The notes under the pieces: model-generated
What the model was told of the DNA's origin: nothing
Databases searched by the model: none
What the model saw: only the letters and a program-made list of their open reading frames with translations
Shown: one piece after another, positions 1 to 64,000 of the stretch
Position numbering within the stretch: position 1 is the stretch's first letter
How the letters are laid out: each line of letters starts with the position of its first letter
Made by a program: the position numbers and the translations under genes
Assembly: GCA_037447605.1 (NCBI GenBank)
Contig: CM074804.1
Span: 3,139,909 to 3,203,908 of the forward strand
Direction: 5' to 3'
Length of the DNA: 64,000 bases
Source of the DNA: Zygnema circumcarinatum SAG 698-1b
Taxonomy: Eukaryota > Plantae > Zygnematophyceae

Positions 1-901
1 ATTCAACAGGTTGGATGGAGTTAGAAACTGAATCGACGAATTTTTAATTGAAGTTGAACCATGGTCCATAAGTGTCCATGAAGCTTTTATGGGAGATTGG
101 GAACATTTGGCTTAAATCACTTATGAGGTCATGCCTTGAATATGGCTCTGAGTAAAGAAATTTTTGACTGGAACAATGCCTAAAGGTTATAAAGTTATGA
201 AGTTGCACCATTATAGCGCACCCTTACATATTGTGAAGTCCATCATTGTCATTGTTCATTTGATTAACAACAAAGAAACAAAGACTTTGACAACATGAAA
301 TTATATCAAAAAACATAAATGAGTCATTTCTCATGTGCTTAGGTATTTTGTCGATGCTTTCCCAAGTGAGCGTTCGAAGGCCTACTCCTAATCGTCCGTT
401 GCTCCTCGCCCTTCACTTCAACAGAAATTGAAGTCCTGTACTTTCACAATTACGACTTTGTTCCTTGAGAGTGCGAGGTGCCGACGAAACATTGGAGAGG
501 AATTTCCTGGACTGGTGATAGATTTCAGAACAAGAAATTTCTAAGCCGGTGAGCATGAGGCAGGGGCCATGCGATATGAGCACGAAGTCACTAATTCCTT
601 TATCAACCATTCACTGAAAAAGAATTCACTATAAGACGATTACTTTGTAACTCTCAATCAGCCGCTGTTAGGTTAAGCCCATCACTACCATCCCTGATGC
701 AGAAAAACGAGAACAGAGTTTTTAAAGCTTCAAAAAGCAAGCTCGGCTAGTTATTCTTCTTGAAAGTTTCATGCCACTCACCTGAATCGAGTCCAAAGGT
801 CCTCTCTACGATGTAGATGAGGAAGGATAGCGACCATTGCATCAGCTGTTCACGAAGGCGCGTAAATGTGCTGTGGACAGAGAGATTCTTCCTTATCCTT
901 A

Positions 902-2900
902 TCAAGAGAGAGAAGGAGAAGGCGTAGTCCCACGCAGTTTTCTATGTCGATCAAGAAAGCATTGTGCTAAGTGGCTGAAGCGAATATTCACATCGCCCGC
1001 CGCAGCAAAAAGCTCCATACACTGAATGACTGCCGGCGTAGCAATATCTATTTGAACCGAACAAATTGGGAGGAAACACAGAGTCAGAGAAGACAAAACA
1101 GGCGACGAAAGGCAGTTTGCAAGCAGAAAGTTACTTCATCTTCTAATGGCCACTCAGAGATTTGAAACTCCTAAAACTGGACTCGGATTAGTTACATGAA
1201 AGCATAACCTTCAAGGAGAAGTGTCAGAAGCATTGTTTACCTTTGAAAGTACGTTCACTGTGCAGGTAGTACAAGGTTGTGATGGACGACAGAACCTGGA
1301 AACCCATACATTACATGGTTACTTACCAAGGAAAACAAAACTGCATACTTTCGATCAAAACCTTATTTCCTGCAGGCCATGAAGAGTGGATTATCCTGCA
1401 AAGTTCGGAGAGAGGGAGGGGGGGGGGGGGGGGGGGGGGNNNNNNNNNNGGGGAGGTAATGACTCACAGTATTTTCAACGGGACTGGACAAACACGCAAC
1501 GATTGATGGTATACCGTCGTTTTCCACAATGATTGCGGCATTCTTTGGATCTGTGGAATGGACAGGAAAATACCATGGAGTTCAGTTTTGTGTCTCGCTG
1601 CTTAACACTCCTTAAATTTGGAAGCCAATACAACCCTGAAAGCCAGGTTAACCCAATTCATCTTCAGCTTTCCTACGCTAAGTATTGGTCGGAAAAGAGA
1701 CACAACTTTTGTTCTTGTAGTTGACCAACATTCAAAATCCAATAGCCACCACACTATGTGCAAGAAGTACGTTTCTGTTTCAAACTTTTAGAACAAACCA
1801 CGCCTTCCTCATCTTACCAGGGCAACAGTTGCAAATGCCTCCCATGCCGAATTCTTGAAGTTTTTCATTTGGCTCCGTTAAACAGTCAATGAAGAGGTCC
1901 AACACATGTAGCTGCCACCACACTCAACCAAATCTTGAAACAGTCAGCTGATGAACTATCAAACGTTCAGTGAATCTGGTCGACTCCAGAACATTGAACG
2001 GTGCTTCAGGTCTATTTCTACTTTGCCACTCTTCTCAATCCTACAAAAAAGGAGTCGGTACACAGACACATTTGTGAGGTGCAAAATATACTACATTTCA
2101 TAAAGGATGCTCTCTCGTTTGAAATTTAAGCCTGAATCCGATCCTTCATAAAGGATCTCTTTGGCGCCTGAACATACAATTTTACATCATTGACAACCTC
2201 CGGAAAGGGACCCTTTGGAAACATCATGCAACGTAAAACAGACTTTAGGTCATCCAAAAGTGCTGAAAGGACCGAAGTGGCTTTTTGCAACTAGCAAAAG
2301 ATGGCTTGTGCATACGAAAGATGCCATTACATGAGGCAGGGGCTACCTTAGACTTACTGTACGCAAATGCTCGTAGTTGATGGGGTCATAAGCAAAGTTG
2401 GCAAGGTTAGCGACTATCTGCTCCTTCGCCTCTGCGAACACTACAGAACTGAGGGTTAGGGGAAAGAGCAGGGATGAGAACGGCGGAGGAGAGAGAAAGA
2501 GTGAGAAAGCATACTTTTCGGAGGCACAGGAAAGATGGGCGGAGATCGCTTCCGATCGCAATGCAAAGAATTTCCTAAATGCAGAACATTACTTTCTGAC
2601 CATAAGAATAGACAAAGGACCAGGTGAACTGCGCACCCTCATCTCGTGTAGTCTGAAACTCTGTCACCAGCTCCTGTTGCTCCGATTAATATCCCCAGAA
2701 AATGCAGCAAAGACCAGTCAAAGGAAAATACAATAAGTAACAATTGGAAGAGTGTATCTTGGTATCTTGATAAAAAAAGGGTGATTGCGATCGAAAAGGA
2801 GCAAAGATGACCGTGAGAATGACTGTACTTGTAGATAATCGAAGCGAGGGGTTCCATAGCGTCCTGTTCGCTCCTTGAGCCGCTGTTCTGTACTGAACAT
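902..2900 (-). CDS. ARMC7: Armadillo repeat-containing protein 7-like (7 exons)
   Basis: Exons at about 2829-2900 ([24 protein letters not shown]), 2637-2673 ([11 protein letters not shown]), 2358-2431 ([25 protein letters not shown]), ~1819-1911 ([30 protein letters not shown]), ~1466-1550 ([24 protein letters not shown]), ~1241-1294 ([11 protein letters not shown]) and 902-~1048. All joins are GT-AG and in frame, and the motifs match ARMC7 as recalled. Confidence 0.9.
1440..1449. other. Assembly gap (10 N) inside a poly-G run, in an ARMC7 intron
   Basis: N characters flanked by a G homopolymer. Confidence 0.95.
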
Positions 2901-3316
2901 CAAGGTCACGGTCCCCCTCTCCTCTCTCCCCTTCCCTCTCCCGCTTGCTCTCCTGACCGGCGACTGTATCTCACTTATCGATACTATTTTCAGATACCAC
3001 TCTGCTCTCCTCGCTTTCTTTCTTACAACCCTAACTGGTACACCAGTACGCACTGTAGAATGAACTTCATGAAGGCTGTACGGGAGATCGTCAGATCGAA
3101 ACTGTACAGTAAGGAAGTAAGGAGTCTTTCATCAAACCTGAAAAGGCGCTTTATGAAAAGGTGACTACCGGTATCTCATCTTACGGATTCTCCCTCCTAC
3201 TGCTGCGCCCTTTTTTCTTTTTTTTACTGTAGCATCATCCCAGCATTTAAATACAGCACAGTGTCCCTCCAGCAGGCCCAGTGTCTGCCATATCCATCTC
3301 TCCCCTTGCAGAGACA

Positions 3317-4289
3317 ATGGCAGTCGGTCAGTTCCTTCGCCGTCGACTCCTCCTTCATCAACAACGGCATTCTTCCTCAGCTATCTTCAAGCGAGCCCTC
3401 TCTCGTCACGCTGGCTCTCAAGGAGACGATGGCAACTTCGCCGGTGAGATTTGATGACAAACTTTTCTTTGTGTCACAGAATTTGTGAGCTTGCCTTCGT
3501 CAGCGAGTGAAGGGTGAACAAAGGACCTTCAAAATGGAGGTGAAAGGACGAGAATGCCTGGAACCATAGCTTTTAGTGAAGAATGCGGTGCGATCTTAGT
3601 ACGAAAGGGTGAAATGGAGTCGAAAACTACATTGAGTAGTCGTAAGTTCTTAACTGTGCAAATCTTAACTTGCAAGTGCTTCAAAATTGACACACCAAAT
3701 TGAGAACTTGCAAACCTCAACTGCTTTTTTTCGATTCTGCTAAAGAACCTTTCCATTTATACACTCGTCAGAAACTCAATTTCCTTCCTCAGCAAGAGGT
3801 GCAATTTCCAACGCCCAGATTAAACAGAATGAAGTTTGAAAATATGTGTACTTAATAGCTCCACCTGGAAATTAATAACTGTAGATTGAGAGACAGAAGC
3901 CCGGGAGGCAGCTGGTGGCAAGTACTTCACTGCCCTCCAATTGCAGTTGAAGCGGCTTTTTAAAAGGAGAGTGGTGTCCCGAAAGAGGACATCACTAGGT
4001 AGGGAGTTTCAGTTTATACTAAAGGCGAATGCGAACAAGCAAGCTCTTTTTATTCTTTTTTTAGGTGGTAGGTGTGAAGTTCGTTGGTATAAACGTTATA
4101 TTGGTCTGATTTTCCTGTTGCACAGCGACAAGAGTACCATACATTGGCGCATACTCGCCTGCCAGCTCTTTTTTTGAGCAAGACTTCGCGAGGCTGTCGT
4201 GTGAGCTCTTCAGTTCCTCCGGAATGGCTGGGCACTTTTATTCGACTTGGGCCCAACCCAAGTCCCCTCCCTTTCGAGAAGCCTCTGAG
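3317..4289 (+). CDS. 5' exons encoding a transit-peptide-like N-terminus plus a carotenoid-cleavage-dioxygenase (CCD/RPE65 family) N-terminal fragment; probably the first exons of the downstream Rieske gene
   Basis: Exon 3317-3443 (MAVGQFLRRRLLLHQQRHSSSAIFKRALSRHAGSQGDDGNFA, donor GTGAG) plus exon 4166-4289 gives GNFA-ALFLSKTSRGCRVSSSVPPEWLGTFIR-LGPNP. These are the CCD GNFAP and RxGPNP motifs at CCD-like spacing. The frame stops at TGA 4291-4293 unless it is spliced at 4289. Confidence 0.55.
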
Positions 4290-4715
4290 GTGATTTTGGC
4301 TTTGCACAGACTTTGGCGCTTCAAAGTGTTCATAGGGTAAGCAAATGAATCAACAGGGATTGAAATTCATTTTTTGCAGTACCGGTGTTATCTAGGCCCT
4401 AGGGCCATTTGCTGTTTTGCAGGGAGTTCGACAGTTGTTTGTTTCAGCAGACAGTTGTTTTTTGTTTTTACAGCAATGCAGAACATGCTCAGATCCCTAA
4501 CTTTTCTGATCAAAGCTTCCAAGACAATAGATAGGATGAGATTCCATTGAAGGCTGACATAGTGACTTCGCTAGGCGTAGCATGCGTTGAACATAAACGT
4601 GACCCCTTCTTTGAGTTATAAATATTTTTTTTTGTTGCGAAGAAGAGTGATTTAGCACGCTTTTAGAGGCTCTTTCAAGCTCTTTACTCAAGTGTTTGCT
4701 TCACAATTCCACCAG

Positions 4716-7700
4716 GTCCCAGTGACAGAAAACTTTCTGGCAGCCCTGGAAGGCAGTCTTCAGCCAGACTTTGACCCCAGGTAACAATCCTGCAGGGGCA
4801 GACACCTCTCCTGGAGATCTGCATACACGCAGATGCGAATAGGGGCTGCAAGATAGGGAGCCGCAAGCGTTGAGAAATTCCCTGCTCCTGCTTGCAGCCG
4901 TCATGGGATTCTGGGCCTTTGAAGCGGTGCAGCCTTTACGATGGAGAGGGATGGCCTCCTCCCCCCGCGGTGTATCTCAACCCTGCGGGTGAGATTCTGT
5001 TTCAAATTGTGGAAGTGCTCTAGTCACTAGAAAGTCCAATTAGTGGTCACTGAGCAAAAGTGTATGGCTAACAATAGTGAGCTCACGATTCACTGTTCAT
5101 TAAAGAGGCTTGTCGCGGATTACTACATGGTGCTTATCGTAGTTTGTGCCGACGTAGACCTGCTACTATGTGGATGTGGATTACAGCGCAGACTCCTCAA
5201 ACTCTCACCTCTAACAAATGCAAGTTATGGCCGGTTCGATGTGTGCTTGCAGTGGCAGAAGCAGAGATGCAGAAAGTGTTTTGGCATTCCTGGCAAGTGG
5301 TAGGCAGCAAAGTGCAAGTGGAGAGCCCCGGGGACTACTTCACTGGGGACATTGGGGCCCTCCGCTTTGTGGTCTGCAGGTGTGCCTCTCCCTCCTCCCC
5401 GCCAATGTGCCGACAAAGGAGCAGCTTCACTTTATGGCTATGGATAGATGCATACTTAGACATTTCACTTTATGGCTATGGATAGATGCATACTTAGAAA
5501 TTTCACTTTATGGCTATGGATAGATGCATACAGTACTTAGAAACTTCGACTTTGACAGTGCAGCCGACGCAGTCCCTTGATTCCGCGATTGGCCGCGCGT
5601 GTGACAGGGATGGCGCGGGCAAGCTGCAGGCTTTCCACAACGTCTGCAGGCACCACGCAGCCGCGGTAGCCAATGGGGAGGGCCGCTGCGACCGCTTCGT
5701 GTGCCCCTATCACGGCTGGACGTACAGCCTCGACGGCCGACTGCAGCGGGCCACTCGCCTGAGCGGCATCAAGGTGGTGCTCGTAGCCGTCCACTGTGCA
5801 CGCATTGACCCCGTCAGAGTAACTGCCACCTGTAGGGCGAGGATTCTACTTCTACAGAGCAATCGCAACACACTGCAGAACTTCTGCTAGCAGTGCGCAT
5901 GGCTGTGTGTCGACGAAGCCAACGAGTAACGACGGGGCTAAGAGTTAGTGTTCAAGTTGACAATCCTCTCACTTTGAAGTGTTTTTTTCGCAGAACTTCT
6001 CCCCTCGTGACTATGGGCTTGTGGCGATCCCGCGAGTTGGCCTTTGCGGCCCCCTCGTTCTCATGCACGTGGAGGCAGTGTTGGGGGGTGCTAAGTCCCC
6101 CGCTCCGCAGGGCGAGGCAGCAAAGCAGTCCGCCGTTGCGAGTGAAGAGGAGATTTGCAAAGAGTGGATGGACGACTATAAGGGGCTTCCGCCCTTTGGT
6201 AATCTCCCTCATGTAAAGCATCTGGCGATGAAGCAATGGGAGGTGGTACGTTCTTACAGACCCATGAAGAGACGCTGTTTAGGGGCTTTCTTTCTTTTTA
6301 GGGGTGGCGGGCTGGCTAATTGACTAAGAGTAAAGATGACTAAGTGCTGACTTCGAGGTCTGTGCTTTCTGGACTTGGGAGAACTGTTGCAGAACTGCAA
6401 CTGGAAGGTGCTTGTGGACTCATTCTTAGGCCTTTCTTACAGCAATACTTCAGCAAGTCAAGTTGCCTCGATCAATTCCATACAGGTCAGACCACTTCTT
6501 TTCCTTCAGTTTTTCCTCCTTTTCCTTTTGTTTTGTTGCATTAGCTCCATCTCTCAGGTGTACTCCAGAGGGTGTCACCCGCACCCTTCAGCAGGCACCT
6601 CCATATGAAACCACTTGACAGTTTTGTCAATGCCCCCCCTGCAGAATGCCCCTCAAATGAGAGTTGTTGAAGCAAGCGGAGCGGCCATTGCTGGCGACAA
6701 AGAGACGTTCAATTTCTCTGGTGCAGCGCATGCCTTCAATTTTCCTAATTTCTTTGCCAGCAGGTGCGCGCTGCTGCCTAACGGAACGGACGCACACCGT
6801 CCTTCACTCGGTCGAGATAAGACTGCGTTTTGCCCGCTTCTGTAATGGAGTTTCTTGCCACGTGGATTGACATGTATGGGCGTTGGTCTCTTTGTCAAGG
6901 ATTCAGCTGGCAAGGTAAAGCAAGGTAGGCATGCATGGAAAGCTTTCTGTGAGGCTTTCAGAGGCCTTCTTATGCCTGGTCCTCTGCACTACAGTCAAAT
7001 TTGTAGATGTTGCAATATTTCTTAGTATGTGGGAGTTAAAAGCAACTGGCGTGTTGGTTTGGTGGAAATGAGGCTGTCTGTTTCAAAGTGATTGAGCATG
7101 TCGTCGGGGAAAGTGGCATACATGGCGGAACAGAAGGGGTTTCCTGTAGTAGCCACGGGTTACCTGCTGAGTTGTATAGTGCGCTTTGCGAGTGCTTCCT
7201 TTTCTGTCAAGAGAAAGGGGGATGGGAGTCGTCAAACATGCGTGGTTCTTGAAGAGAAGAAAAGCAGTCTCTGATTCGCTTACCACCTTTTTCTCCGCAG
7301 ACAGTAATACTGTAAGATATGGGGATTCTATCGAATGCTTGCTATTTGAACACCAGCCTTACAGCCTAGCGGAATTCACAACGGCCAGTCTATGACGATC
7401 ATTGCTTAGCTAGGAAATCCGTCTGCGTGACAATGTTGTGAAGAATGGTTGAGGGGCATTGCAGGTACGGACCCTGGCTTTGTACGAACACCATTCTGCC
7501 AATAGCTGCTGAAGAATCTCTCATTACTCAAAACTGTTATATTGAGGAGACTTGCGCAATTGACTCCAGAGGGCAGTACATAGAAAGATGTCTGGTCGCC
7601 CAGCAGGAGGTACTTGGCTCAAACTTCCAAATGTGCAGGATGCATGGGCCCATGCCAATATCATGAAGCCTATACTTTCTACCTTCCCTAACCTCATGCT

Positions 7701-7914
7701 CAACCGTAAATTCATTACAACTTTTGGAGTTACAGTAGACATGACCATGTGATAGTGCTGTCTCCTGGGACTGACACGTGTGCAGGTGGTCAGTGAACAA
7801 GCGCGTCTGTGTGAGGAGCTGCAACGGCATGTCAACTCAGCAACGTACGCTCCCATCAGAACATGCGCTAACCAAAAGTTTCACCGACAGCTGCGTCAGC
7901 ATTTAAGCAGTTGA
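4716..7914 (+). CDS. Choline monooxygenase-like Rieske protein with intact Rieske cluster motif but no mononuclear Fe ligands; 5' end uncertain (likely ATG 3317)
   Basis: Exons at 4716(or 4667)-4780, 4933-4988 (join reads FDPSLYDGEGWPPPPAVYLNP), 5253-~5379 (VFWHSWQVVG..PGDYFTG), 5608-5773 (AFHNVCRHH..FVCPYHGWTY), 5994-6246, 6393-6485 (NCNWKVLVDSFL..), ~6644-6763 (AFNFPNFFASR), ~7465-7610 (YGPWLCTN) and 7786-7914 (LCEELQRH..FHRQLRQHLSS*). Order and spacing match plant CMO. Confidence 0.88.
5426..5543. repeat. Intronic tandem repeat, 3 x 38 bp (TTCACTTTATGGCTATGGATAGATGCATACTTAGAnAT)
   Basis: Units start at 5426, 5464 and 5502. The third unit has a 4-bp insertion. There are no spacers. Confidence 0.95.
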
Positions 7915-9390
7915 AGCGACGGTTTTGTAGGCAGTGGAACGCCTTGAAGTGAAAGTCAAATCCAGAGTGTATGTATTCGGGGCATATATATCTGTCTTGT
8001 AGTGTATGGTAATGTAATGAAGATATGTGATCGTGAGCAAGTTAGGATCAGACAGCTAATATACGAAAGTGACCATAGGCGCCTGCGCCAGTCCGAGGAC
8101 CACCCCACCGCGTATCTCTCTTCGGGTTCGTCCATGCAGTGAACTGTTAATGTCAGCAGGGACGCAGTACCTGGCACACGAATAACTTGTGGTTTGCCAG
8201 GTCACACATTTAGTCAGCCGGCCAGCACCAGGGGGCTTCGAAGTCGGTTTTTCCTTTAGATGCCAGGCCGGCGCTATTTTGCTGATGCTCGTCTCAGTGA
8301 GGTTTCACATGCGATCAAAATTAGTGACCACACATGCCCCCCTTCGTTCCATAATCTCGCACGGCCAATGCGCAAGTTCTCATAGATCGACATCGGACCT
8401 TCCATTTCGTTCCACTTCCATTTTCATTCCTTTTCCGTTTTTCCTTTCATTTGCCAATGAGCAGGCCCTCATTCGTGAAAAGGGACCCGTAAAAAAAGCA
8501 TGGAACACTGCAGTCTAACTGAGATGAAAGAAAAAACGAAAGAATGAAATGACAGTCAAGAAACTGTTCTGGAAGCAGCGGCCAGAGTTCATATTGTTAC
8601 CCAAGTGCACGCGACACTTGCCTGCCGGCAAGAGCCGCATGTGGCGTATAGCTATTCGTATGTACATGCTACTTATGAATCCACTTACACCCCCCCCGAC
8701 CTCCCGATCCTACCAGCAGAAACACACAAAGGGGACTGGACATTCCCCCCACATCCCCCCAAAAAAACCTTTAAGCATCCAAGTGACCATCTCTCCCCCC
8801 CCACCCTTTGTACCCTTCTCTCCCTGCTTCACCTTCTTCCTGTACAAGCTCGGAGGAGCCGAGACTTACCCTATTCAAGCACTAAAACTGGTGATGCAGA
8901 GTGAGTCTTTTCATACCTCCCGGCATCCATTGGCCTCCTATAGGCTGCTGATTCAATGCAATCCGAATTCTTCTATACATATCAGCCCAAAGAGGATAAT
9001 GTGGGGAAGGAAGCAGACGTCCGAATCACAGGCACTCGGCGTTGGCGGGACATTGCTTCCGTCAGGCGAACCATTTGCACCTTCAGCTGGTTGATTCTCT
9101 GTATTCACAACAACCGTGTAAGCCTATTGAAATTAGAGATGATCTGCGACATGGACCGGCTGGATTCACAGTGACTAGGGCCAACAAATCATACAGCATT
9201 TATCAACCGGTTGGAGGCAGCTGGGTGCCTTCCTTCTGAGTCTCTTCTATGTGCAGAAAAAGGACGGCAGCAACCAAAGGCATGCTCCAAAAAAAATGTC
9301 AGCAAAAAGAAAGCATTTGCCTTCGGTTCAAAGTCACAACACATGAGAGCCAGTTCGTCAACATGGTCATGCCAGGAGACAGACACCTCT

Positions 9391-12341
9391 CTAAGCAGGG
9401 AGGTGTACAGTCCAGTCAACAAGCTCTTTCAATTGTACTGTGGACCTATATGAATGATCGAACTAAGTGGTAAGAATGTAGGGTATGAAAGATGGAGACT
9501 GATGTACAGAAATTATAGCCAGAAAGTGTTTTACCAAGAGCTACATGTCTCTGCATACGTGCAAAACATGTCTACTTGCAGTCGGATCATTGTCTGAAGG
9601 ATGCAACGAGTGGAATGAGTATCAAGTAAGAACTTCAGAAAGGTTTTGTTACACACGAAATTGCACCACCTACGACAAATCGGACGTCAATCTGAGCACA
9701 AATTGGACAATCAGGCAGTTATCAAAAGGTTAGAAACGAAAAAGAACATACCTCCTCACGCTTCCTCAGCAACAAGTGCAACTGCTCGTTCCGACGCCGC
9801 TCCAGCTGCCACCTCTGAGCAAGAAAAACAAGACCTACAACTGCCGCAGCTAGAGCTGTAGCCCAAAGGGCGCCCTGCTGCTCCTCTAGGCCTGCCCAGA
9901 TTCTTCTAACTAACCCTCCTCGCTCACTCCACCAAGTTTCTCCTAGACTAAGGCTGAGCCAGCTTGACCGTTGTAAGCCGCTTCTAGGCCTGTCTTGGTT
10001 CCTGTCACTCTGTGTCCTCTCCTCACCCTCGAGTGAACTATTTTCCCCTTGTACAATTCTGCCTTGAAATCCTTCGGCCAGAGATTCCCTTGGCAGACCC
10101 AAAAGGTTTCCATTTCCCTCCCCACTTCGCGTGCCAATACGGTCAGCGTCACGGGCAACCCTGCTGCTTTCTTGCGGTCCACTTTCAGATCCGAGACTAT
10201 CATCGGAGTCAAGTGATGAAAAGGCGTCATCAGGCGAATCCTCTGCAGGTGGATTCTTTTGCACGTTAGACACGTCGCCAGTTACAGATGGACCAGATTC
10301 TCCTGGTGGAACAAGTGTCCAGCTGTGTGATCCACAATCTCCTCCAGGCGGAAGTCTTTGGGGAATATGGGACGTTGGCCCAAGGAACATGCTGCCAGGT
10401 GGCAGAGATGAAGTAGATAAGTTGCCACCGGTGGACGAGGCAGTGCCCATGAAAGAAACAGTCCCAGCAGGTAGTCTCACTTGCCAACTCTCTCGGCCAA
10501 AAGTCTCGCTCAAATAAGCATTGAAATTCGCCATCCTCTCACTTTCATTACCCAAATAGCTGTGTCCAATTGCGTCAAATGGCTCTGTACTTGACCCTAC
10601 CCATCCAGATACCGCCATAGGATGCACAACATTTGATGAATCGCCCCTGCCTGGCTGCTGGGAATTTCCAGTTGGCAGTGTGCTCAGAGATGAGGTGAAG
10701 GACGACCACATATGTTCAGCGCCAACTGACTGGCCTTCCTGCTGCTGGCCAAAATCACCCAACTGAGCGCTACTCAAGTTGGAAGTGTTGGCAGTAACTC
10801 CAGCAGCCGATACGGCAAGCATGGGTGGGCCAGAAGCAGAAGCAGAACCAGATGCTTGAAGTTCCCGTTGCCACATCACAAACATGGGGCTACTTGCCGG
10901 TGGCGATGCTGCTGACGGCTGGTGTGACTCGGAATCAGCAAGACCTGAAATAGGATGAGCTCCTGCTGAGCTGGACCCTCCTCGACCAGCAACTTCCCCA
11001 ACGAGAGACCCTGCAGGAGTACGTGATGGAGATGGCCAAAGCATCCGAGGCTCGGATGCATCAAAATGCGCTGAATCGACAAGGCTGACTCCAAGACCTC
11101 CAAGTGCAATGACGCTCCTAGAAGGGGACGACACGAAGGAGGATGAAGAGTCGACCCTTAACCCAGCCATTGACGAATTGAGGCTGACCTGCAAGTTGCA
11201 AAGAGTTCGAGATAAAATGAGTATATTGCACGTCGTGCAAGAGAAGAAGGCGAAAGACTTTGTGTATTATTATTCCATCGTCTAGTCAGCCTTAAACTTG
11301 GTTCATTCGCTGAATGAACATCAAAAGGAGAAACGCTCACTTCACATTCAGGCCGACCGCCTAAATCATATTGACAGATAAGGACTAAGGAAGCAAATTT
11401 GGATCGATGCAATTGGCTCCAAGAGTGGGCATTTAGGACGAATGCACTGCACAATGCACTTCTCGACAATGCTCACCTGAGAAAGGCTCAACAATTCCCA
11501 TTCCTGGGAACCCGGCATAGGCTGACCATTTTCAGGTTTGCCAGCTTCAACATCACCCCCATCAATTTTGCTAGACGGAGTTGCACAAGCGTCAGTGGCG
11601 GTTTCCGGCAGTCGCAATGCTGCTGGCGAGGTTGAAGCAATATGTACATTGTCTTCTGTATGAACAGAACTTCCGGCTCCTGCAGGTCCAACAGTGGGCC
11701 AGACTGCTTCAGTTTCAAGTTGTGAGATGATTATGGACCAACTTTATTGTTGGAGACATCAGTAATAGACCAAACATGTTGAACTCAGACGGTCAAACTT
11801 CAAAACGTTGGAGGCTTTACATTAAAAGGATGCGGAACATCCGTAACGAATGGTTTATGAAAATGCAAAGACAACAATGATGATGACATAAAGGATAAAG
11901 ACATCTTGTCCTTGGCAGAACAAACCAATTTGATGAAGAAAAAACTTAACAGCCGTTCAGAGATTCAGAGACGCGGTTCAGCAGTGAAGACAATTGCAAG
12001 TCGCGTCATCTGTGTAGTCTAAAATTGGGCAGAATGCACCTAGTCGCTGGTGATTTTCAGGCTCCAGTTTCGACCCAGCAGGGAAACACAATCAAACTAA
12101 AACAAGCTCTCCAAATAGAGCGAGAGTTCGGACATGACGATCCAATTATTGCAAAAAACACCGGCAAGACTACTGCATATACTACAAGCTGGTCAGCATA
12201 CTACAAGCTCTCCAACCGTCCAACCTCTCAAGCAAAATGCCGTTCACACAAGAAAGATAGCAGCTGAAGCACACCTGCGGGAGCATGTGTCTCGCCAATG
12301 GCTCCATCATTGTTTCCGTCACTTCGTTGGCCTCCCGCCAT
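9391..12341 (-). CDS. ATG8-interacting protein ATI1/ATI2-like selective autophagy receptor (3' end uncertain)
   Basis: ATG at 12341 (MAGGQRSDG.., phase-1 join), then an exon ending at ~11478 containing SQEWELLSLSQ (W-x-x-L AIM). The large exon 9752-11188 is a low-complexity S/G/P region followed by WW..LWATALAAAVVGLVFLAQRWQLER, a single TM segment typical of ATI proteins. The last two small exons (to stop 9391) are tentative. A non-coding exon lies upstream with a donor at ~12647. Confidence 0.75.
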
Positions 12342-13027
12342 GGCAAATCCTTGTTTCCTTCAAAGTCCAAGAACAGCAATTCTGGCCAGAACTATTCTGC
12401 CAGAACATAACATTAACCCGCACCTGATATGAATCTCGAGAACCAACTGCAGTCATCCAGTAAAACCAAGTCACGCAAGCTGCAACTAAACTTCCAGGAG
12501 AAAGGCGCTTAAATCGACAGCGAAACACTAGAACAAGCTCAGAAAGAACCCGTGCCTCTTTTTTTCAGCACCGTCTTTCTCGCTGCTAAGATATTTTCCA
12601 TTGCAAAACGGCATGTCCAGCAGGAAAGCGTCCAGAAGTACATGCTCACCTGCAGGGAAGGCGAGCGAGCAGACGCTTCGCCTTGGTGGTCATGCCATGG
12701 CCGGGCGGCTTGGCTAGGAAAGGCGAGTCTTGCTGACGAAGGGCTAAATTGCTCCGTGTGAACAGGGCAACGCCCTCTTCTCTCCAGTGGGAACACTTCG
12801 ATGGATCTGGATCCGCCAACAGACAAAACCAGATTGGAGCGAGGTCAGCGCCAGTGAGAACGCCCAGCGGATAGAACCGGATCACCTCCAAGAAATGTGT
12901 GAACGGGAAGCGGGCTTTATTTTTCTTGTGTGAACGGGGGCAGGTGCTGGGGCTCAAATGAACAGAGGGCAAAGAAGCTCGTCGAGGTTTGTAATTAGCT
13001 CGTGTGGAGGTCTGAAAGAAGTGCATT

Positions 13028-13104
13028 GGCATTGGTCTCACGATGGCGATGCCGTCAAATGCACATGGGAAACGACTAAGTTTAGAACCAAGGTGAACCG
13101 GTCA
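13028..13104 (-). mobile_element. Dispersed repeat copy 1 (3' end of a non-LTR retroelement / SINE-like family)
   Basis: GGCATTGGTCTCACGATGGCGATGCCGTCAAATGCACATG..GAACCAAGGTGAACCGGTCA matches the copies at 41624, 42643, 42858 and (reverse complement) 60127-60203. Confidence 0.75.
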
Positions 13105-13516
13105 AGGGACGCTTTGAGCTGCCTTCGTAAAAGTAAGCGAAGATGTGAAGGAACGGATTGAGTGCTTCGCTTTAGAAATGACGATGACCGCGCCTATAAC
13201 TCTGCCACATTTCAGCAAGAGGGACTTCAATCGCATGGCCGACAAACTTGTTTCATACTAAACAAACGTAGGGCTCCTTGATTGAATAACTTGTTTGAAC
13301 AAGTTAAAGCAAATGAAGTGTATCGTACATACAATACAAGACCAATTGAACAATTCTCGGGCCCGAAAGCTACTTACTATAATGTCTCTCTAAACGACAG
13401 GTCAACGGCCTTCTGGAGACAATTACATTACAATACACGGTGATGTCCTAACTGTACACGACCTTTTCACAGTTTCCAGAGAAGCCTGCCCGACACCCTA
13501 TAGGCCTGAGCTGCAT

Positions 13517-16466
13517 TCAGCAGAGACCTGGGAACTCGTCCTCGTCAGCCGCGAGGAGCAGGCTGGGCAGCATCCCCTTGGCAGCGCCATCATGGGGCAG
13601 GAGACTCGGAGTGATGAGAACACGAAAACAGCGCCGAAGTTTGGGCTGAGAAAAGCTACTTGGCGGCCCTGTGGTGTCGTCCATGACGTCCAGCTCCTGC
13701 AAGCGCAACGCAATGCAGCTGAATTGACCGCAATATCAGGGTCAACTGAAGGTTAGCTGACAAAAATGCATCTCGACTGCTGCACCGGCATGAAAATAGA
13801 TTGCAAAGCTGATCTGCTTTGCTTGCCAGGAAGGAACTAAAGTGTTGCTACCTCTCAAGAGTCAAACAAAAGAGTAACGAGACGTTGAGCCATACCTGAT
13901 ACAATCGACGAATGGACTTCAAGAGTGGTGCATCTTCCTCCGAGCCCTGCACCTCAGCAAGTGCGAGAGAGGCCAGCCCTGCCTGAAGACGGCGCCGAAG
14001 GCCATAGCCAAGTACCACATTGCTTCTGCAAGGTCTCCAATATGCACCATAAGACTAGATAGATTCTAGTTTTCTGCCCCTGTGCAAATGACCGCCGGCT
14101 TGCCAGATGCCCTCGGTATGTTGAATGGATCTGAAACAAGGCAGAAACATACCGAAACGAAATCGCCCCTTTGTCGTACAATGTCGGTGTAGCTGAAATA
14201 GCTGTCGATCTGGCACAATTCCCACATCATCATGCAGCATCAGAGTACAAAATCTAGAATGGAAAGCCAGCGTAAAGGAAACAACAAAGGACCATTGGGT
14301 GCTGGATGCTAACAGACACTTAACACAACAATTAAAACCACACTTGCAATGCATTGGCATTGCATTGCATTGCATTGGCATGCTTCCTCTTGGCTGTTTC
14401 TTAAGTCTGAAACAGCCAAGAGGAAGATGCAGATGTGGCAGATGGGTATGTGCCATATGGAAGCTTCGGCAAATGAGAGAAATGTTGCATTCACCTAGCC
14501 CTCTCCAACATGACTTCGAACTGCAAAAAACTGCAGTGGTTCGCAAGTAGCTTGAGCCAGCGCTTATATACATTCCACTGTCGTACAACCTGGAGCCACA
14601 GCTTCCTCCCGTCCAATGCCTCCTCTTCGCTAAAACCAATCCCCAGCCGACCCATCTTGTCCTGCTCCGTAAGTGTCCACTGCAGATCAATTGCATCCAT
14701 GGCTCGCCTCTTTCGACCTTCACGTAGAGGAGTAAGCAATCCTCCGACATCATTTCTATGCCAACAATTCTGCCTGTCTTCGCAAGGCTTCCCTTCCATA
14801 ACTCGAGCTGACGTTTCGGTGTCGGCTTTCGCCTCATCATAGCCCACAACCTCCTTTCCTTTCTTTCGCACTATGCCAACTGCTCCAACGTTTTTATTGA
14901 TCTCCAAATTCTCCTTGAATTCAGAACGCAGCAGCTCAGCAATGCGCTCCGCTCGGTCTGCAAATGCAACTGCAAATGCCTCATAAAGGAGGCTCCAGTT
15001 GCAGGCAGTGAGTTTCTTTACGACCTTCTTCATAGTTGCAGAGCTATGTGTATCCTCCTCTGACAAACTACTACCAGCGTTCCACCATTCGTCAAGTGCT
15101 GCACGGACAAACTGGTGTCCCTTCCTCAAGACCAAAAAGCGTTGGCCTATGTCATCAGCCAACCGATTGCTCTTATACCAGATGCGCCTGTAAACCCGCA
15201 CAGAAGTAGCTTATAGGAAGTGTAAGTAGCATGTTAACTCCTAACGATTGATTGTTCATAGTGGCTGAGTTACAGTTGAATCAGGTAGATTCACTAGCCT
15301 ATGAGCAAGATCCATTTTGTCTATGTTACTTTTCTTACAACGCTAACAATAACTTTGTGCTGATGGATGTGTATCCGGCCACCTTCAACTAACAAAAGCT
15401 CAGTGAATCTTTCTCTTCCCTGATTGCTCAGTACAATGTTTTCATTTCGCATCTACGAGGAGTTTGAGCGATCGTATGCATTCGCTACCTCGAATCATTG
15501 TGTTAAAACGTTCTGCCTGGGTCACCAAAAGTAATTTGTGGAAACTGCGATCAGTTCTATTTGCTGTTTATCAGTATTCAGTTCCATGTCAGCAAATCAG
15601 ATAAATTCACGACACCTTGCAATCTTGCAGTGTTCCAAACATCGATTCTAAAGAGAGCTTGAACCTTCAGCTTACATAGTACCTGGAAAGATTCTGCGGT
15701 CGCTCCTTCTCAAGGGGCGAACCACGTTTCAATATAGGCTCCCATAGATCCTCCTTACTCGCCAACTGGCGGCATATCTTACTCACAGACCTGTACACAT
15801 GATGTACACGTTTGCTACATTCACTTCCAATAAATCAAGACGAAGGTCAAAGTACCAATTGAAATGGAGATGCTTACAGCAACCTCAGTTCCTGAAAACA
15901 TCTGGAGAAATACTTACAAAACAACTAGAGCCCTGGTCGAATTGAAAATGTTCACATTTTTACCTGAAGGAGAAGAGGTCGGCAGCGTTCAACTGACTGA
16001 GAATCACTGTAAGAGTCTCCTCTGGCAGCTGGAGCAAAAAAGGTCTGCCGTTCTTTGGCCCATCTTGCCATAGCGGCCAAGGCGCCTCGTTTCTCTTGCT
16101 ACTGGAACTGCAGGTGGAGGATGCCTGCTGTGGAATGACAGGCGACGAATGCTTTGAAGAAGTCTTGCAAAGGCGCAAGTCCCAGCCCGGGAACAGAAAG
16201 GTGAGGTGAGGGGCAGGAGCCAGGGCAGTACCATTTGCAGAGCTTGTAGACTTTGCTTCCCTCAAACTGTGTAGACTAGTGGAGCATGGCTTTATGGATT
16301 TGGGCCCTTCCATGTCAACATGCCTGTGAAGAATTTGGGGGGCGAAGAGTGGAGAATCTCCAGAGCCAGCTGCAAAGAGAGCAGCATCAAGAGCCGCTTC
16401 TGCTGTTGCCTCGTCGAAGTGATTCTCCTCACTTACAAACGGCATGACATCCCCTGGAGACGCCAT
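13517..16466 (-). CDS. F-box protein with C-terminal cullin-repeat-1-like helical domain (6 exons)
   Basis: ATG at 16466. F-box LLQLPEETLTVILSQLNAADLFSFR|SVSKICRQLASKEDLW is split by an intron. Later exons are 14495-~15189, ~14144-14200, 13953-14025 and 13517-~13698, and all joins are in frame. The C-terminal part reads NWSLLYEAFAVAF..LWLQVVRQWNVYKRWLKLL..TPTLYDKGAISFRSNVV..LRRRLQAGL. Confidence 0.8.
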
Positions 16467-18665
16467 GGCATCAGGACAGCCACTTGTCCTGCGGGAAAGC
16501 TCTACCCCGCCACGACCTAGTTTGCTGTAGTTGAAAGCGAGATGTGGATCTTCAAATACTAAAGCACATTTGCCGCAGTGAGTGCGTTTAGGGTAACAAG
16601 TGGCTGCCGCCGTGGCACCAGGAGGGCGGAAAGGGAAGTGCGTCTGTTGCCTGCGGCTATCACTAAGGCGAGAAGGTACGTGTGTTGGTGAGGTCCATTT
16701 GTGCATAGACTATGCCAGGAAGGCCAGCCATGAAAAGGAAGCAGACAAAGGAATGGAGGGGACGGTGTTGTGAGGACGCCATGTAGACGAAGTAGGTCCT
16801 AGGAGACTACATGGAAGAGGTAGCGATTTGGAGAGAAGGTGTAAAGCGAGAGATATGGAGGTAAAGGGCCATGTTGCAAGTGAACGTTTGTGACACGGGG
16901 AAGCTACATGCCCGGCTTGTTTGAGGGAGGCAATGATATGCTGGGAGGTTGCATAAAGAGGGGCGGGAGTGAAAGTGGACGTTAAGGCTTCATTTCTTGG
17001 AGTTCCAATTGTTTGGAAGGAACAAAATTCCTCTTTAATTTGCGGCCCAGCAGTGCACGATGGCTACTACTGATGAAAGAAGAGTGCCCTTCAGCTCGTG
17101 GATTTTTTAAAGTGAAGTTTTTGCTCTCTGCTCTCAAATGAAGGTGGTGGGGCCTGTTTGACGACAATAAACCCGTTTGTCGACTGAAATGGAAGCTTTT
17201 CATACAAGCTTGCCTCAAGACGGCAGAACTCCCCAGCAAAACATCAAATTTGGGAAAGAGCGCAGAGGTTAGTCTCTACAGAGTAAACTCTCTCTTCTGT
17301 GCCACCTGTCCCTCAGGTCATGTTATTCCATGGTGATGTTTTCAAATCCATTGGTCTAAGGATTTAGATCCCTTGCCTCCCATAGTTTCTGTACATGTCG
17401 CGACGTTATATAATTCCCAATAATATGATTTAAAGACCTTCCTTTCTTGCGGTCAACCACGTCGGGTCTCGTGAAGTTCACTGTAAATGATTTACACGTG
17501 CTGTGAATTGAAACGCAATAGCTAGGCTTTTTTTCCATTGTTAAAAATGTATGATAATGGAAGTTTTCCACCAGCTTGCGCATCTTCCTCTCTCCTTGTC
17601 CTTGTCCTCCTCGTCCGATGTGTGCCATGTGGATGAAGACCTTCGGCGGCCAGTCGTGTCAGAAAGCACGCCACTTGGGCCTATACGCCAGGCAGCAGGT
17701 TTTTCAGGGCCAAGGCAATCATTTGAAGTGGCTGAAGATGACAGCAAGCCTCAGCTGCGCGATCATGTATCCATACTTATGTTCCAAGTGAAGGAATTTG
17801 AACAGCAAGATAATGACGTTTTTTTGAAGCTGTGCATGGCGGTTTCGTTGGTGAAACTATTTTGCTTTTCTTATTAAATTTGCAAGTTTTTTGGGTTTTT
17901 AGGGTTTTGGCTAAAGGCTGGGTGAAGACTGGAAGTCAATTTTAACAGTTTTTTCTCTTACTAGTGCACGGTGCAAACCCTTAACTTCGTTGCAGCTCTC
18001 ATCCCCAGACTCTGTTGAAACAGAGCATGTCCTTTTGCGACCCCCTCCATACAAATGACGAGTTAGTGAATGTTTGAAACATGCTCCGGAATAGAAAGCT
18101 CGTCTGATGAAGGTCACGAGTGTTATGAAGACGGGGCCGTCACGGAGGTATGTTTCGAGTACATCCTTTCTTGTTACTAAAAAACAACCGTGAAATGACC
18201 GGTTGTGATGCGCTCTACAGTTTGGGTCCACAAGCTTCAAATTTCTGATGCAGCATTTGATGGGTTTGTCCAGGAACGCGATTAGGAGGTCCTCGGAGTG
18301 AGTATTGTGCCAACGAGCGTTTACGAGTCAGCTAGGATCTGGAGTCTGGGATGAAGAATCAGCATATCGTTTGCGAAGGGGCGTTGTGAGGATTCGCCTG
18401 AGGACACAAAAACAATATTATTTCAACGTATGTCGAGAATTATTTTTTTAATTAAAAGTCTGTGTCATTCACATGTCACGTCTGCAGTAGAGAGTGGCTA
18501 CAGTTTTCATGGGAGAGAGTTACATACTTCAAAAGTTCTACACATAATATACAAGGGGCTGACGGTACCCTCTCCTGAACCCTTTAATTACCCCCCGTAT
18601 ATAGAGTAGTCACCGGAGAGAGTGCAACCAGCTCGAATGGGAAACCTACACTTAGTGATTGGTCC

Positions 18666-20567
18666 TTACTTGAGAAATGAAATGCACAACACACCGTCCC
18701 TGCAGCAAAACAGGTCCGTTGTCAGCACCTTAGTGGTCTGACTTCACCCTTGATGGAATGACGGGCCACCTACAAGCCCATCGACTCTAAAACTAACAAT
18801 GAAACTTGATGAAGAATTAGGTCAATAAATCTCAGGTTACGGCCTAGCTCAGCCAAGCATCGTAAGTCCGGAAAATAGTGCGGAGATAAAACAAAAGAAA
18901 CAGCATAAACCATTCTGAGTGAGGATACAAAAAGTAAAGACGTCACTTACTCTATATACGCTTCGGCGCCCTTTCCTTCTATCATCCCAGGCAGTTGCCA
19001 AATGCCCTGATATGGACCCATCACTCTCTCCCGACAGTGATATACAGTCTCTTTGCTATCCTTCTCCAGTCTTTCTCCGCTCACCATGAGTCTGTAACCA
19101 CACCTCTCTTCGTCTGTACGGTCTTAGGAGTAGCCATCAGACATTATTTAAAGTGAAGCCATACGCGAGGCAAGGATACTAAGACTTTTTTTGGCCCAAC
19201 CTGTGATAATGAGCTATCTTGATTGCAGACTGTGTGATTTACAGTGCAACTTACCGTCTGCCATGAATCTCTACTCGGACACTTTCCGGGCTGATGCCAG
19301 GCAGATCAATGGCGATGAAGTACTTCGAATTGAACTCCACAACACTCATGCGGGGCACCCAAGCATCACCTGTACGCAATTACAGCAATTCTCATGTCAA
19401 AAACCCCTACCTTGGCGCAGAAGGCCAAAGACATGGAAACATAAGCGTTCAGGCAATATTAACAGGCCATTCACAGTTTGGCGTATCAACAGCATAGCTA
19501 CAGCTAGCTTAAAATCGAAGGCCAGAGGAGATCAGAGCCTTACTTGATTCTCCTGCCGATGAACAGCATGGTCGGGCAAAATAAGAGGGCCTTTCCAAAG
19601 CAGCGACAATGTCTCCAGGGGAGCGTTCTGCCGAATTACTAGAAAGACAGGCTGTACAACTGCAACAACTCTGATTCGAGGGTTTGGCGAACAGGGGTGA
19701 ACCACTTTGCGGTTGTCCACCTCCACCTCCTAACTGTGAAGGTGCGACCTCCATGACTGACACACACGCTGATTTGCATGGAGCCCCAGTCCCAACGACT
19801 GTCTCCTGCCTCTGCAAAATAATTGAAATGATCCCCACCGTAAATTACACAGCGGAGATACGAGGAACAAAACCACATAACCCATCCCTTCAAAAGAAAA
19901 GAACACCTCCAGCAAGAGTGGAAAATCCCAAAGCCAGGTGCAGGGACTGTCAGAAATAACGATAACCTCTCGACATTATCAACGAGAAAGACAACGCAAA
20001 GAGAAAACTGAGCGAATTGAAGAACTTCGCACCTCACGAGTTCCTATCTCGCTGCAGCAGCGACCAAATGCTGGGCCACCTTCTGAAGTAGGCCGTCCGA
20101 ACAAGACTCGATTGTCCCGACGTGGTCCTGCCATGCCATGGCCAAACATGCTACTGCAGGGCTGCAAGGAAGAGCGCAAATAAAATCAGCATTCAAGGTT
20201 AACAGCCACCAGACAGAAGCAGCTAGGCGTCATTCAACAATATCCATGCAAACAATAATGAGAACGCCACCTGCAAGATATCTTTGCAGCAGTCATTAAC
20301 AGACAATTTCTAAACATAAAACCTCCGAATTTTATGAATTCAACAAGAAATCCAGGTTTCCGTGCAATCCCGTTCCCTCAAAATGACGAGCTGCCATCAA
20401 TTCATTTTACAAGGACCGAGACGTACCTCAAAATCCATACCCGGCCGAAACTGAACGGGACTACCTAGAATATGCGCAGCCAGCACGCCGAATCTTCTTC
20501 CAGCCACCATGGATGCTGCCGGAGCCATGCAGCCGTCCGTCATAGCTCCCTCCCGCCCTTTGCTCAT
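18666..20567 (-). CDS. Alpha-crystallin-domain small heat-shock protein, ACD31.2-like (PTS2-type N-terminus)
   Basis: Exons read ..RRFGVLAAHI..DFE | PCSSMF..TRE | RQET..YFARP..ES | SDAWVPRMSVVEFNSKYFIAIDLPGISPESVRVEIHGR | RLMVSGER..YHCRERVMGPYQGIWQLP..YIE | DGVLCISFLK* (18666-18699). The HSP20 beta-strands are complete. The start could be M at 20567, 20543, 20528 or 20510. Confidence 0.85.
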
Positions 20568-20691
20568 CCCAATCCTCAGCGAAGCAATTTGCACCCTTGA
20601 GCTTCCTATTCCATGGCAGCTACGCGTCCACACCCCCCCCACTCCCCCCCGCTAATGTCACACGTGCCTCCCTGTCCCAGGGGATATTTCC

Positions 20692-20746
20692 GTACCCGTA
20701 CAAGTTCGAGCGTACGGCACCGTACAAGCTTACGTACGTACAGTAC
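20692..20746. promoter_or_regulatory. GTAC/CCGTAC array (7 GTAC in 55 bp) in the ACD/ATG3 divergent promoter
   Basis: GTAC at 20692, 20698, 20712, 20722, 20734, 20738 and 20743. GTAC is the SBP/SPL-binding core. Confidence 0.6.
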
Positions 20747-20772
20747 CGCCCGTAATATTTTCCACCCTCATA

Positions 20773-21008
20773 GGAGTCAGACCTTGACCATCGCTTACGA
20801 AATTCCCGAATTCCTTCTACTAAAAGTCACTTCTTTCGTGTACGAATTCCGGGTCGGGATCCGCGGCTCCGCCGAGCCCAGCCGTACCGAAATGCGTACC
20901 TAGCCAATGCTTAATTCGCCCGACAGGCTTACGAAATTCATTTGGCGATGGTCAAGGTCTGACTCCCCCTAATATATTTGCCGAAACCATGGCGAAAATA
21001 TTAGGGGG
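20773..21008. mobile_element. Non-autonomous element candidate: 22-bp perfect inverted repeats plus an adjacent terminal hairpin (Helentron/HINE-like or MITE)
   Basis: GGAGTCAGACCTTGACCATCGC (20773-20794) and its exact reverse complement (20945-20966). An internal direct repeat CTTACGAAATTC occurs twice. A hairpin CCCCCTAATAT..ATATTAGGGGG follows at about 20965-21008. Confidence 0.5.
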
Positions 21009-21407
21009 GGTACTGTACGGCATTCGACCTAGTATGTACGGAAAACAGGAACTGGCGCATGTAACGGTCTGGTTAACGGTAATTGAGTGTATCCGGTATA
21101 TGGAAAATTGAGGACAGTTTTTGTGAAATATTTCATGTCGGAACTGCGAAGTGTAACTGTAACTTTTCTATGGAACTGTACGCTTCCATGGGCTGGAATT
21201 TTGACCAAGATCGTTTGCTGTACGGATGATCGTCTGTACGTCGTGTCGAGACGGAAAGGGTTCCAAAAAGGCGGAGGGCCGAACGGGTGTTGACGCAGGA
21301 AGCAAGGCTTCAAATACGGTGGGCAGGAGGGAGGGGAGGGGAGGGGAGGGGAGGGAGGGAGGGAGGGAGGGAGGGAGAGGTGCGGGCCGTCAAGGGCGGA
21401 GGAGACC

Positions 21408-24233
21408 ATGGATGACGTCAAGCACAGACTGCATGAAGCTTTCAAGAGCACCATGGAGCTTGTCACTCCTGCGCGGAGCGTCACAGCCTTCCGAGAAAAG
21501 GGCGTACTCACGCCGGATGAGTTTGTGCTGGCCGGGGACAATTTAGTTGAGAAATGCCCGACTTGGTCATGGTATGTGGATTATTCAGGGCTTTTGTTCA
21601 CTGCATGAACTTTTTTTCGCGTCAGATATTATTTTTTGAGCTATTTATTTGGATTTTGCATCTGACGGCTGGTTTGTTTGCAGGGAAAGTGGAGATCCAG
21701 GACGACGGAAGTCATACCTTCCTGCTGACAAGCAGTATCTGATAACTCGGAATGGTAAGTTTCAAACTCCTGGAGAGATGTGTGTTCGTGGAGTCGTCTA
21801 CCATCAGGAAGCGGCATGATCACCTTTTGTGGTCTTAAAGTAACTGGCTGAAGCTTCATTCGGGAACCCGGAGTTTGGTTTCTTCTATTGTGCGTCTTAC
21901 TTTCACGTTCCAATAATTTGTTTTCTGCAGATTCTTATCAGTTATAGGTTTGTGCTGCATTTCACTACTCGCAAAACGGGCCTTCGGAAGTTTGTCTAGT
22001 TAAACTCAGCGGTTAGCCAAATTGTAATGATGCTCGCAATTCAACGTTATTGAAGAGCTTTCATCTTTCGTAGCAGCAGAATGCAATGGGTGCAAGGGGA
22101 GGCAGTGCCGTGCCTGCGCAGAGCTGGAGCTTTAGGGGACGCCTATAGTGGTGAAGGAGAGCTTGTGGTGGATGCGGAGTCGGACGAAGGCTGGTTGGCG
22201 ACTCACGGAGTTGATGCAGGTTTGCGTTCAATAGCTTGACCTTCAGTGGACAATTTTCTCTCAGTTGTCGTCATATTAGGGACGGTGTTTGGGAATTTAA
22301 TTTGCTTTCTGGAGTGGCGCTACAAGCATGCAGACGCAACTGGGCGTGAAGAAGAGGTCCCATCGATGGATGCTGCGGAAATGGCTGGAAGTGAGGATGA
22401 TGACAGAGACGTACCGGACATGGACGGCTTTGAAGATGAAGCTGAGGCAGATGTGGTAAGTGGGGTTAGACCTTCACTGAAGTGTAGGGGGCAAGGCATG
22501 GATGTATTGCGTCAAACTTTTCGTTTTATTTCATCAAACCTTTCTGTTTTGTAGCTGAAGATTTGGTTTACGGGCGTGGTCGGAACGTCCGTTGGTGTAT
22601 GATGTGGGGAAAGGGGGGAGGATCAGCTTGAATTTCTGTTTTTCTGCTGCCTACTTCGGATAGCTGGTCTTCTCGTTTGTGGAAGCCTTTTGTGTGAAAG
22701 TGCAATGCTCTTTTAGATTCGTCGCTGAATCGTTTAAATAGACACATCAATTGTGTGTCTTTTGAGGATTGTATTTTGTTGCATTGATAGAGAAGCTTTG
22801 CATGCCTTTACCAGGTGGTTGAAGTCCATGCACCTGCGGGGTCATGGCGTAAAGGAGGGGAAGGTGAGGTCGATTTTAAACGCTAGCATGCTGAGGTGGT
22901 GTCGTGGGAACAGGCAACCTTGCATAGCACCTACCTAGTGGCACGAGAGCCGGACGATAACAACATTCTTCGCACAAGGACTTATGATCTCACGATCACG
23001 TAGGTGGCCTATACTCTGGGGTTACGTTGGATTGATGGAAGATGGCTTTTGTACATGCCCTTGCTAATCATGTGTAGCAGTACAACAACCAATGTTCTAA
23101 AGATGAAGACGAATATTTCTCATGTAGACTTGGTTTGGCCAATCCAGGTACGACAAATATTATCAAACGCCTCGTGTTTGGCTATTTGGTTATGACGAGG
23201 TATGATTACTGGAGCCTTTACTTTTGTTTCTCGCAAGTTCCTATCGCTAAGCAAGTGACTGCTATTCAATAGATGTGCCATTGAAGCTTTTCGCCTCTTC
23301 ACTCTTTCTGTGAGGCACCGTGTACGGATTTGTATGTCCTACACTGTGGCCGCTTTGCTTCTCATTGCATCGATTGGTTGGTTGCTGGTCGAGCATGAGT
23401 AGTATCGGCAACATCTAGCAGCGGAACAGGTGTTTGAGGACGTTAGTCAAGACCACGCCAAAAAAACTGTGAGTTTGCACGGAGGCCTATGTTGTGAACC
23501 TCTTACTTTTCGAAATTGTGGACAGCGACCCTGTCTATTGATGTGTAGGTTGTATCTCGACTACTATATCTTGATTGTGTGGCTATCATGAATTTTCGGC
23601 TCATTTTTCTGAGTTACCATTGCTTCGTAATTTAAAGATCTAGCATTTGGAACGTGCTCTCCTTGTCAATGCAACTGAATTCTTATGTTCTATTGTATAT
23701 TGCGAAGATAATGTTTTTCAGTTTCGTCAATAAAGAGGTCATCCAAGATTCAGACATTTTTTGCTTAGCCTAGTGGCAACAGTCTAAATGTGACGGGCTC
23801 TGTCTGGTGTGAATAAGGAATTTATCTATCATCTGCTATTGGCTTATCTTGCAGGTTACCATTGATGACCATCCACACCTCTCCGGCAAGTTTGCTTCGG
23901 TGCACCCATGTCGCCATTCCCTGGTGATGAAGAAGATTCTGGGAGAACTGGCAGCAAGAGGCGGGGAGCCCCGTATAGACCAGTTAAGTGCATTGACATA
24001 GAACTTTCCTTAGTCTCCTCAGTATGCGACGTTGCCGCACTTGGTTGCAGAATTTGAATGAATTCCATATTTGGAATTCGAAATTCGCCAAAAAATTCGG
24101 AAGGTGTTGGCTAACTGACTGGCTTTGTTGCTGCAGGTACCTGTTCATTTTCCTCAAATTTATCGCGTCAATTGTCCCTACAATTGAATACGATTACACT
24201 GTGGAGTTTGCGCTTGGACCTTCACAAAGCTGA
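21408..24233 (+). CDS. ATG3: Autophagy E2-like enzyme ATG3 (~9 exons)
   Basis: [89 protein letters not shown], catalytic HPCRH, and [21 protein letters not shown]. Confidence 0.97.
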
Positions 24234-24880
24234 CAGCCTTTTTGCATCGTTAATTTCTGTACAGTTTAAATTTTTTGAAAGGGCTTCCAGCACTGATTTT
24301 ATAGCAGGGATAGTATCAGCAATTAGTGGGTTCTGTACAGAGGGTATGTAAGCAGGGTTACAATGGGGGACTGCACAAAGTCTTGATGGGCCGATTGTAT
24401 CACGTATGGATAAAGGCACCTTCTCAGATTGGAAGCTGTTGGTCTTTCCATGCGCCCATCCATGTGGTTGACATGAGTTACTTTGAGGCCTGCAGAGCGC
24501 ACGTTATGTAGCTGTTACAGGTGAAACTTTGGCTGGAGACTTTTGCTCTCCTCAAGCAAATTTAGCTGAGTTGCTTTATTCAGTTTTTTTGGCCTTAAAG
24601 TATCATGCGATGGAGAAATGATGAGCAATAAGATACGTGATGGATGGATTGCGAGCGTCTTATATGGGGGTGGAATTCGGCCTTTCTATTGAGTATGTCG
24701 TTTCCTTTCGTGTCCGCTATTCCACCTTTTCTTGGGGCAGTGAAGTCTCAAGTAGAAATGTCTTGTAGTTTTACCATTGATGGTGAGATGCACTCCTGCA
24801 TGTGCGGCTCAAAGAAAAATAGATTGACTAGCCAACGCACGGTGGAGTGTTTGGTGTGCAACGTATTGGAGAAGCACAAA

Positions 24881-24950
24881 GCCCTAGCGCCTAGCCCTAG
24901 CCCCTAGCCCTAGCCCCTAGCCCCAGCCCTAGCCCTAGCCCTAGCCCTAC
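24881..24950. repeat. Degenerate (CCCTAG)n hexamer array, ~11 units, telomere-like (CTAGGG on the minus strand)
   Basis: GCCCTAGCGCCTAGCCCTAGCCCCTAGCCCTAG..CCCTAC read directly. Confidence 0.9.
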
Positions 24951-25684
24951 CAGGCTCCAACAATCCAACCTCGGCCTCGTCCCCCGCCGTACAGTTCATC
25001 GAGATACAGTCGTACGGTCGAGTCAACAGTCTCGGCCGTACGGGTATGTACGTCCACCGTACAAGCGCGATTCGGCTCGACGCCCGAGAGCGCGCCACGT
25101 CATTTCGCGACTCTCACGCGAGCAGATCTTTGTGTCGCCTCATTCCCGTTCACACTGATGCGTCGTTTCCGAAAAAGTGGCTTGGGAAAACCCGGATCGA
25201 CGCATTCACAAGGGAAAAAACTCCGGCTGGTATTTGAATTGGAGGCGTTCACACGAGGCAGGCAGCGTTCGAGGACTTCCAGATTGTTGTCCAGCGAGGG
25301 GGGTGCCTGGCCGTACGGCGCGCGGGCATGGCGAGGCCGAGAGATGGCGCAGAAGGAGAGGGGGAGGGAGTGAAGAGCGAAACGCGCGTGCCTGCCTTCC
25401 TGCGTGCGTGCCTGCAGCAGGAAACGACCTCGCGCGCAGAGTCGTCGGGATAACGCGCGAAGCGCTGCTTGCTCGGGCGCCTCTGCGTCCTCGCAATCGT
25501 TAGAGAGGACAACAGGAGGGAGAGTTGGAGGGAGGGGGAGAGGGAGGGCGAGAGGGAGCGAGGGAGAGGGGGGGGAAAGGAGGTGAAGCAGTGGGCAGGC
25601 GGTGAAAAGAAGGCGGGAGTGCGGCGTTTTTTTGTGATTTGAGCGTCTCTGGAGGTGGAGAAGGCATGCGTTTGTGCGAGCAGG

Positions 25685-28600
25685 ATGGTGCCAGAGCACG
25701 TTGCCTTGAATGAGATTGCTCCGTTGGAAGTGAAAGTGGCGGAGGAGGCTCAGCAGCAGGCTTTGACCCGGCGACCGCACTACCACCTTCATCCTAACCA
25801 AGGTCATGGGCACGTCTCAAAGCACGCAGACGATTCGTGGCGCATCGGAGGCCCCTCACACTTCCGAGGTGTGAGGCGCCGGCCATGGGGCAAGTGGGCG
25901 GCAGAGATTCGAGACCCGCGAAGGTCAGGTTACGTTTCGTTTCTGTGGCTGTTATTGTTGTGGAACAGTATATCTGAAGGAGTTTATTTGGCCCTCTTGC
26001 AATATTTGTTTGTCTAGCTTTACTGTTCTTGCACGTGAACCTTTTGATGAGCATTCGCGTGGAACGAGATAGGTCATAGGAATGCTTGGGGAGTTTCTTC
26101 TTCAGTTATTTGGAGTTCGCAGTGTTTTGAATTTTCTGGCCTTGGAGCGTGAGTGCAGGCGGGCACGCGTATGGCTTGGCACTTTCGACACCGCAGAGGA
26201 AGCAGCTCTTGCTTACGATAGGGCAGCGCAAAGCATGCGTGGTAGCAGGTGCTATTTCTGCACCTTGCTAGCATGCTATTGGATGAAAGTGAAGATAAAA
26301 TGAATCTGCGTAAGTTGCGATTTGGCGACTTCAGCAGCAATGACTTCAGCAGGTGTTAAAATCATCCACGCGTCACAAACGCCCGGCATTGAATTGCAGT
26401 GGCTTTTTAGTCGGTTGTTTCCATGAAAGCTAAGGTATCACTGTAGGGTCTGAGAGCTCATGTGTTATCCGTTCTCCTTTTTGCCAATCTACAGAGCGCG
26501 CCTCAATTTTGGACACGACCACGACCTTCACTTGCCAGCTCCTCCTAAGTCGGCAACAGCTGCCATCAATAAAGGAACCGAGTCCGAAGGCAGCAAGAGT
26601 ATGCCGGGTGTGCTGTTTTCGTCGTCAGGGGGGCTGTATGCAAGAGGGACAGAGGAAGCCTTTCCGTCAATGTCTGCAGGGGGGACAGGGTTTTCGCCGA
26701 AGCAGCGCTACTTGTTAGGTCCAGATCATGGACTGTCAATTGCAGCACCTGGGACATCTTTTTACAGCCCCAGCCCCCTCTCACAGAGCAGCTCTGCCCA
26801 GAAGGCCCATGTTGGTCCATCAAGTGTCGTGGCTCCTGGGGTACTGCATCACAATCCAGTTCCAGGTGGAGGAGAAGGCACTCCATTGGGAATGAAGCCT
26901 TCTCAGACTGCTGCTCCTGCAGGAATCTTAGGTGTTCCAGAAGACAGAGGGGAGAGAGCACATGCAGTGCTGGAACTGCTTTCTCAGCCACCTCCTCCTC
27001 AAGGGGGCTTCCCTACGGCTGCTGTTGCTCAGGATGCAGTGAGGGCAGTGATGGCTAGCCTTGCACCTCCCTTCTTAGCGGCACAGGGGAGTACGATGCA
27101 GGGAGGCCTTGCACTAGCTGTGAAGCAGGAGAGCAGTGAGGGAGCCCCGAGCAATGGAGAGGGTGGAGGGGCTTTTACAGAGGAGATTGTGAGTGGTGGG
27201 TCTCCTATGAACGTGCTGTCTGCAGTCAGGGATTCTGAGAGAGGCTTGGAGCAGCAGCAAGTGGATCTTGCATTGCCCATGGAGGTGAAGCTAATGGCGG
27301 GACACAGGGGTGTTGAGGGCCAGGCAGGCAGCCTGTCCGCTGCTTATGGTTCCAGTGAGATGAGCAATGCAGAGGCCCCGTCTAGAGGTTGGGAAGGGAC
27401 ATCTGCATCTGCAGTTCAGGAGACAAACCAATACTTGTCAGCTGCTGGTATGGCAGTGGAAAGGCTTGGAAGTGGGGGGCAAGGGGCAAGCAGCAGCCCT
27501 ATTCCTGTGCCTTCGAAGGGCTCCTCCCACCTGGATGAGGGATCTGATTCACTAATTGAGCTGCCCTCCTCTGCAGCCAGTCTGACTTCTCTCTTAGGGG
27601 ACACACCAACTTCTATGGGGAACGCTGAAAGGCCGTGGCCTGGACTTGATGGGGTTGGAGGGATTAGCAGAGGGCCCAGCGTGCCGTCACTCACGAGAAT
27701 GGGAATGGAAGCTGCAAGCTCGCTGCAGAGGCAGACAAGAGGGGAAGCATTGCAAAATGGCGGTTATCTAGGGGGGACACTAGGCCAGCAGCAACCAAAC
27801 CGGAGCTATCCGGTACGGGAAAGGGAAAGTAGTGAGCCTGATCGAGCCATGGATAGCACTGCAACGGATATGGTGGTAGGGTCACAACCATGGATGGACG
27901 ATCTTGAAGTCCCTCTGGTATCAAAGGGCAGTCTTGGCAGTCTTGGCAGGTGAACCCTATTCCACCACCCGATGTTGACCAATCACTCTGCCAATCCGAG
28001 GGGCTTACCTTTAGCCACTCAAGTGGTCATCCAGCTTTGGGGTGAAGGAGATTTTATATTTGTTTTTGGATGACAGTTATTGTGATAGAAACTGCGATCC
28101 GTGTCAACAAATTGATTTTGTTAGTAGCAAATCCTCGAAATGGCTTGGTGTCTTCATTAGCCAAATTGAGTTTGAACGTAGATGGCAACGGTTCTTGGAG
28201 TTGCGTGCGAATATAGCTATTGCTGTACGCCTACAGGGCTGGGTTATCTAGGTTTGCATTTGAGCTGAGCATCATAAAGGCAGATTCTTAGAGGATCGGC
28301 ATATATGTAGCAAGTAAGAAAGCTGGGGTAACTAGAGAAAGCAAGCTTCAATACTTTTGCATTTTTCTAACGGGAGAAATGGTTGGGATTTTTGCAGATC
28401 ATCCTTGGGTTGGGATCTGTCCTTTGACATGAGCATCTCTCCCAGTGGAGCGCGAGGCCTTGGTTCGTCAGAGGGGTTTGACTGCTTCGATGGCTACATC
28501 ATCGGTAGCTACGAACAGGATCCATTCGTCCAGGCACCCATGAGCATTGACGATTTGAGTGGGAAATTCTACAAGGCTGAAATACCATTTTCGGATAATG

Positions 28601-28887
28601 CGACAGAACCGCTGGGTATGAACATCTTGAATGAGGGGTCATCTCCATCCAACTCACCGAGCCTGCTGACCTCACGGCTGGGGAGTGGGAACAGCAGCAG
28701 TAGTAAGCCTATACAGATTCGGGTGAAGAAGGAAGGACACAGGTTCGAGAAGGAGCTCACTGACAGCCTTTTCAGCGATGGTCATTTCTTGGTGGGCTCT
28801 ATCAGTGCTCCGGGTTCTCGAACTGGCAGTCCCAAGGGTTCCCCTACAGGAAGCTTGAAAGACTACGGGTTTGGCTGGCCTCCTTGA
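25685..28887 (+). CDS. AP2/ERF transcription factor (ERF type, 4 exons)
   Basis: Exon 25685-25923 ([21 protein letters not shown]), ~26159-26248 ([29 protein letters not shown]), ~26496-27949 (RARLNF plus a long low-complexity region) and 28399-28887 (in-frame phase-2 join [10 protein letters not shown], ends GFGWPP*). A14/D19 residues are ERF-type. Confidence 0.92.
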
Positions 28888-30137
28888 GCTCTCAGGTTGC
28901 TCACATTATCCCAAGTAGAGCCACGTGTAGGCATCACGAGGACCGTTCAATTGGATTGAAACTGCAAGCCAACTTTGGCAGGGCTGTGGCTGACAGGGTT
29001 GCCCACTAATTGGTTGGGTTTGTCCTCCTTTTTCCTTTCTTCGGGACTGACAGGCCCCTAAAGACTAGGTGATTCTGTTGCGTTCCTTGGACAAGGCACA
29101 AGCCACAGGGTGGGTTATATTATGTGAGGCGCTGTAGGTACACCTACACGCAGGCAGCGCATTGCTCGTAGGGGGACTACGTAGTATTCTTCCTATGCCT
29201 CCTCCTATGTAACCTGGACTTAGCCTCAGGAATGTATATCTACAAGATTTGTCTTTTTCTCTGTAGACCATGGCTCTAAAGTCCGCAGGGTGTACAAAAA
29301 GTGTTGCTAAAGCTGCTCTATTGTGAAGAGGAGTCTAATGGTACAAATATTCATATGTTGTTTCCAAACCAAATTAGCAAAGAAAGTGGTCCGTGAAGGG
29401 AAGTCCCCGGTTACTGTTTGGACCTTTTCAAAGATGCATGTCTCCAAGACGTCTCACTGCAAGTCAAACCTCCAGAAAATCTCTGTTGCAATTATCTCCG
29501 TGTGCTGGTCCATTATTTCATCTCTGGCGCGTTTCTTAAAATACCCCTTTTCACGCCTTACGTCTGGGCTCATTGTTGCAACGTAGGGGTGGCAGTGACC
29601 CGAATGCCAAAATCTTAGTGTGACTTAAACCGGTCATGCGGGCCGTAATTAAAAGTAACTGATGCAAGTTGAGTCGATTGATGACTGTTTACCAAGAGCA
29701 GTGTGGCACATCAATCGAATTGCATACGTGGCAAACCTTGATCGGTTTCCACTTAACTCGACCGGAGTCGTTGCGATTTGGTTGCTGCGCTGCTGCAGAT
29801 CTCGAACAAAAGTGCCAAAATACACATGTCAAACGGGTGACAGGTGAGGGCTCTTTCATGAGAAGACGAAGGTCAAATACTGCTGCTCCCCTTTCAGATT
29901 TATGTACAAATACCACCTGGGACAATTCTATACATGAATAACCACCTGAGTGGACATAAATGCTCTTCAAAAATAAGTCGATTGAACTAATTCCTAAGTA
30001 TCCTGCAGTATCCAATCCAATTTCAAATATCCGCCAAAACATTTCTGTCCTTTCTTACCACAGCGTGCGAGAAGCTGTGGGCATAAGGAGAATATTTCAA
30101 ACCAGTGCCGATTTCAACACTAACGCTTTCAAAGCTT

Positions 30138-31375
30138 TTAACATTTACCACTGGCAGGCTCTATTGAGCTAATCAGACCGTTTGTGCGCAGCTGTGTGCA
30201 GTGATCCTCGGCATCTTCCTGAGAGCAAATGATGACGCACGCCATCCCATTCACATGGGCCTCCTGCATGATGTTGACCGCCTGGTCGACCGTCATGCCA
30301 GGGATAACCTTCATAAGGACTTGCACCACATACTCGCGACGATTGAAGTTGTCGTTGTGGAGAAGCACGCGATAAGGTGGTGACATTTTCTTCTTCCGCC
30401 TGCAAATCCAGGCCAGCCAATTTGACGTCAATCATCTTTCGGAAGCAAAGTTGCCGTTCCACCTTAGCTTACCAGTTCACAAGAGTGCTCATATTCCTCT
30501 GCGTTTCATCATCTGCATAATGCTGGCGAAGTAGACCGATTATATTCTCGCTACATCTCAACTTGTGCATCAAATTTCGACGCTCTTACATACTGAATGT
30601 CACCATAGCACGAGGTGGGCTTACATTTCCCCGAGAAGGAGCAGCAACAAAGGGAAGGTACCAGCATTTGGGAGAGCGATTATTGTCAAAACAAATCAAC
30701 CGCAATCTAAGAGGAGATATGACACTTCCATAGCTTTTTCTCGCTTACTTTATGTCAAATTCAGACTCCCGACCAGGAGTTCCCCTTTCAATTGTTGGCT
30801 TGTCTAGAACGCCGCCACCTAAGCCTCCAGGCAGAGTGGCTGCCAGAATAACATAGTTACTTCTTCTGCATTCGATGCTGATAGCCACCATAGTTGCAGA
30901 CGTTTTCCTGGCTGAGAAAAGTAGTGGGGAAAGATTGGACCACATTCATCAGCGACACTGGGCATACGCTTTCACACAGATATCCTCTCTTCTGATATCC
31001 GCATTTCTCGGAGAACGCAAAAGACAGATCAATCACGGCATGTATGCAACATCTGCAGGAAAGGTTTGAACGTATCCATCCTATCCAGATTTCTTGAAAG
31101 ATTAATCATGCATTATCCCGCAAATCATGTGCTTGCGCTTAGGTGAACCAGCGGTCCATGCAATCATATAATTGAAAGGAAAAATGCACAAAAAGAATGC
31201 AACGGGCCTAAAAACAAACTCAAAGGAAGAGCTTACTCGCCAGTTTCACAAACTGAACACTATTTCCTTGCTGCTGATGCAGCATCCTGCTTCCCGGAAA
31301 GCATCGCCCGGAGGTGGGCCTGGAGCCGTCGAGCGCCTTCAAGAGAGGAGATTTGACAACAAGCTTGCTTTCCAT
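30138..31375 (-). CDS. CLPS1: Plastid Clp protease adaptor ClpS1 (3 exons)
   Basis: Transit-peptide exon from ATG 31375, an exon with GGGVLDKPTIERGTPGRESEFDIK, and a last exon PPYRVLLHNDNFNRREYVVQVLMKVIPGMTVDQAVNIMQEAH..GLISSIEPASGKC*. Confidence 0.95.
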
Positions 31376-31413
31376 CTTATTGACCTCGCAGCTGTCAAAA
31401 AGGTCAATGCGAA

Positions 31414-31418
31414 GAAGA

Positions 31419-31449
<31 letters not shown>

Positions 31450-31474
31450 TGAGAGAGAGAGGGGAAGGAGAGGA
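31414..31474. repeat. (GA)n-rich microsatellite in the ClpS1/DUF151 divergent 5' region
   Basis: GAAGAGAGAGAGAGAGACAGAGAGAGAGAGAGAGTGAGAGAGAGA.. read directly. Confidence 0.9.
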
Positions 31475-31725
31475 GAGACGAAGCTATTGCATGCGGAAGG
31501 AACGGCGCAGATTCTTTGAAAGCTTCTATGGCTGCCAGTGGAAGCTGAGGGCGCCACGTGGCGCGAGTTTGAGACGGAGGCGCGTGTTCAAGGCAGGGGG
31601 GCCCGCGCCGTACGGCGGCGCAAAATATCGTTTGGGGGCCGAATAATGAAATGGGTACAAACGGGGCGTAAAGCGGGAGTGACAGCAAACCTGGTTTGCA
31701 GGTTGCGAACTTAACGGCGGAAGTC

Positions 31726-34717
31726 ATGAGCGCTGCAGGAGGAGCGCAGCCATGGCTTTTGGCAGCTCCCTCGTCCCCTGCTCGTCTTGTTTCTACTTCT
31801 TCGGCGACTGCTCGACGGATTGTTTTTTATGAGCGCTCAATTGGCAGCAGAGGAAGGAATTGTGAAAGCAGGGAAAGGCGGAAAGGAGGATCATGGAGGT
31901 GGTGCAGCACAAATGTTACACATAAATGCTGTAAAAGCACGGTTGTCGGGGAATGTTGGCTTGCATATTATCGCTCTGCGTGCTTGAGTCCGTCTGCTGT
32001 TCAGTTTGGGAACCGGCGAGCTGGCGACGTTGCTGAAAAGAGCTTTATCTTGCAAGATGGCTGGGCTTGGCGGAGACGAGGGATTATGAAGGAGGGGCTG
32101 GAGGAGACACGACATTGTGTTTCACGGCGCGAATGGAAGCGGAGCAAGTGCGTTTCAGAGCCGTCTGAAAAAGGGGAGTGTTGTTCTGAAGGAGATGTGG
32201 CAGCTGGAGGAAGTCCATCATGGGGAGAATTATCTTCTTCAGACTCTCATTCGCATCCAATGGAGCGGAGGAGGCTGCTGATAACTTCAATCGCTATCAT
32301 GGCTGGAGTAATGTCTGATAGCAGGAATGCCTTTGCAGGTGAGACTCGTCCACTGCAGGCAGTGAGAGGGACTAGGAAGGCGGTGAGGTATGCCCTTTAC
32401 TAGATATGAGAGACTTATGCGAAACAGTTTGTATGTGACGAATTTTGCCACCTTTGCAGAATAGGGAAGGGGTTGAAGTGCTCAAGTATGTCAGTATGAC
32501 TTACCGTCCTCGCAAAATTTTCCGATTTTTCTTCAGCTTACAGAGCTTTCTAAATCGTGTTCGACGATGATATTTGTGCGGTGTTCAATTTTCCATACCT
32601 GCGCCTCAATTGCCCATTTGAAAGCTTCGTGGAGTGAGTTTTATGTCTTTGGGATGATGCAACGAGGATTCCGGACAACTTTCTCCAATACTCTACGCAC
32701 GCTTTCTGAGCATGTGCACGTTGCATTAATGAATCTGTTTGTTACCTGTCAGGAATTGGAATGAAATGTTGTAGTGGCGGTCTCACCGCCAACATAAGAA
32801 GGCCGAGGATACCATATACACAAGTAAACCTGAAAGAGTTGGATCCATCATCATTAGTACCCGATGACTAAAGGATAGATGAGCGTGAGGGCGATGGGGT
32901 TAGAACCTGTCTAGCCTAATCTAGTCTCTAGCTTTAGACCTTAACCTCGTCCATAAGCATTGACATTGTCGTCTTTCATTGCTTGAGTACAAAACCATGT
33001 TCAGAAGTAATTCAGATTCTCAGGGATTGTGGGACTTGGGCGTTGCGTCCATTTTCTGTTTCAACTATATTCTCTGTTTCCTGAACCACGTCCTTCCGGA
33101 ACTGTCATTGAACACTGCATGTCGCAAACTTCAAAATCAGCAGCTTCTCTTAAATTTACCCCCAGCTTAGGTTGATACAACTCAATTCGCCTGACAACTT
33201 AGTACTGCATGCATGCCCCTCCATTTCTCCCCCACCCACCTCCTTTTTCGGGTCTCTTTTCATCTCCTTACTGTCCATTTCCTTTGTTGGCATTGGCATG
33301 TCCGATTTTGCAGTCGTTCGACTGGTCTACTAGGTGAATTCTGCTGGCAGGGTAGTCGCCTTATTGCCTTCGACTGGTGATTACCTGCTGTCTTGCAGAA
33401 AATACAGCGGCCATTGACGATTTACCCCTAGTGATTCCGGAGGAGACGTTTCCGGAGGAGACGTTTCCGGAAGAGACGTTTCCGGAAGAGACGTTTCCGG
33501 AGATAGATTCTATGCCGAGTAATGATGTTTTTGCCATTGAAGAAATTGGCGAAGAAGATGAGGTCTTTGGTTTTGATGGTCTCGGCCATCATGGAGAGGA
33601 TTATGCGGCTAGCCGAGTTGTGGCACTTGCGCAGTCTGGCGAGGGAGCGGTGTTATTCTTGGGGTGTGTGTTCCTGTCAATAATACTTCAACTAAGGATT
33701 AAATTGGCAAAAAGTAAATTGCAAATTATGGCTGGAATAGTCATATTTTTCCGTAAGCTTAGGAGACTTCTGCTCAGTATGCATTGTTGCATGTCTTTTA
33801 TTTGCGCAGAGTGGATGGTTATGAGCTACCCATGCGGATGGTGGTTGGAGCTGCAGAGGCTATGGCCGTCCTCACAGCTGCTCAAGAGCGAAAATCACGG
33901 CGGCCTGTGACACATGAAGCGTGGGGTTTGACTTTGGAGGCTGTTGGCTGGCAGGTGAGTGGAACTGAACCCGCATTCCAGGATAGATCCAACCTTCATA
34001 GTGAAAGCCAGGAAAGCCATGACCATATAATGCCGAGAAAGATTTCAATATGGCAAGTCAGCAATTTATCTGCTAATAGTCTCAAGAGAAACTCGACGCT
34101 TTGAAATCTAGGCAAAATTTTGACATTATCTTCCAGTTTGGTCCTTTTTCATTTATGGATAGGTTGGAACACCTGTTGAACTGTGTTTTTTTGTTGCCTT
34201 TTGGTGATTTCGGATTCCTTGTTAGCTTTCGTTTTGGATCTGTTCAACACCACTTAGCTTTTTCCGGCGACTTGCCTGCAATCGTCCTTTCCTTAAACCA
34301 CGTTTCAACGCCTCCCTCGCGCGTCAAGGATCAGTGCAGACGTCAGATCCCTAGGGCGCCCGGAATCATGACAGGTTCAATTCACGCCGTTTGTTTCCCC
34401 TTTCGCCTCTGCAGGTGGCACGTGTAGCCATCACAAGCATAGACAACGATGTCTACTATTGCCGAGTCATCCTCGGAGATGCCAACTCCTCTCTGCAGAA
34501 GCCACGGCCAGTGCTCCGCAGTGTGGACGTGCGTCCCTCCGACGGCATCGCTCTGGCCCTCCGCTGCAAGGCGCCTCTGTTCGTTTCCAGGCAGGTGGCG
34601 GAGTCAGTGCTCCTCAAAGGGCAGGGCAAGAAGCCAAAAGGCGACCTCAAAGTGGACCCTCTCGACAGGCCCGGGCTGCAGGCCCGCCAGCCTCATGACC
34701 TCAGCAATTATATTTGA
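31726..34717 (+). CDS. DUF151/bifunctional nuclease (BFN) domain protein with a long plastid-type N-terminal extension (4 exons)
   Basis: Exons 31726-32338, ~33399-33662, ~33811-33954 (VDGYELPMRMVVGAAEAMAVLTAAQERKSRRPVTHE) and ~34416-34717 (VARVAITSIDNDVYYCRVIL..SVDVRPSDGIALALRCKAPLFVSRQVAE). The RP-TH and D-RPSD-IALA motifs of DUF151 are present. Confidence 0.88.
33435..33502 (+). repeat. In-frame 15-bp coding tandem repeat, (EETFP)x4
   Basis: TTCCGGA(G/A)GAGACGT repeated four times, plus a partial unit. Confidence 0.95.
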
Positions 34718-35777
34718 ACGCTTGGGAGCCCAGTCGCAAGGGCTCCCCATCGTTTTGAATCCTTTAGTGTAGCGCAGCGGAAGGTTGCCTTCAATGGTTC
34801 AAGTGCTCGTTCAATTGTCTACCAAGGGGTTCTCCCTGTGGTATGATCCGGTGTGTACAGCTCCATGACCAATCCAAGGGTCAAAGGTTTTCCTTTGTAC
34901 ATATTGCTTCCCATTGTTTTTGTAGTGTATATCTTGTAAGGCTTCACTGCTCGCACATATTAATCCGATTTCTTCGTCTTGAACCATGACACCGAAAGGC
35001 TAACCTCTATTTGTGAATAGTTGTCAATGAGAGCCTTGGCAGAACTTCAACATGGGATCATTCATTTGCAGTAAAATGTGCTCCTTGCCAGCAGCTGTTT
35101 GTTTTTTCTGCTTGTGCTGAGCACCATACCATATAATGCTGTCAGCAAAAAATTTAAGACTACGGTTTGCCGAACGCTAGTGTTACAAGTACCAGAGGCT
35201 ACGCCTCACTTCTAAAGACTAGTCAGACAAGCCAGAACAGGATATACCCAAGCTACAAGAACTGCGCCAACCACAGCCCCCCCCAGTGGCCTCTCATGAA
35301 ACATTGAAAACTGAAACGATGAATTGCGCTATGACTACACCCTGATCCATTTCCTCCTGTCTTTTCTCATCAAAAGTTTACAGAGCAATGTGCGGATCAA
35401 TGAAATAGTCCTACTGATTTTATCACCCAATATTAGGACCTAAAACACAGACAACTATGTAGAACACAATATGATCCTCGCAGTTCCACTACGTCGAATA
35501 CAGACCAAAATCAGAAGCATTGAGCTTCACTAAAATAACATTCACAGGTTTTACAAAAGAAGCTTTGCGTGATTTCGGTAGTGCTTTCAAGTGGAATGGT
35601 CAGACTCCGTATCCTTTGTCTCACCATGAAACGAGCGGCAGACACACTGAATTGACCCTTCTATTTAGGAGAGCCTCATCTGAGCGAGTTCCATTCAGGC
35701 AGAGTCCGTGGTTGTGCATACAATGGGTTCCGGAAGCCCCTCCAAGACTGGAATGGAGCCTTGGTTGCAGCCCCAGG

Positions 35778-36902
35778 TCACTCCTGCATAAGCTTACTTT
35801 TCAAAACCTCCAACAGCTGATCCATTTTCTCTGATCTCGACTCTTCCCGTAACCGTCGTTGCTCGTCCCTCATTCGCCATTCAGCCTCACGCATTGCCCG
35901 TTGTTGCTCCAACCTAACCATGGCATCCCTGAACTCAGCTTCTCGAGCCCTTCTTTCTGCTTCTCTATGTTCCACAGCCTCGCGCCACTCCACCTCCAGC
36001 CATTGCTGATGCTTGAAAAAGTCTTCCAGCACTTCTTGAACGCTGCCAGACCGTGGCTTATCTCCTGCAAACTTCTGCCTTTCCTTCTCAACCCGCCTGG
36101 CCCGCTTCCTGAGGGCTCTATCCTCTTCACTCTCATCGTCATCATCGTCGTCATCGTTGTCCGATTCATCATCCCCCAACTTTTGCCCATTCGATAAAGA
36201 CTTACGACCCCGCTTCTCTTTCCTCTTCAAAAGACCTCTCTCTGACTCTAGCAAGAGTGGGTCCATGTCTTTAGCTCTCTGCTTAAAAATTGCGTCAAGC
36301 TCATCGAAAAACGGACACTGACGACCAGTCTCCGCTTCAGAAGTCTCTTTACCCTGCACGCAAATTCCATTGGCTTGTCACTAAACTGTGGAATTGCATA
36401 GTTGAGGTGGAATTAACAAAGCCGTCCTATTAATGGCTCCGGTGTACTTACTGCCGTACCAGCCAAACACAAAAGCTCTCGAACATATTTTCGACCTTCA
36501 AACGCTGCCAACAAGAAAAGCTGCATAATGGGATCCTTTAAGTAAGAAAACTATCAAATGCCATGCGATTTGGGTTAAACACTTTACCTTGTAGTATTTC
36601 ACGAGGTTTTTCCACTTGCATTTGCACTGCTCTGCACTCCGATTGCAGTTGTGCTCCTTCATTTTTCTGCTAATGAGCTCCCACAAGGTCTTGTTCCGTT
36701 TCGTCTGCACGAAGTCCTTTTCCAACTCCGCTCTGATCTCTATCAACTTCTTTGTCTCGTTGTAGCCCCACTGCGGCTGCTGCTTGTCCGCATCTCGCTT
36801 AAGAACTATTGCCATGTTCTGCGCATCCCCGCTTCCATTTCCTCCGCCAGCTGACATCAATGTCATGCCTTGCTGCAAAGCGAAAGGCGAGAGCTCCGCC
36901 AT
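35778..36902 (-). CDS. Trihelix transcription factor, GT-1 clade (GT-3-like; 2 exons)
   Basis: QWGYNETKKLIEIR..RNKTLWELISRKMKEHNCNRSAEQCKCKWKNLVKYYK | GKETSE..RQCPFFDELDAIF, followed by an acidic stretch and a coiled-coil C-terminus. Confidence 0.93.
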
Positions 36903-37261
36903 GATAGCTGCTGCCTTTATTCACTGCTTAAATGCTAACAAACGTATGTAAGATACCCAAGTGTTGCATCAGACGGACAAGTATGGCTGACTCTATAGGG
37001 GAATCTAACCAGAAGAGCCGCGAAGGAATTCATCGAGCAGTAATACAAATTTAAATCCTTATTTCCTTTTTATGAGGAAAACAGAATATTCCCGTGGCAG
37101 CCGCCCTTCCACAGCATGTTATGTCAACTTGGGCTGACGCCAAAAGACGGAACTAGCTTTCATCACAGCATCGCACAAGTACCGAGTGAGAGAGGCCGCG
37201 CTCAGAGCCATGCCACAGCAGGGAGGGGGGAGGGGGGAATGTAGAGTCGGTCGGTCATGAA

Positions 37262-37380
37262 GAGGCGGCGTGATGTTGCATGGACGATGATGCGTGGACG
37301 ATGATGCAGAGGGCGGCGTGATGTTGTGAGGAAGATGATGCGGAGGGCGGCGTGATGTTGTGAGGAAGATGATGCAGAGG
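37262..37380. repeat. ~34-bp tandem repeat (3 units) inside a GC-rich intergenic island
   Basis: GAGGGCGGCGTGATGTTGTGAGGAAGATGATGC(A/G) units. The first unit has an internal duplication. Confidence 0.8.
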
Positions 37381-38156
37381 CGCGCGACGTCAACGAGGGG
37401 CCGCATTGGGGAGCGAACCTGCGCCTCCGATGAGACATGGCATTGAGGAATATTCGCCGTTGGATCGGAGCCCATACGTTCAACACTCTGTTCTGCGCCG
37501 TTGGATGGTGCGCGTGGGAAGGCGCACATCCAACGCTGGACCGTGCACGAGCCATGGCGCGCTTGCTCTCCTGACTACCGAGGTGTGCGCGTGCCATGTT
37601 TCGGGCACAGGCCTGTGCGCCACCCCCCCCCGCCTTCGGGCTCGCTAGTACATTGCTTTTCACACCCAAGCTCAAAAACTCTTCGGTTGAGGGGTGACTT
37701 GGGAACATCAGCAAACCTGAAAACTTTGGCAATTAGAGTTGAAAGATTATACAGGGGGCAAGACAGCGATGGAAGGAGCATCCAACAAAGAAGGCCATAC
37801 AGTCGCCACGCTCAATCAATAATGTTGTGATGATGATGTTTATTTTAGCCCGATAAAAAGAATACGTGAACGACGGGCGGATCATTGTCAGCAACAGGAG
37901 GTCGGACATATCTTATACTTATTTAAACCGCTGCCATATGCTCTCCTATTTCTATAAAGCGAATCGATGTCCACCACTACGCCTTATTACTATTCGTCCA
38001 TGAGCTCCTGAAACATGTACTTCAGAAACTCATCTTTATAGAACAACAGCAGAGCCACTTGTTAATCGATCACACAAACTTCCTTCAGAATTTCTCCACT
38101 CTCTGCAGGGTACGATCGAAACGAAACCTGCGACAGAAAGCGTCCACGTCCCCACG

Positions 38157-40558
38157 CTAGTCCATCTTGGCGCTGGCCTGCAGCTGGCCATTGCGGATCT
38201 GCTCCGCAATGTCGGCAATATGGCCGGGCCCATGCGGGATAAAAACCGTGTTGGATTTTCCATGGGCTCCAATTTCCTGCACAACTCCCGTTGCCAGTTA
38301 GCCCTGCTTGCGCAACAACTGTTCGAAACGTGCCTCAACCCTGACAGACGACACTCCTGAATGCACGCCCCGGAGCTGTCTGCACATGCCCCCCGCCACT
38401 CCTCACCTTCATGGTGTCGAAGTACTGCGTTACGAGCACCATGTCCAACACATCCTTTGGCGAAGTTCCAGCCACATTGTGCGAGAATGCAATCACGCTC
38501 TCACGAAGACCATCCACAATAGCCTGCACAACCCAGCACCTCATCAGAACCAGAAGAGCATTATCCTAGGAGCAACGCGGCAAGCATATGTTTCTGCAAT
38601 CCAGCTCCACCACAATCTTAGCTCCTAAAAAATGACAAGAAACAGACATCAGAAAAACTAAAAGCACTCCAGCTCCTTCTATGACGCATTCGTCAGGTTC
38701 AGGCCTTCAGGGTGTTATCTCCTCGCACCTGACGCTGCCGTGCAACTCCAACTCCGGACAAATACTTCGACTCAGCCTCTGCCTCTGCCCTCTTCACCAT
38801 AAGAATCTTCTCTGACTCGGCCTTCTCGACAGCTGCCATGCGCATGCGTTGTGCTGCAGGGTTCCCGCGCGCCAATGCCAACTCAAAGTTAAAAGGAGGT
38901 CAACGGTCAACCATCACACTCCACACTTCACTTCACTCTAATACAGCGCATCCTCTTTTTACAGTACATTTCAGCAGCCCCACTTTCAGTGAGTCACGAT
39001 GGAAACTTATGTCATTTTTTTGAAGACAGCAGTGTAACCAAATCACTATCGTCAAAAAAATGAGGCAAATGGAAAATGTCAGATGAACCTTTCATGCTTA
39101 ACAACCCAGTAAGTCGAACTGGCTGAAGGCCTCAAAGTTACATTACGGGTTGCCGGCAGAGAAATATGCAACAGTGAAGGCTGCAGGCCTCAAAGTTAAA
39201 TTACGGGTTGCCGGCAGAGATATATGCAACAGTGAAGGTTTTCCTGGGCAACAGGACATCATGCTTCTCTGTTGGAAGGACCTTCAAGACGCACCTGCAT
39301 TGATCTCATTCATAGCAACCCGCACAGTGTGGTCCGGTTCAATATCGACAATCAAAGTCTGTTGGATTCCGTAGCCATAAGTCGTCATCACCTGCAGCCC
39401 ATGCATCCCATCGCTCCCTTCATTAAGGAAGCACTCTCATCCTCAACACATCCTTCTCAATTTGCAGAAACGATACCCATTTACTCGATAAGGTACTAAC
39501 TTCAAAATACATCCAGAACAAACTACAAAGTTCGTTATTTTGTTCTCACCTTTTCAAGCTCCGTGGCAACGTTCTGTGCAATGTGATCTTTCTGCTCAAA
39601 CACGTCATCCAGAAGTAATCGAGGCACACTGGCTCGTACCACTGCATCCCGCACAAAATGAATTTCAGAGCTCAATAACTGTGGCGGTTTCTGCATATAT
39701 TTTAACGTGAGAAAACCGGAAACCGGATTGCTATGCCACAAAAATTCTGCATTGGCGTTCTGAAATAGTGTGGAAGTTGAGCGCGGCATAAAATGAGCAG
39801 CAGAGACATAGTTCTAACAAGTGTAAACATCTTCGCAACATTTTCTCGGCTTCGACTATGCCATAGTAGCTCAAAGGGGGCCCTCACCGTCAAATACATA
39901 TGCTTGAATCTGCTGGGTAGGGTTCTGCAGTTGGTAAAATGCGTTGAAAGTATTCTCCTCTACCACTTTGTACTGTACTGAGCACACGATCTTGACAAAA
40001 ACGTTGTCCTGCAAATTAATAAGCACCGTTAGACCTCAGTGCTCCTCTTATCGTCCATGCCTTGCAAGGGAACATGTGTAGCTTCACAAAAAAATTCAAA
40101 CACAGACGGGCAGGGAAGAATTGAAGGAGGGAGGGAGACGAATGAAAAGGAGGAAAGGAAGGTGCGAGTTGGGAAAGGGAAAGAAGATGACCAGGAAGAG
40201 GATACAAAGGAAGGACGCAGCAGAGGAGCGAGAGGGAGAGATAGAGGGACGAGAGCGAGTGGAATGAAGGAAAGGTAAACTTGCAGATGAATAAAAGCAC
40301 GGAGAGGGACACACAAACAGAGAGAGAGAAAGAGCAAGTCATTCTTCGATGAAGAAAAGCGGCAAAATGACTGACCTTGGTCTTGGTGTCGACGACGACG
40401 TCTAGCTGCTGGACGCGCAAGCTGAGGACACCTGCCAGGCACTCGCCGCAGAACGGGTTGAAGCAGTTAAACCCTGGATGCGCCAGTCTCGAATACTTCC
40501 CGCACCGCTCCACAACACCAACATTGGACGTCGGGATGCACGACATCACTCCCCCCAT
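38157..40558 (-). CDS. HIR: Hypersensitive-induced-reaction (HIR) SPFH/band-7 protein (7 exons)
   Basis: [33 protein letters not shown]|DNVFV..|[21 protein letters not shown]..|..IVDIEPD..AMNEINA|[25 protein letters not shown]|[21 protein letters not shown]|[32 protein letters not shown]. Confidence 0.96.
39121..39238. repeat. Intronic tandem duplication, 2 x 58 bp
   Basis: GGCTG(A/C)AGGCCTCAAAGTTA(C/A)ATTACGGGTTGCCGGCAGAGA(A/T)ATATGCAACAGTGAA occurs twice. Confidence 0.93.
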
Positions 40559-41379
40559 GGCTGCCGCTTTTGCACAACCGTCTAACGGAGACGAAGGAGA
40601 CGAAGCGTACGGTGACGAGCGCGGAGAGAAGGGATGAGGAAGCCGGCACGGCGAGCGGCGAGGCGGGCAGGCAGGCAGGCAGGGAGGCAGGGAGGCAGGA
40701 GAGCAGGCGGGCAGGCAGGCGGGGAGGGGCAGGCGGGGAGAGGGCCGGTTTGTTGGGCGGGGCGGGGACCTTCCCCCGCTCGGCCTCGCTGGCTGCCGCG
40801 TTAACCGTACGGACGGCCACTCCTGCGTACGGCGAGGCGGGGAACGCGCACTCCCGTTCAGTCATCGGCAAATAAGGAATTCCCTGAAATCTCGTATTTT
40901 ACTTATTTTTGGGACCATTTTGAGTTTCATTTTCGGGATTTGAGGGACTTTTTTCTTTTTGTACTTTTTTATATCTTTTCGTACCTTTTGTGTATTTTTG
41001 TACCTTCTTTTAAGGTACTTTGACTGTACTTTTGGACGACGTTTTTGTCTTGAAGCAGCATTCGAAGCCACGGTTTTTCTTACATTGCGGATATGCCTAA
41101 CGACGCTTGAAGCATGAGAGTTCGCCTCCTTGTTCACCCCATGCTGTCACTTATAATACAATGAATAAATTCAATTCTTTTGGAGAGCTGAATCGATTCA
41201 GATGGAAACTTAAACACAAAGTGCAGGTTTCCTTGTGGTTTCCATAGTCACAAGCAAAGACTCACTGGTCCAAGTACTAAAGAATTGAAAATGCAACTCT
41301 CTTTTCTCCAAAGCCCTCACCCAAACCCCTGTGCTGCCCTCCCTACATCTTCGCCAAAACGACCAACTGTTTTCAATAT

Positions 41380-41900
41380 TCATGAATCCCCCCTCTGCCG
41401 AGTTCCTTTCCTTCGACCTCCACCTCCGCTACTACCTCTGGCAGTACTACCTCGAGTAATCACCTCGACCACCGATTTGTCGATAGTGAAATACAAAGAT
41501 GCGCTGGCTTCAAAATGAGCTCCCAAAGTATTGGTGGAAGACACATTCATAAAAAACGAGTCTCGTTGTGACGAGGACAGAATCTGGTTGTATTCAGTCC
41601 CCTTGAAGGGCGACAAAGGTTGTGGCATTGACCTCACGATGGCGATGATGCCATCAAATGTGCATGGACCTTCAAGGGATGCTGGTCATTAAGATGCTGC
41701 ATATAGTTGTCTGTTCGAAAACAGTCGGAGTATTTTGGGCGATCTGTAGACTTCCTCTTGGCGCCAACCTTATCTTCTCGCACAAACACGAGGCAGAAAC
41801 GACACACACACACAAGCAGCCGCAAGGCCTGGTAGGGAGTCCGAGCAGTGAGTGGCCTTGAGACCAAACGTGTGGCCGTGGCCGCTTGGAACTTCAGCAC
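41380..41900 (-). pseudogene. Degenerate N-terminal fragment of a hAT-type transposase (BED-like Zn finger), interrupted by a 68-bp insertion and a microsatellite frameshift
   Basis: HTFGLKA..(frameshift in a GT run)..VCRFCLVFVREDKVGAKRKSTDRPKYSDCFRTDNYMQHLNDQHPLK | GTEYNQILSSSQRDSFF..NTLGAHFEASASLYFTIDKSVVEVI. This resembles from memory a hAT-like transposase family seen in oomycetes and bryophytes. No DDE domain is present. Confidence 0.65.
41602..41669 (-). mobile_element. Dispersed repeat copy 2: a 5'-truncated insertion with duplicated flanks, forming GT..AG ends
   Basis: The core 41624-41667 matches the repeat family. The minus-strand flanks are CCCTTGAAGG and CCCTTCAAGG. Confidence 0.75.
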
Positions 41901-42642
41901 CTCTTGTCCTCCGTCCTTGCCAGCATTTCAGGCTTCAAAACTGCAGCCAGAGAAGCAAGCAGGCAGGGAGCAAGCAGGCAGGCCAACGGGCGGGCAGGCA
42001 GACAATATTTCGTTTCATCCGTACGTCTGGCACGCCTCATGGAGGTTTTTTTTTTTTTCCCCTCCATATTGAAAAGCGGCTCGGGACTCTTTGAGTTTTA
42101 TTTTCGGTATTTACGGGACTTCTTCAAAAAAATCCCGTATTTGTCGGTGCCTGGCCGGGGGGCCTTCGCGTCCGGGCAGGTCACTCAAAAAGTGGGGTTG
42201 ACCCGCGCTGTCGGCTTGTCGGCGCCTAGCGCCTAGCGCCAGGCGGGGCGCCGCGGCGGGCGGGCGGGCGGGCGGGCGACGCGGCTGCGCGTGCGCCTCG
42301 CGCTTCTCCCGTCGCTCGCGGTCGCGGTCGCGGTCGCGGAGGGGCGAGGGCGCGCCCGCCGCCCGCCGGCCGGGAGGCGAGGCGAGAGGGGTCGCCGTTG
42401 GCCGAGTGCAGCCGCGGCACTCCGTACTGCTGCTCCGTACAGCGGCTGGAGCGAGCGAGTCGACGAAAACTCGACCTTTGGCTGCGTCAGAACCAACTCC
42501 AAATGGTGAACAGAACACTAGTCTACAACTGAAGTATGAATCGGTCCTGCTTTTGAAACGTTTTTTTGTCTTAAATAAAAATCTGACAAGGCCTGACGTC
42601 GTCAGTAAGTGTTATAAAAGCGACGAAAAGGAGGAAATTTTA

Positions 42643-42772
42643 GGCATTGATCTTTCGACGGCGATGCCATCAAATGCACGTGTAAAAACGCGAAGGAGAA
42701 AGAACCACAGGGAACTGGTCACAATGGATCTAAGGATACAAGAAAAAAGCTACGGAGGTGCGGAAGGCCGCC
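42643..42772 (-). mobile_element. Dispersed repeat copy 3
   Basis: GGCATTGATCTTTCGACGGCGATGCCATCAAATGCACGTG..GAACCACAGGGAACTGGTCACAATGGATCTAAG..AAGAAAAAAGCTACGGAG aligns with the reverse complement of 60076-60203. Confidence 0.75.
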
Positions 42773-42857
42773 GGGACGGTCGCCAACCGGTTTATAATTC
42801 ACCAATTTATAATAAAGTAATACCAGGGACCGGGGGAGGGAAGTGAAGTGGCAATTT

Positions 42858-42965
42858 GGCATTGACCTCACAATGGGGACACCATCAAATGAACATGAAC
42901 TAAGACAATATGTCGAACCAAAGTGAACCGGTCACAAATGACCTATTAACGGAAGAAAGGCTACA
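42858..42965 (-). mobile_element. Dispersed repeat copy 4 (tandem with copy 3)
   Basis: GGCATTGACCTCACAATGGGGACACCATCAAATGAACATG..GAACCAAAGTGAACCGGTCACAAATGACCTA.. Confidence 0.75.
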
Positions 42966-43147
42966 AACAGAAACTTGCTCCTACGCCTAGCAACACCGCT
43001 CTAAAAGCTGCCACGAAAGTGGGGAAGTCGTACAAATGGGACACACAAACTACTTCACTTTTGTGCCGGACGTCAGCTGCTTATCGATGTACATTATGCT
43101 GAATGGTTGACACTGTACAACAACTGTGGGAGGAAGGAACAAGCTTT

Positions 43148-46100
43148 CTACGGTATACTTGGTGAGCTATTTCCCCGTAGAAAGGAATCGATAGTGAGAA
43201 GCTTGGAACGCTTCCGGTGGCTGGACTCAGCCACTCCTCGTCCCCTCTTGTCTCTTTGCTGTGTCGGGTGACTCCTGCAGAGAGACCTACAAGAAAGTCA
43301 GAGATTACATTCAGAAATCTCATCAACCGAGCTCCATGCTACTACATGTTCCAATCCTTGAACGTCGTACAAGAGAGTTGAGCTAACCTTCTCCAAGCGG
43401 CTCCATGTCCCTCTCCCTGCATGCCTGCATGCTGGGATCTGCTTTGAATATCCTCCTCCTCCTGCAGCATCTGAGCCAAATGGAAGTCCTCGTGCTCGAG
43501 CATGGCTGCCCCTTTACACCTCAAACCACACAGGCTACAGCAGAAGCACTCAGGGGCCACTCGTGTCCACTGTGCCTTGCCTGTGAAATTCTCTGCTTGC
43601 TCCCCTGTATTGCTGCTCAGCTGCCAATTGTTTCGAACAGGGAACAAGCCCTTTCCTTTTTCCCCTCGTGCTGGCCGCCTGACTAATGGAGCCTGGGCTT
43701 TCATATGAGTACCGGCCAAGGAGATGCCTTCCATTGAACTCTGTTTTTCCACTGATGCATCGCCATGTTCAGCGCACTCCCCACCGAGGGACCTTTCGGA
43801 GAAATGGACGGGGAGCTCATAAACTTCACTATTCTGCATAATTCGGCACGGCTCGTTTGCTTGCAGAGTGCCTCCAGTGTCCCCTTCCCTGTGGCAATTT
43901 GCAGTTCTATCCTGTCCTTCACAATCAGCGACTCTCGAGAACTGCTGCTCCGTAGAGGCCGTCTGAGAATGAGTGAGAGATGTAGCACCACAACATGCAC
44001 CATCCGTACGGACTACATGTGCGGGCAAGCTGCCTGTGAACGCCTTCTGATTTGCTGCAATTGCGTACGGTCTACTTTCAAGGAAGGAATCCGCCCACGG
44101 TTTCCTTACAACTAGACGCGTATCCGCGCATAAGTGTGTTTGGCGTTGAGCATCACTTTCTGTCCTCGTCTGCTCTGTAGTAAGGCCTGTTTCGTACTCA
44201 GAGGGTCGTCCTCTAGAAACATGTCCCCACTCAGCGAGCTTCAGATCATTTTCAGTATTCAGTTGCTTGCTGTAAGTTTCTGGTTCCTCGTGGCAGTGCT
44301 CGCCAATATTGGGGCGTGCAAAGAACTCATTGAGTGTCTTCTGCTGCGGATTTGCTGAAGCTGCTCCGTCATCCTTGAAGTTGGAGAGTCGAAGGCCTGC
44401 ATGCATGTAGCGGTCGTCATGCAAAAATCTGGTAGTTTTCCAATCCCAATCTCATTGCTAATCTAAAAGCTACCCCCCCAGGAAAAACTCAAACACGGAT
44501 ATCAGAAGAACGGCGGAGGGCAGTGGAGAAGAGAAGGGAGGATGTCCAACTCACCCATCAAACGAACAGAGATAGGGAGCTCTGCTTGGAGCAGCCGCAA
44601 AGCTGCAGGCAGGATTTCCTCCCGAGAAGCAATGAATTTGGGTAGTGAAGCTGCTCGTGTTCGCACCTGAGCACAAACAGAATTCATACTGTCAAACAGC
44701 AACATCTGAATCCGTGCCCGGTGCATGAAGACTGTTGACTGTTGCTTCCTGGCCTGTGCCGCTAGAGGTTGCGCTGAACTCACCTCAAAGTCCGTAGATT
44801 TGAGCTTTAAGGTGAGAGTCCGCCCCATCAAGCCCTCATCGGCCATGTCTTTTGCAAGGGAGTCTGCAAGCTCCTCTGAACGCCTCAAAGCCCACTTTGT
44901 ACTCAACACCATGAATACAAATGGGGCTAAAATTCAGGACCACAGAGACAAAATAATGTTACATCTCACAACAAGCTTTCTTGTTGCAAGACAAAACGTG
45001 ACGCTAAAAAATAGAGAACCAACAGCTGCTTGTCGTGGTTTTGCAATCGAATATAGCTTGATGACAGAATGCAAGCTTGCGTGAAGCGAAGAAACCTCGT
45101 CTATTGGGGGCATAGCCTTCACAAGCCCTCTCCAAGCAAAGCACCATTGCAAACACTACGCAGACGTCTGCTGAGCAGTCACACAGAATCCTGCGTTGAA
45201 CCAACACGCTACAGTACTCACCAAGTTTCCGAACGAGGTCTGCTGGCAGAGAAAGTGCAGAGAAGGTGCGTTCGCAGCTCAGGCTCTTTCGACCCTCCAC
45301 GTCGGGCTCGTCTGAACCTCCGATACCCAATCCAGCGGCCATGAAGAAATCTGTGTCATTCAAGCCATGCTTAAGTTAGAGCTGCAGAATCAAAGCAGTC
45401 ATACATTTCGTGAAATCAGGCAACGAAACCACATCACCTCAGAGTATCTTTAAGCGCAAATGCAAAAGGACTACACAAATACAATATTATTCTCCTAGAA
45501 CTATCCGCCATTCTAAGTGCAGATGATCGTAATTCAGCTCTGTTCCATCCTCTTCCTTAGCTTCCTTGCTGTGCCTCGGACTCTGGTGGCTGACCTTGCC
45601 TGAGGAAATCTTGGAGAAGACTGCACAAAGTAGCGCTCGCTTCTCCAGCAGCTGTCCACACGTTCCCACTCCAACTCCTTCTCTAAGCAGCTTCTCATTC
45701 ACTCTTCCGATGCCCCCGACCTGGTCTTTCCAGTCACCCTCAGTACAATAAGTCCACCTTTGGAAGGGTCAACCTGCGAACACACTGTTGCTGGTAGACA
45801 CGGCTAAGCACAACCAGCAATAGAGCAACCACGAATCTAATATGCATCTGAGACACAATGCAGGTGGAGGAACGGAAGGTTGGAGGAGAGAATATGGCAA
45901 TGAAAAGCAAGGAAGGCAAGGAAGGAAACGAAGACAAGGAAAGCTATCGTGGGTGAAAAAATGGCTCGTTAACATTGGCAAAAGACTTACCTTGCGTATG
46001 GGGAGAGAGCTGACAAAGGCCATGATAGCATCCCGATTCATGGGAAGTGCATACTGGCCATCAGGTTTATTGATGTCAGAGCACACCTGTACCGCCGTCC

Positions 46101-49100
46101 AGTGCAGAGAAAACCAGCCTTTGGCCTCGATGATACATGATATGTATTGCGCTGAAGGTTCATGCAAAAGATTGTGTCGAACAGGCATGAAGATCAAGAA
46201 CTACTAATTGGTACACCTCAACGTATCATAACTCTGTATGATAGTAGAACACATCCTGCGATGAAGGTCGATCTTGAGAGGGCAAGAGGATGCTCTGTCC
46301 TACGCTAGTGGGCTCCAGCAGTCGACACAACTCGCGAAAGAAAAAGGCACTGAAACATCATATCTTCTTTTCTCCACTTGCACATTTCGAACCTAACCTT
46401 TTAAGAGAAACTCGAGGATGATCTCACCTTAGCCAGGAAGCGATTAGCAGCAATACCCGCACTGCATGTCAGCTTTGTCACTTCTCGAACTTTCCTGCGG
46501 ATCTCCACTGCAACCTGCCGCCCAAGATTGGCCAGAACTGTTACAGCGTTTCCTGAGGCCAAAGCCTGTGGCTCTGGCAATGGTCCTTTAACAATCGAAG
46601 TAACAAGTCAGCCAATCAGTTAGTGTACAGTCATACTATTTGGGATAAGTTTCTAAAGATGAACAAAAGCTGAGATACACGCAAAGTGAGGCCCGATACT
46701 TCTCAGTCAGCTGTCAGTTCCCAATCTGAAACTGTCCAATCTTGATGGTAGTCGCAAAAATGATTCCTTTCTTTCCTCCTTTTCAAACGATGCCCACTCC
46801 CAGTGGCAGGGAACGAAACCATGAGTACCAACATACGTCTGCAGGATTTACGTTGCGCTCGTGGCATACACGAGTAACATTCAAGTACGCCTCGTCCAGG
46901 CTGCATGCCAAGAAGTTGGGGTCGTACTGCCGAAACACTGCGAGTCATAAGGATGCAAAAAGTTCTTTCAGTGGCATTTAAATATCCAAGCCAGAATTTC
47001 CAAGAATAGGTAGTGCACGAAAGGAATCCTCACCCTGTCGAGTGAGGTCGCTATAATGTGTGTATTTCTTAAAATTCGGCTTTATGATCACCAGCTGCGG
47101 GCACAGTTTTCGAGCAATGAATCCAGGCATAGCCGCCCTCACTCCGTATTTACGAGCCTGCCGTGAAGCACAGAAGAACCCCGTCAAGGATGCCAGCATT
47201 TTGACCGTTGCAAATGTGCAGCGAACAGAATAAAGCTATTCCAGCAACAACAAAATGCACCTGAACATCTCTGCAAACAAGCAGAAGTTAGTTCATTTTA
47301 GTTTGGCTCAGTTAAGTTTATTTTAAAAGGATAAATCCTCTAGGGTGGCTGAAGAAGAGGAGTTGCAGTACAATGTACAATATTATGACAAAGGAGGAGA
47401 AAAAAAAAAAGACCAATTGCGAAATGACCTCATAGTTCGCAGTACACAGCATGCCTATGCTCCCCACTCCCATGGGCGTGGCCGCAAGAGAGGGTTTGTC
47501 CAATGTTTCGACTGCTGCGAAGAATGCGTCCATGTCCACATGAATCCAAATGTGTGACAGATCTCTTGACGCCTCCAATTCAGTCATGTGACGATCTGCC
47601 ACCTGCATCCTCATATAGACCAATTGATAGCAAACTATCACAACAGGCACGTGCAGTTGGTTTCTCATGCATGTTGCACGTTATGTGTTTGGAAAACACT
47701 TTGACGCTTAGCACCATGGGTAAATTAGGCATTGAAGCTCCTGCGAGCTTAGCATTGAAGGTTGGAAAAAGGATAAAGGTCCATAGGTTTGAGAGTTGAG
47801 CTATGACAATGACAACGAGACAAACACAAACATGTGCGTGTTTGAGCGGCGTGCGAACAGAACGTAGAGCTCTTTTGATGGCATGAGACCTCCCACTTAC
47901 AAACAAGCACACTCGTAACGAATTTAAAAATTTTGAGTTACATGGTTGCACAGGTCAAGGCTTCTAGTTCAAATTTACTTCAAACGCAATGGTTGGCAGA
48001 CACGGTTTTGCTCGCCTATACAGAAAAAGGTCCTTAATGCCATTCCCACCAGTGTACTCGCCACAAGCCTGTATGCGCTAATTTCGTCCAGTTGCTCCAC
48101 TGTACTTCTACATGATACAAGTTAGCAAGGTTTTTATCCTGTGCTATTTGACGGGTAAATCTTGAAGGACGACTGTATTCCACACATGTTCAAGGAAGTT
48201 ATTTTACAAAGCTAATGAATTTCTTCTCCCTGGAGCGAGAATAGCAGTGGAAACGTTTTTTCCACGACGAAGACTATGCTGGCACCCAAATTTGACATTC
48301 GCGCAAAAGCAAGCCCACACGAGAACTTGGTTTCAAATTCTGACAGCTGGAATACCGTTATCCATGGTTCATGATGACATCAAAAAGTGTTTGTTGTGGC
48401 CTTTATCACTTGTACAACTTTCCAAGTTCTCCTTCATGAATCCGCACCTTTTGATATGCAGACAACTGCTCCGTTGTAAACTGAGCCACCTGTACCTTCA
48501 AGCGCTGCAATTTCTCCTGCAAGAGGGCGTCCTTGCGCTGTTCATTGGCAAAAAACGCAGACCCTTTGCTCATCTCATACACCACCTTCTTAACTTTCTC
48601 CTTGTCCACACCTTCCATTCCTGAACTCCAATCCCAGCATAAACGTTGTCTCTTATCTACGGAAATGAAGCAGCTTCATTCATTCAAGGAGCAATTTAAC
48701 AAGCAAGTCTCCTTCTTGCTTTTGCTGCTAGATATGGATGCGCAGTCTAAACTTCTGAAAGGTGACCTTTCTGAGTTAACTACAGCATGAAGCCACGAAG
48801 TTACTGAAAAGGGAAGGAAGAATGAGATTATCGCTTTAATAGGATGCAAAATATGTACTGAAGAGTACAGCGGAATTTTCTTGCATGTCACCGTTGAGCT
48901 CGCAACAAATTCCAGCCCTGGAGGGAAAGGAGACATTCTAGTTGTTCCAAGCATTCCCTCGCTCCCTCCTTCTCTTTACAGCCGCGCATGTTTAAGATCA
49001 AGACCTACTTCGTCATTCCTCCGACAATGATTAATTTCTTATAAAAAGTTAAACGGAATATTCGCCAAAAAAAGGGAAACAAATCTTCAAAGCTGTGGCT

Positions 49101-49286
49101 CCGCTTACACATTGCTCGTTACATTGCACGCGCTCTGTCTACCCCCCTGCCCCTGTGCTGTCAACTGACAGACATACCGGCCTTTGCGTTGGTAAAAACC
49201 GTTTCATAGCTGCTCCAGCCAGCCAGTTTTTGCGATTCAGCGCTTTCCTCGCCACTAGTGTGGCAGGGTGGCAGCGGCGCCTCCAT
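43148..49286 (-). CDS. POLK: DNA polymerase kappa (Y-family, ~14 exons)
   Basis: ATG 49286 ..SSYETVFTNAKA|GMEGVDKEKVKKVVYEMSKGS; HVDMDAFFAAVE; MLCTANYE|ARKYGVRAAMPGFIARKLCP; SLDEAYL; TCSAGIA; VCSDINKPDGQ; VGGIGRV; RKSLSCERTF; GRTLTLKLK; UBZ-like CSLCG..EHEDFHLA. A predicted last exon 43148-43286 ends RKRSKLLTIDSFL..*. Confidence 0.95.
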
Positions 49287-50986
49287 CCCCCCCTTGCCCT
49301 CTGCCCTCTGCGCTCTGCGCTTCCAGGCGGTGGCGAGCGAGGCGAGCCCAGGCCCTGAAGCTGGAGCGCGCGCGTCAAGGAGAAGCCAAGCCGGTCCGCC
49401 GGGACTGACTGACTGACTGCATTGTCTTCAATCCGGCGTCCTTCCAAAAGGCTGCGTTCGCTCGTTCGTTTTCACGTCCGACTTTCTTCGCCGTCTGTTT
49501 GTTGCCGCGGTTCAACTTCGCGGAGGAGTCCCGTTATGTCGCTCGCCATGTGATGATGCGCACATGCGCCGCACGGTTGGAGTGGTGCGTGAGGGGAGGT
49601 GAGGGGAGGGGGGAGGGGGACGCTGAATGAACCAACCTCTCTCACCAGAGTTCGGGTCTCGCCTGCACACGTACCCGACCAGGAAAGAAGGGGACAAACC
49701 TGTCGCGACTCTTAAAGCTTACGGGCTGTCCGCAGCCCTCAGCAGCAGACGCGGTCGCGCGGGCACGCCGCGCTCCTCCCTTTCCATGTTGTCCGCGCTT
49801 TTGACAAGTCCCGGAAGATCGGGTTCGACAGAGGACCCTTGGGCCTGTCCCCGCTCGCAATCCGACACCATCTTTTGCACCACTGAGTGATTCCCCGTAT
49901 TTGTTTTTACGCTCGTGTACTCCACGTGCGACTGCAAACCTTGGCATGTCAGTGCCTCTCTCCGTTCTCTTTCGAAGAGTTCCATCCTTTCTTTATTTCA
50001 AAAGTTATCAGGTAACTATCACAACAGGGAAAAGGATGTTCAGAGCCAGAATATCACGAGTCAAGGACGACGGAGGTGAGACAAGAGAGTACCAGGAGGG
50101 AACAGGTGGTGAATTGAAAGCGATATACTTTACCCGTCTGCTGCATTTGTATCCCCTTTAGGCCTATTGTTATTTATTTTCTTGCATTTTTTTTGCACCA
50201 AGTGCCGCAATCTACGCACTTCTGAAGTTTTCAATAAAGAGAGGCCGGAATGTCTTGCGTAGATTCTTCAAATTCTATTTCGTATTGTCTACACCTGCCA
50301 TGTACGACCTTCAAAACATTTCAATTTATGATACATCTGAACAGATTTCTAGATAGATATTGAAGACAGGTTCGCAGAATGGTTTCGCCCGTTCAAAACC
50401 CTCGTTCAAAAACCGTATGATAAAAGGTACTGAACATATATGCAGTTCATACTTCCCTAGAATACAACTATCTGACAGACATGTTAACCAAACACAGACA
50501 CACGCTGTTCCTCCGTTTCCCTCACCATTTCACCTTGACCTCGCACATGCGAGCACCTTGACTACACACCACTCCTCCAGTTAGTCCGCCCATTCCAATG
50601 TCTGGAATGCAAGTCAGCAGAAACGAAAACTCCAAGGGAGTCCAAGTATTTCCAGCAAATCCTCTGTCGGCAATAACAAGGAGAAGGACTAAAGCAGTTG
50701 AGCATGATGAGCAAGACGGTGAATATGAACACGAGGACACCTCCAAAGAGTGCCAAAAACACGACAATTGCAGCCGAAACCAGAGCCGGATAGATGCATC
50801 CGCACACTGAAGCACGTCCTCTGTGATGCTCTGCGCCTTCTTTTTCCCACCTCCCCTTTATAGCACTTCCACCAGTCGCCATGTTCCGGTCCTACAATGC
50901 TGTGCAGTGCCTAACATAAAGGGAGGCGAAGCAACTATCAAGCGCTGACCTGAACTCGCGTTATTACATTAAATAATACAAAAGGA

Positions 50987-53900
50987 CTACACCGTGTACG
51001 ACTGCTTTATCGTTTCAATGTCAATGTTCTTCAACTTCACCACAGACTCGACGTGTCCCTTCAGCGTTGTCCGCTCCCTCAGCCTGTCAACCCCAAGCAC
51101 CCACAAGCAGGGAATCAATCGCAAATCCTTCCATACTAGGTCAGCATAGAATAGACCGAACCATGAGAAAAAGAAAAAAAAGATGCAGGCTACTTCAATA
51201 ACATGAGTTTTCCGTTCAGTGTCTCGTAGCATTTCATTTCAAAGAAGCAAGGTCGCATTGGGGGCTGAACGAGAAAAAACGCTGTGTTATGATGGGTATA
51301 CAGCATCGGGAGGTACAAGTAAAAGCAACTTCGCCTCAGCCCAGCACTGGGTGAATGGAGTTCGCAAAAAGTAAATACCACCCACCTGGCGATCTCAGCA
51401 CGCTTTGCAGCTGCATCCGCAGCAGAGGAGCTTGACGGCATGGGGGGGAGGACTGCGTGCAGAATTTCAGACGCTACGCTGTCAGTGGTTTCAGGCTTGT
51501 TGTCCAATCCATGGAGAGTGCGCTGCGCTGCTGCCCAAGCCGCCTGCCTCTCATCCGCTCCGAAGTTGGCTTTCGTCGTCAATGCCACCTGGAGGGAGAG
51601 AACATATAAAAGCATATTCAATTGATATCCACTGCTCCTGGAGCAAAAATAAATGATTCGTTTACATAACTGAATCAAATCAGTAAGACAAGGGAATGAC
51701 GAGCAAAAGAGTGCGGAGAGGCTCACATGTTGGTTTGTGACCAAGTTCCACGCCGCTCCACTGAGGCCATAGCGCACAGCAAATTTGATGAAATCCAGAG
51801 GAATGTAGAACACCACGCTGGAATCACAAAGAACACAGAAAAAAAAATTGAAAAAAAATGATTTTTTTAGTGATTTTCATGATTCGATTTTTGAAAAACT
51901 TACTTGCTTTCTCGAGTTTGTCATCACAATCCACAACATCCGCCTGCTAGATTGCCCACTGTTAAACATGCATTTTCTCAACGAATACAAATTCTGGCAA
52001 ATAAACCCCATTCTATAAAGCTCTTCACAAACCATTCAATAACAGCATTCAGAGCATGAGCAACTTCCGCTGGAGAAAGTAACTTAGAGCTCATCTGAGA
52101 GTGGACTGACCTGTACAGCCAGATCACGCCCGCCCAGCCCCAGCCAATGCCCCTGGTCCGTGCGAAGCTCCAATCGGCATAGACAGCAAGGAGAGTAGCA
52201 ATCTGCGAGTTGCCCGAAAAGCATAAGTACTCTAAAACGTTTCGATAGAAACGTTATATAAGCAAGCATTATGCACGAATCGGCCAACAGGGAGCTGGGA
52301 TGCTATACTACATGCGACAAACACATTCCAGTAAAACGTATGCCTAAAAAAGGCATTTCTTTCTGGCAATAAGACATTTCCCAGCCCAACTGGAAGGCAA
52401 ATGAACGGAAGCCCGACTAACCAGTTGGGCGAAGGCGAAAGCGCAGAGGAGAAGAGCACCAGGCCGCTCAAAGTAGGAAAAGCTCTGAGAGCGTGTGACA
52501 AATATGAGAGCCTGACTGACAATGCTGACTTGGAGATAAATCGCGGAAGTTTGTTCATATGATGCTTGGGTCTGAAGACTCTCTGAATCTTGGTCCCTTA
52601 CTTTAATCGAATGTACACCAAACTTATCCTGCGCACACTCCAGACAAGTTTTTGATTAAGAACAAAAAAGAAAAAAATGCTCCCTGGAAATACCTCTAGG
52701 TCAGTTACTTCCAAGCTTCCTAAAATGGACCAATCCAAATACACAAATTTACTGAAAAATGTCAACATTTCAGTTTACTGTTCAGCTAAGAGACCCATTC
52801 ACCTCAAAGAAGCGGGTATCCTGCATGAGCCAGTAGAAGATAACGGTCATGATGGCCATGTACGTTCCCATAAAAATTCCCGTGATAAATATCTCTGTCA
52901 ACTTCCAGCTATCAGGTAGTGGAGATGGTTTCACCCTGTCTTTAGAAATTGTCAGAATTGTACCTGCATATCGCCGGACGAAAAAGGCATCAGAAAGCTA
53001 AGTGTCATGTGGATGCTATGAAGTATCGAAAATAAAGTGCTCCACCCTCACCCTCTCAGGTAAGAAGTTTTCAGAGTTTCAAAAAATTATAGGCACTGCC
53101 GAGTTCCTGAGGAACCTTTCACATACCATCATTGAGGACAGCAATAATAAGTGTCATAAAGGGGGAGAAGTCTGACTTCCAAATGAGGGCGATAAGCAAA
53201 AATCCAAGCTGCATGCACAAAGCGCAAGTTAAGTTGAGACTCACATGACCAAGCTTTACCAAGGAAAGAACTGACAGCAGCAACAAGAACGAACAGGAGA
53301 AGGAATGCAGGAGGTTCTCAACTCATATATAATTGTTTATGCAACTCTTTGTGATGTATTACTCACCACAATACGCACTGTCACGGACACCGCGTAAATC
53401 TGAACACAACAAGTCCTTCCCATGTCAGGTTCTTTCACAGTTCAAAGCAAGCATAGAGGCCAACTTCCATACAAATCAATTACCATGGGCAACAAGAATC
53501 CCCTATCGTCCTCAAGAATTGCCATCCAGATGGAAGAGAATGCGTTCTGTTTGTCTCCCTCTCAGTTTTCGCGCCCATATCTTCTGTTTCACCCGAAGGT
53601 TAAGATAGATGAAGGTTGTACCGTGTAATTCTTCATGCGTTGGAAGATACACCGACTGGTCAGGACGGCATGGATGATAACACTGAGACCGGGCTCTGTG
53701 AGGACGATATCAGATGCTGATCGAGCAGCGTCCGTGGCATCGTCTACAGCAATGCCGATATCTGCTTTCTTCAATGCAGGGGCATCATTTACACCATCAC
53801 CAGTCATGCCCACAATATGATTGCGCTGCTGCAGCTTCGCAACAATCTCGTACTTGTGCTCTGCATCCATGCATCATTATCTTAAATCATAAGTCAAGAC

Positions 53901-56900
53901 TTCCTGGTTTAGAGGCATCAAATAGCCGGTGAACTGACAGCATTCAAGTGAACAAACAAGTATCACCTTACACGACACAACATCGACCGATGTTAAGGCC
54001 ATTCTCAGGACCACAGCCATTGGACAGGACCAGTTAGACACTGGTATTCTAACAGGTCGGCTGGATGACAAGCGGAATTCTGACTAGCGAGCAGTAGGTT
54101 GTGGAAGACGAATAAGGGTGGCCTGCTTCACAATATAAGCACAATAACAGGTTGATGCATTGACCGGTGTCTCCGGGTAGTGAAGCCTCACTGACATGGG
54201 TACAACTCAGTACCTGGGAAGACACCAGCGAAGCCATCTGCCTTCTCAATGAGCTCCTCCACTGGCAGACCCAAGAGTGATGGATCTTTGCTCTGGCCGA
54301 GAAGAGAGGACGATGGATACATATTCGTTCCCATGCCCAAGCGCCGTCCTGTCTCCTTCGCAATAGCAAGCTGGTCACCTGAACTCCCAGAAAACCCTCG
54401 TCACATTTGACAATCAAATATTTGAAGTTTCAACATAACCTTGATAGTCATCCCCGGAGGATAAAAATCAAGTCAAAAGAAGAATTGGAAGCAACAGAAA
54501 AAAAAAGACTTCCTCACTTTCAGTTAAGAGCGATAAACTGCGAGGACTTCAGTCATTAATAAAAGGCAATCCGAATGCAAACCTGTAATCATTTTCACGT
54601 TAACACCTAGTTCAAGAGCCTGTCTGATTGTCTCTCCACTGTCATGGCGTGGAGGATCAAAGAGTGGCAGCAAGCCCACCATCTCCCATGGTCCTCCTGC
54701 AGACTCTTTGTCACCAGCTGGGACATCCTGCACACTTTCTCTTCCTGATTAGTACCTTCCAATCGATTGATGATTCACTTGCGTGTACACAAATACCCCA
54801 TCTTCTACAAGCCATAACTGAACTGCTGGGCCGGCTCAAGCATGCCCGAATGACAACATTACTGACTCCCCCGGCAGCAAGTCTTAGAGACAAAGACATA
54901 AAAAACCTCACCTGCCTCGCCACTCCCAGGGCTCTTAATCCACGTTCTGCGTAATTAGCAATGGTAGCATGCACTCGAGCTTCCAGCTGACTCTTATTCT
55001 GTGCCAGATCCAAGATCTGTGACAGGGACAAAAGAGGTGAAAATCTCTCAGTACCACAGCATACAGGATTCGGATGGGAAACCTGACAATCTCAGAGTAC
55101 AACTATCCACTCAGGATGAATTGCATCACTTCTTGTCAGGGATATGATCTGTCATTATCTATGTTATAACATTGCATATCACAGAAGCACCTTAGAAGGT
55201 GTAACTACGTTTCTCTTCGCTCACTACACGGTCGGCGTACTATAGACTACTAACAAAAAAAGTACAAGATGCCACGTATGCCAACTATACTATCAGCGAA
55301 GTTTCAACCAGAAGAATCACAGCGTACGAAGTGGAACCTCGTTCACAAACATCCGCACACGTCTGATGATTTCCCAGCAATCAATATTAAATACTGCGGA
55401 TGATCCTGTACTGAGCTCCTAATATCAATCACGAGGCTGCTAAAGGCCCGTCCTGGGGCCGCTTTCTCAGCCGACCAATGCCAAACACTAACTATCATAA
55501 ACAACTTAATTGTGATTCTGAATAGGCTTGACATTCGCAAACAATCTCATAGCTTTAATCAGCAAGGATGGCGTTGAGTCGATGGATTCATCTAGACTCA
55601 TAAACCGTGACCAAATGTAGCCAATAACTTCAAATGACTTCCTTCACAACTACCACATTCTACAATTGGCAAAGAAGGATACCCGTAGTATGGAAAAAGG
55701 CAAGGACATTTGCTTCGAAATGCTTTTTGGATTAGAGAAGTACCTGCTCAGGTGCTCCTTTGCTGGCGCGGTACATCTTTCCGTCCTCAGCGATGTACGT
55801 GATGGCGGTTCTCTTATCTGTGGGGTTGAATGGCAAGAAGTGAACCTCCTTAATGCCGGCACGAGCCTGTCAACATTCACAATTTCCATCTGTTAGCTGC
55901 GAGAGGCAGACACAATCCTTCCCAATAAATCAAAAGGGCACTGACAAGAATACATCAAAAAGGTACACACTGAAGGCAATGTAGTATCCTTCGAGAACAG
56001 AAGCAATCATCATTACCTCCTTTGGGTCAGCCAGCATGCTGACAATGCACGTGTCGATTGCATCTTGATTCTCTGTCCTTGAAGCTCTAGCAGCCAACAG
56101 CAAGACCAAATCTTGATCTGCGCCTTTCGAGTAAACCTGTGAAGAACATGAGAGGCATCTAGGAAGCGTGAGAAACATCAACACACAATGGCAGCTAACC
56201 TACATCAGTGAGAAAAAGTTTTTTAACTTTTCTGCACAAACTAACACATCTGACGGAATCAGCTAGTGTTTTTCCAGCATTAGACTTGCCTCAATAATTG
56301 ATTTGTCCACAGTAAGCTTGTTCAAAGTCAATGTTCCCGTCTTGTCACTGCAGAGAATATCCATGCCTGCCATCTCCTCAATGGCAGTAATGCGTTTGGT
56401 GATGGCCCCCTGATCTCATATAAACACACTGCATAAGTTAGCTCAAAGACTCCCAAGCAGCAGAGGACCACTGGCAGTGTCACATGCCATTTAAAAGACT
56501 TAAAGTCAACAGACAATGCTTACAGGCTCTACATACCTGAGTGGAGAGCTTGTGGGAGCCAATAGCCATGGTGACAGACAACACTGTTGGCATAGCAATC
56601 GGGATGCCACCAATGAGCAGCACAAGAAGATTATCAATGCCATCACGGTACTTCCTCTTCTGAATCGGAAACATGACAATGATCTCCACGACGACACCAA
56701 CGGCGATAGTGCATATACAGAAGCTTCCAATCGACGTGAGGACCTGTAAAACGGTCTAGAGTTAGTGCTTCTCGCAGCTAACAATTTTCCCTGGTTCCTC
56801 AAATTTCAAACCCTTGAGCTGAGTGATTCGACAGTTCATCACAAGCAACCTGCGCAGGCGGCTCGTCATCCAGTATCGCCAACATGAACTTACCTTCTGG

Positions 56901-58476
56901 AAGTGGCCGACATTGTTCGTAGAATCAACCAGATGCGCAGCTTTCCCGAAGAAAGTATGCACGCCTGTTGCAATGACTATACATTCAATCTCACCCTGCT
57001 TGCAAGTGGACCCTGAAAAGATTTCCTCTCCCGGGCCTCTTGTGACAGGAAGAGATTCTCCAGTCAAAGCTGACTGCAACCACCAGAAAGGCCAACAAGA
57101 ACTTGCTCAACAGGGCACTGACAACGGGATGACATCTGGGGGACAAGCCCTATTTCGAAGTCTGCTAGCGCTCTTTATTAAGCACGCATAGGACAAGGAA
57201 GGCTCTCAGGCTCTCGTAAACGGTACTTGCGAAAAAAGACCCCACCTGATCGATTTTCAGCGGATCTCCTTCCAAAAGGCGGGAATCAGCAGGAATGATA
57301 TCACCAAGCTTAACACTGATGATATCACCAGGCACCAACTCTGCAGCATCTATCTCCTCCCACTTCCCCGAACGCAAAGCCTGTCCACACCGCAGCATTG
57401 ACAGATCCTTCAATTCGCAGCATAAACATATCGCTGGGTATCCAGCCCTATAAGAGGCGAGCAAAACAGCACTGTAATTGCCAAGCGAGAGTTTCTTGTG
57501 TAGTCATAACTAGTGCAGACTCAAAAGCAGCTCGACAGGATCAGGTGACAAGGTCCTCACTTTCGCCTTCGGAGCCAAACGTGCCATCAAAGCTGCAGCC
57601 GCATTCCCTGCATTATTCTCTTCAATGAAAGAAATGGTCGAGTTGGTCAACAGGAGCAGGATAATCCCAACAAAGTCCTGCCAATCGGGGGGTTTTCCCT
57701 GCATTCCAAAAGCCAAGAAAACCAATGACGATAAACGTCCTCCAGAAATTTCAGACTCTGACAAAGCTCATAAAGCATCGTTATTACACATACATTGCAG
57801 TGTAAAGGCATACCGTCATTCAATTGCAGAGTGTCTAAACGCAGTCAGCGGATGTAGCCAGAGAAATAGCAACAAAAGAATTCGACTTACGTCTCCATTG
57901 GCTAAAGCGATGGCCATGATGGCAGCCATCTCCATGACCCATGACAGAGGGTTCCACATGAAGCCGAGGAATTTCAATATTTTGCTTTCCTGTTTGCACA
58001 CGGTGAAAACCACCGTTAAAAAAGCTACACTAGTCTGACTTCTACAAATAGTCAATGAAAACCCGGCAAGATCATGGGGCAAGCCAGCAAAGACGAAACA
58101 GATGATCTAAAATTTCAAATAGAAGGGAAGATTTTTTGGTAAGCAGAAAAACAAGTTGTAAACGGTTCACAGTAGGGACCTTCTTCTCCTCCAACTTGTT
58201 ATAACCGAAAACAGAGAGTCTTTCCGTTGCCTGCTCCGCAGTCAATCCCTCCTTGCTGGTGCGGAGCTGCTGGAAGACTTCCTCCATCGGGCAGTCTTCC
58301 TGCAATACCAGGCAGCAACACAACAAGAAGTTTGAATCCCTGCATTCCTCCACTCACGTTCCCTTCGCAAACCCTGACTTTCCAGATTCCAAACTCAGAT
58401 CTGCAAACCAATGACAGTCCCGACGCACCAAATTAATGGTCTCATTGTTAATCGCGGAAAAGTCGATGTCTGGCAT
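50987..58476 (-). CDS. AHA: Plasma-membrane P3A H+-ATPase with C-terminal regulatory domain ending in YTV (~20 exons)
   Basis: [16 protein letters not shown]|[13 protein letters not shown]..; [14 protein letters not shown]; DWQDFVGI; [11 protein letters not shown]; [19 protein letters not shown]; [11 protein letters not shown] (phospho-Asp); [12 protein letters not shown]; [21 protein letters not shown]; [31 protein letters not shown]. Confidence 0.98.
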
Positions 58477-59464
58477 GGCTGCGCGGCAGAGAGAGTCCCC
58501 GGCCCACCGGCCTCCCTTCGGCACGCTCCCCTTGCCACTCCCTCCCTCCGCCCTCTCCCACTGCCTCGCGCACTTCTCCGCCAACGTACCGACGACGTGT
58601 ATACGGCAAATCCCGCGCGAGGCGGGGCGAGGCGGGGCGGGGCGGGGCGGGCGGGAGAGCGGCGGCGAATCCGAGCATCCATTTGGCGAGCGGCGGCTGC
58701 AGTGCGAACAGTCCGCGTACGGCCTATGTCGGTGGGCCGGGCGGCAGCGACTGGCGGCGGAGGGCGGGCAGGCGGAAGGAAACGTTTGAGAACGGGCAGC
58801 TGTCTGACATGCGGAACCCGTGGAGGGAAAGCGACTCGCGAGATTTTACAGTTATCCGTACCACCGAAGGATTTGGGAAAAGAAGAAATGATAATTATTA
58901 CTGCAAAAGTTCGGAACAAAAAATCGAATTGGAATCGACAACGTTGCGATGGCGGCAACCTATGGTGCGACAGCCCGTGGGAGTGCATTGGACGGCTCAG
59001 ATCGTGCCGATCCGCATTTCGCAAGATGGTGAAACCGGGGCTCGGAGTTGGCTCGTGCGCAGTTTCCAAGCCGTAGTTTTCAGCGCCAGCAACAACGCCA
59101 GCGTGATTGAACAATTGCACCCACACAAAGGTGCCGGTTCCACTGCGCCGTACCGCCCTGCACCTGTTCGTTTTGCGCGGCCGGGCAGCGGGCAGGCTTG
59201 AAATCCCGAACATTTGGACGGGACGTCGTACGGGCTGATCGAAATCCGGAGCTTGCTCCGGGGTTTACCGTACGGTAGGGTGTCGCCAAAGTTCCGAAGA
59301 GCACTCTTTACTGATGCCAATATCGTACCTAGTAAATATTTTGGCGGCGGTGCCCCCGCGCCGTACAGCGCGCACGGCGGGTTTGTTGCGGGCCTCGCGA
59401 GCGGCCGGGCGCCGCAAAGCGCTCGACGGGCGGCGCTGGGTCCTGCCCCTGCGCGGAGGGAGAG

Positions 59465-59820
59465 TAGTGGGGGGCACCGGGGGCACGGGGGCACGGGGCA
59501 TGCGCGGGGCACGCGATCGGCCGTGCCCGGGGCACGAAAAAAAAACCGTGCCCCTCGACCGTGCCCCCTACGTCAGCGTACCACGTCACGGCCGGGGCCG
59601 AAACGGTGACAGGTGACACGGAAGGCGCATGTGGAGGCGCAAAGTCCGTAATGTTCGGAGTGTTGACGGTGTGCACGTTTCTCCCTACTGTAACTGGTCC
59701 AATTTCAACAGTTCTATGTGGACACGTGACGGGGCACGAAAAAGGGCATGCCCCACTTCCCGGCGGTGAGGGCACGTGCCCCGGGGCACGAATTGGGCTG
59801 CGACCGTGCCTCCAACCCTA
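59465..59820. mobile_element. hAT-like MITE (~356 bp) with GGGCACG subterminal repeats
   Basis: Left end TAGTGGGGGGCAC, right end reverse complement TAGGGTTGGAGGCAC (imperfect TIR). About a dozen GGGCACG/CGTGCCC motifs are concentrated in both arms. The flanks share only GAGGG, so no clean 8-bp TSD is visible. Confidence 0.55.
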
Positions 59821-59829
59821 GAGGGTAGG

Positions 59830-60203
59830 GAGTTGTCTTCGTGTTTGTGGTGATTCGATAGATGCGCAGCGCGTCCATCTTCTTCGACGTGTGCTCGGTG
59901 GTTTATCGACAGCGCATTTCCGTCGCCCTCCAGCGTTGCCTCGCTCCTACGCTCCTTCGGCGTGCCGCGGTTGTTGATGACCATGTTGTTGGACTTTCGC
60001 CGCTCCCTCCGCGCAATGTGCCACACATTGGCGACATTCACGGCTACTTCTAGGGAGGGCTGCATTGTTGAGCCTAGGCGGAGCTTTTCGCTCCTAGTTT
60101 TTTTCTTTGGTGCTTAGGTCCTTTGCGACCAGTTCCTCGTGGTTCCCCATGATGATTTTGTACATGTACACGTGATGGCATCATCGCCATGGTGAGATCA
60201 TTC
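59830..60203 (+). mobile_element. 3' fragment of a non-LTR retrotransposon (restriction-like-endonuclease/CRE-type ORF end plus 3' UTR); dispersed repeat copy 5
   Basis: The frame 59862-60053 encodes VVYRQRISVALQRCLAPTLLRRA, resembling the QRxSxxxQRxxA motif at the C-terminus of RLE-type non-LTR ORFs. It is followed by the sequence shared with the four other repeat copies. Confidence 0.55.
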
Positions 60204-61423
60204 TTTATCCTAGAGGGGAGGAGAGGGGATCGAAGCCGCCATATCCTTCCTGTCAGGCGCCGACAAGTCTGCGCACCCGCCGCCGCCCACGTGTCGCCCG
60301 GCCATTCGTTGCCGCCTATAAGCCTTTGTGACAGCGAAGCTGCCCGACGTGGCGACTCGAAAGCATTGTACTTTCCAGTACAGTACGGCCCCGCCATCCG
60401 TACAGTTATCCACTGCCCTTTGCTTGGCTGGCGTGCAGGGTCGAGTTTCGCGATGACACACGCCCCACCAATCCGTTGCTCGCCGTTCCGTTTCGGTACG
60501 TTACGTCCGTTCCGTTCCGTAATTCACTTGCGGTACGGCCAGTAATGCAGCCGTACACTCGCTAGTCGGCTGTCGTTTCCGAGCCGTGCGGAGGCCGGGG
60601 GCGGGACCCGCTTAAAGCTCGCCGCTCGTCCAGAGTCTGGTTCTACATTTTTTTTTCCCCTTTTTTTTTTTTTGGATCGTTAGAGTTTTACGTGTTTGGC
60701 CTAGAGCTCAACTTATCGCCTCAGCCAAACACACACAAGTTGTGTCTATGCTTGCAATCAAAGCACAGAGCTGCTGCTTCTTATAGCCATGTGAGGCACC
60801 TTCGTCCAATTCTAGGTCCATGGCGAACTTACCCACTTTGTTTGCTCCACAACATTACAACAATTTCCATGTTTTTTTTGTCTCTAATGCCAGTAGCATT
60901 TCTATAAGTTTCATGGAAAAACCACATACACACGAAATGTACACAAACAATGATTTTATTCGACAAAACCTCCGGCAAAGGACATAATCTCGACTGATAA
61001 GTATGTCTGCAACTGCAGTAAGGAACAATGGACACATACTGTGTCTCACGGAAGGACGCTTTGCAGATTGGGCATTGCACATTATACAGACTGAATGAAC
61101 CTTCTAGACAACCAATCAATGTTTTCATCTGACCTGCCTAGACTTCTGAGCGCAAAGTCTACCCCATGGCTTAATTGAAAAAGACATGATTTATGTACGT
61201 CCAACAAGAACATGTAATGCCATGCCAACCACTCAGACCTACCCTAAGTTTAATTGGCCCACAAACAGAAGCAAGGGCTCGGCAAAATTGAATTAAGAAA
61301 GGTGCCATAAGTGCAAACAAACAAATAGGCGGAGAGCGGTTCTACCTTTGAAATGTCATAACAGAATGTCAGGAAATTTGGGTATCCGCCATCGGCCTCT
61401 CCATCCACAGCCCGAAAAGATGA

Positions 61424-63025
61424 CTATCTCCGCAAAACTCTTCCTTCAGGAAGTCGACTGTCAACTTTTCCAACACGGTTTGGAGGCCAAATCACATACG
61501 TTACCCGGCCCTCCAAAAGGGCGAGTGGAACCTGTATACGAGACAGGCATAAGGGGTGCATCTGTAAGAATTTGAAAAAGAGATTCTGAAGCTTGTTTGC
61601 AAGAACAGATAGAAAGGAACTTCAATGCAAGATTTCCTTTTCCCTCTTGGCAGATTCAGCAAGAAAGGTAGCAAGAGCGTGTGTCACAGTAGCCGGGGAA
61701 GATTCAGATTCTTCAAAATAACACTGAGACAATTTTCCAAGCACGCAGAGTTGTAGTTCAACGGAGAGTGCGACTTTTCATGCACAAAACATCTATAACA
61801 CGAGAAAAAGACAAATGGGTTAAATTCTTCACTGCTAGTAAAGGACCTTCAGTCGAACTCCCGTATCTGAACTGAAAAAAACAGAAGCTCAAGGTGTCCA
61901 ATCTCTTTAACAAAGCAAAAAGAGTCGGAGTTCTGCATTTTTGTTGACCAAAGTCAACGAAACTTCACAAATAAGACTCTTGTGAACTCCTGCGTACTCT
62001 TGCTGACATAACCTGGCTGCCACTACTGACTTGTTTTTCACGTCCTTTTTTTTTAAACATGTGAGCTCAAACCATGTAACTTTGTGCACAAAAGGTTAAA
62101 GTTCCCAGGCTTGAACGAGGAGTTTATTGTAGCTCAACATGAGAACTCCTTTGATCAATTTTCATCCATTGTCATTCACCCAAACTTTGCTTCTAGGAGA
62201 GTAGCACATCCCCCATCAAGTTCCTCGAAAAACCTGGAACCTATATGATTTGCATTCATCTCTCCCCACACAAATCCTCACCATAATATTCCTTATGAAC
62301 GTGCTTGTTTATGGATGCATCAGACAAAAAATCAACGTCCCAATGGCGTAGGCAATCGGGTGGGTCGAACGCAGTTTGCAATCATCGAATTCCCAAAGCA
62401 ACATAGTAAGGCAAGCATTGATTGCTCAAATTATTGCCTTCCAGAGTGAAAACTGCAAGTACTGCCAAACGACAAGCCTTTGTAAAGGCACAACATGACA
62501 GAAGCGTGCCACGAAAGTACTCACCGGACCAAAGTTCTTGGAGTCGCAACTGAGATGGACATTGTCGCCTTCTACCCAGCAGTGGCCCCGAGGCACCTGA
62601 GCGATTTCATGGGAGCCGGGAACAGTCACCCAGTCTCCTGGCAGGGCGATCAGCCGCTTCACCAGACAAACATTCGGCTCCTCTGGAGATCTGCAGCCCG
62701 CGACTTCCCATGAAAACGGCTGGTTAAACGTCAGAATCATCCAAGGCCTTAAGGAGATGGAAAGTGATTGTGCGCCAAACAATTAACGCGAAGATTTTTA
62801 CCTTAGAATGACTACATCGCCTCGTTTGAACATATAATATCTAGCGCTCAGCTTGTCTAAGAGCACTCGGTCTGAGAGCAGGAAACCGTCCGGATTCAGG
62901 GTAGGCTGCATGGAACGCCCCTCCACTCCACACATGCTTGCTACGCTGTCTGTGAAGGTCAGGGCTACCGGCGTGAGCAAAAGCGTCTTCTTTGCAACTT
63001 GCCATAGCCAATTCGCAAAAGTCAT
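61424..63025 (-). CDS. IMP2: Mitochondrial inner membrane protease subunit 2 (peptidase S26; 3 exons)
   Basis: VEGRSMQPTLNP (catalytic Ser), RGDVVILR|SPEEPNVCLVKRLIALPGDW (catalytic Lys), GHCWVEGDN..DSKNFGP|VPLALLEGRVTYVIWPPNRVG..RR* (stop 61424-61426). Confidence 0.95.
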
Positions 63026-63319
63026 CCGCTCAGATGCCGCGCTATGCAGGGTCCAGAGCTGCTCTCGGACGGTGGAAAAAGGCGGGAGGCGCAGGCATGA
63101 GGGCGCATGCCCTGCAGAAAAGCCACTCCTTACAGAAAGACAAACCCCTCCAAAAATAGTCGAGGTTCCTGGGACCCTTGATCAAGGTAAGAATCTCACT
63201 CTCTGGAGGGTGACGCTCAGTCAGCCTTGACGAGCGGAGCGACGGAGCTAGAACCTCCCAACTTCACAGCCTCCCTGGCAGCCATGGACGAGCTTAGGGC
63301 TGTTTCTGCTTCACGGGCC

Positions 63320-63358
63320 GTACGGTACTCATCCGTACTGGAGCGTACTCTACCGTAC
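63320..63358. promoter_or_regulatory. Helically phased GTAC array in the IMP2/RPS2 divergent promoter
   Basis: GTAC at 63320, 63325, 63335, 63345 and 63355. Confidence 0.65.
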
Positions 63359-63427
63359 AGAATCAGTTCGCAAACCAGAAACCCGGTTTGCAGCGCTCCT
63401 CGACTTGGGAGCGGAGGAAAAAGTACA

Positions 63428-63453
63428 AAACCCTACAATTCGATCTTGGGCCC
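63428..63453 (+). promoter_or_regulatory. Telo-box (AAACCCTA) plus site II (TGGGCC) upstream of a ribosomal protein gene
   Basis: AAACCCTA at 63428-63435 and TGGGCCCA at 63447-63454, about 160-180 bp upstream of the RPS2 ATG. This pair is typical of plant ribosomal-protein promoters. Confidence 0.65.
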
Positions 63454-63611
63454 AACAAAAAAAAGAAAAAAGCGTGCGCTCCTCTCCACCGTCCGATCGA
63501 CCCATTTTTTAAGCCCTAGATCGACGGTTGAGAGACGGCGGCCTCCAGTACTAGCGCCCAGCAGAAGCTTCAGTTTTTCTCTTTGGCTGCCTCTCCAGTT
63601 AGGGTTCCGCC

Positions 63612-64000
63612 ATGGCTGACAGAGGAGGCGAGCGTGGCGGCTTCGGGAGGGGCTTTGGGCGCGGAGATAGAGGGAGAGGAGACAGGAGGGGCGACCGCGG
63701 GAGAGGGAGGAGGGGCCCTAAGAAGGAGGAGAAGGAGGAGTGGGTTCCTGTTACGAAACTTGGACGTTTGGTGAAGGATGGGAGGATCAAGTCTTTGGAG
63801 CACATCTACCTCTACTCGCTCCCTATCAAGGAACATCAGATAGTGGAGTTTTTCTTGCCTACCTTGAAGGATGAGGTGATGAAGATCATGCCTGTGCAGA
63901 AGCAGACACGTGCAGGGCAGAGGACCCGGTTCAAGGCCTTCGTTGTCGTAGGAGACAGCAACGGCCATATTGGATTGGGCGTGAAGTGCTCGAAGGAAGT
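63612..64000 (+). CDS. RPS2: 40S ribosomal protein S2 (uS5), 5' part, runs off the window
   Basis: [16 protein letters not shown] (RGG-rich)..[85 protein letters not shown]. Confidence 0.99.

Follow-up and report, generated by a model that had tools for sequence, protein, structure and literature searches.

It is well established that exon shuffling can supply genes with leader sequences taken from heterologous loci (PMC7456531), and the presequence of plant cytochrome c1, which came from GAPDH exons, is a known case (Long et al. 1996, as cited in PMC7456531). Here, we describe a locus of the streptophyte alga Zygnema circumcarinatum SAG 698-1b at which a CMO-like Rieske gene may begin with the remains of a carotenoid cleavage dioxygenase (CCD) gene. 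The locus lies within a stretch of 64,000 nucleotides of contig CM074804.1 that was analyzed as a whole and is called the window in the following. As in the cytochrome c1/GAPDH case, the N-terminal leader of one enzyme would go back to 5' exons of a gene unrelated to it, the similarity to the putative donor is short and recognisable, and the exon phases are compatible. Unlike in that case, the fusion is predicted here from the genomic sequence, and the leader would have been gained by a homologue that is catalytically dead itself. With the CCDs (PF03055/RPE65; CCD1, PDB 9m3e; VP14/NCED, PDB 3npe) the locus shares GNFA, 28 residues and G-P-N-P in the same register, and Val, Pro, Gly, Phe and Arg are retained at conserved positions of the first strand segment. 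However, the CCD-like part comprises only about 45 residues and stops a few residues past GPNP, whereby the seven-bladed propeller, the four His iron ligands and the H-x-FDGDGM motif of a CCD are all missing; it is invisible to Pfam and cannot be an enzyme. To the CMO-type Rieske non-heme iron oxygenases (PF00355 and PF00848) the predicted product is homologous from ..DFDP onward, but both active-site His are replaced, and the leader is longer on the exon path that had been proposed in an earlier note on this DNA (about 120 residues, compared to 45-75 in plant CMOs).

The earlier note had suggested that five exons, joined at GT-AG sites in one open frame, fuse the N-terminus of a CCD to the Rieske protein. 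All five exons, the GT-AG sites and the open frame are present, and the in-phase translations are open. These exons are listed here together with the neighboring features and two further exons of the Rieske gene:

1783-1923, minus strand: internal exon of ARMC7 (phmmer match to PDB 7dvq_K, E 4.9e-12, chain residues 55-92)
3038-3107, no strand assigned: cluster of four GTAC sites (3038, 3046, 3078 and 3104), putative shared promoter
3317-3443, plus strand: exon 1, with ATG, an Arg/Ser-rich presequence-like leader and a C-terminal GNFA (3431-3442)
3444-4165, plus strand: intron 1 of the path in the earlier note, phase 1, immediately 3' of the GNFA codons
4166-4289, plus strand: exon 2, CCD-like, with the core motif VPPEWLGTFIRLGPNP at 4213-4260
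4290-4666, plus strand: intron 2 of the same path, GC 0.40, spanning the segment 4423-4576
4667-4780, plus strand: exon 3, with CMO homology starting close to its 3' end (..SLQPDFDP), where plant CMO fragments read ..LVxEFDPxIP..
4933-4988, plus strand: exon 4, LYDGEGWPPPPAVYLNPA, CMO-homologous and aligned with IPIExAxTPPSSWYTDP of plant CMO fragments
5253-5381, plus strand: exon 5, encoding the N-terminal portion of the Rieske domain, aligned with plant CMO
5609-5775, plus strand: exon 6, with the Rieske [2Fe-2S] ligands CRHH...CPYHGW
6393-6485, plus strand: exon 8, with a degenerate mononuclear-iron motif in which Ser stands in place of both His

Exon 6 matches PF00355 with an E value of 1.1e-13 (5609-5773) and presents 57-70% identity to plant CMO fragments, and the C-x-H ... 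C-x-x-H ligands of the Rieske cluster are intact. Exon 8 reads NWKVLVDSFLGLSYSNTSAS compared to NWKVFCDNYLDGGYHVPFAH in P0009 and L124. The mononuclear iron motif D-x2-L-D-x3-H-x4-H is absent from it, with DSFLGLSYSNTSAS standing where P0009 and L124 have DNYLDGGYHVPFAH. As judged from these residues, the product would possess neither mononuclear-iron centre, which agrees with the earlier note: both His of the Rieske oxygenase are Ser, and all iron ligands of the CCD lie beyond the fragment.

Exons 1 and 2 were searched with a CCD profile made from 76 natural CCD ORFs, six of which had been checked as PF03055 at E <= 1e-122. Searches were run exon by exon, and register scores were summed from the separately scored exons, whereby the residue whose codon is split between exons 1 and 2 was not counted. 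Exon 2, which translates to LFLSKTSRGCRVSSSVPPEWLGTFIRLGPNP, obtained 9.1 bits at nodes 34-57 of the profile (hmmsearch --max) with a P value of 2.6e-5, which refers to a targeted single-family test and corresponds to an E value of about 0.6 when scaled to all of Pfam. None of 20,000 shuffles reached this score. Among the controls on the same profile, none of the 1,049 pieces taken from other eukaryotic CMO loci exceeded 5.1 bits, and none of 55 CMO/Rieske fragments exceeded 0.5 bits. The GNFA of exon 1 fell on nodes 20-23 (G-x-Y-A) with +5.16 bits (P 2.1e-4, ungapped extension), and the other offsets gave negative scores in 12 of 12 cases. GNFA and GPNP are 28 residues apart, which is the modal spacing in the reference CCDs and is shared by plant CCD1 (9m3e) and VP14 (3npe), where the first motif continues as GNFAPV in both proteins. 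Thus, the GNFA-(27 aa)-LGPNP pattern that the earlier note had likened to CCDs holds, since 27 residues and the L make up the 28. Overall, the N-terminal motif pair of CCDs, G-x-[FY]-A-P-V ... R-x-G-P-N-P, is present with its 28-residue spacing and in exact register, with Ala-Leu in place of the Pro-Val that follows GNFA in CCDs. Compared to plant CCD1 and VP14, exons 1-2 show 36% identity over about 36 residues.

From this we suggest, with a probability of roughly 0.55, that exons 1-2 are the relic of a CCD 5' end that was captured as the leader of the catalytically dead CMO-like gene. It could also be that exons 1-2 constitute an ordinary lineage-specific targeting leader, whose likeness to CCD motifs came about by coincidence as the sequence evolved fast under low constraint; we consider this possible, if doubtful. 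As such a reading would have it, plant CMOs do not conserve their leader region, which also differs in length among them, and no database-wide significant match was obtained. A Pfam-A search with exons 1, 2 and the surrounding stop-free stretches gave no PF03055 match at E <= 10, phmmer searches of the PDB with single exons found no CCD, and the ESM Atlas gave no signal for the exon-2 stretch. The significant PF03055 match by which the earlier note had wanted its proposal to be judged is thus absent from the single-exon searches. Coincidence is also favored by the loss of the CCD-conserved Glu (node 28), Gly (node 38) and Leu (node 44), which are all replaced in exons 1-2, as well as by two chance occurrences of GNFA and two of GPNP across all six frames of the window. 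The CCD hypothesis itself was post hoc, coming from a scan of very many windows with a large look-elsewhere cost that is hard to quantify. Moreover, free pairing of GT-AG sites opens an enormous search space: the open path of the earlier note is real but not distinctive, as 204 one-intron GT-AG paths are likewise open. A coincidence would, however, have to account for the 25 residues between GNFA and GPNP, which were held out and score +8.58 bits in the register fixed beforehand (P about 4e-5; reached by 4 of 101,437 and 24 of 483,538 null 25-mers), all genuine CCDs lying well above this value with 16-43 bits over the same stretch. It would also have to account for exon 2 ranking first among the 1,422 stop-free pieces of the window, about 6 bits ahead of the runner-up at 2.3 bits, and for GNFA being brought into exact register via the best acceptor, while nothing similar occurs in other CMO leaders or control loci. 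A CCD signal as a conserved feature of CMO leaders was rejected for the loci available, since the active-site-intact CMO-like L001 and L124-L126 have short leaders and no CCD signal.

For exon 2 being spliced into the Rieske mRNA, we see about even odds. Exon 1 starts in the context ACAATGG. The donors are G|GTGAGA at 3444, GAG|GTGATT at 4290, CAG|GTAACA at 4781 and GG|GTGAGA at 4989, and the acceptor AGs are located at 4164-5, 4665-6, 4931-2 and 5251-2. Four in-phase acceptors are available to the donor of exon 1, of which 4166 is the best and the sole one that restores the CCD register; an out-of-frame acceptor at 4117-8, 47 nt upstream of 4166, looks stronger. Exon 3 has in-frame alternative starts at 4669, 4693, 4716, 4723, 4744 and 4757. 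Because a TGA overlaps the donor of exon 2, an unspliced reading of this exon ends at the donor. No in-frame ATG was found between 4656 and 5266 (exons 3-4), and therefore the start codon must sit in an upstream exon. GC islands are present at exon 1 (3260-3440) and exon 2 (4140-4290), with a GC of 0.42 in intron 1 compared to 0.54-0.56 in the exons on either side.

On the basis of these sites, it might be that the CCD relic is real while exon 2 is a dead pseudo-exon outside the Rieske mRNA, with exon 1 spliced to 4744, 4693 or 4723, or with a start at the other-frame ATG 4224 and splicing from 4289 to 4716. All of these paths are open and use GT-AG sites. The acceptor before 4744 (TTTCTGGCAG|C) fits best to the GCAG acceptors of the gene itself, and with its use FDP would follow a leader of about 50 residues, a length within the 45-75 residues of plant CMOs. 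In addition, the acceptor at 4666 is a TAG, whereas six of six homology-supported acceptors are CAG, and codon-usage log-odds trained on the long ORFs of the window could not separate the frames, not even for confirmed exons. Nevertheless, we hold a pseudo-exon to be unlikely, since exon 2 coincides with a sharp GC island, as confirmed exons do, and possesses a good donor (GAG|GTGATT) together with a reasonable acceptor. Exon 1 is in phase with it only in the CCD frame via the best acceptor, and no GTAC cluster lies upstream of ATG 4224.

If exons 1-2 are a captured CCD 5' end, the 5' end of the Rieske gene, i.e., the promoter shared with ARMC7, the start codon, the Arg/Ser-rich presequence and about 45 further codons, would have descended from a CCD gene. 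What survived would be the first conserved segment of the CCD (G-N-F-A, a phase-1 intron, 28 residues and G-P-N-P), which would have decayed at several conserved positions and would end ahead of H-x-FDGDGM and of the iron-binding histidines, so that none of the four is included. A deletion or unequal recombination would have taken away the remainder of the CCD, and the same event would have placed the leading CCD exon(s) where they could be spliced to the Rieske gene downstream, which lacks a start codon within its first homologous exons. The remnant is unable to fold as a CCD; most likely, it does no more than provide an N-terminal leader or organelle presequence to a protein with a Rieske cluster and without catalytic iron. 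The leader probably derives from a neighboring CCD gene because exons 1-2 contain a short, decayed and correctly spaced CCD start, and we infer the fusion mechanism and the targeting role together with this ancestry. Two details of the earlier note fared less well. It had placed the CCD/Rieske junction at 4716-4780 on account of a resemblance to both families; the start of CMO is found there, but exon 3 (4668-4778) yields -1.4 bits at an unrelated part of the CCD model, so that there is no CCD evidence for a junction where CMO homology merely begins. The segment 4423-4576 has the in-frame TAG at 4532 that had been reported, but it is not CCD-like (-3.5 bits on the CCD profile, no Pfam match).

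Very unlikely, in our view, is that the double-dead chimera is conserved and functional with both parts co-opted, for instance into a plastid redox regulator or one linked to apocarotenoids; it may in such a case originate from an ancestral ARMC7-CCD-CMO gene neighborhood of streptophyte algae. An intact CCD gene that starts here, nested or interleaved with the Rieske gene or continuing further downstream, would fit with the presence of a CCD-like start with a promoter, but with nothing else, and it is extremely improbable and, unless its exons are shorter than 30 residues or lie beyond the end of the window, effectively refuted, since the full-length CCD profile found nothing CCD-like downstream of GPNP, with 2.3 bits as the limit for all remaining pieces in any frame of the 64 kb, and no FDGDG motif occurs in any frame of the window.

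Searches with several queries brought up no transcript, ortholog or donor paralogue. A representative search of 1.84 billion proteins with the exon 5994-6245 returned two spurious matches and neither a near relative nor a protein from the species itself. Word searches with the Rieske ORF retrieved plant CMO fragments, none of them from this species, whereas those with the exon-1 stretch gave no candidates; a word search for plant CCD N-termini, for which the first 115 residues of a CCD1-like bacterial CCD served as the query, led to five bacterial matches only. The only metagenome match to the exon-2 stretch (L128) was rejected as spurious, as it shares the word PALFLSKT in a non-coding frame of a bacterial relaxase/primase contig. 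Capture by a transposon was likewise dismissed, as exons 1-2 are not flanked by terminal repeats, either inverted or direct, and so was a misassembly, since the sole N run is located at 1440-1449 and there is no assembly gap nearby.

In the literature searched, no description of a CCD-CMO chimera was found. If both the CCD ancestry and the fused transcript are true, the locus is a clean natural case in a streptophyte alga of a gene capturing the front of its neighbor, i.e., its start codon, promoter and targeting leader. It would add a new case to a process that is already known, explaining the expression and targeting of a Rieske homologue that was already inactivated, and would thereby bear on whether such a "dead enzyme" functions; knowledge of CCD or CMO chemistry would be unchanged. 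The head-to-head arrangement with ARMC7 that the earlier note had described was confirmed by the PDB 7dvq_K match and the ARMC7 ATG at 2900 on the minus strand, which leaves a gap of 417 bp to ATG 3317. As far as the sequence suggests, the GTAC cluster within this gap may be a promoter common to ARMC7 and the Rieske gene; GTAC is enriched throughout the window, with 218 observed sites compared to 114 expected.

The region comprises a choline monooxygenase (CMO)-like Rieske gene and a divergently oriented ARMC7 neighbour:

1783-1923, minus strand, match to ARMC7 (PDB 7dvq, E 4.9e-12)
about 4700-7900, plus strand, CMO-like gene
5609-5775, plus strand, exon with the Rieske ligands (PF00355, E 1.1e-13)
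6393-6485, plus strand, exon with the mononuclear-iron motif, in which Ser stands at both positions of the catalytic His residues, in comparison with the CMO-like sequence P0009 and the active gene of locus L124

The window is eukaryotic, and plant CMO fragments share 57-70% identity with the Rieske exon. In CMO-like genes of uncultured eukaryotes from Tara Oceans and other assemblies (L001 2100-4650, L124 8001-9137, L125 6316-7719), the iron motif DNYLDGGYH..H is intact, unlike in the window gene with its Ser replacements; their presequences are short, and their intron positions differ from those of the window gene. For exon 7 (5994-6245, 84 residues), a search of 1.84 billion representative proteins gave two spurious matches of low complexity but no true relative at E < 1e-3; judged by its sequence, this exon is a highly diverged part of the dead Rieske enzyme. 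A 38-nt unit occurs three times in tandem (5426-5539; 100/97/79% identity) in the intron that separates exons 5 and 6 of the Rieske gene.

CMO homology sets in at the 3' end of exon 3, with ..SLQPDFDP, and continues across exons 4 and 5. Since there is no in-frame ATG in 4656-5266, the Rieske gene requires a coding exon further upstream. The earlier note had proposed that an N-terminal fragment of a carotenoid-cleavage dioxygenase (CCD) is fused in frame to this gene through exons 3317-3443, 4166-4289, 4667-4780, 4933-4988 and 5253 onward. All of the named splice sites were found, and each of the five exons is open in its own phase. Exon 1 (MAVGQFLRRRLLLHQQRHSSSAIFKRALSRHAGSQGDDGNFA) encodes a basic, Ser-rich leader, whose first acidic residue does not occur before position 37, and exon 2 is LFLSKTSRGCRVSSSVPPEWLGTFIRLGPNPSPLPFEKPL. 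The motif pair GNFA/GPNP is present, with a spacing of 28 residues when the split codon is counted. Both exons have good donors, and sharp GC islands lie at 3260-3440 and 4140-4290 between flanks with a GC content of 0.40-0.42; ATG 3317 stands in the context ACAATGG. The suggested head-to-head arrangement with ARMC7 across a GTAC-rich gap was also recovered: the ARMC7 ATG lies at 2900 on the minus strand, 417 bp from ATG 3317, with four GTAC sites between them (3038-3107), and this cluster precedes exon 1 only. The GC islands, donors, ATG context and GTAC cluster support exons 1 and 2 as true exons; codon statistics were uninformative. GTAC is enriched in the whole window (218 observed, where shuffles predict 114 +/- 11) and forms tight clusters, for example at 20692-20746, 40961-41029 and 3038-3107. 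A 10-N assembly gap (1440-1449) within the ARMC7 gene region borders a G/C homopolymer-like run that translates to poly-Gly or poly-Pro.

The open path as such is not very distinctive, given that 204 alternative one-intron GT-AG paths likewise stay open between an ATG and the FDP codons. Two points count against the proposed path: acceptor 4666 is TAG, whereas six of six homology-supported acceptors are CAG, and a strong acceptor lies out of frame at 4117-8. Credible alternatives join exon 1 directly to 4744, or to 4693 or 4723, the acceptor of 4744 (TTTCTGGCAG) being the closest fit to the gene's own GCAG acceptors. Also credible is a start in another frame at ATG 4224, splicing either from 4289 to 4716 or from 4336 to 4667.

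All searches and profile tests were performed exon by exon. At E ≤ 10, Pfam assigned no family to either of the first two exons or to adjacent stretches; this includes PF03055, for which the earlier note had proposed a search with the spliced N-terminus. PDB phmmer gave no CCD match, Atlas returned nothing, protein searches gave no protein from the same species or a near relative that covers the 5' exons, and the one match of a metagenome scan was bacterial and spurious. Because the Pfam, PDB and Atlas pipelines discard short weak matches, a targeted test was built, in which 120 bacterial loci were collected by an H-x-FDGDGM DNA pattern and 76 complete ORFs (440-560 residues) were aligned to yield a profile HMM, which was searched with every filter off. 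Six of the 76 ORFs were spot-checked, all being PF03055 at E ≤ 1e-122. Exon 2 scored 9.1 bits (P 2.6e-5 as a single sequence; E about 0.6 if exon 2 alone is scaled to the whole of Pfam) on profile positions (nodes) 34-57, 'leveGeiPadLeGvflRnGpnple'. Of the window's 1,422 stop-free stretches it ranked first (runner-up 2.3 bits), and none of 20,000 shuffles matched its score. The maximum was 5.1 bits in 1,049 pieces of four other eukaryotic CMO-like loci and 0.5 bits in 55 CMO/Rieske fragments. Ungapped extension placed the terminal GNFA of exon 1 on nodes 20-23 (G-x-Y-A of G-x-Y-A-P-V) with +5.16 bits (exact null probability 2.1e-4), all twelve neighbouring offsets being negative. Among the four in-phase acceptors for exon 1 (4133, 4166, 4193, 4214), 4166 alone reaches the CCD register and has the best context. 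The 28-residue spacing is modal in the reference set and is shared, together with GNFAPV, by plant CCD1 (9m3e) and maize VP14 (3npe), with each of which the window's exons are identical at 13/36 positions without gaps. No CCD-like sequence follows GPNP, and no further CCD piece was detected in the 64 kb; two stretches previously regarded as CCD-like fail on the profile, namely 4423-4576 (-3.5 bits) and 4716-4780, whose containing exon 3 piece (4668-4778) gave -1.4 bits on unrelated nodes.

Because the original hypothesis stood on two tetrapeptides, the 25 residues in between (nodes 25-49) were scored alone, with the register set by GNFA and GPNP. They reached +8.58 bits (null mean -20.5, sd 6.1), a value attained by 4 of 101,437 six-frame and 24 of 483,538 bacterial-ORF null 25-mers (P about 4-5e-5). 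On these nodes the range for genuine CCDs is 16-43 bits. Val36, Val40, Pro41, Gly46, Phe48 and Arg50 are kept, and Glu28, Gly38 and Leu44 are lost. The stretch is thus intermediate between the null and genuine CCDs, as would be expected for a decayed relic.

We consider it most likely (about 0.55) that the CMO-like gene captured its front from a CCD gene, through deletion or unequal recombination. The CCD gene would have contributed its promoter, its start codon, the presequence and the first of its conserved segments, and the CCD relic would now be a leader only. A chance resemblance is the less probable rival but keeps appreciable weight. Arbitrary GT-AG pairs offer about 6e10 placements genome-wide, so many that one family could yield such a case by chance. 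The CCD idea was moreover post hoc, from a reader scanning very many windows. Due to this origin and the huge search space, the case for ancestry depends on the held-out residues and on context, in that exon 1 is the first coding exon, 4166 the best acceptor and the register exact. No assembly gap or transposon signature that accounts for the juxtaposition was found. Leader acquisition from heterologous loci is a known process (PMC7456531), with cytochrome c1/GAPDH as the classic case. The literature searched yielded no description of a CCD-CMO chimera, which, if true, would be an instance of this process.

That exon 2 is still spliced into the mRNA has about even odds. A strong-looking acceptor, TTTTCCTGTTGCACAG, lies at 4103-4118 (AG 4117-8), 47 nt 5' of the 4166 acceptor and out of frame with exon 1; it might compete with 4166 or be a sign of a non-productive isoform. 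The exon 2 donor overlaps an in-frame stop (AG|GTGA, 4288-4293), and thus an unspliced transcript would yield an 84-residue peptide in which nothing follows the leader and CCD-like relic.

Follow-up and report, generated by a model that had tools for sequence, protein, structure and literature searches.

A gene in the window, that is, the whole stretch of 64,000 nucleotides analysed from contig CM074804.1 of Zygnema circumcarinatum SAG 698-1b, encodes a 480-aa Rieske protein in which the [2Fe-2S] motif is intact and the ligands of the mononuclear iron are lost. We consider it very likely that this gene is a maintained non-catalytic Rieske protein derived from choline monooxygenase (CMO) and not a decaying pseudogene. 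We also lean towards the whole account presented here, in which the 480-aa pseudo-oxygenase would act as an electron donor or regulatory subunit.

The gene is transcribed and accurately spliced. Spliced RNA contigs were present in runs X1, X2, and X6, which represent three studies, and their exact splicing defines 11 coding exons from the ATG at 3317 to the TGA (Table 1), with an intact ORF in the spliced transcript. All 11 introns (11/11) are of the GT..AG type at the RNA joints, the contigs of the three studies show zero sequence differences from the window DNA at this gene, and RNA depth is higher in the exons (approximately 25–57) than in the introns (0–16). Exon 6393–6485, in which the iron motif is expected, is constitutive in the contigs of the three studies. 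The sequence-only reading had inferred that splice sites and reading frame were preserved over at least nine exons. The preservation was correct, while the count was too low, with 11 coding exons and a 5′ UTR exon; expression, which it had wanted confirmed by RNA-seq, is borne out by the contigs. Intron 3161–3311 was spliced in run X1 and kept in an X6 contig, and an in-frame stop lies 5′ of the ATG in both splice forms. The sole alternative joint uses a donor at 6915. It shifts the frame, leads to a stop near 6842, and supplies no ligand motif, and the isoform is probably truncated and unproductive. Sampled words of the gene were not found in three RNA runs from 2017 with the same species label; therefore, its expression may be conditional. 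The N-terminus, with many Arg and Ser and few acidic residues, is like an organelle-targeting peptide and may be one. Assignment of the exons in 3317–4988 to a fragment of a carotenoid cleavage dioxygenase was unsupported, and segments 3317–3442 and 4126–4287 had no Pfam match at E ≤ 1. Inspection by eye of the open frames in 1–3200 and 8000–13600 revealed no recognisable choline-handling gene beside it.

Table 1. Features of the Rieske gene (positions in the window)
Feature	Position	Strand	Content	Basis
5′ UTR exon	3000..3160	+		3′ end from RNA joint 3158->3310, refined to GT..AG
Coding exon 1	3312..3443	+	aa 1-43, ATG at 3317	RNA joints, translation
Coding exon 2	4126..4289	+	aa 43-97; lineage-specific N-terminal extension without Pfam match	RNA joints
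Coding exon 3	4716..4780	+	aa 98-119	RNA joints
Coding exon 4	4933..4988	+	aa 119-138; CMO similarity starts here (WPPPPAVYLNPA vs TPPSSWYTDP)	RNA joints, alignment
Coding exon 5	5253..5379	+	aa 138-180; first part of Rieske domain	RNA joints, alignment
Coding exon 6	5608..5773	+	aa 180-235; Rieske [2Fe-2S] ligands	Pfam PF00355, PDB Rieske oxygenase matches
Coding exon 7	5994..6245	+	aa 236-319; end of Rieske half, variable linker, start of catalytic-type domain	RNA joints, alignment
Coding exon 8	6393..6485	+	aa 320-350; NCNWKV, then degenerate iron motif DSFLGLSYSNTSAS at 6417-6458	RNA joints, alignment
Coding exon 9	6645..6763	+	aa 351-390; AHAFNFPNF with His379 and Phe387	RNA joints, alignment
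Exon 9 extension, alternative donor GT at 6915	6764..6914	+		Run X2 only; joint 6912->7463
Coding exon 10	7465..7609	+	aa 390-438; RYGPW..TN..P of catalytic-domain beta-sheet	RNA joints, alignment
Coding exon 11	7786..7914	+	aa 439-480 and TGA 7912-7914; C-terminal helix VVSEQARLCEELQR, Gln443 at 7798-7800	RNA joints, alignment
3′ UTR	7915..8400	+		RNA contigs extend from 7784 past 8400

The translation of exon 5608–5773 includes FHNVCRHHAAAVANGEGRCDRFVCPYHGW and matches the Pfam Rieske domain (E 1.1e-13). The motif is intact: CRHH (5645–5656) and CPYH (5702–5713) provide Cys193/His195 (5645–5653) and Cys212/His215 (5702–5713), in the C-x-H-x(15-17)-C-x2-H arrangement required of an N-terminal Rieske domain. 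Of the Rieske-half columns that are near-invariant among 147 canonical CMO-family proteins, all are kept (25/25), and identity to canonical CMOs is 55–63%, which is the range of canonical pairs at that depth. Conservation of this domain is as strict as that seen in active enzymes of the family.

Catalysis by Rieske oxygenases needs a 2-His-1-carboxylate facial triad and a bridging Asp. The window protein has neither the triad nor a bridging Asp or Glu. The canonical iron motif NWKVFCDNYLDGGYHVPYAH was found in 147/147 of the canonical CMO-family proteins collected. In contrast, exon 6393–6485 reads NCNWKVLVDSFLGLSYSNTSASQVASINSIQ, and its degenerate stretch has no His. In spinach CMO2 numbering, Tyr281 is replaced by Phe, the bridging Asp of DNYLDGG by Gly332, and His287 by Ser, and the third ligand, Asp398 (canonical ..VQxED..), corresponds to Gln443, where the window protein reads VVSEQA. 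The sequence-only reading had described an intact CRHH..CPYH, a bridging Asp changed to Gly with no iron-binding His left, and an ED-to-EQ change at the third ligand, all of which agree with the exon translations, the Pfam match, and the comparison with the canonical proteins. Its gap-free replacement of both iron-binding His by Ser is upheld for His287; for His292 it applies only if the proteins are aligned ungapped, since this residue lies inside a deletion of approximately 13 residues in the MAFFT alignment. No [DE]-x2-3-H-x4-5-H motif was present in any + strand frame of 3000–8400, and an alternative exon restoring D-x2-H-x4-H, for which that reading had allowed, was not found among the RNA joints.

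Changes in the catalytic half extend beyond the ligands. Relative to the 147 canonical proteins, 18 of its 40 near-invariant columns are kept and 22 are changed, and identity to canonical CMOs is 30–32%, compared with 57–65% for canonical pairs. CMO homology covers the full length: the phmmer alignment to P0008 (E 5.6e-69) continues through the C-terminus. Single catalytic-half exons gave no Pfam match, but these pieces are too short and too diverged to be informative. With the iron triad and the bridging Asp both gone, O2 cannot be activated at the canonical site, and this ligand loss would exclude oxygenase chemistry on choline or another substrate.

On phylogenetic grounds, the gene derives from the CMO1-type, choline-monooxygenase-like Rieske oxygenases of streptophytes. 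The window protein and an orthologue form a clade (support 100/99, stem 1.65) placed within a streptophyte CMO clade (22 rows, the window protein among them; support 98/96). The pair adjoins P0195 of Mesotaenium, outside the embryophytes (99/93), and its exact position is unsure because of the long branch. Plant CMO and CMO1-type "CMO-like" proteins (CDD cd03541 and cd08883; Carrillo-Campos et al. 2018, PMC6157903) and the window protein have in common CxH..CxxH, NWK, PNF, RYGPW, LCE, and YAP and probably the two-domain architecture, and the N-terminal extension of the window protein resembles a transit peptide. However, the Rieske ligands, His287, His292, and Asp398 (SoCMO2), and the electron-transfer Asp were reported as totally conserved in every CMO protein analysed previously (PMC6157903), whereas the Asp and the three iron ligands are replaced in the window protein, which also differs from plant CMO at the 22 changed columns noted above.

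The orthologue comes from another organism. P0001, P0270, and P0271 are Logan transcript contigs that matched the full window protein with an E value of 6.7e-84, and P0270 represents an expressed orthologue of 415 aa without the last ~30 residues. The three contigs read DVHLKNSHNINVC and ..TEEL at the ligand columns. The same iron-site columns are lost, with other replacements (window/orthologue: Gly/Lys at the bridging Asp, Ser/Asn, and Gln/Glu in the pairwise and first MAFFT alignments), and the surrounding near-invariant N-Y-L-D-G-G is lost in both proteins. Both also carry the derived residues Trp317 (from Tyr), Ser334 (from Gly), His379 (from Tyr), Phe387 (from Met), and Gln436 (from Ser). 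Since a distant orthologue shows the same state and shares derived residues, we conclude that the loss is old and that the gene has been retained since. Searches with full P0001, its C-terminal half (which returned only itself), and window exon 5994–6245 yielded no further degenerate orthologues, and in the databases searched the degenerate form occurs in only two lineages. The window protein itself is absent from the protein collection searched.

The two halves of this pair have diverged at different rates. In the Rieske half, the window protein and the orthologue share 71% identity; in the catalytic half they share 31%, whereas canonical pairs of equal Rieske-half identity have a median of 75% (5th percentile, 65%) there. 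The catalytic half changes approximately 2.4 times faster than the Rieske half in the orthologue pair, against a median ratio of 0.93 in canonical pairs. dN was 0.22 in the Rieske half and 0.63 in the C-terminal half, with dS saturated. This saturation made dN/dS by NG86, LWL85, and YN00 unusable; therefore, the maximum likelihood (ML) estimate and raw dN were used, and the ML omega of 0.01–0.13 is a rough value for the same reason. The divergence of the C-terminal half and the truncation of P0270 fit a shrinking role of this domain; they could also mean that this half is decaying slowly.

In full-length Pfam and structure analyses, P0270 stood in for the window protein, which was itself analysed by scripts. 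P0270 scored 23.8 bits against Ring_hydroxyl_A (PF00848), for which the cut-off is 24.9 and a canonical CMO reached 115.7. In the AlphaFold model of P0270, the Rieske domain has pLDDT > 90, and CntA and Stc2 align with the two-domain fold over 324–410 columns (E 2e-20, TM 0.58/0.66); these were the best fold matches and covered both domains. The Atlas features of the C-terminal half resembled Ring_hydroxyl_A clusters (score 0.93). The catalytic-type domain appears to retain a fold-level signature. CntA (6Y8J, 6ZGP) and the stachydrine demethylase Stc2 (3VCA) were also the best PDB sequence matches to the Rieske exon (E 2e-11), at an identity of only ~17–23% and with matches ending at the end of the Rieske half. 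Unlike the window protein, they are active alpha3 bacterial quaternary-ammonium enzymes that have the whole facial triad as well as the bridging carboxylate.

Several other explanations were considered. The loss might have been simulated by an error of sequencing or assembly, by the choice of a wrong exon, or by overlooking an RNA edit or alternative exon that restores the ligands. In favour of this, the first reading was made without tools, and a run of N marks an assembly gap near 1440. The identical letters in the RNA contigs of three studies, the constitutive exon 6393–6485, the lack of a hidden motif-bearing exon, and the same loss in an independent orthologue effectively refute such an artefact, to which we give a negligible probability. 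The protein may still be an oxygenase that uses non-canonical ligands (His379, Glu442, or Ser, Asn, and Gln side chains) or another cofactor at the old site. The derived His379 is common to both proteins, the Glu before the lost Asp is kept, and P0270 has two His near the old motif. However, the motif segment of the window protein contains no His, no ligand column has the same replacement in the two orthologues, as is typical of unconstrained sites, and both the bridging carboxylate for electron transfer between the centres and the near-invariant N-Y-L-D-G-G are gone in the two proteins. We regard retained oxygenase activity as very improbable. A transcribed pseudogene in slow decay, its ORF surviving by chance or under weak residual constraint, would fit the faster catalytic half (~2.4-fold, canonical median 0.93), the C-terminal truncation of the orthologue, and the unproductive splice isoform in one run. 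Against it stand intact ORFs of 480 and 415 aa in two lineages with saturated synonymous sites, the preservation of 25/25 near-invariant Rieske-half columns, a Rieske-half dN of 0.22 that is far below dS, and the accurate use of all 11 splice sites, which together make a pseudogene highly improbable. The sequence-only reading had preferred a maintained non-catalytic protein over a pseudogene and had looked to orthologues sharing the loss; the expressed P0270, together with transcription, splicing, and a dN well below the saturated dS, sustains that preference.

The window protein may also be a stand-alone redox protein with no CMO-family partner, either a homotrimeric or monomeric electron carrier to an unrelated acceptor or a sensor of ligands or of redox state built on the helix-grip (SRPBCC-type) pocket of the dead domain. 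Conservation of the Rieske half is at the level normal for the family while the iron site is gone, the predicted C-terminal fold is kept in the P0270 model, and no partner is known. However, the ligand pocket of a sensor should be conserved, yet the catalytic half is 31% identical and truncated in P0270. Rieske ferredoxin carriers are normally small, single-domain proteins, and the retention of ~240 scaffold residues suggests that oligomer contacts matter. Among all explanations, the stand-alone protein appears somewhat unlikely to us. If the protein is maintained and non-catalytic, a stand-alone carrier or sensor is a possible, although rather doubtful, role; the role of donor or regulatory subunit of a mixed oligomer is the one that we tentatively prefer, and other roles account for the remainder.

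The gene shows the features by which a pseudoenzyme is recognised, namely, lost catalytic residues, expression, and purifying selection, as judged from the RNA, two intact ORFs, a dN far below saturated dS, and shared derived residues. It resembles pseudokinases and dead subunits of hetero-oligomers in these respects, and differs from pseudoenzymes in general in that one of its two cofactor sites is fully conserved. A full-text literature search gave no earlier description of a pseudoenzyme among Rieske oxygenases.

We propose that the window protein, as a donor or regulatory subunit, still binds the [2Fe-2S] cluster, which may be reduced by ferredoxin, and that its C-terminal domain probably still mediates assembly into an alpha3-type oligomer. 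Electron transfer in Rieske oxygenases crosses a subunit boundary, from a Rieske cluster to the iron site of the adjacent subunit. Because of this path between subunits, a subunit whose Rieske centre is live but whose iron site is dead could, in a mixed trimer, supply a competent paralogue with electrons or modulate that paralogue. The main function of the fast-drifting C-terminal half would in that case be that of a scaffold.

The two cofactors can reside on different polypeptides, as indicated by the N7-demethylase NdmC/NdmD/NdmE of Pseudomonas putida CBB5, in which NdmC has non-heme iron and no Rieske cluster and NdmD supplies the cluster in trans (PMC4408171). The window protein would be the mirror image of NdmC, with a Rieske centre and no iron site. 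However, the Ndm complex is bacterial, its Rieske domain is fused to a reductase and not carried by a dead oxygenase paralogue, and the kinship is at the superfamily level only. The two metal centres of an ancestral homotrimer may even have been split between paralogues by complementary loss, with the window gene keeping only the Rieske centre and a partner only the iron site. Since electrons are transferred between neighbouring subunits, two such half-dead proteins could form an obligate, fully active heterotrimer. We consider this split unlikely. A Rieske-less CMO was absent among the 269 proteins collected, as expected for a set gathered via the Rieske domain. If true, complementary loss would parallel the bacterial NdmC/NdmD split in a eukaryote, by way of paralogues, and would be a textbook, rarely documented case of the subfunctionalisation of cofactor sites.

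Work on Rieske oxygenases has treated them as strictly two-centre enzymes. An expressed and conserved member that combines a perfect Rieske domain with the loss of the iron site indicates that selection can act on the Rieske half alone. The window protein provides a natural system in which to study how electrons cross between subunits, how mixed trimers work, and how pseudoenzyme subunits arise. To our knowledge, most CMO1 proteins have no known substrate, and the present results bear on the function, as yet unknown, of the CMO1-type proteins that are widespread in the green lineage.

The Rieske protein of the window is encoded by a multi-exon gene on the + strand (3300-7914). In a search of public runs, 56-68% of the sampled words were present in five or six runs from the same organism, and RNA contigs from three runs of three studies were placed on 3000-8400. 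These contigs matched the window letter for letter, and their eleven GT..AG joints fell at the exon borders that the sequence itself had indicated. RNA depth was roughly 25-57 in exons and 0-16 in introns. The refined RNA model contains an ORF of 480 aa. Only one other joint was seen: in run X2 alone, a second 5' splice site of exon 9 (GT at 6915) is used, which adds 151 nt (6764-6914). This isoform is frameshifted and reaches a stop, giving a truncated product; its depth in X2 was comparable to that of the canonical joint (11 vs 7.6). The motif [DE]-x2-3-H-x4-5-H was absent from every + strand frame in 3000-8400. Therefore, neither an alternative ligand-bearing exon nor a lack of expression, both of which the sequence-only reading included in its counter-evidence, was found.

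Coding exons of the Rieske protein gene (window positions)
Feature	Position	Strand	Basis
Coding exon 1	3312-3443	+	RNA joints, refined; ATG 3317
Coding exon 2	4126-4289	+	RNA joints, refined
Coding exon 3	4716-4780	+	RNA joints, refined
Coding exon 4	4933-4988	+	RNA joints, refined
Coding exon 5	5253-5379	+	RNA joints, refined
Coding exon 6 (Rieske)	5608-5773	+	RNA joints, refined; Pfam PF00355
Coding exon 7	5994-6245	+	RNA joints, refined
Coding exon 8 (degenerate iron motif)	6393-6485	+	RNA joints, refined
Coding exon 9	6645-6763	+	RNA joints, refined
Coding exon 10	7465-7609	+	RNA joints, refined
Coding exon 11	7786-7914	+	RNA joints, refined; TGA 7912-7914

The Rieske exon translates as ...FHNVCRHHAAAVANGEGRCDRFVCPYHGW... 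(three-frame translation) and matched its Pfam family with E 1.1e-13. In the PDB, its best sequence matches were Stc2 and CntA, two Rieske monooxygenases of the quaternary-ammonium type. This exon was the query of a library-wide HMMER search, which together with a word-indexed search yielded 269 family members, including 147 full-length proteins with both canonical motifs (the canonical set). Among these proteins, 65 columns were near-invariant (>= 95% conserved). Retention of these columns by the window protein was 25/25 for the Rieske half and 18/40 for the catalytic half; the corresponding figures for its full-length orthologue from another organism (P0270, 415 aa) were 24/25 and 14/40.

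The iron ligands of spinach choline monooxygenase (CMO2) are His287, His292, and Asp398, and these ligands and the electron-transfer Asp are reported to be totally conserved in all CMOs analyzed (Carrillo-Campos et al. 2018, PMC6157903). In contrast, all are replaced or lost in the window protein. Coding exon 8 encodes NCNWKVLVDSFLGLSYSNTSASQVASINSIQ (three-frame translation), and NWKVLVDSFLGLSYSNTSAS aligns to canonical NWKVFCDNYLDGGYHVPYAH. In the alignment, the electron-transfer Asp corresponds to Gly332, His287 to Ser336, and Asp398 to Gln443 (..VVSEQA..). His292 is Ser in an ungapped reading or falls within a deletion of ~13 residues, and the iron-motif segment contains no His. The whole N-Y-L-D-G-G-Y-H neighbourhood was lost in the window protein and P0270. 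The intact Rieske motif and the loss of the bridging Asp and all iron ligands, as previously read from the sequence, both held against the canonical set. We firmly conclude that the window protein is a derivative of the CMO-like family, but two features that define Rieske oxygenases are missing from it. Full-text literature searches found no described Rieske-oxygenase pseudoenzyme.

The top match to the Rieske exon in the library-wide HMMER search was P0001, which shares one 90% cluster with P0270 and P0271; all are derived from Logan transcript contigs. P0001 matched the spliced window protein with E 6.7e-84, better than any canonical CMO. The ligand columns of this orthologue are DVHLKNSHNINVC and ..ITEEL, with Lys in place of the bridging Asp, Asn in place of the first His, and Cys or no residue in place of the second; at the third ligand, Asp is changed to Glu (pairwise alignment). 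The ORF (L001, 458-1393; P0270) stops at ...ITEELRSLAEN, ~30 residues before the end of the window protein, and is without the YAP...HxF region present in the window protein and canonical CMOs. Coding GC3 was 34% in the orthologue vs 60% in the window gene. Both proteins carry Trp317 (from Tyr), Ser334 (from Gly), His379 (from Tyr), Phe387 (from Met), and Gln436 (from Ser), which almost never occur in canonical members. This sharing of derived residues suggests that the state changed once, in an ancestor, and not through two recent accidents. No further orthologues were found in the collections searched. In the IQ-TREE phylogeny, the pair formed a group (support 100/99) whose stem measured 1.65 substitutions per site; with this long branch, it was placed inside the streptophyte CMO clade (98/96), adjoining Mesotaenium, but not within the clade of embryophytes (99/93). 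Judged from this placement in the tree, the source of the window is probably a streptophyte alga.

The identity of the window protein to canonical CMOs was 55-63% in the Rieske half, equal to that of canonical pairs at that depth, and 30-32% in the catalytic half, whereas canonical pairs shared 57-65%. Identity to the orthologue was 71% and 31%, respectively; in 3465 canonical pairs of comparable Rieske identity, the catalytic halves were 75% identical at the median and 65% at the 5th percentile. Between the two orthologues, dN was 0.22 in the Rieske half and 0.63 in the C-terminal half. Since synonymous sites were saturated, omega was taken from ML only (0.01-0.13). Column retention, identities, and dN and omega values indicate that, at the sequence level, the Rieske half is under full purifying selection and that constraint on the C-terminal half is much weaker but non-zero.

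P0270 was modelled as a proxy for the window protein (mean pLDDT 75.5). pLDDT exceeded 90 in the Rieske domain and, within the second domain, across the beta-sheet and the C-terminal helix. Low confidence was limited to the N-terminal 72 residues (below 50) and to residues 314-318 and 331-341 around the ancestral metal site. Foldseek matched CntA and Stc2 across both domains (E 2e-20, TM 0.58/0.66). The second domain scored 23.8 bits in Pfam, just below the 24.9 cut-off, vs 115.7 for the Mesotaenium CMO, and its protein-language features were still similar to Ring_hydroxyl_A clusters (score 0.93).

The exons in 3317-4988 belong to the same mRNA and ORF and encode aa 1-138. Neither exon tested (3317-3442, 4126-4287) had a Pfam match at E <= 1. 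This region resembles a targeting peptide followed by an extension that is lineage-specific and probably disordered. The intron directly upstream of the Rieske exon contains 2.8 copies of a 38-bp unit, TTCACTTTATGGCTATGGATAGATGCATACTTAGAAAT, with 98% identity (5426-5531). One contig of run X6 is unspliced from ~730 nt upstream of 3000 to 3442 (approximately 2268-3442) and then joins the spliced gene, and RNA depth over 3000-3360 exceeds that across the gene. These observations suggest either that the 5' UTR is long and keeps an intron or that a neighbouring transcript overlaps the gene; an open frame is present on the - strand of this region (2346-2588). A run of N (assembly gap) is located at ~1425-1450, just after a poly-G/GGN stretch. 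The - strand also carries one uninterrupted reading frame of 514 codons (9725-11266); its product is rich in Ser, Gly, and Pro and of low complexity, and has a C-terminal hydrophobic stretch.

The window protein is maintained and expressed, and has a conserved Rieske centre with no site for catalytic iron or the carboxylate bridge. The divergent C-terminal half may be read as a gene in decay; the sequence-only reading took dN/dS near 1 and no orthologue sharing the loss as the signature of a pseudogene, and we found an ML omega of 0.01-0.13 and an orthologue with the same loss. Decay is, thus, unlikely. Cryptic catalysis is also unlikely, since no His is left in the iron-motif segment of the window protein. 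We similarly regard an artefact as unlikely, with RNA joints from three studies and transcript contigs from another organism. The leading alternative is a redox carrier or sensor that acts on its own, with which the intact Rieske half is compatible.

Electron transfer in alpha3 Rieske oxygenases runs between adjacent subunits, with the Rieske cluster in one reducing the iron in the next (PMC6157903). Therefore, in a mixed trimer with a catalytically competent paralogue, the window protein could still donate electrons to that paralogue or, alternatively, act as its modulating subunit, and the C-terminal half of the window protein may serve as a scaffold. The bacterial N7-demethylase complex NdmCDE (PMC4408171) shows that separate polypeptides can provide the two centres. 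If a Rieske-less CMO paralogue that keeps the iron site is present in the genome, it and the window protein might be complementary half-enzymes, which we consider improbable. We speculate that the window protein would function as an electron donor or modulator within a mixed trimer.
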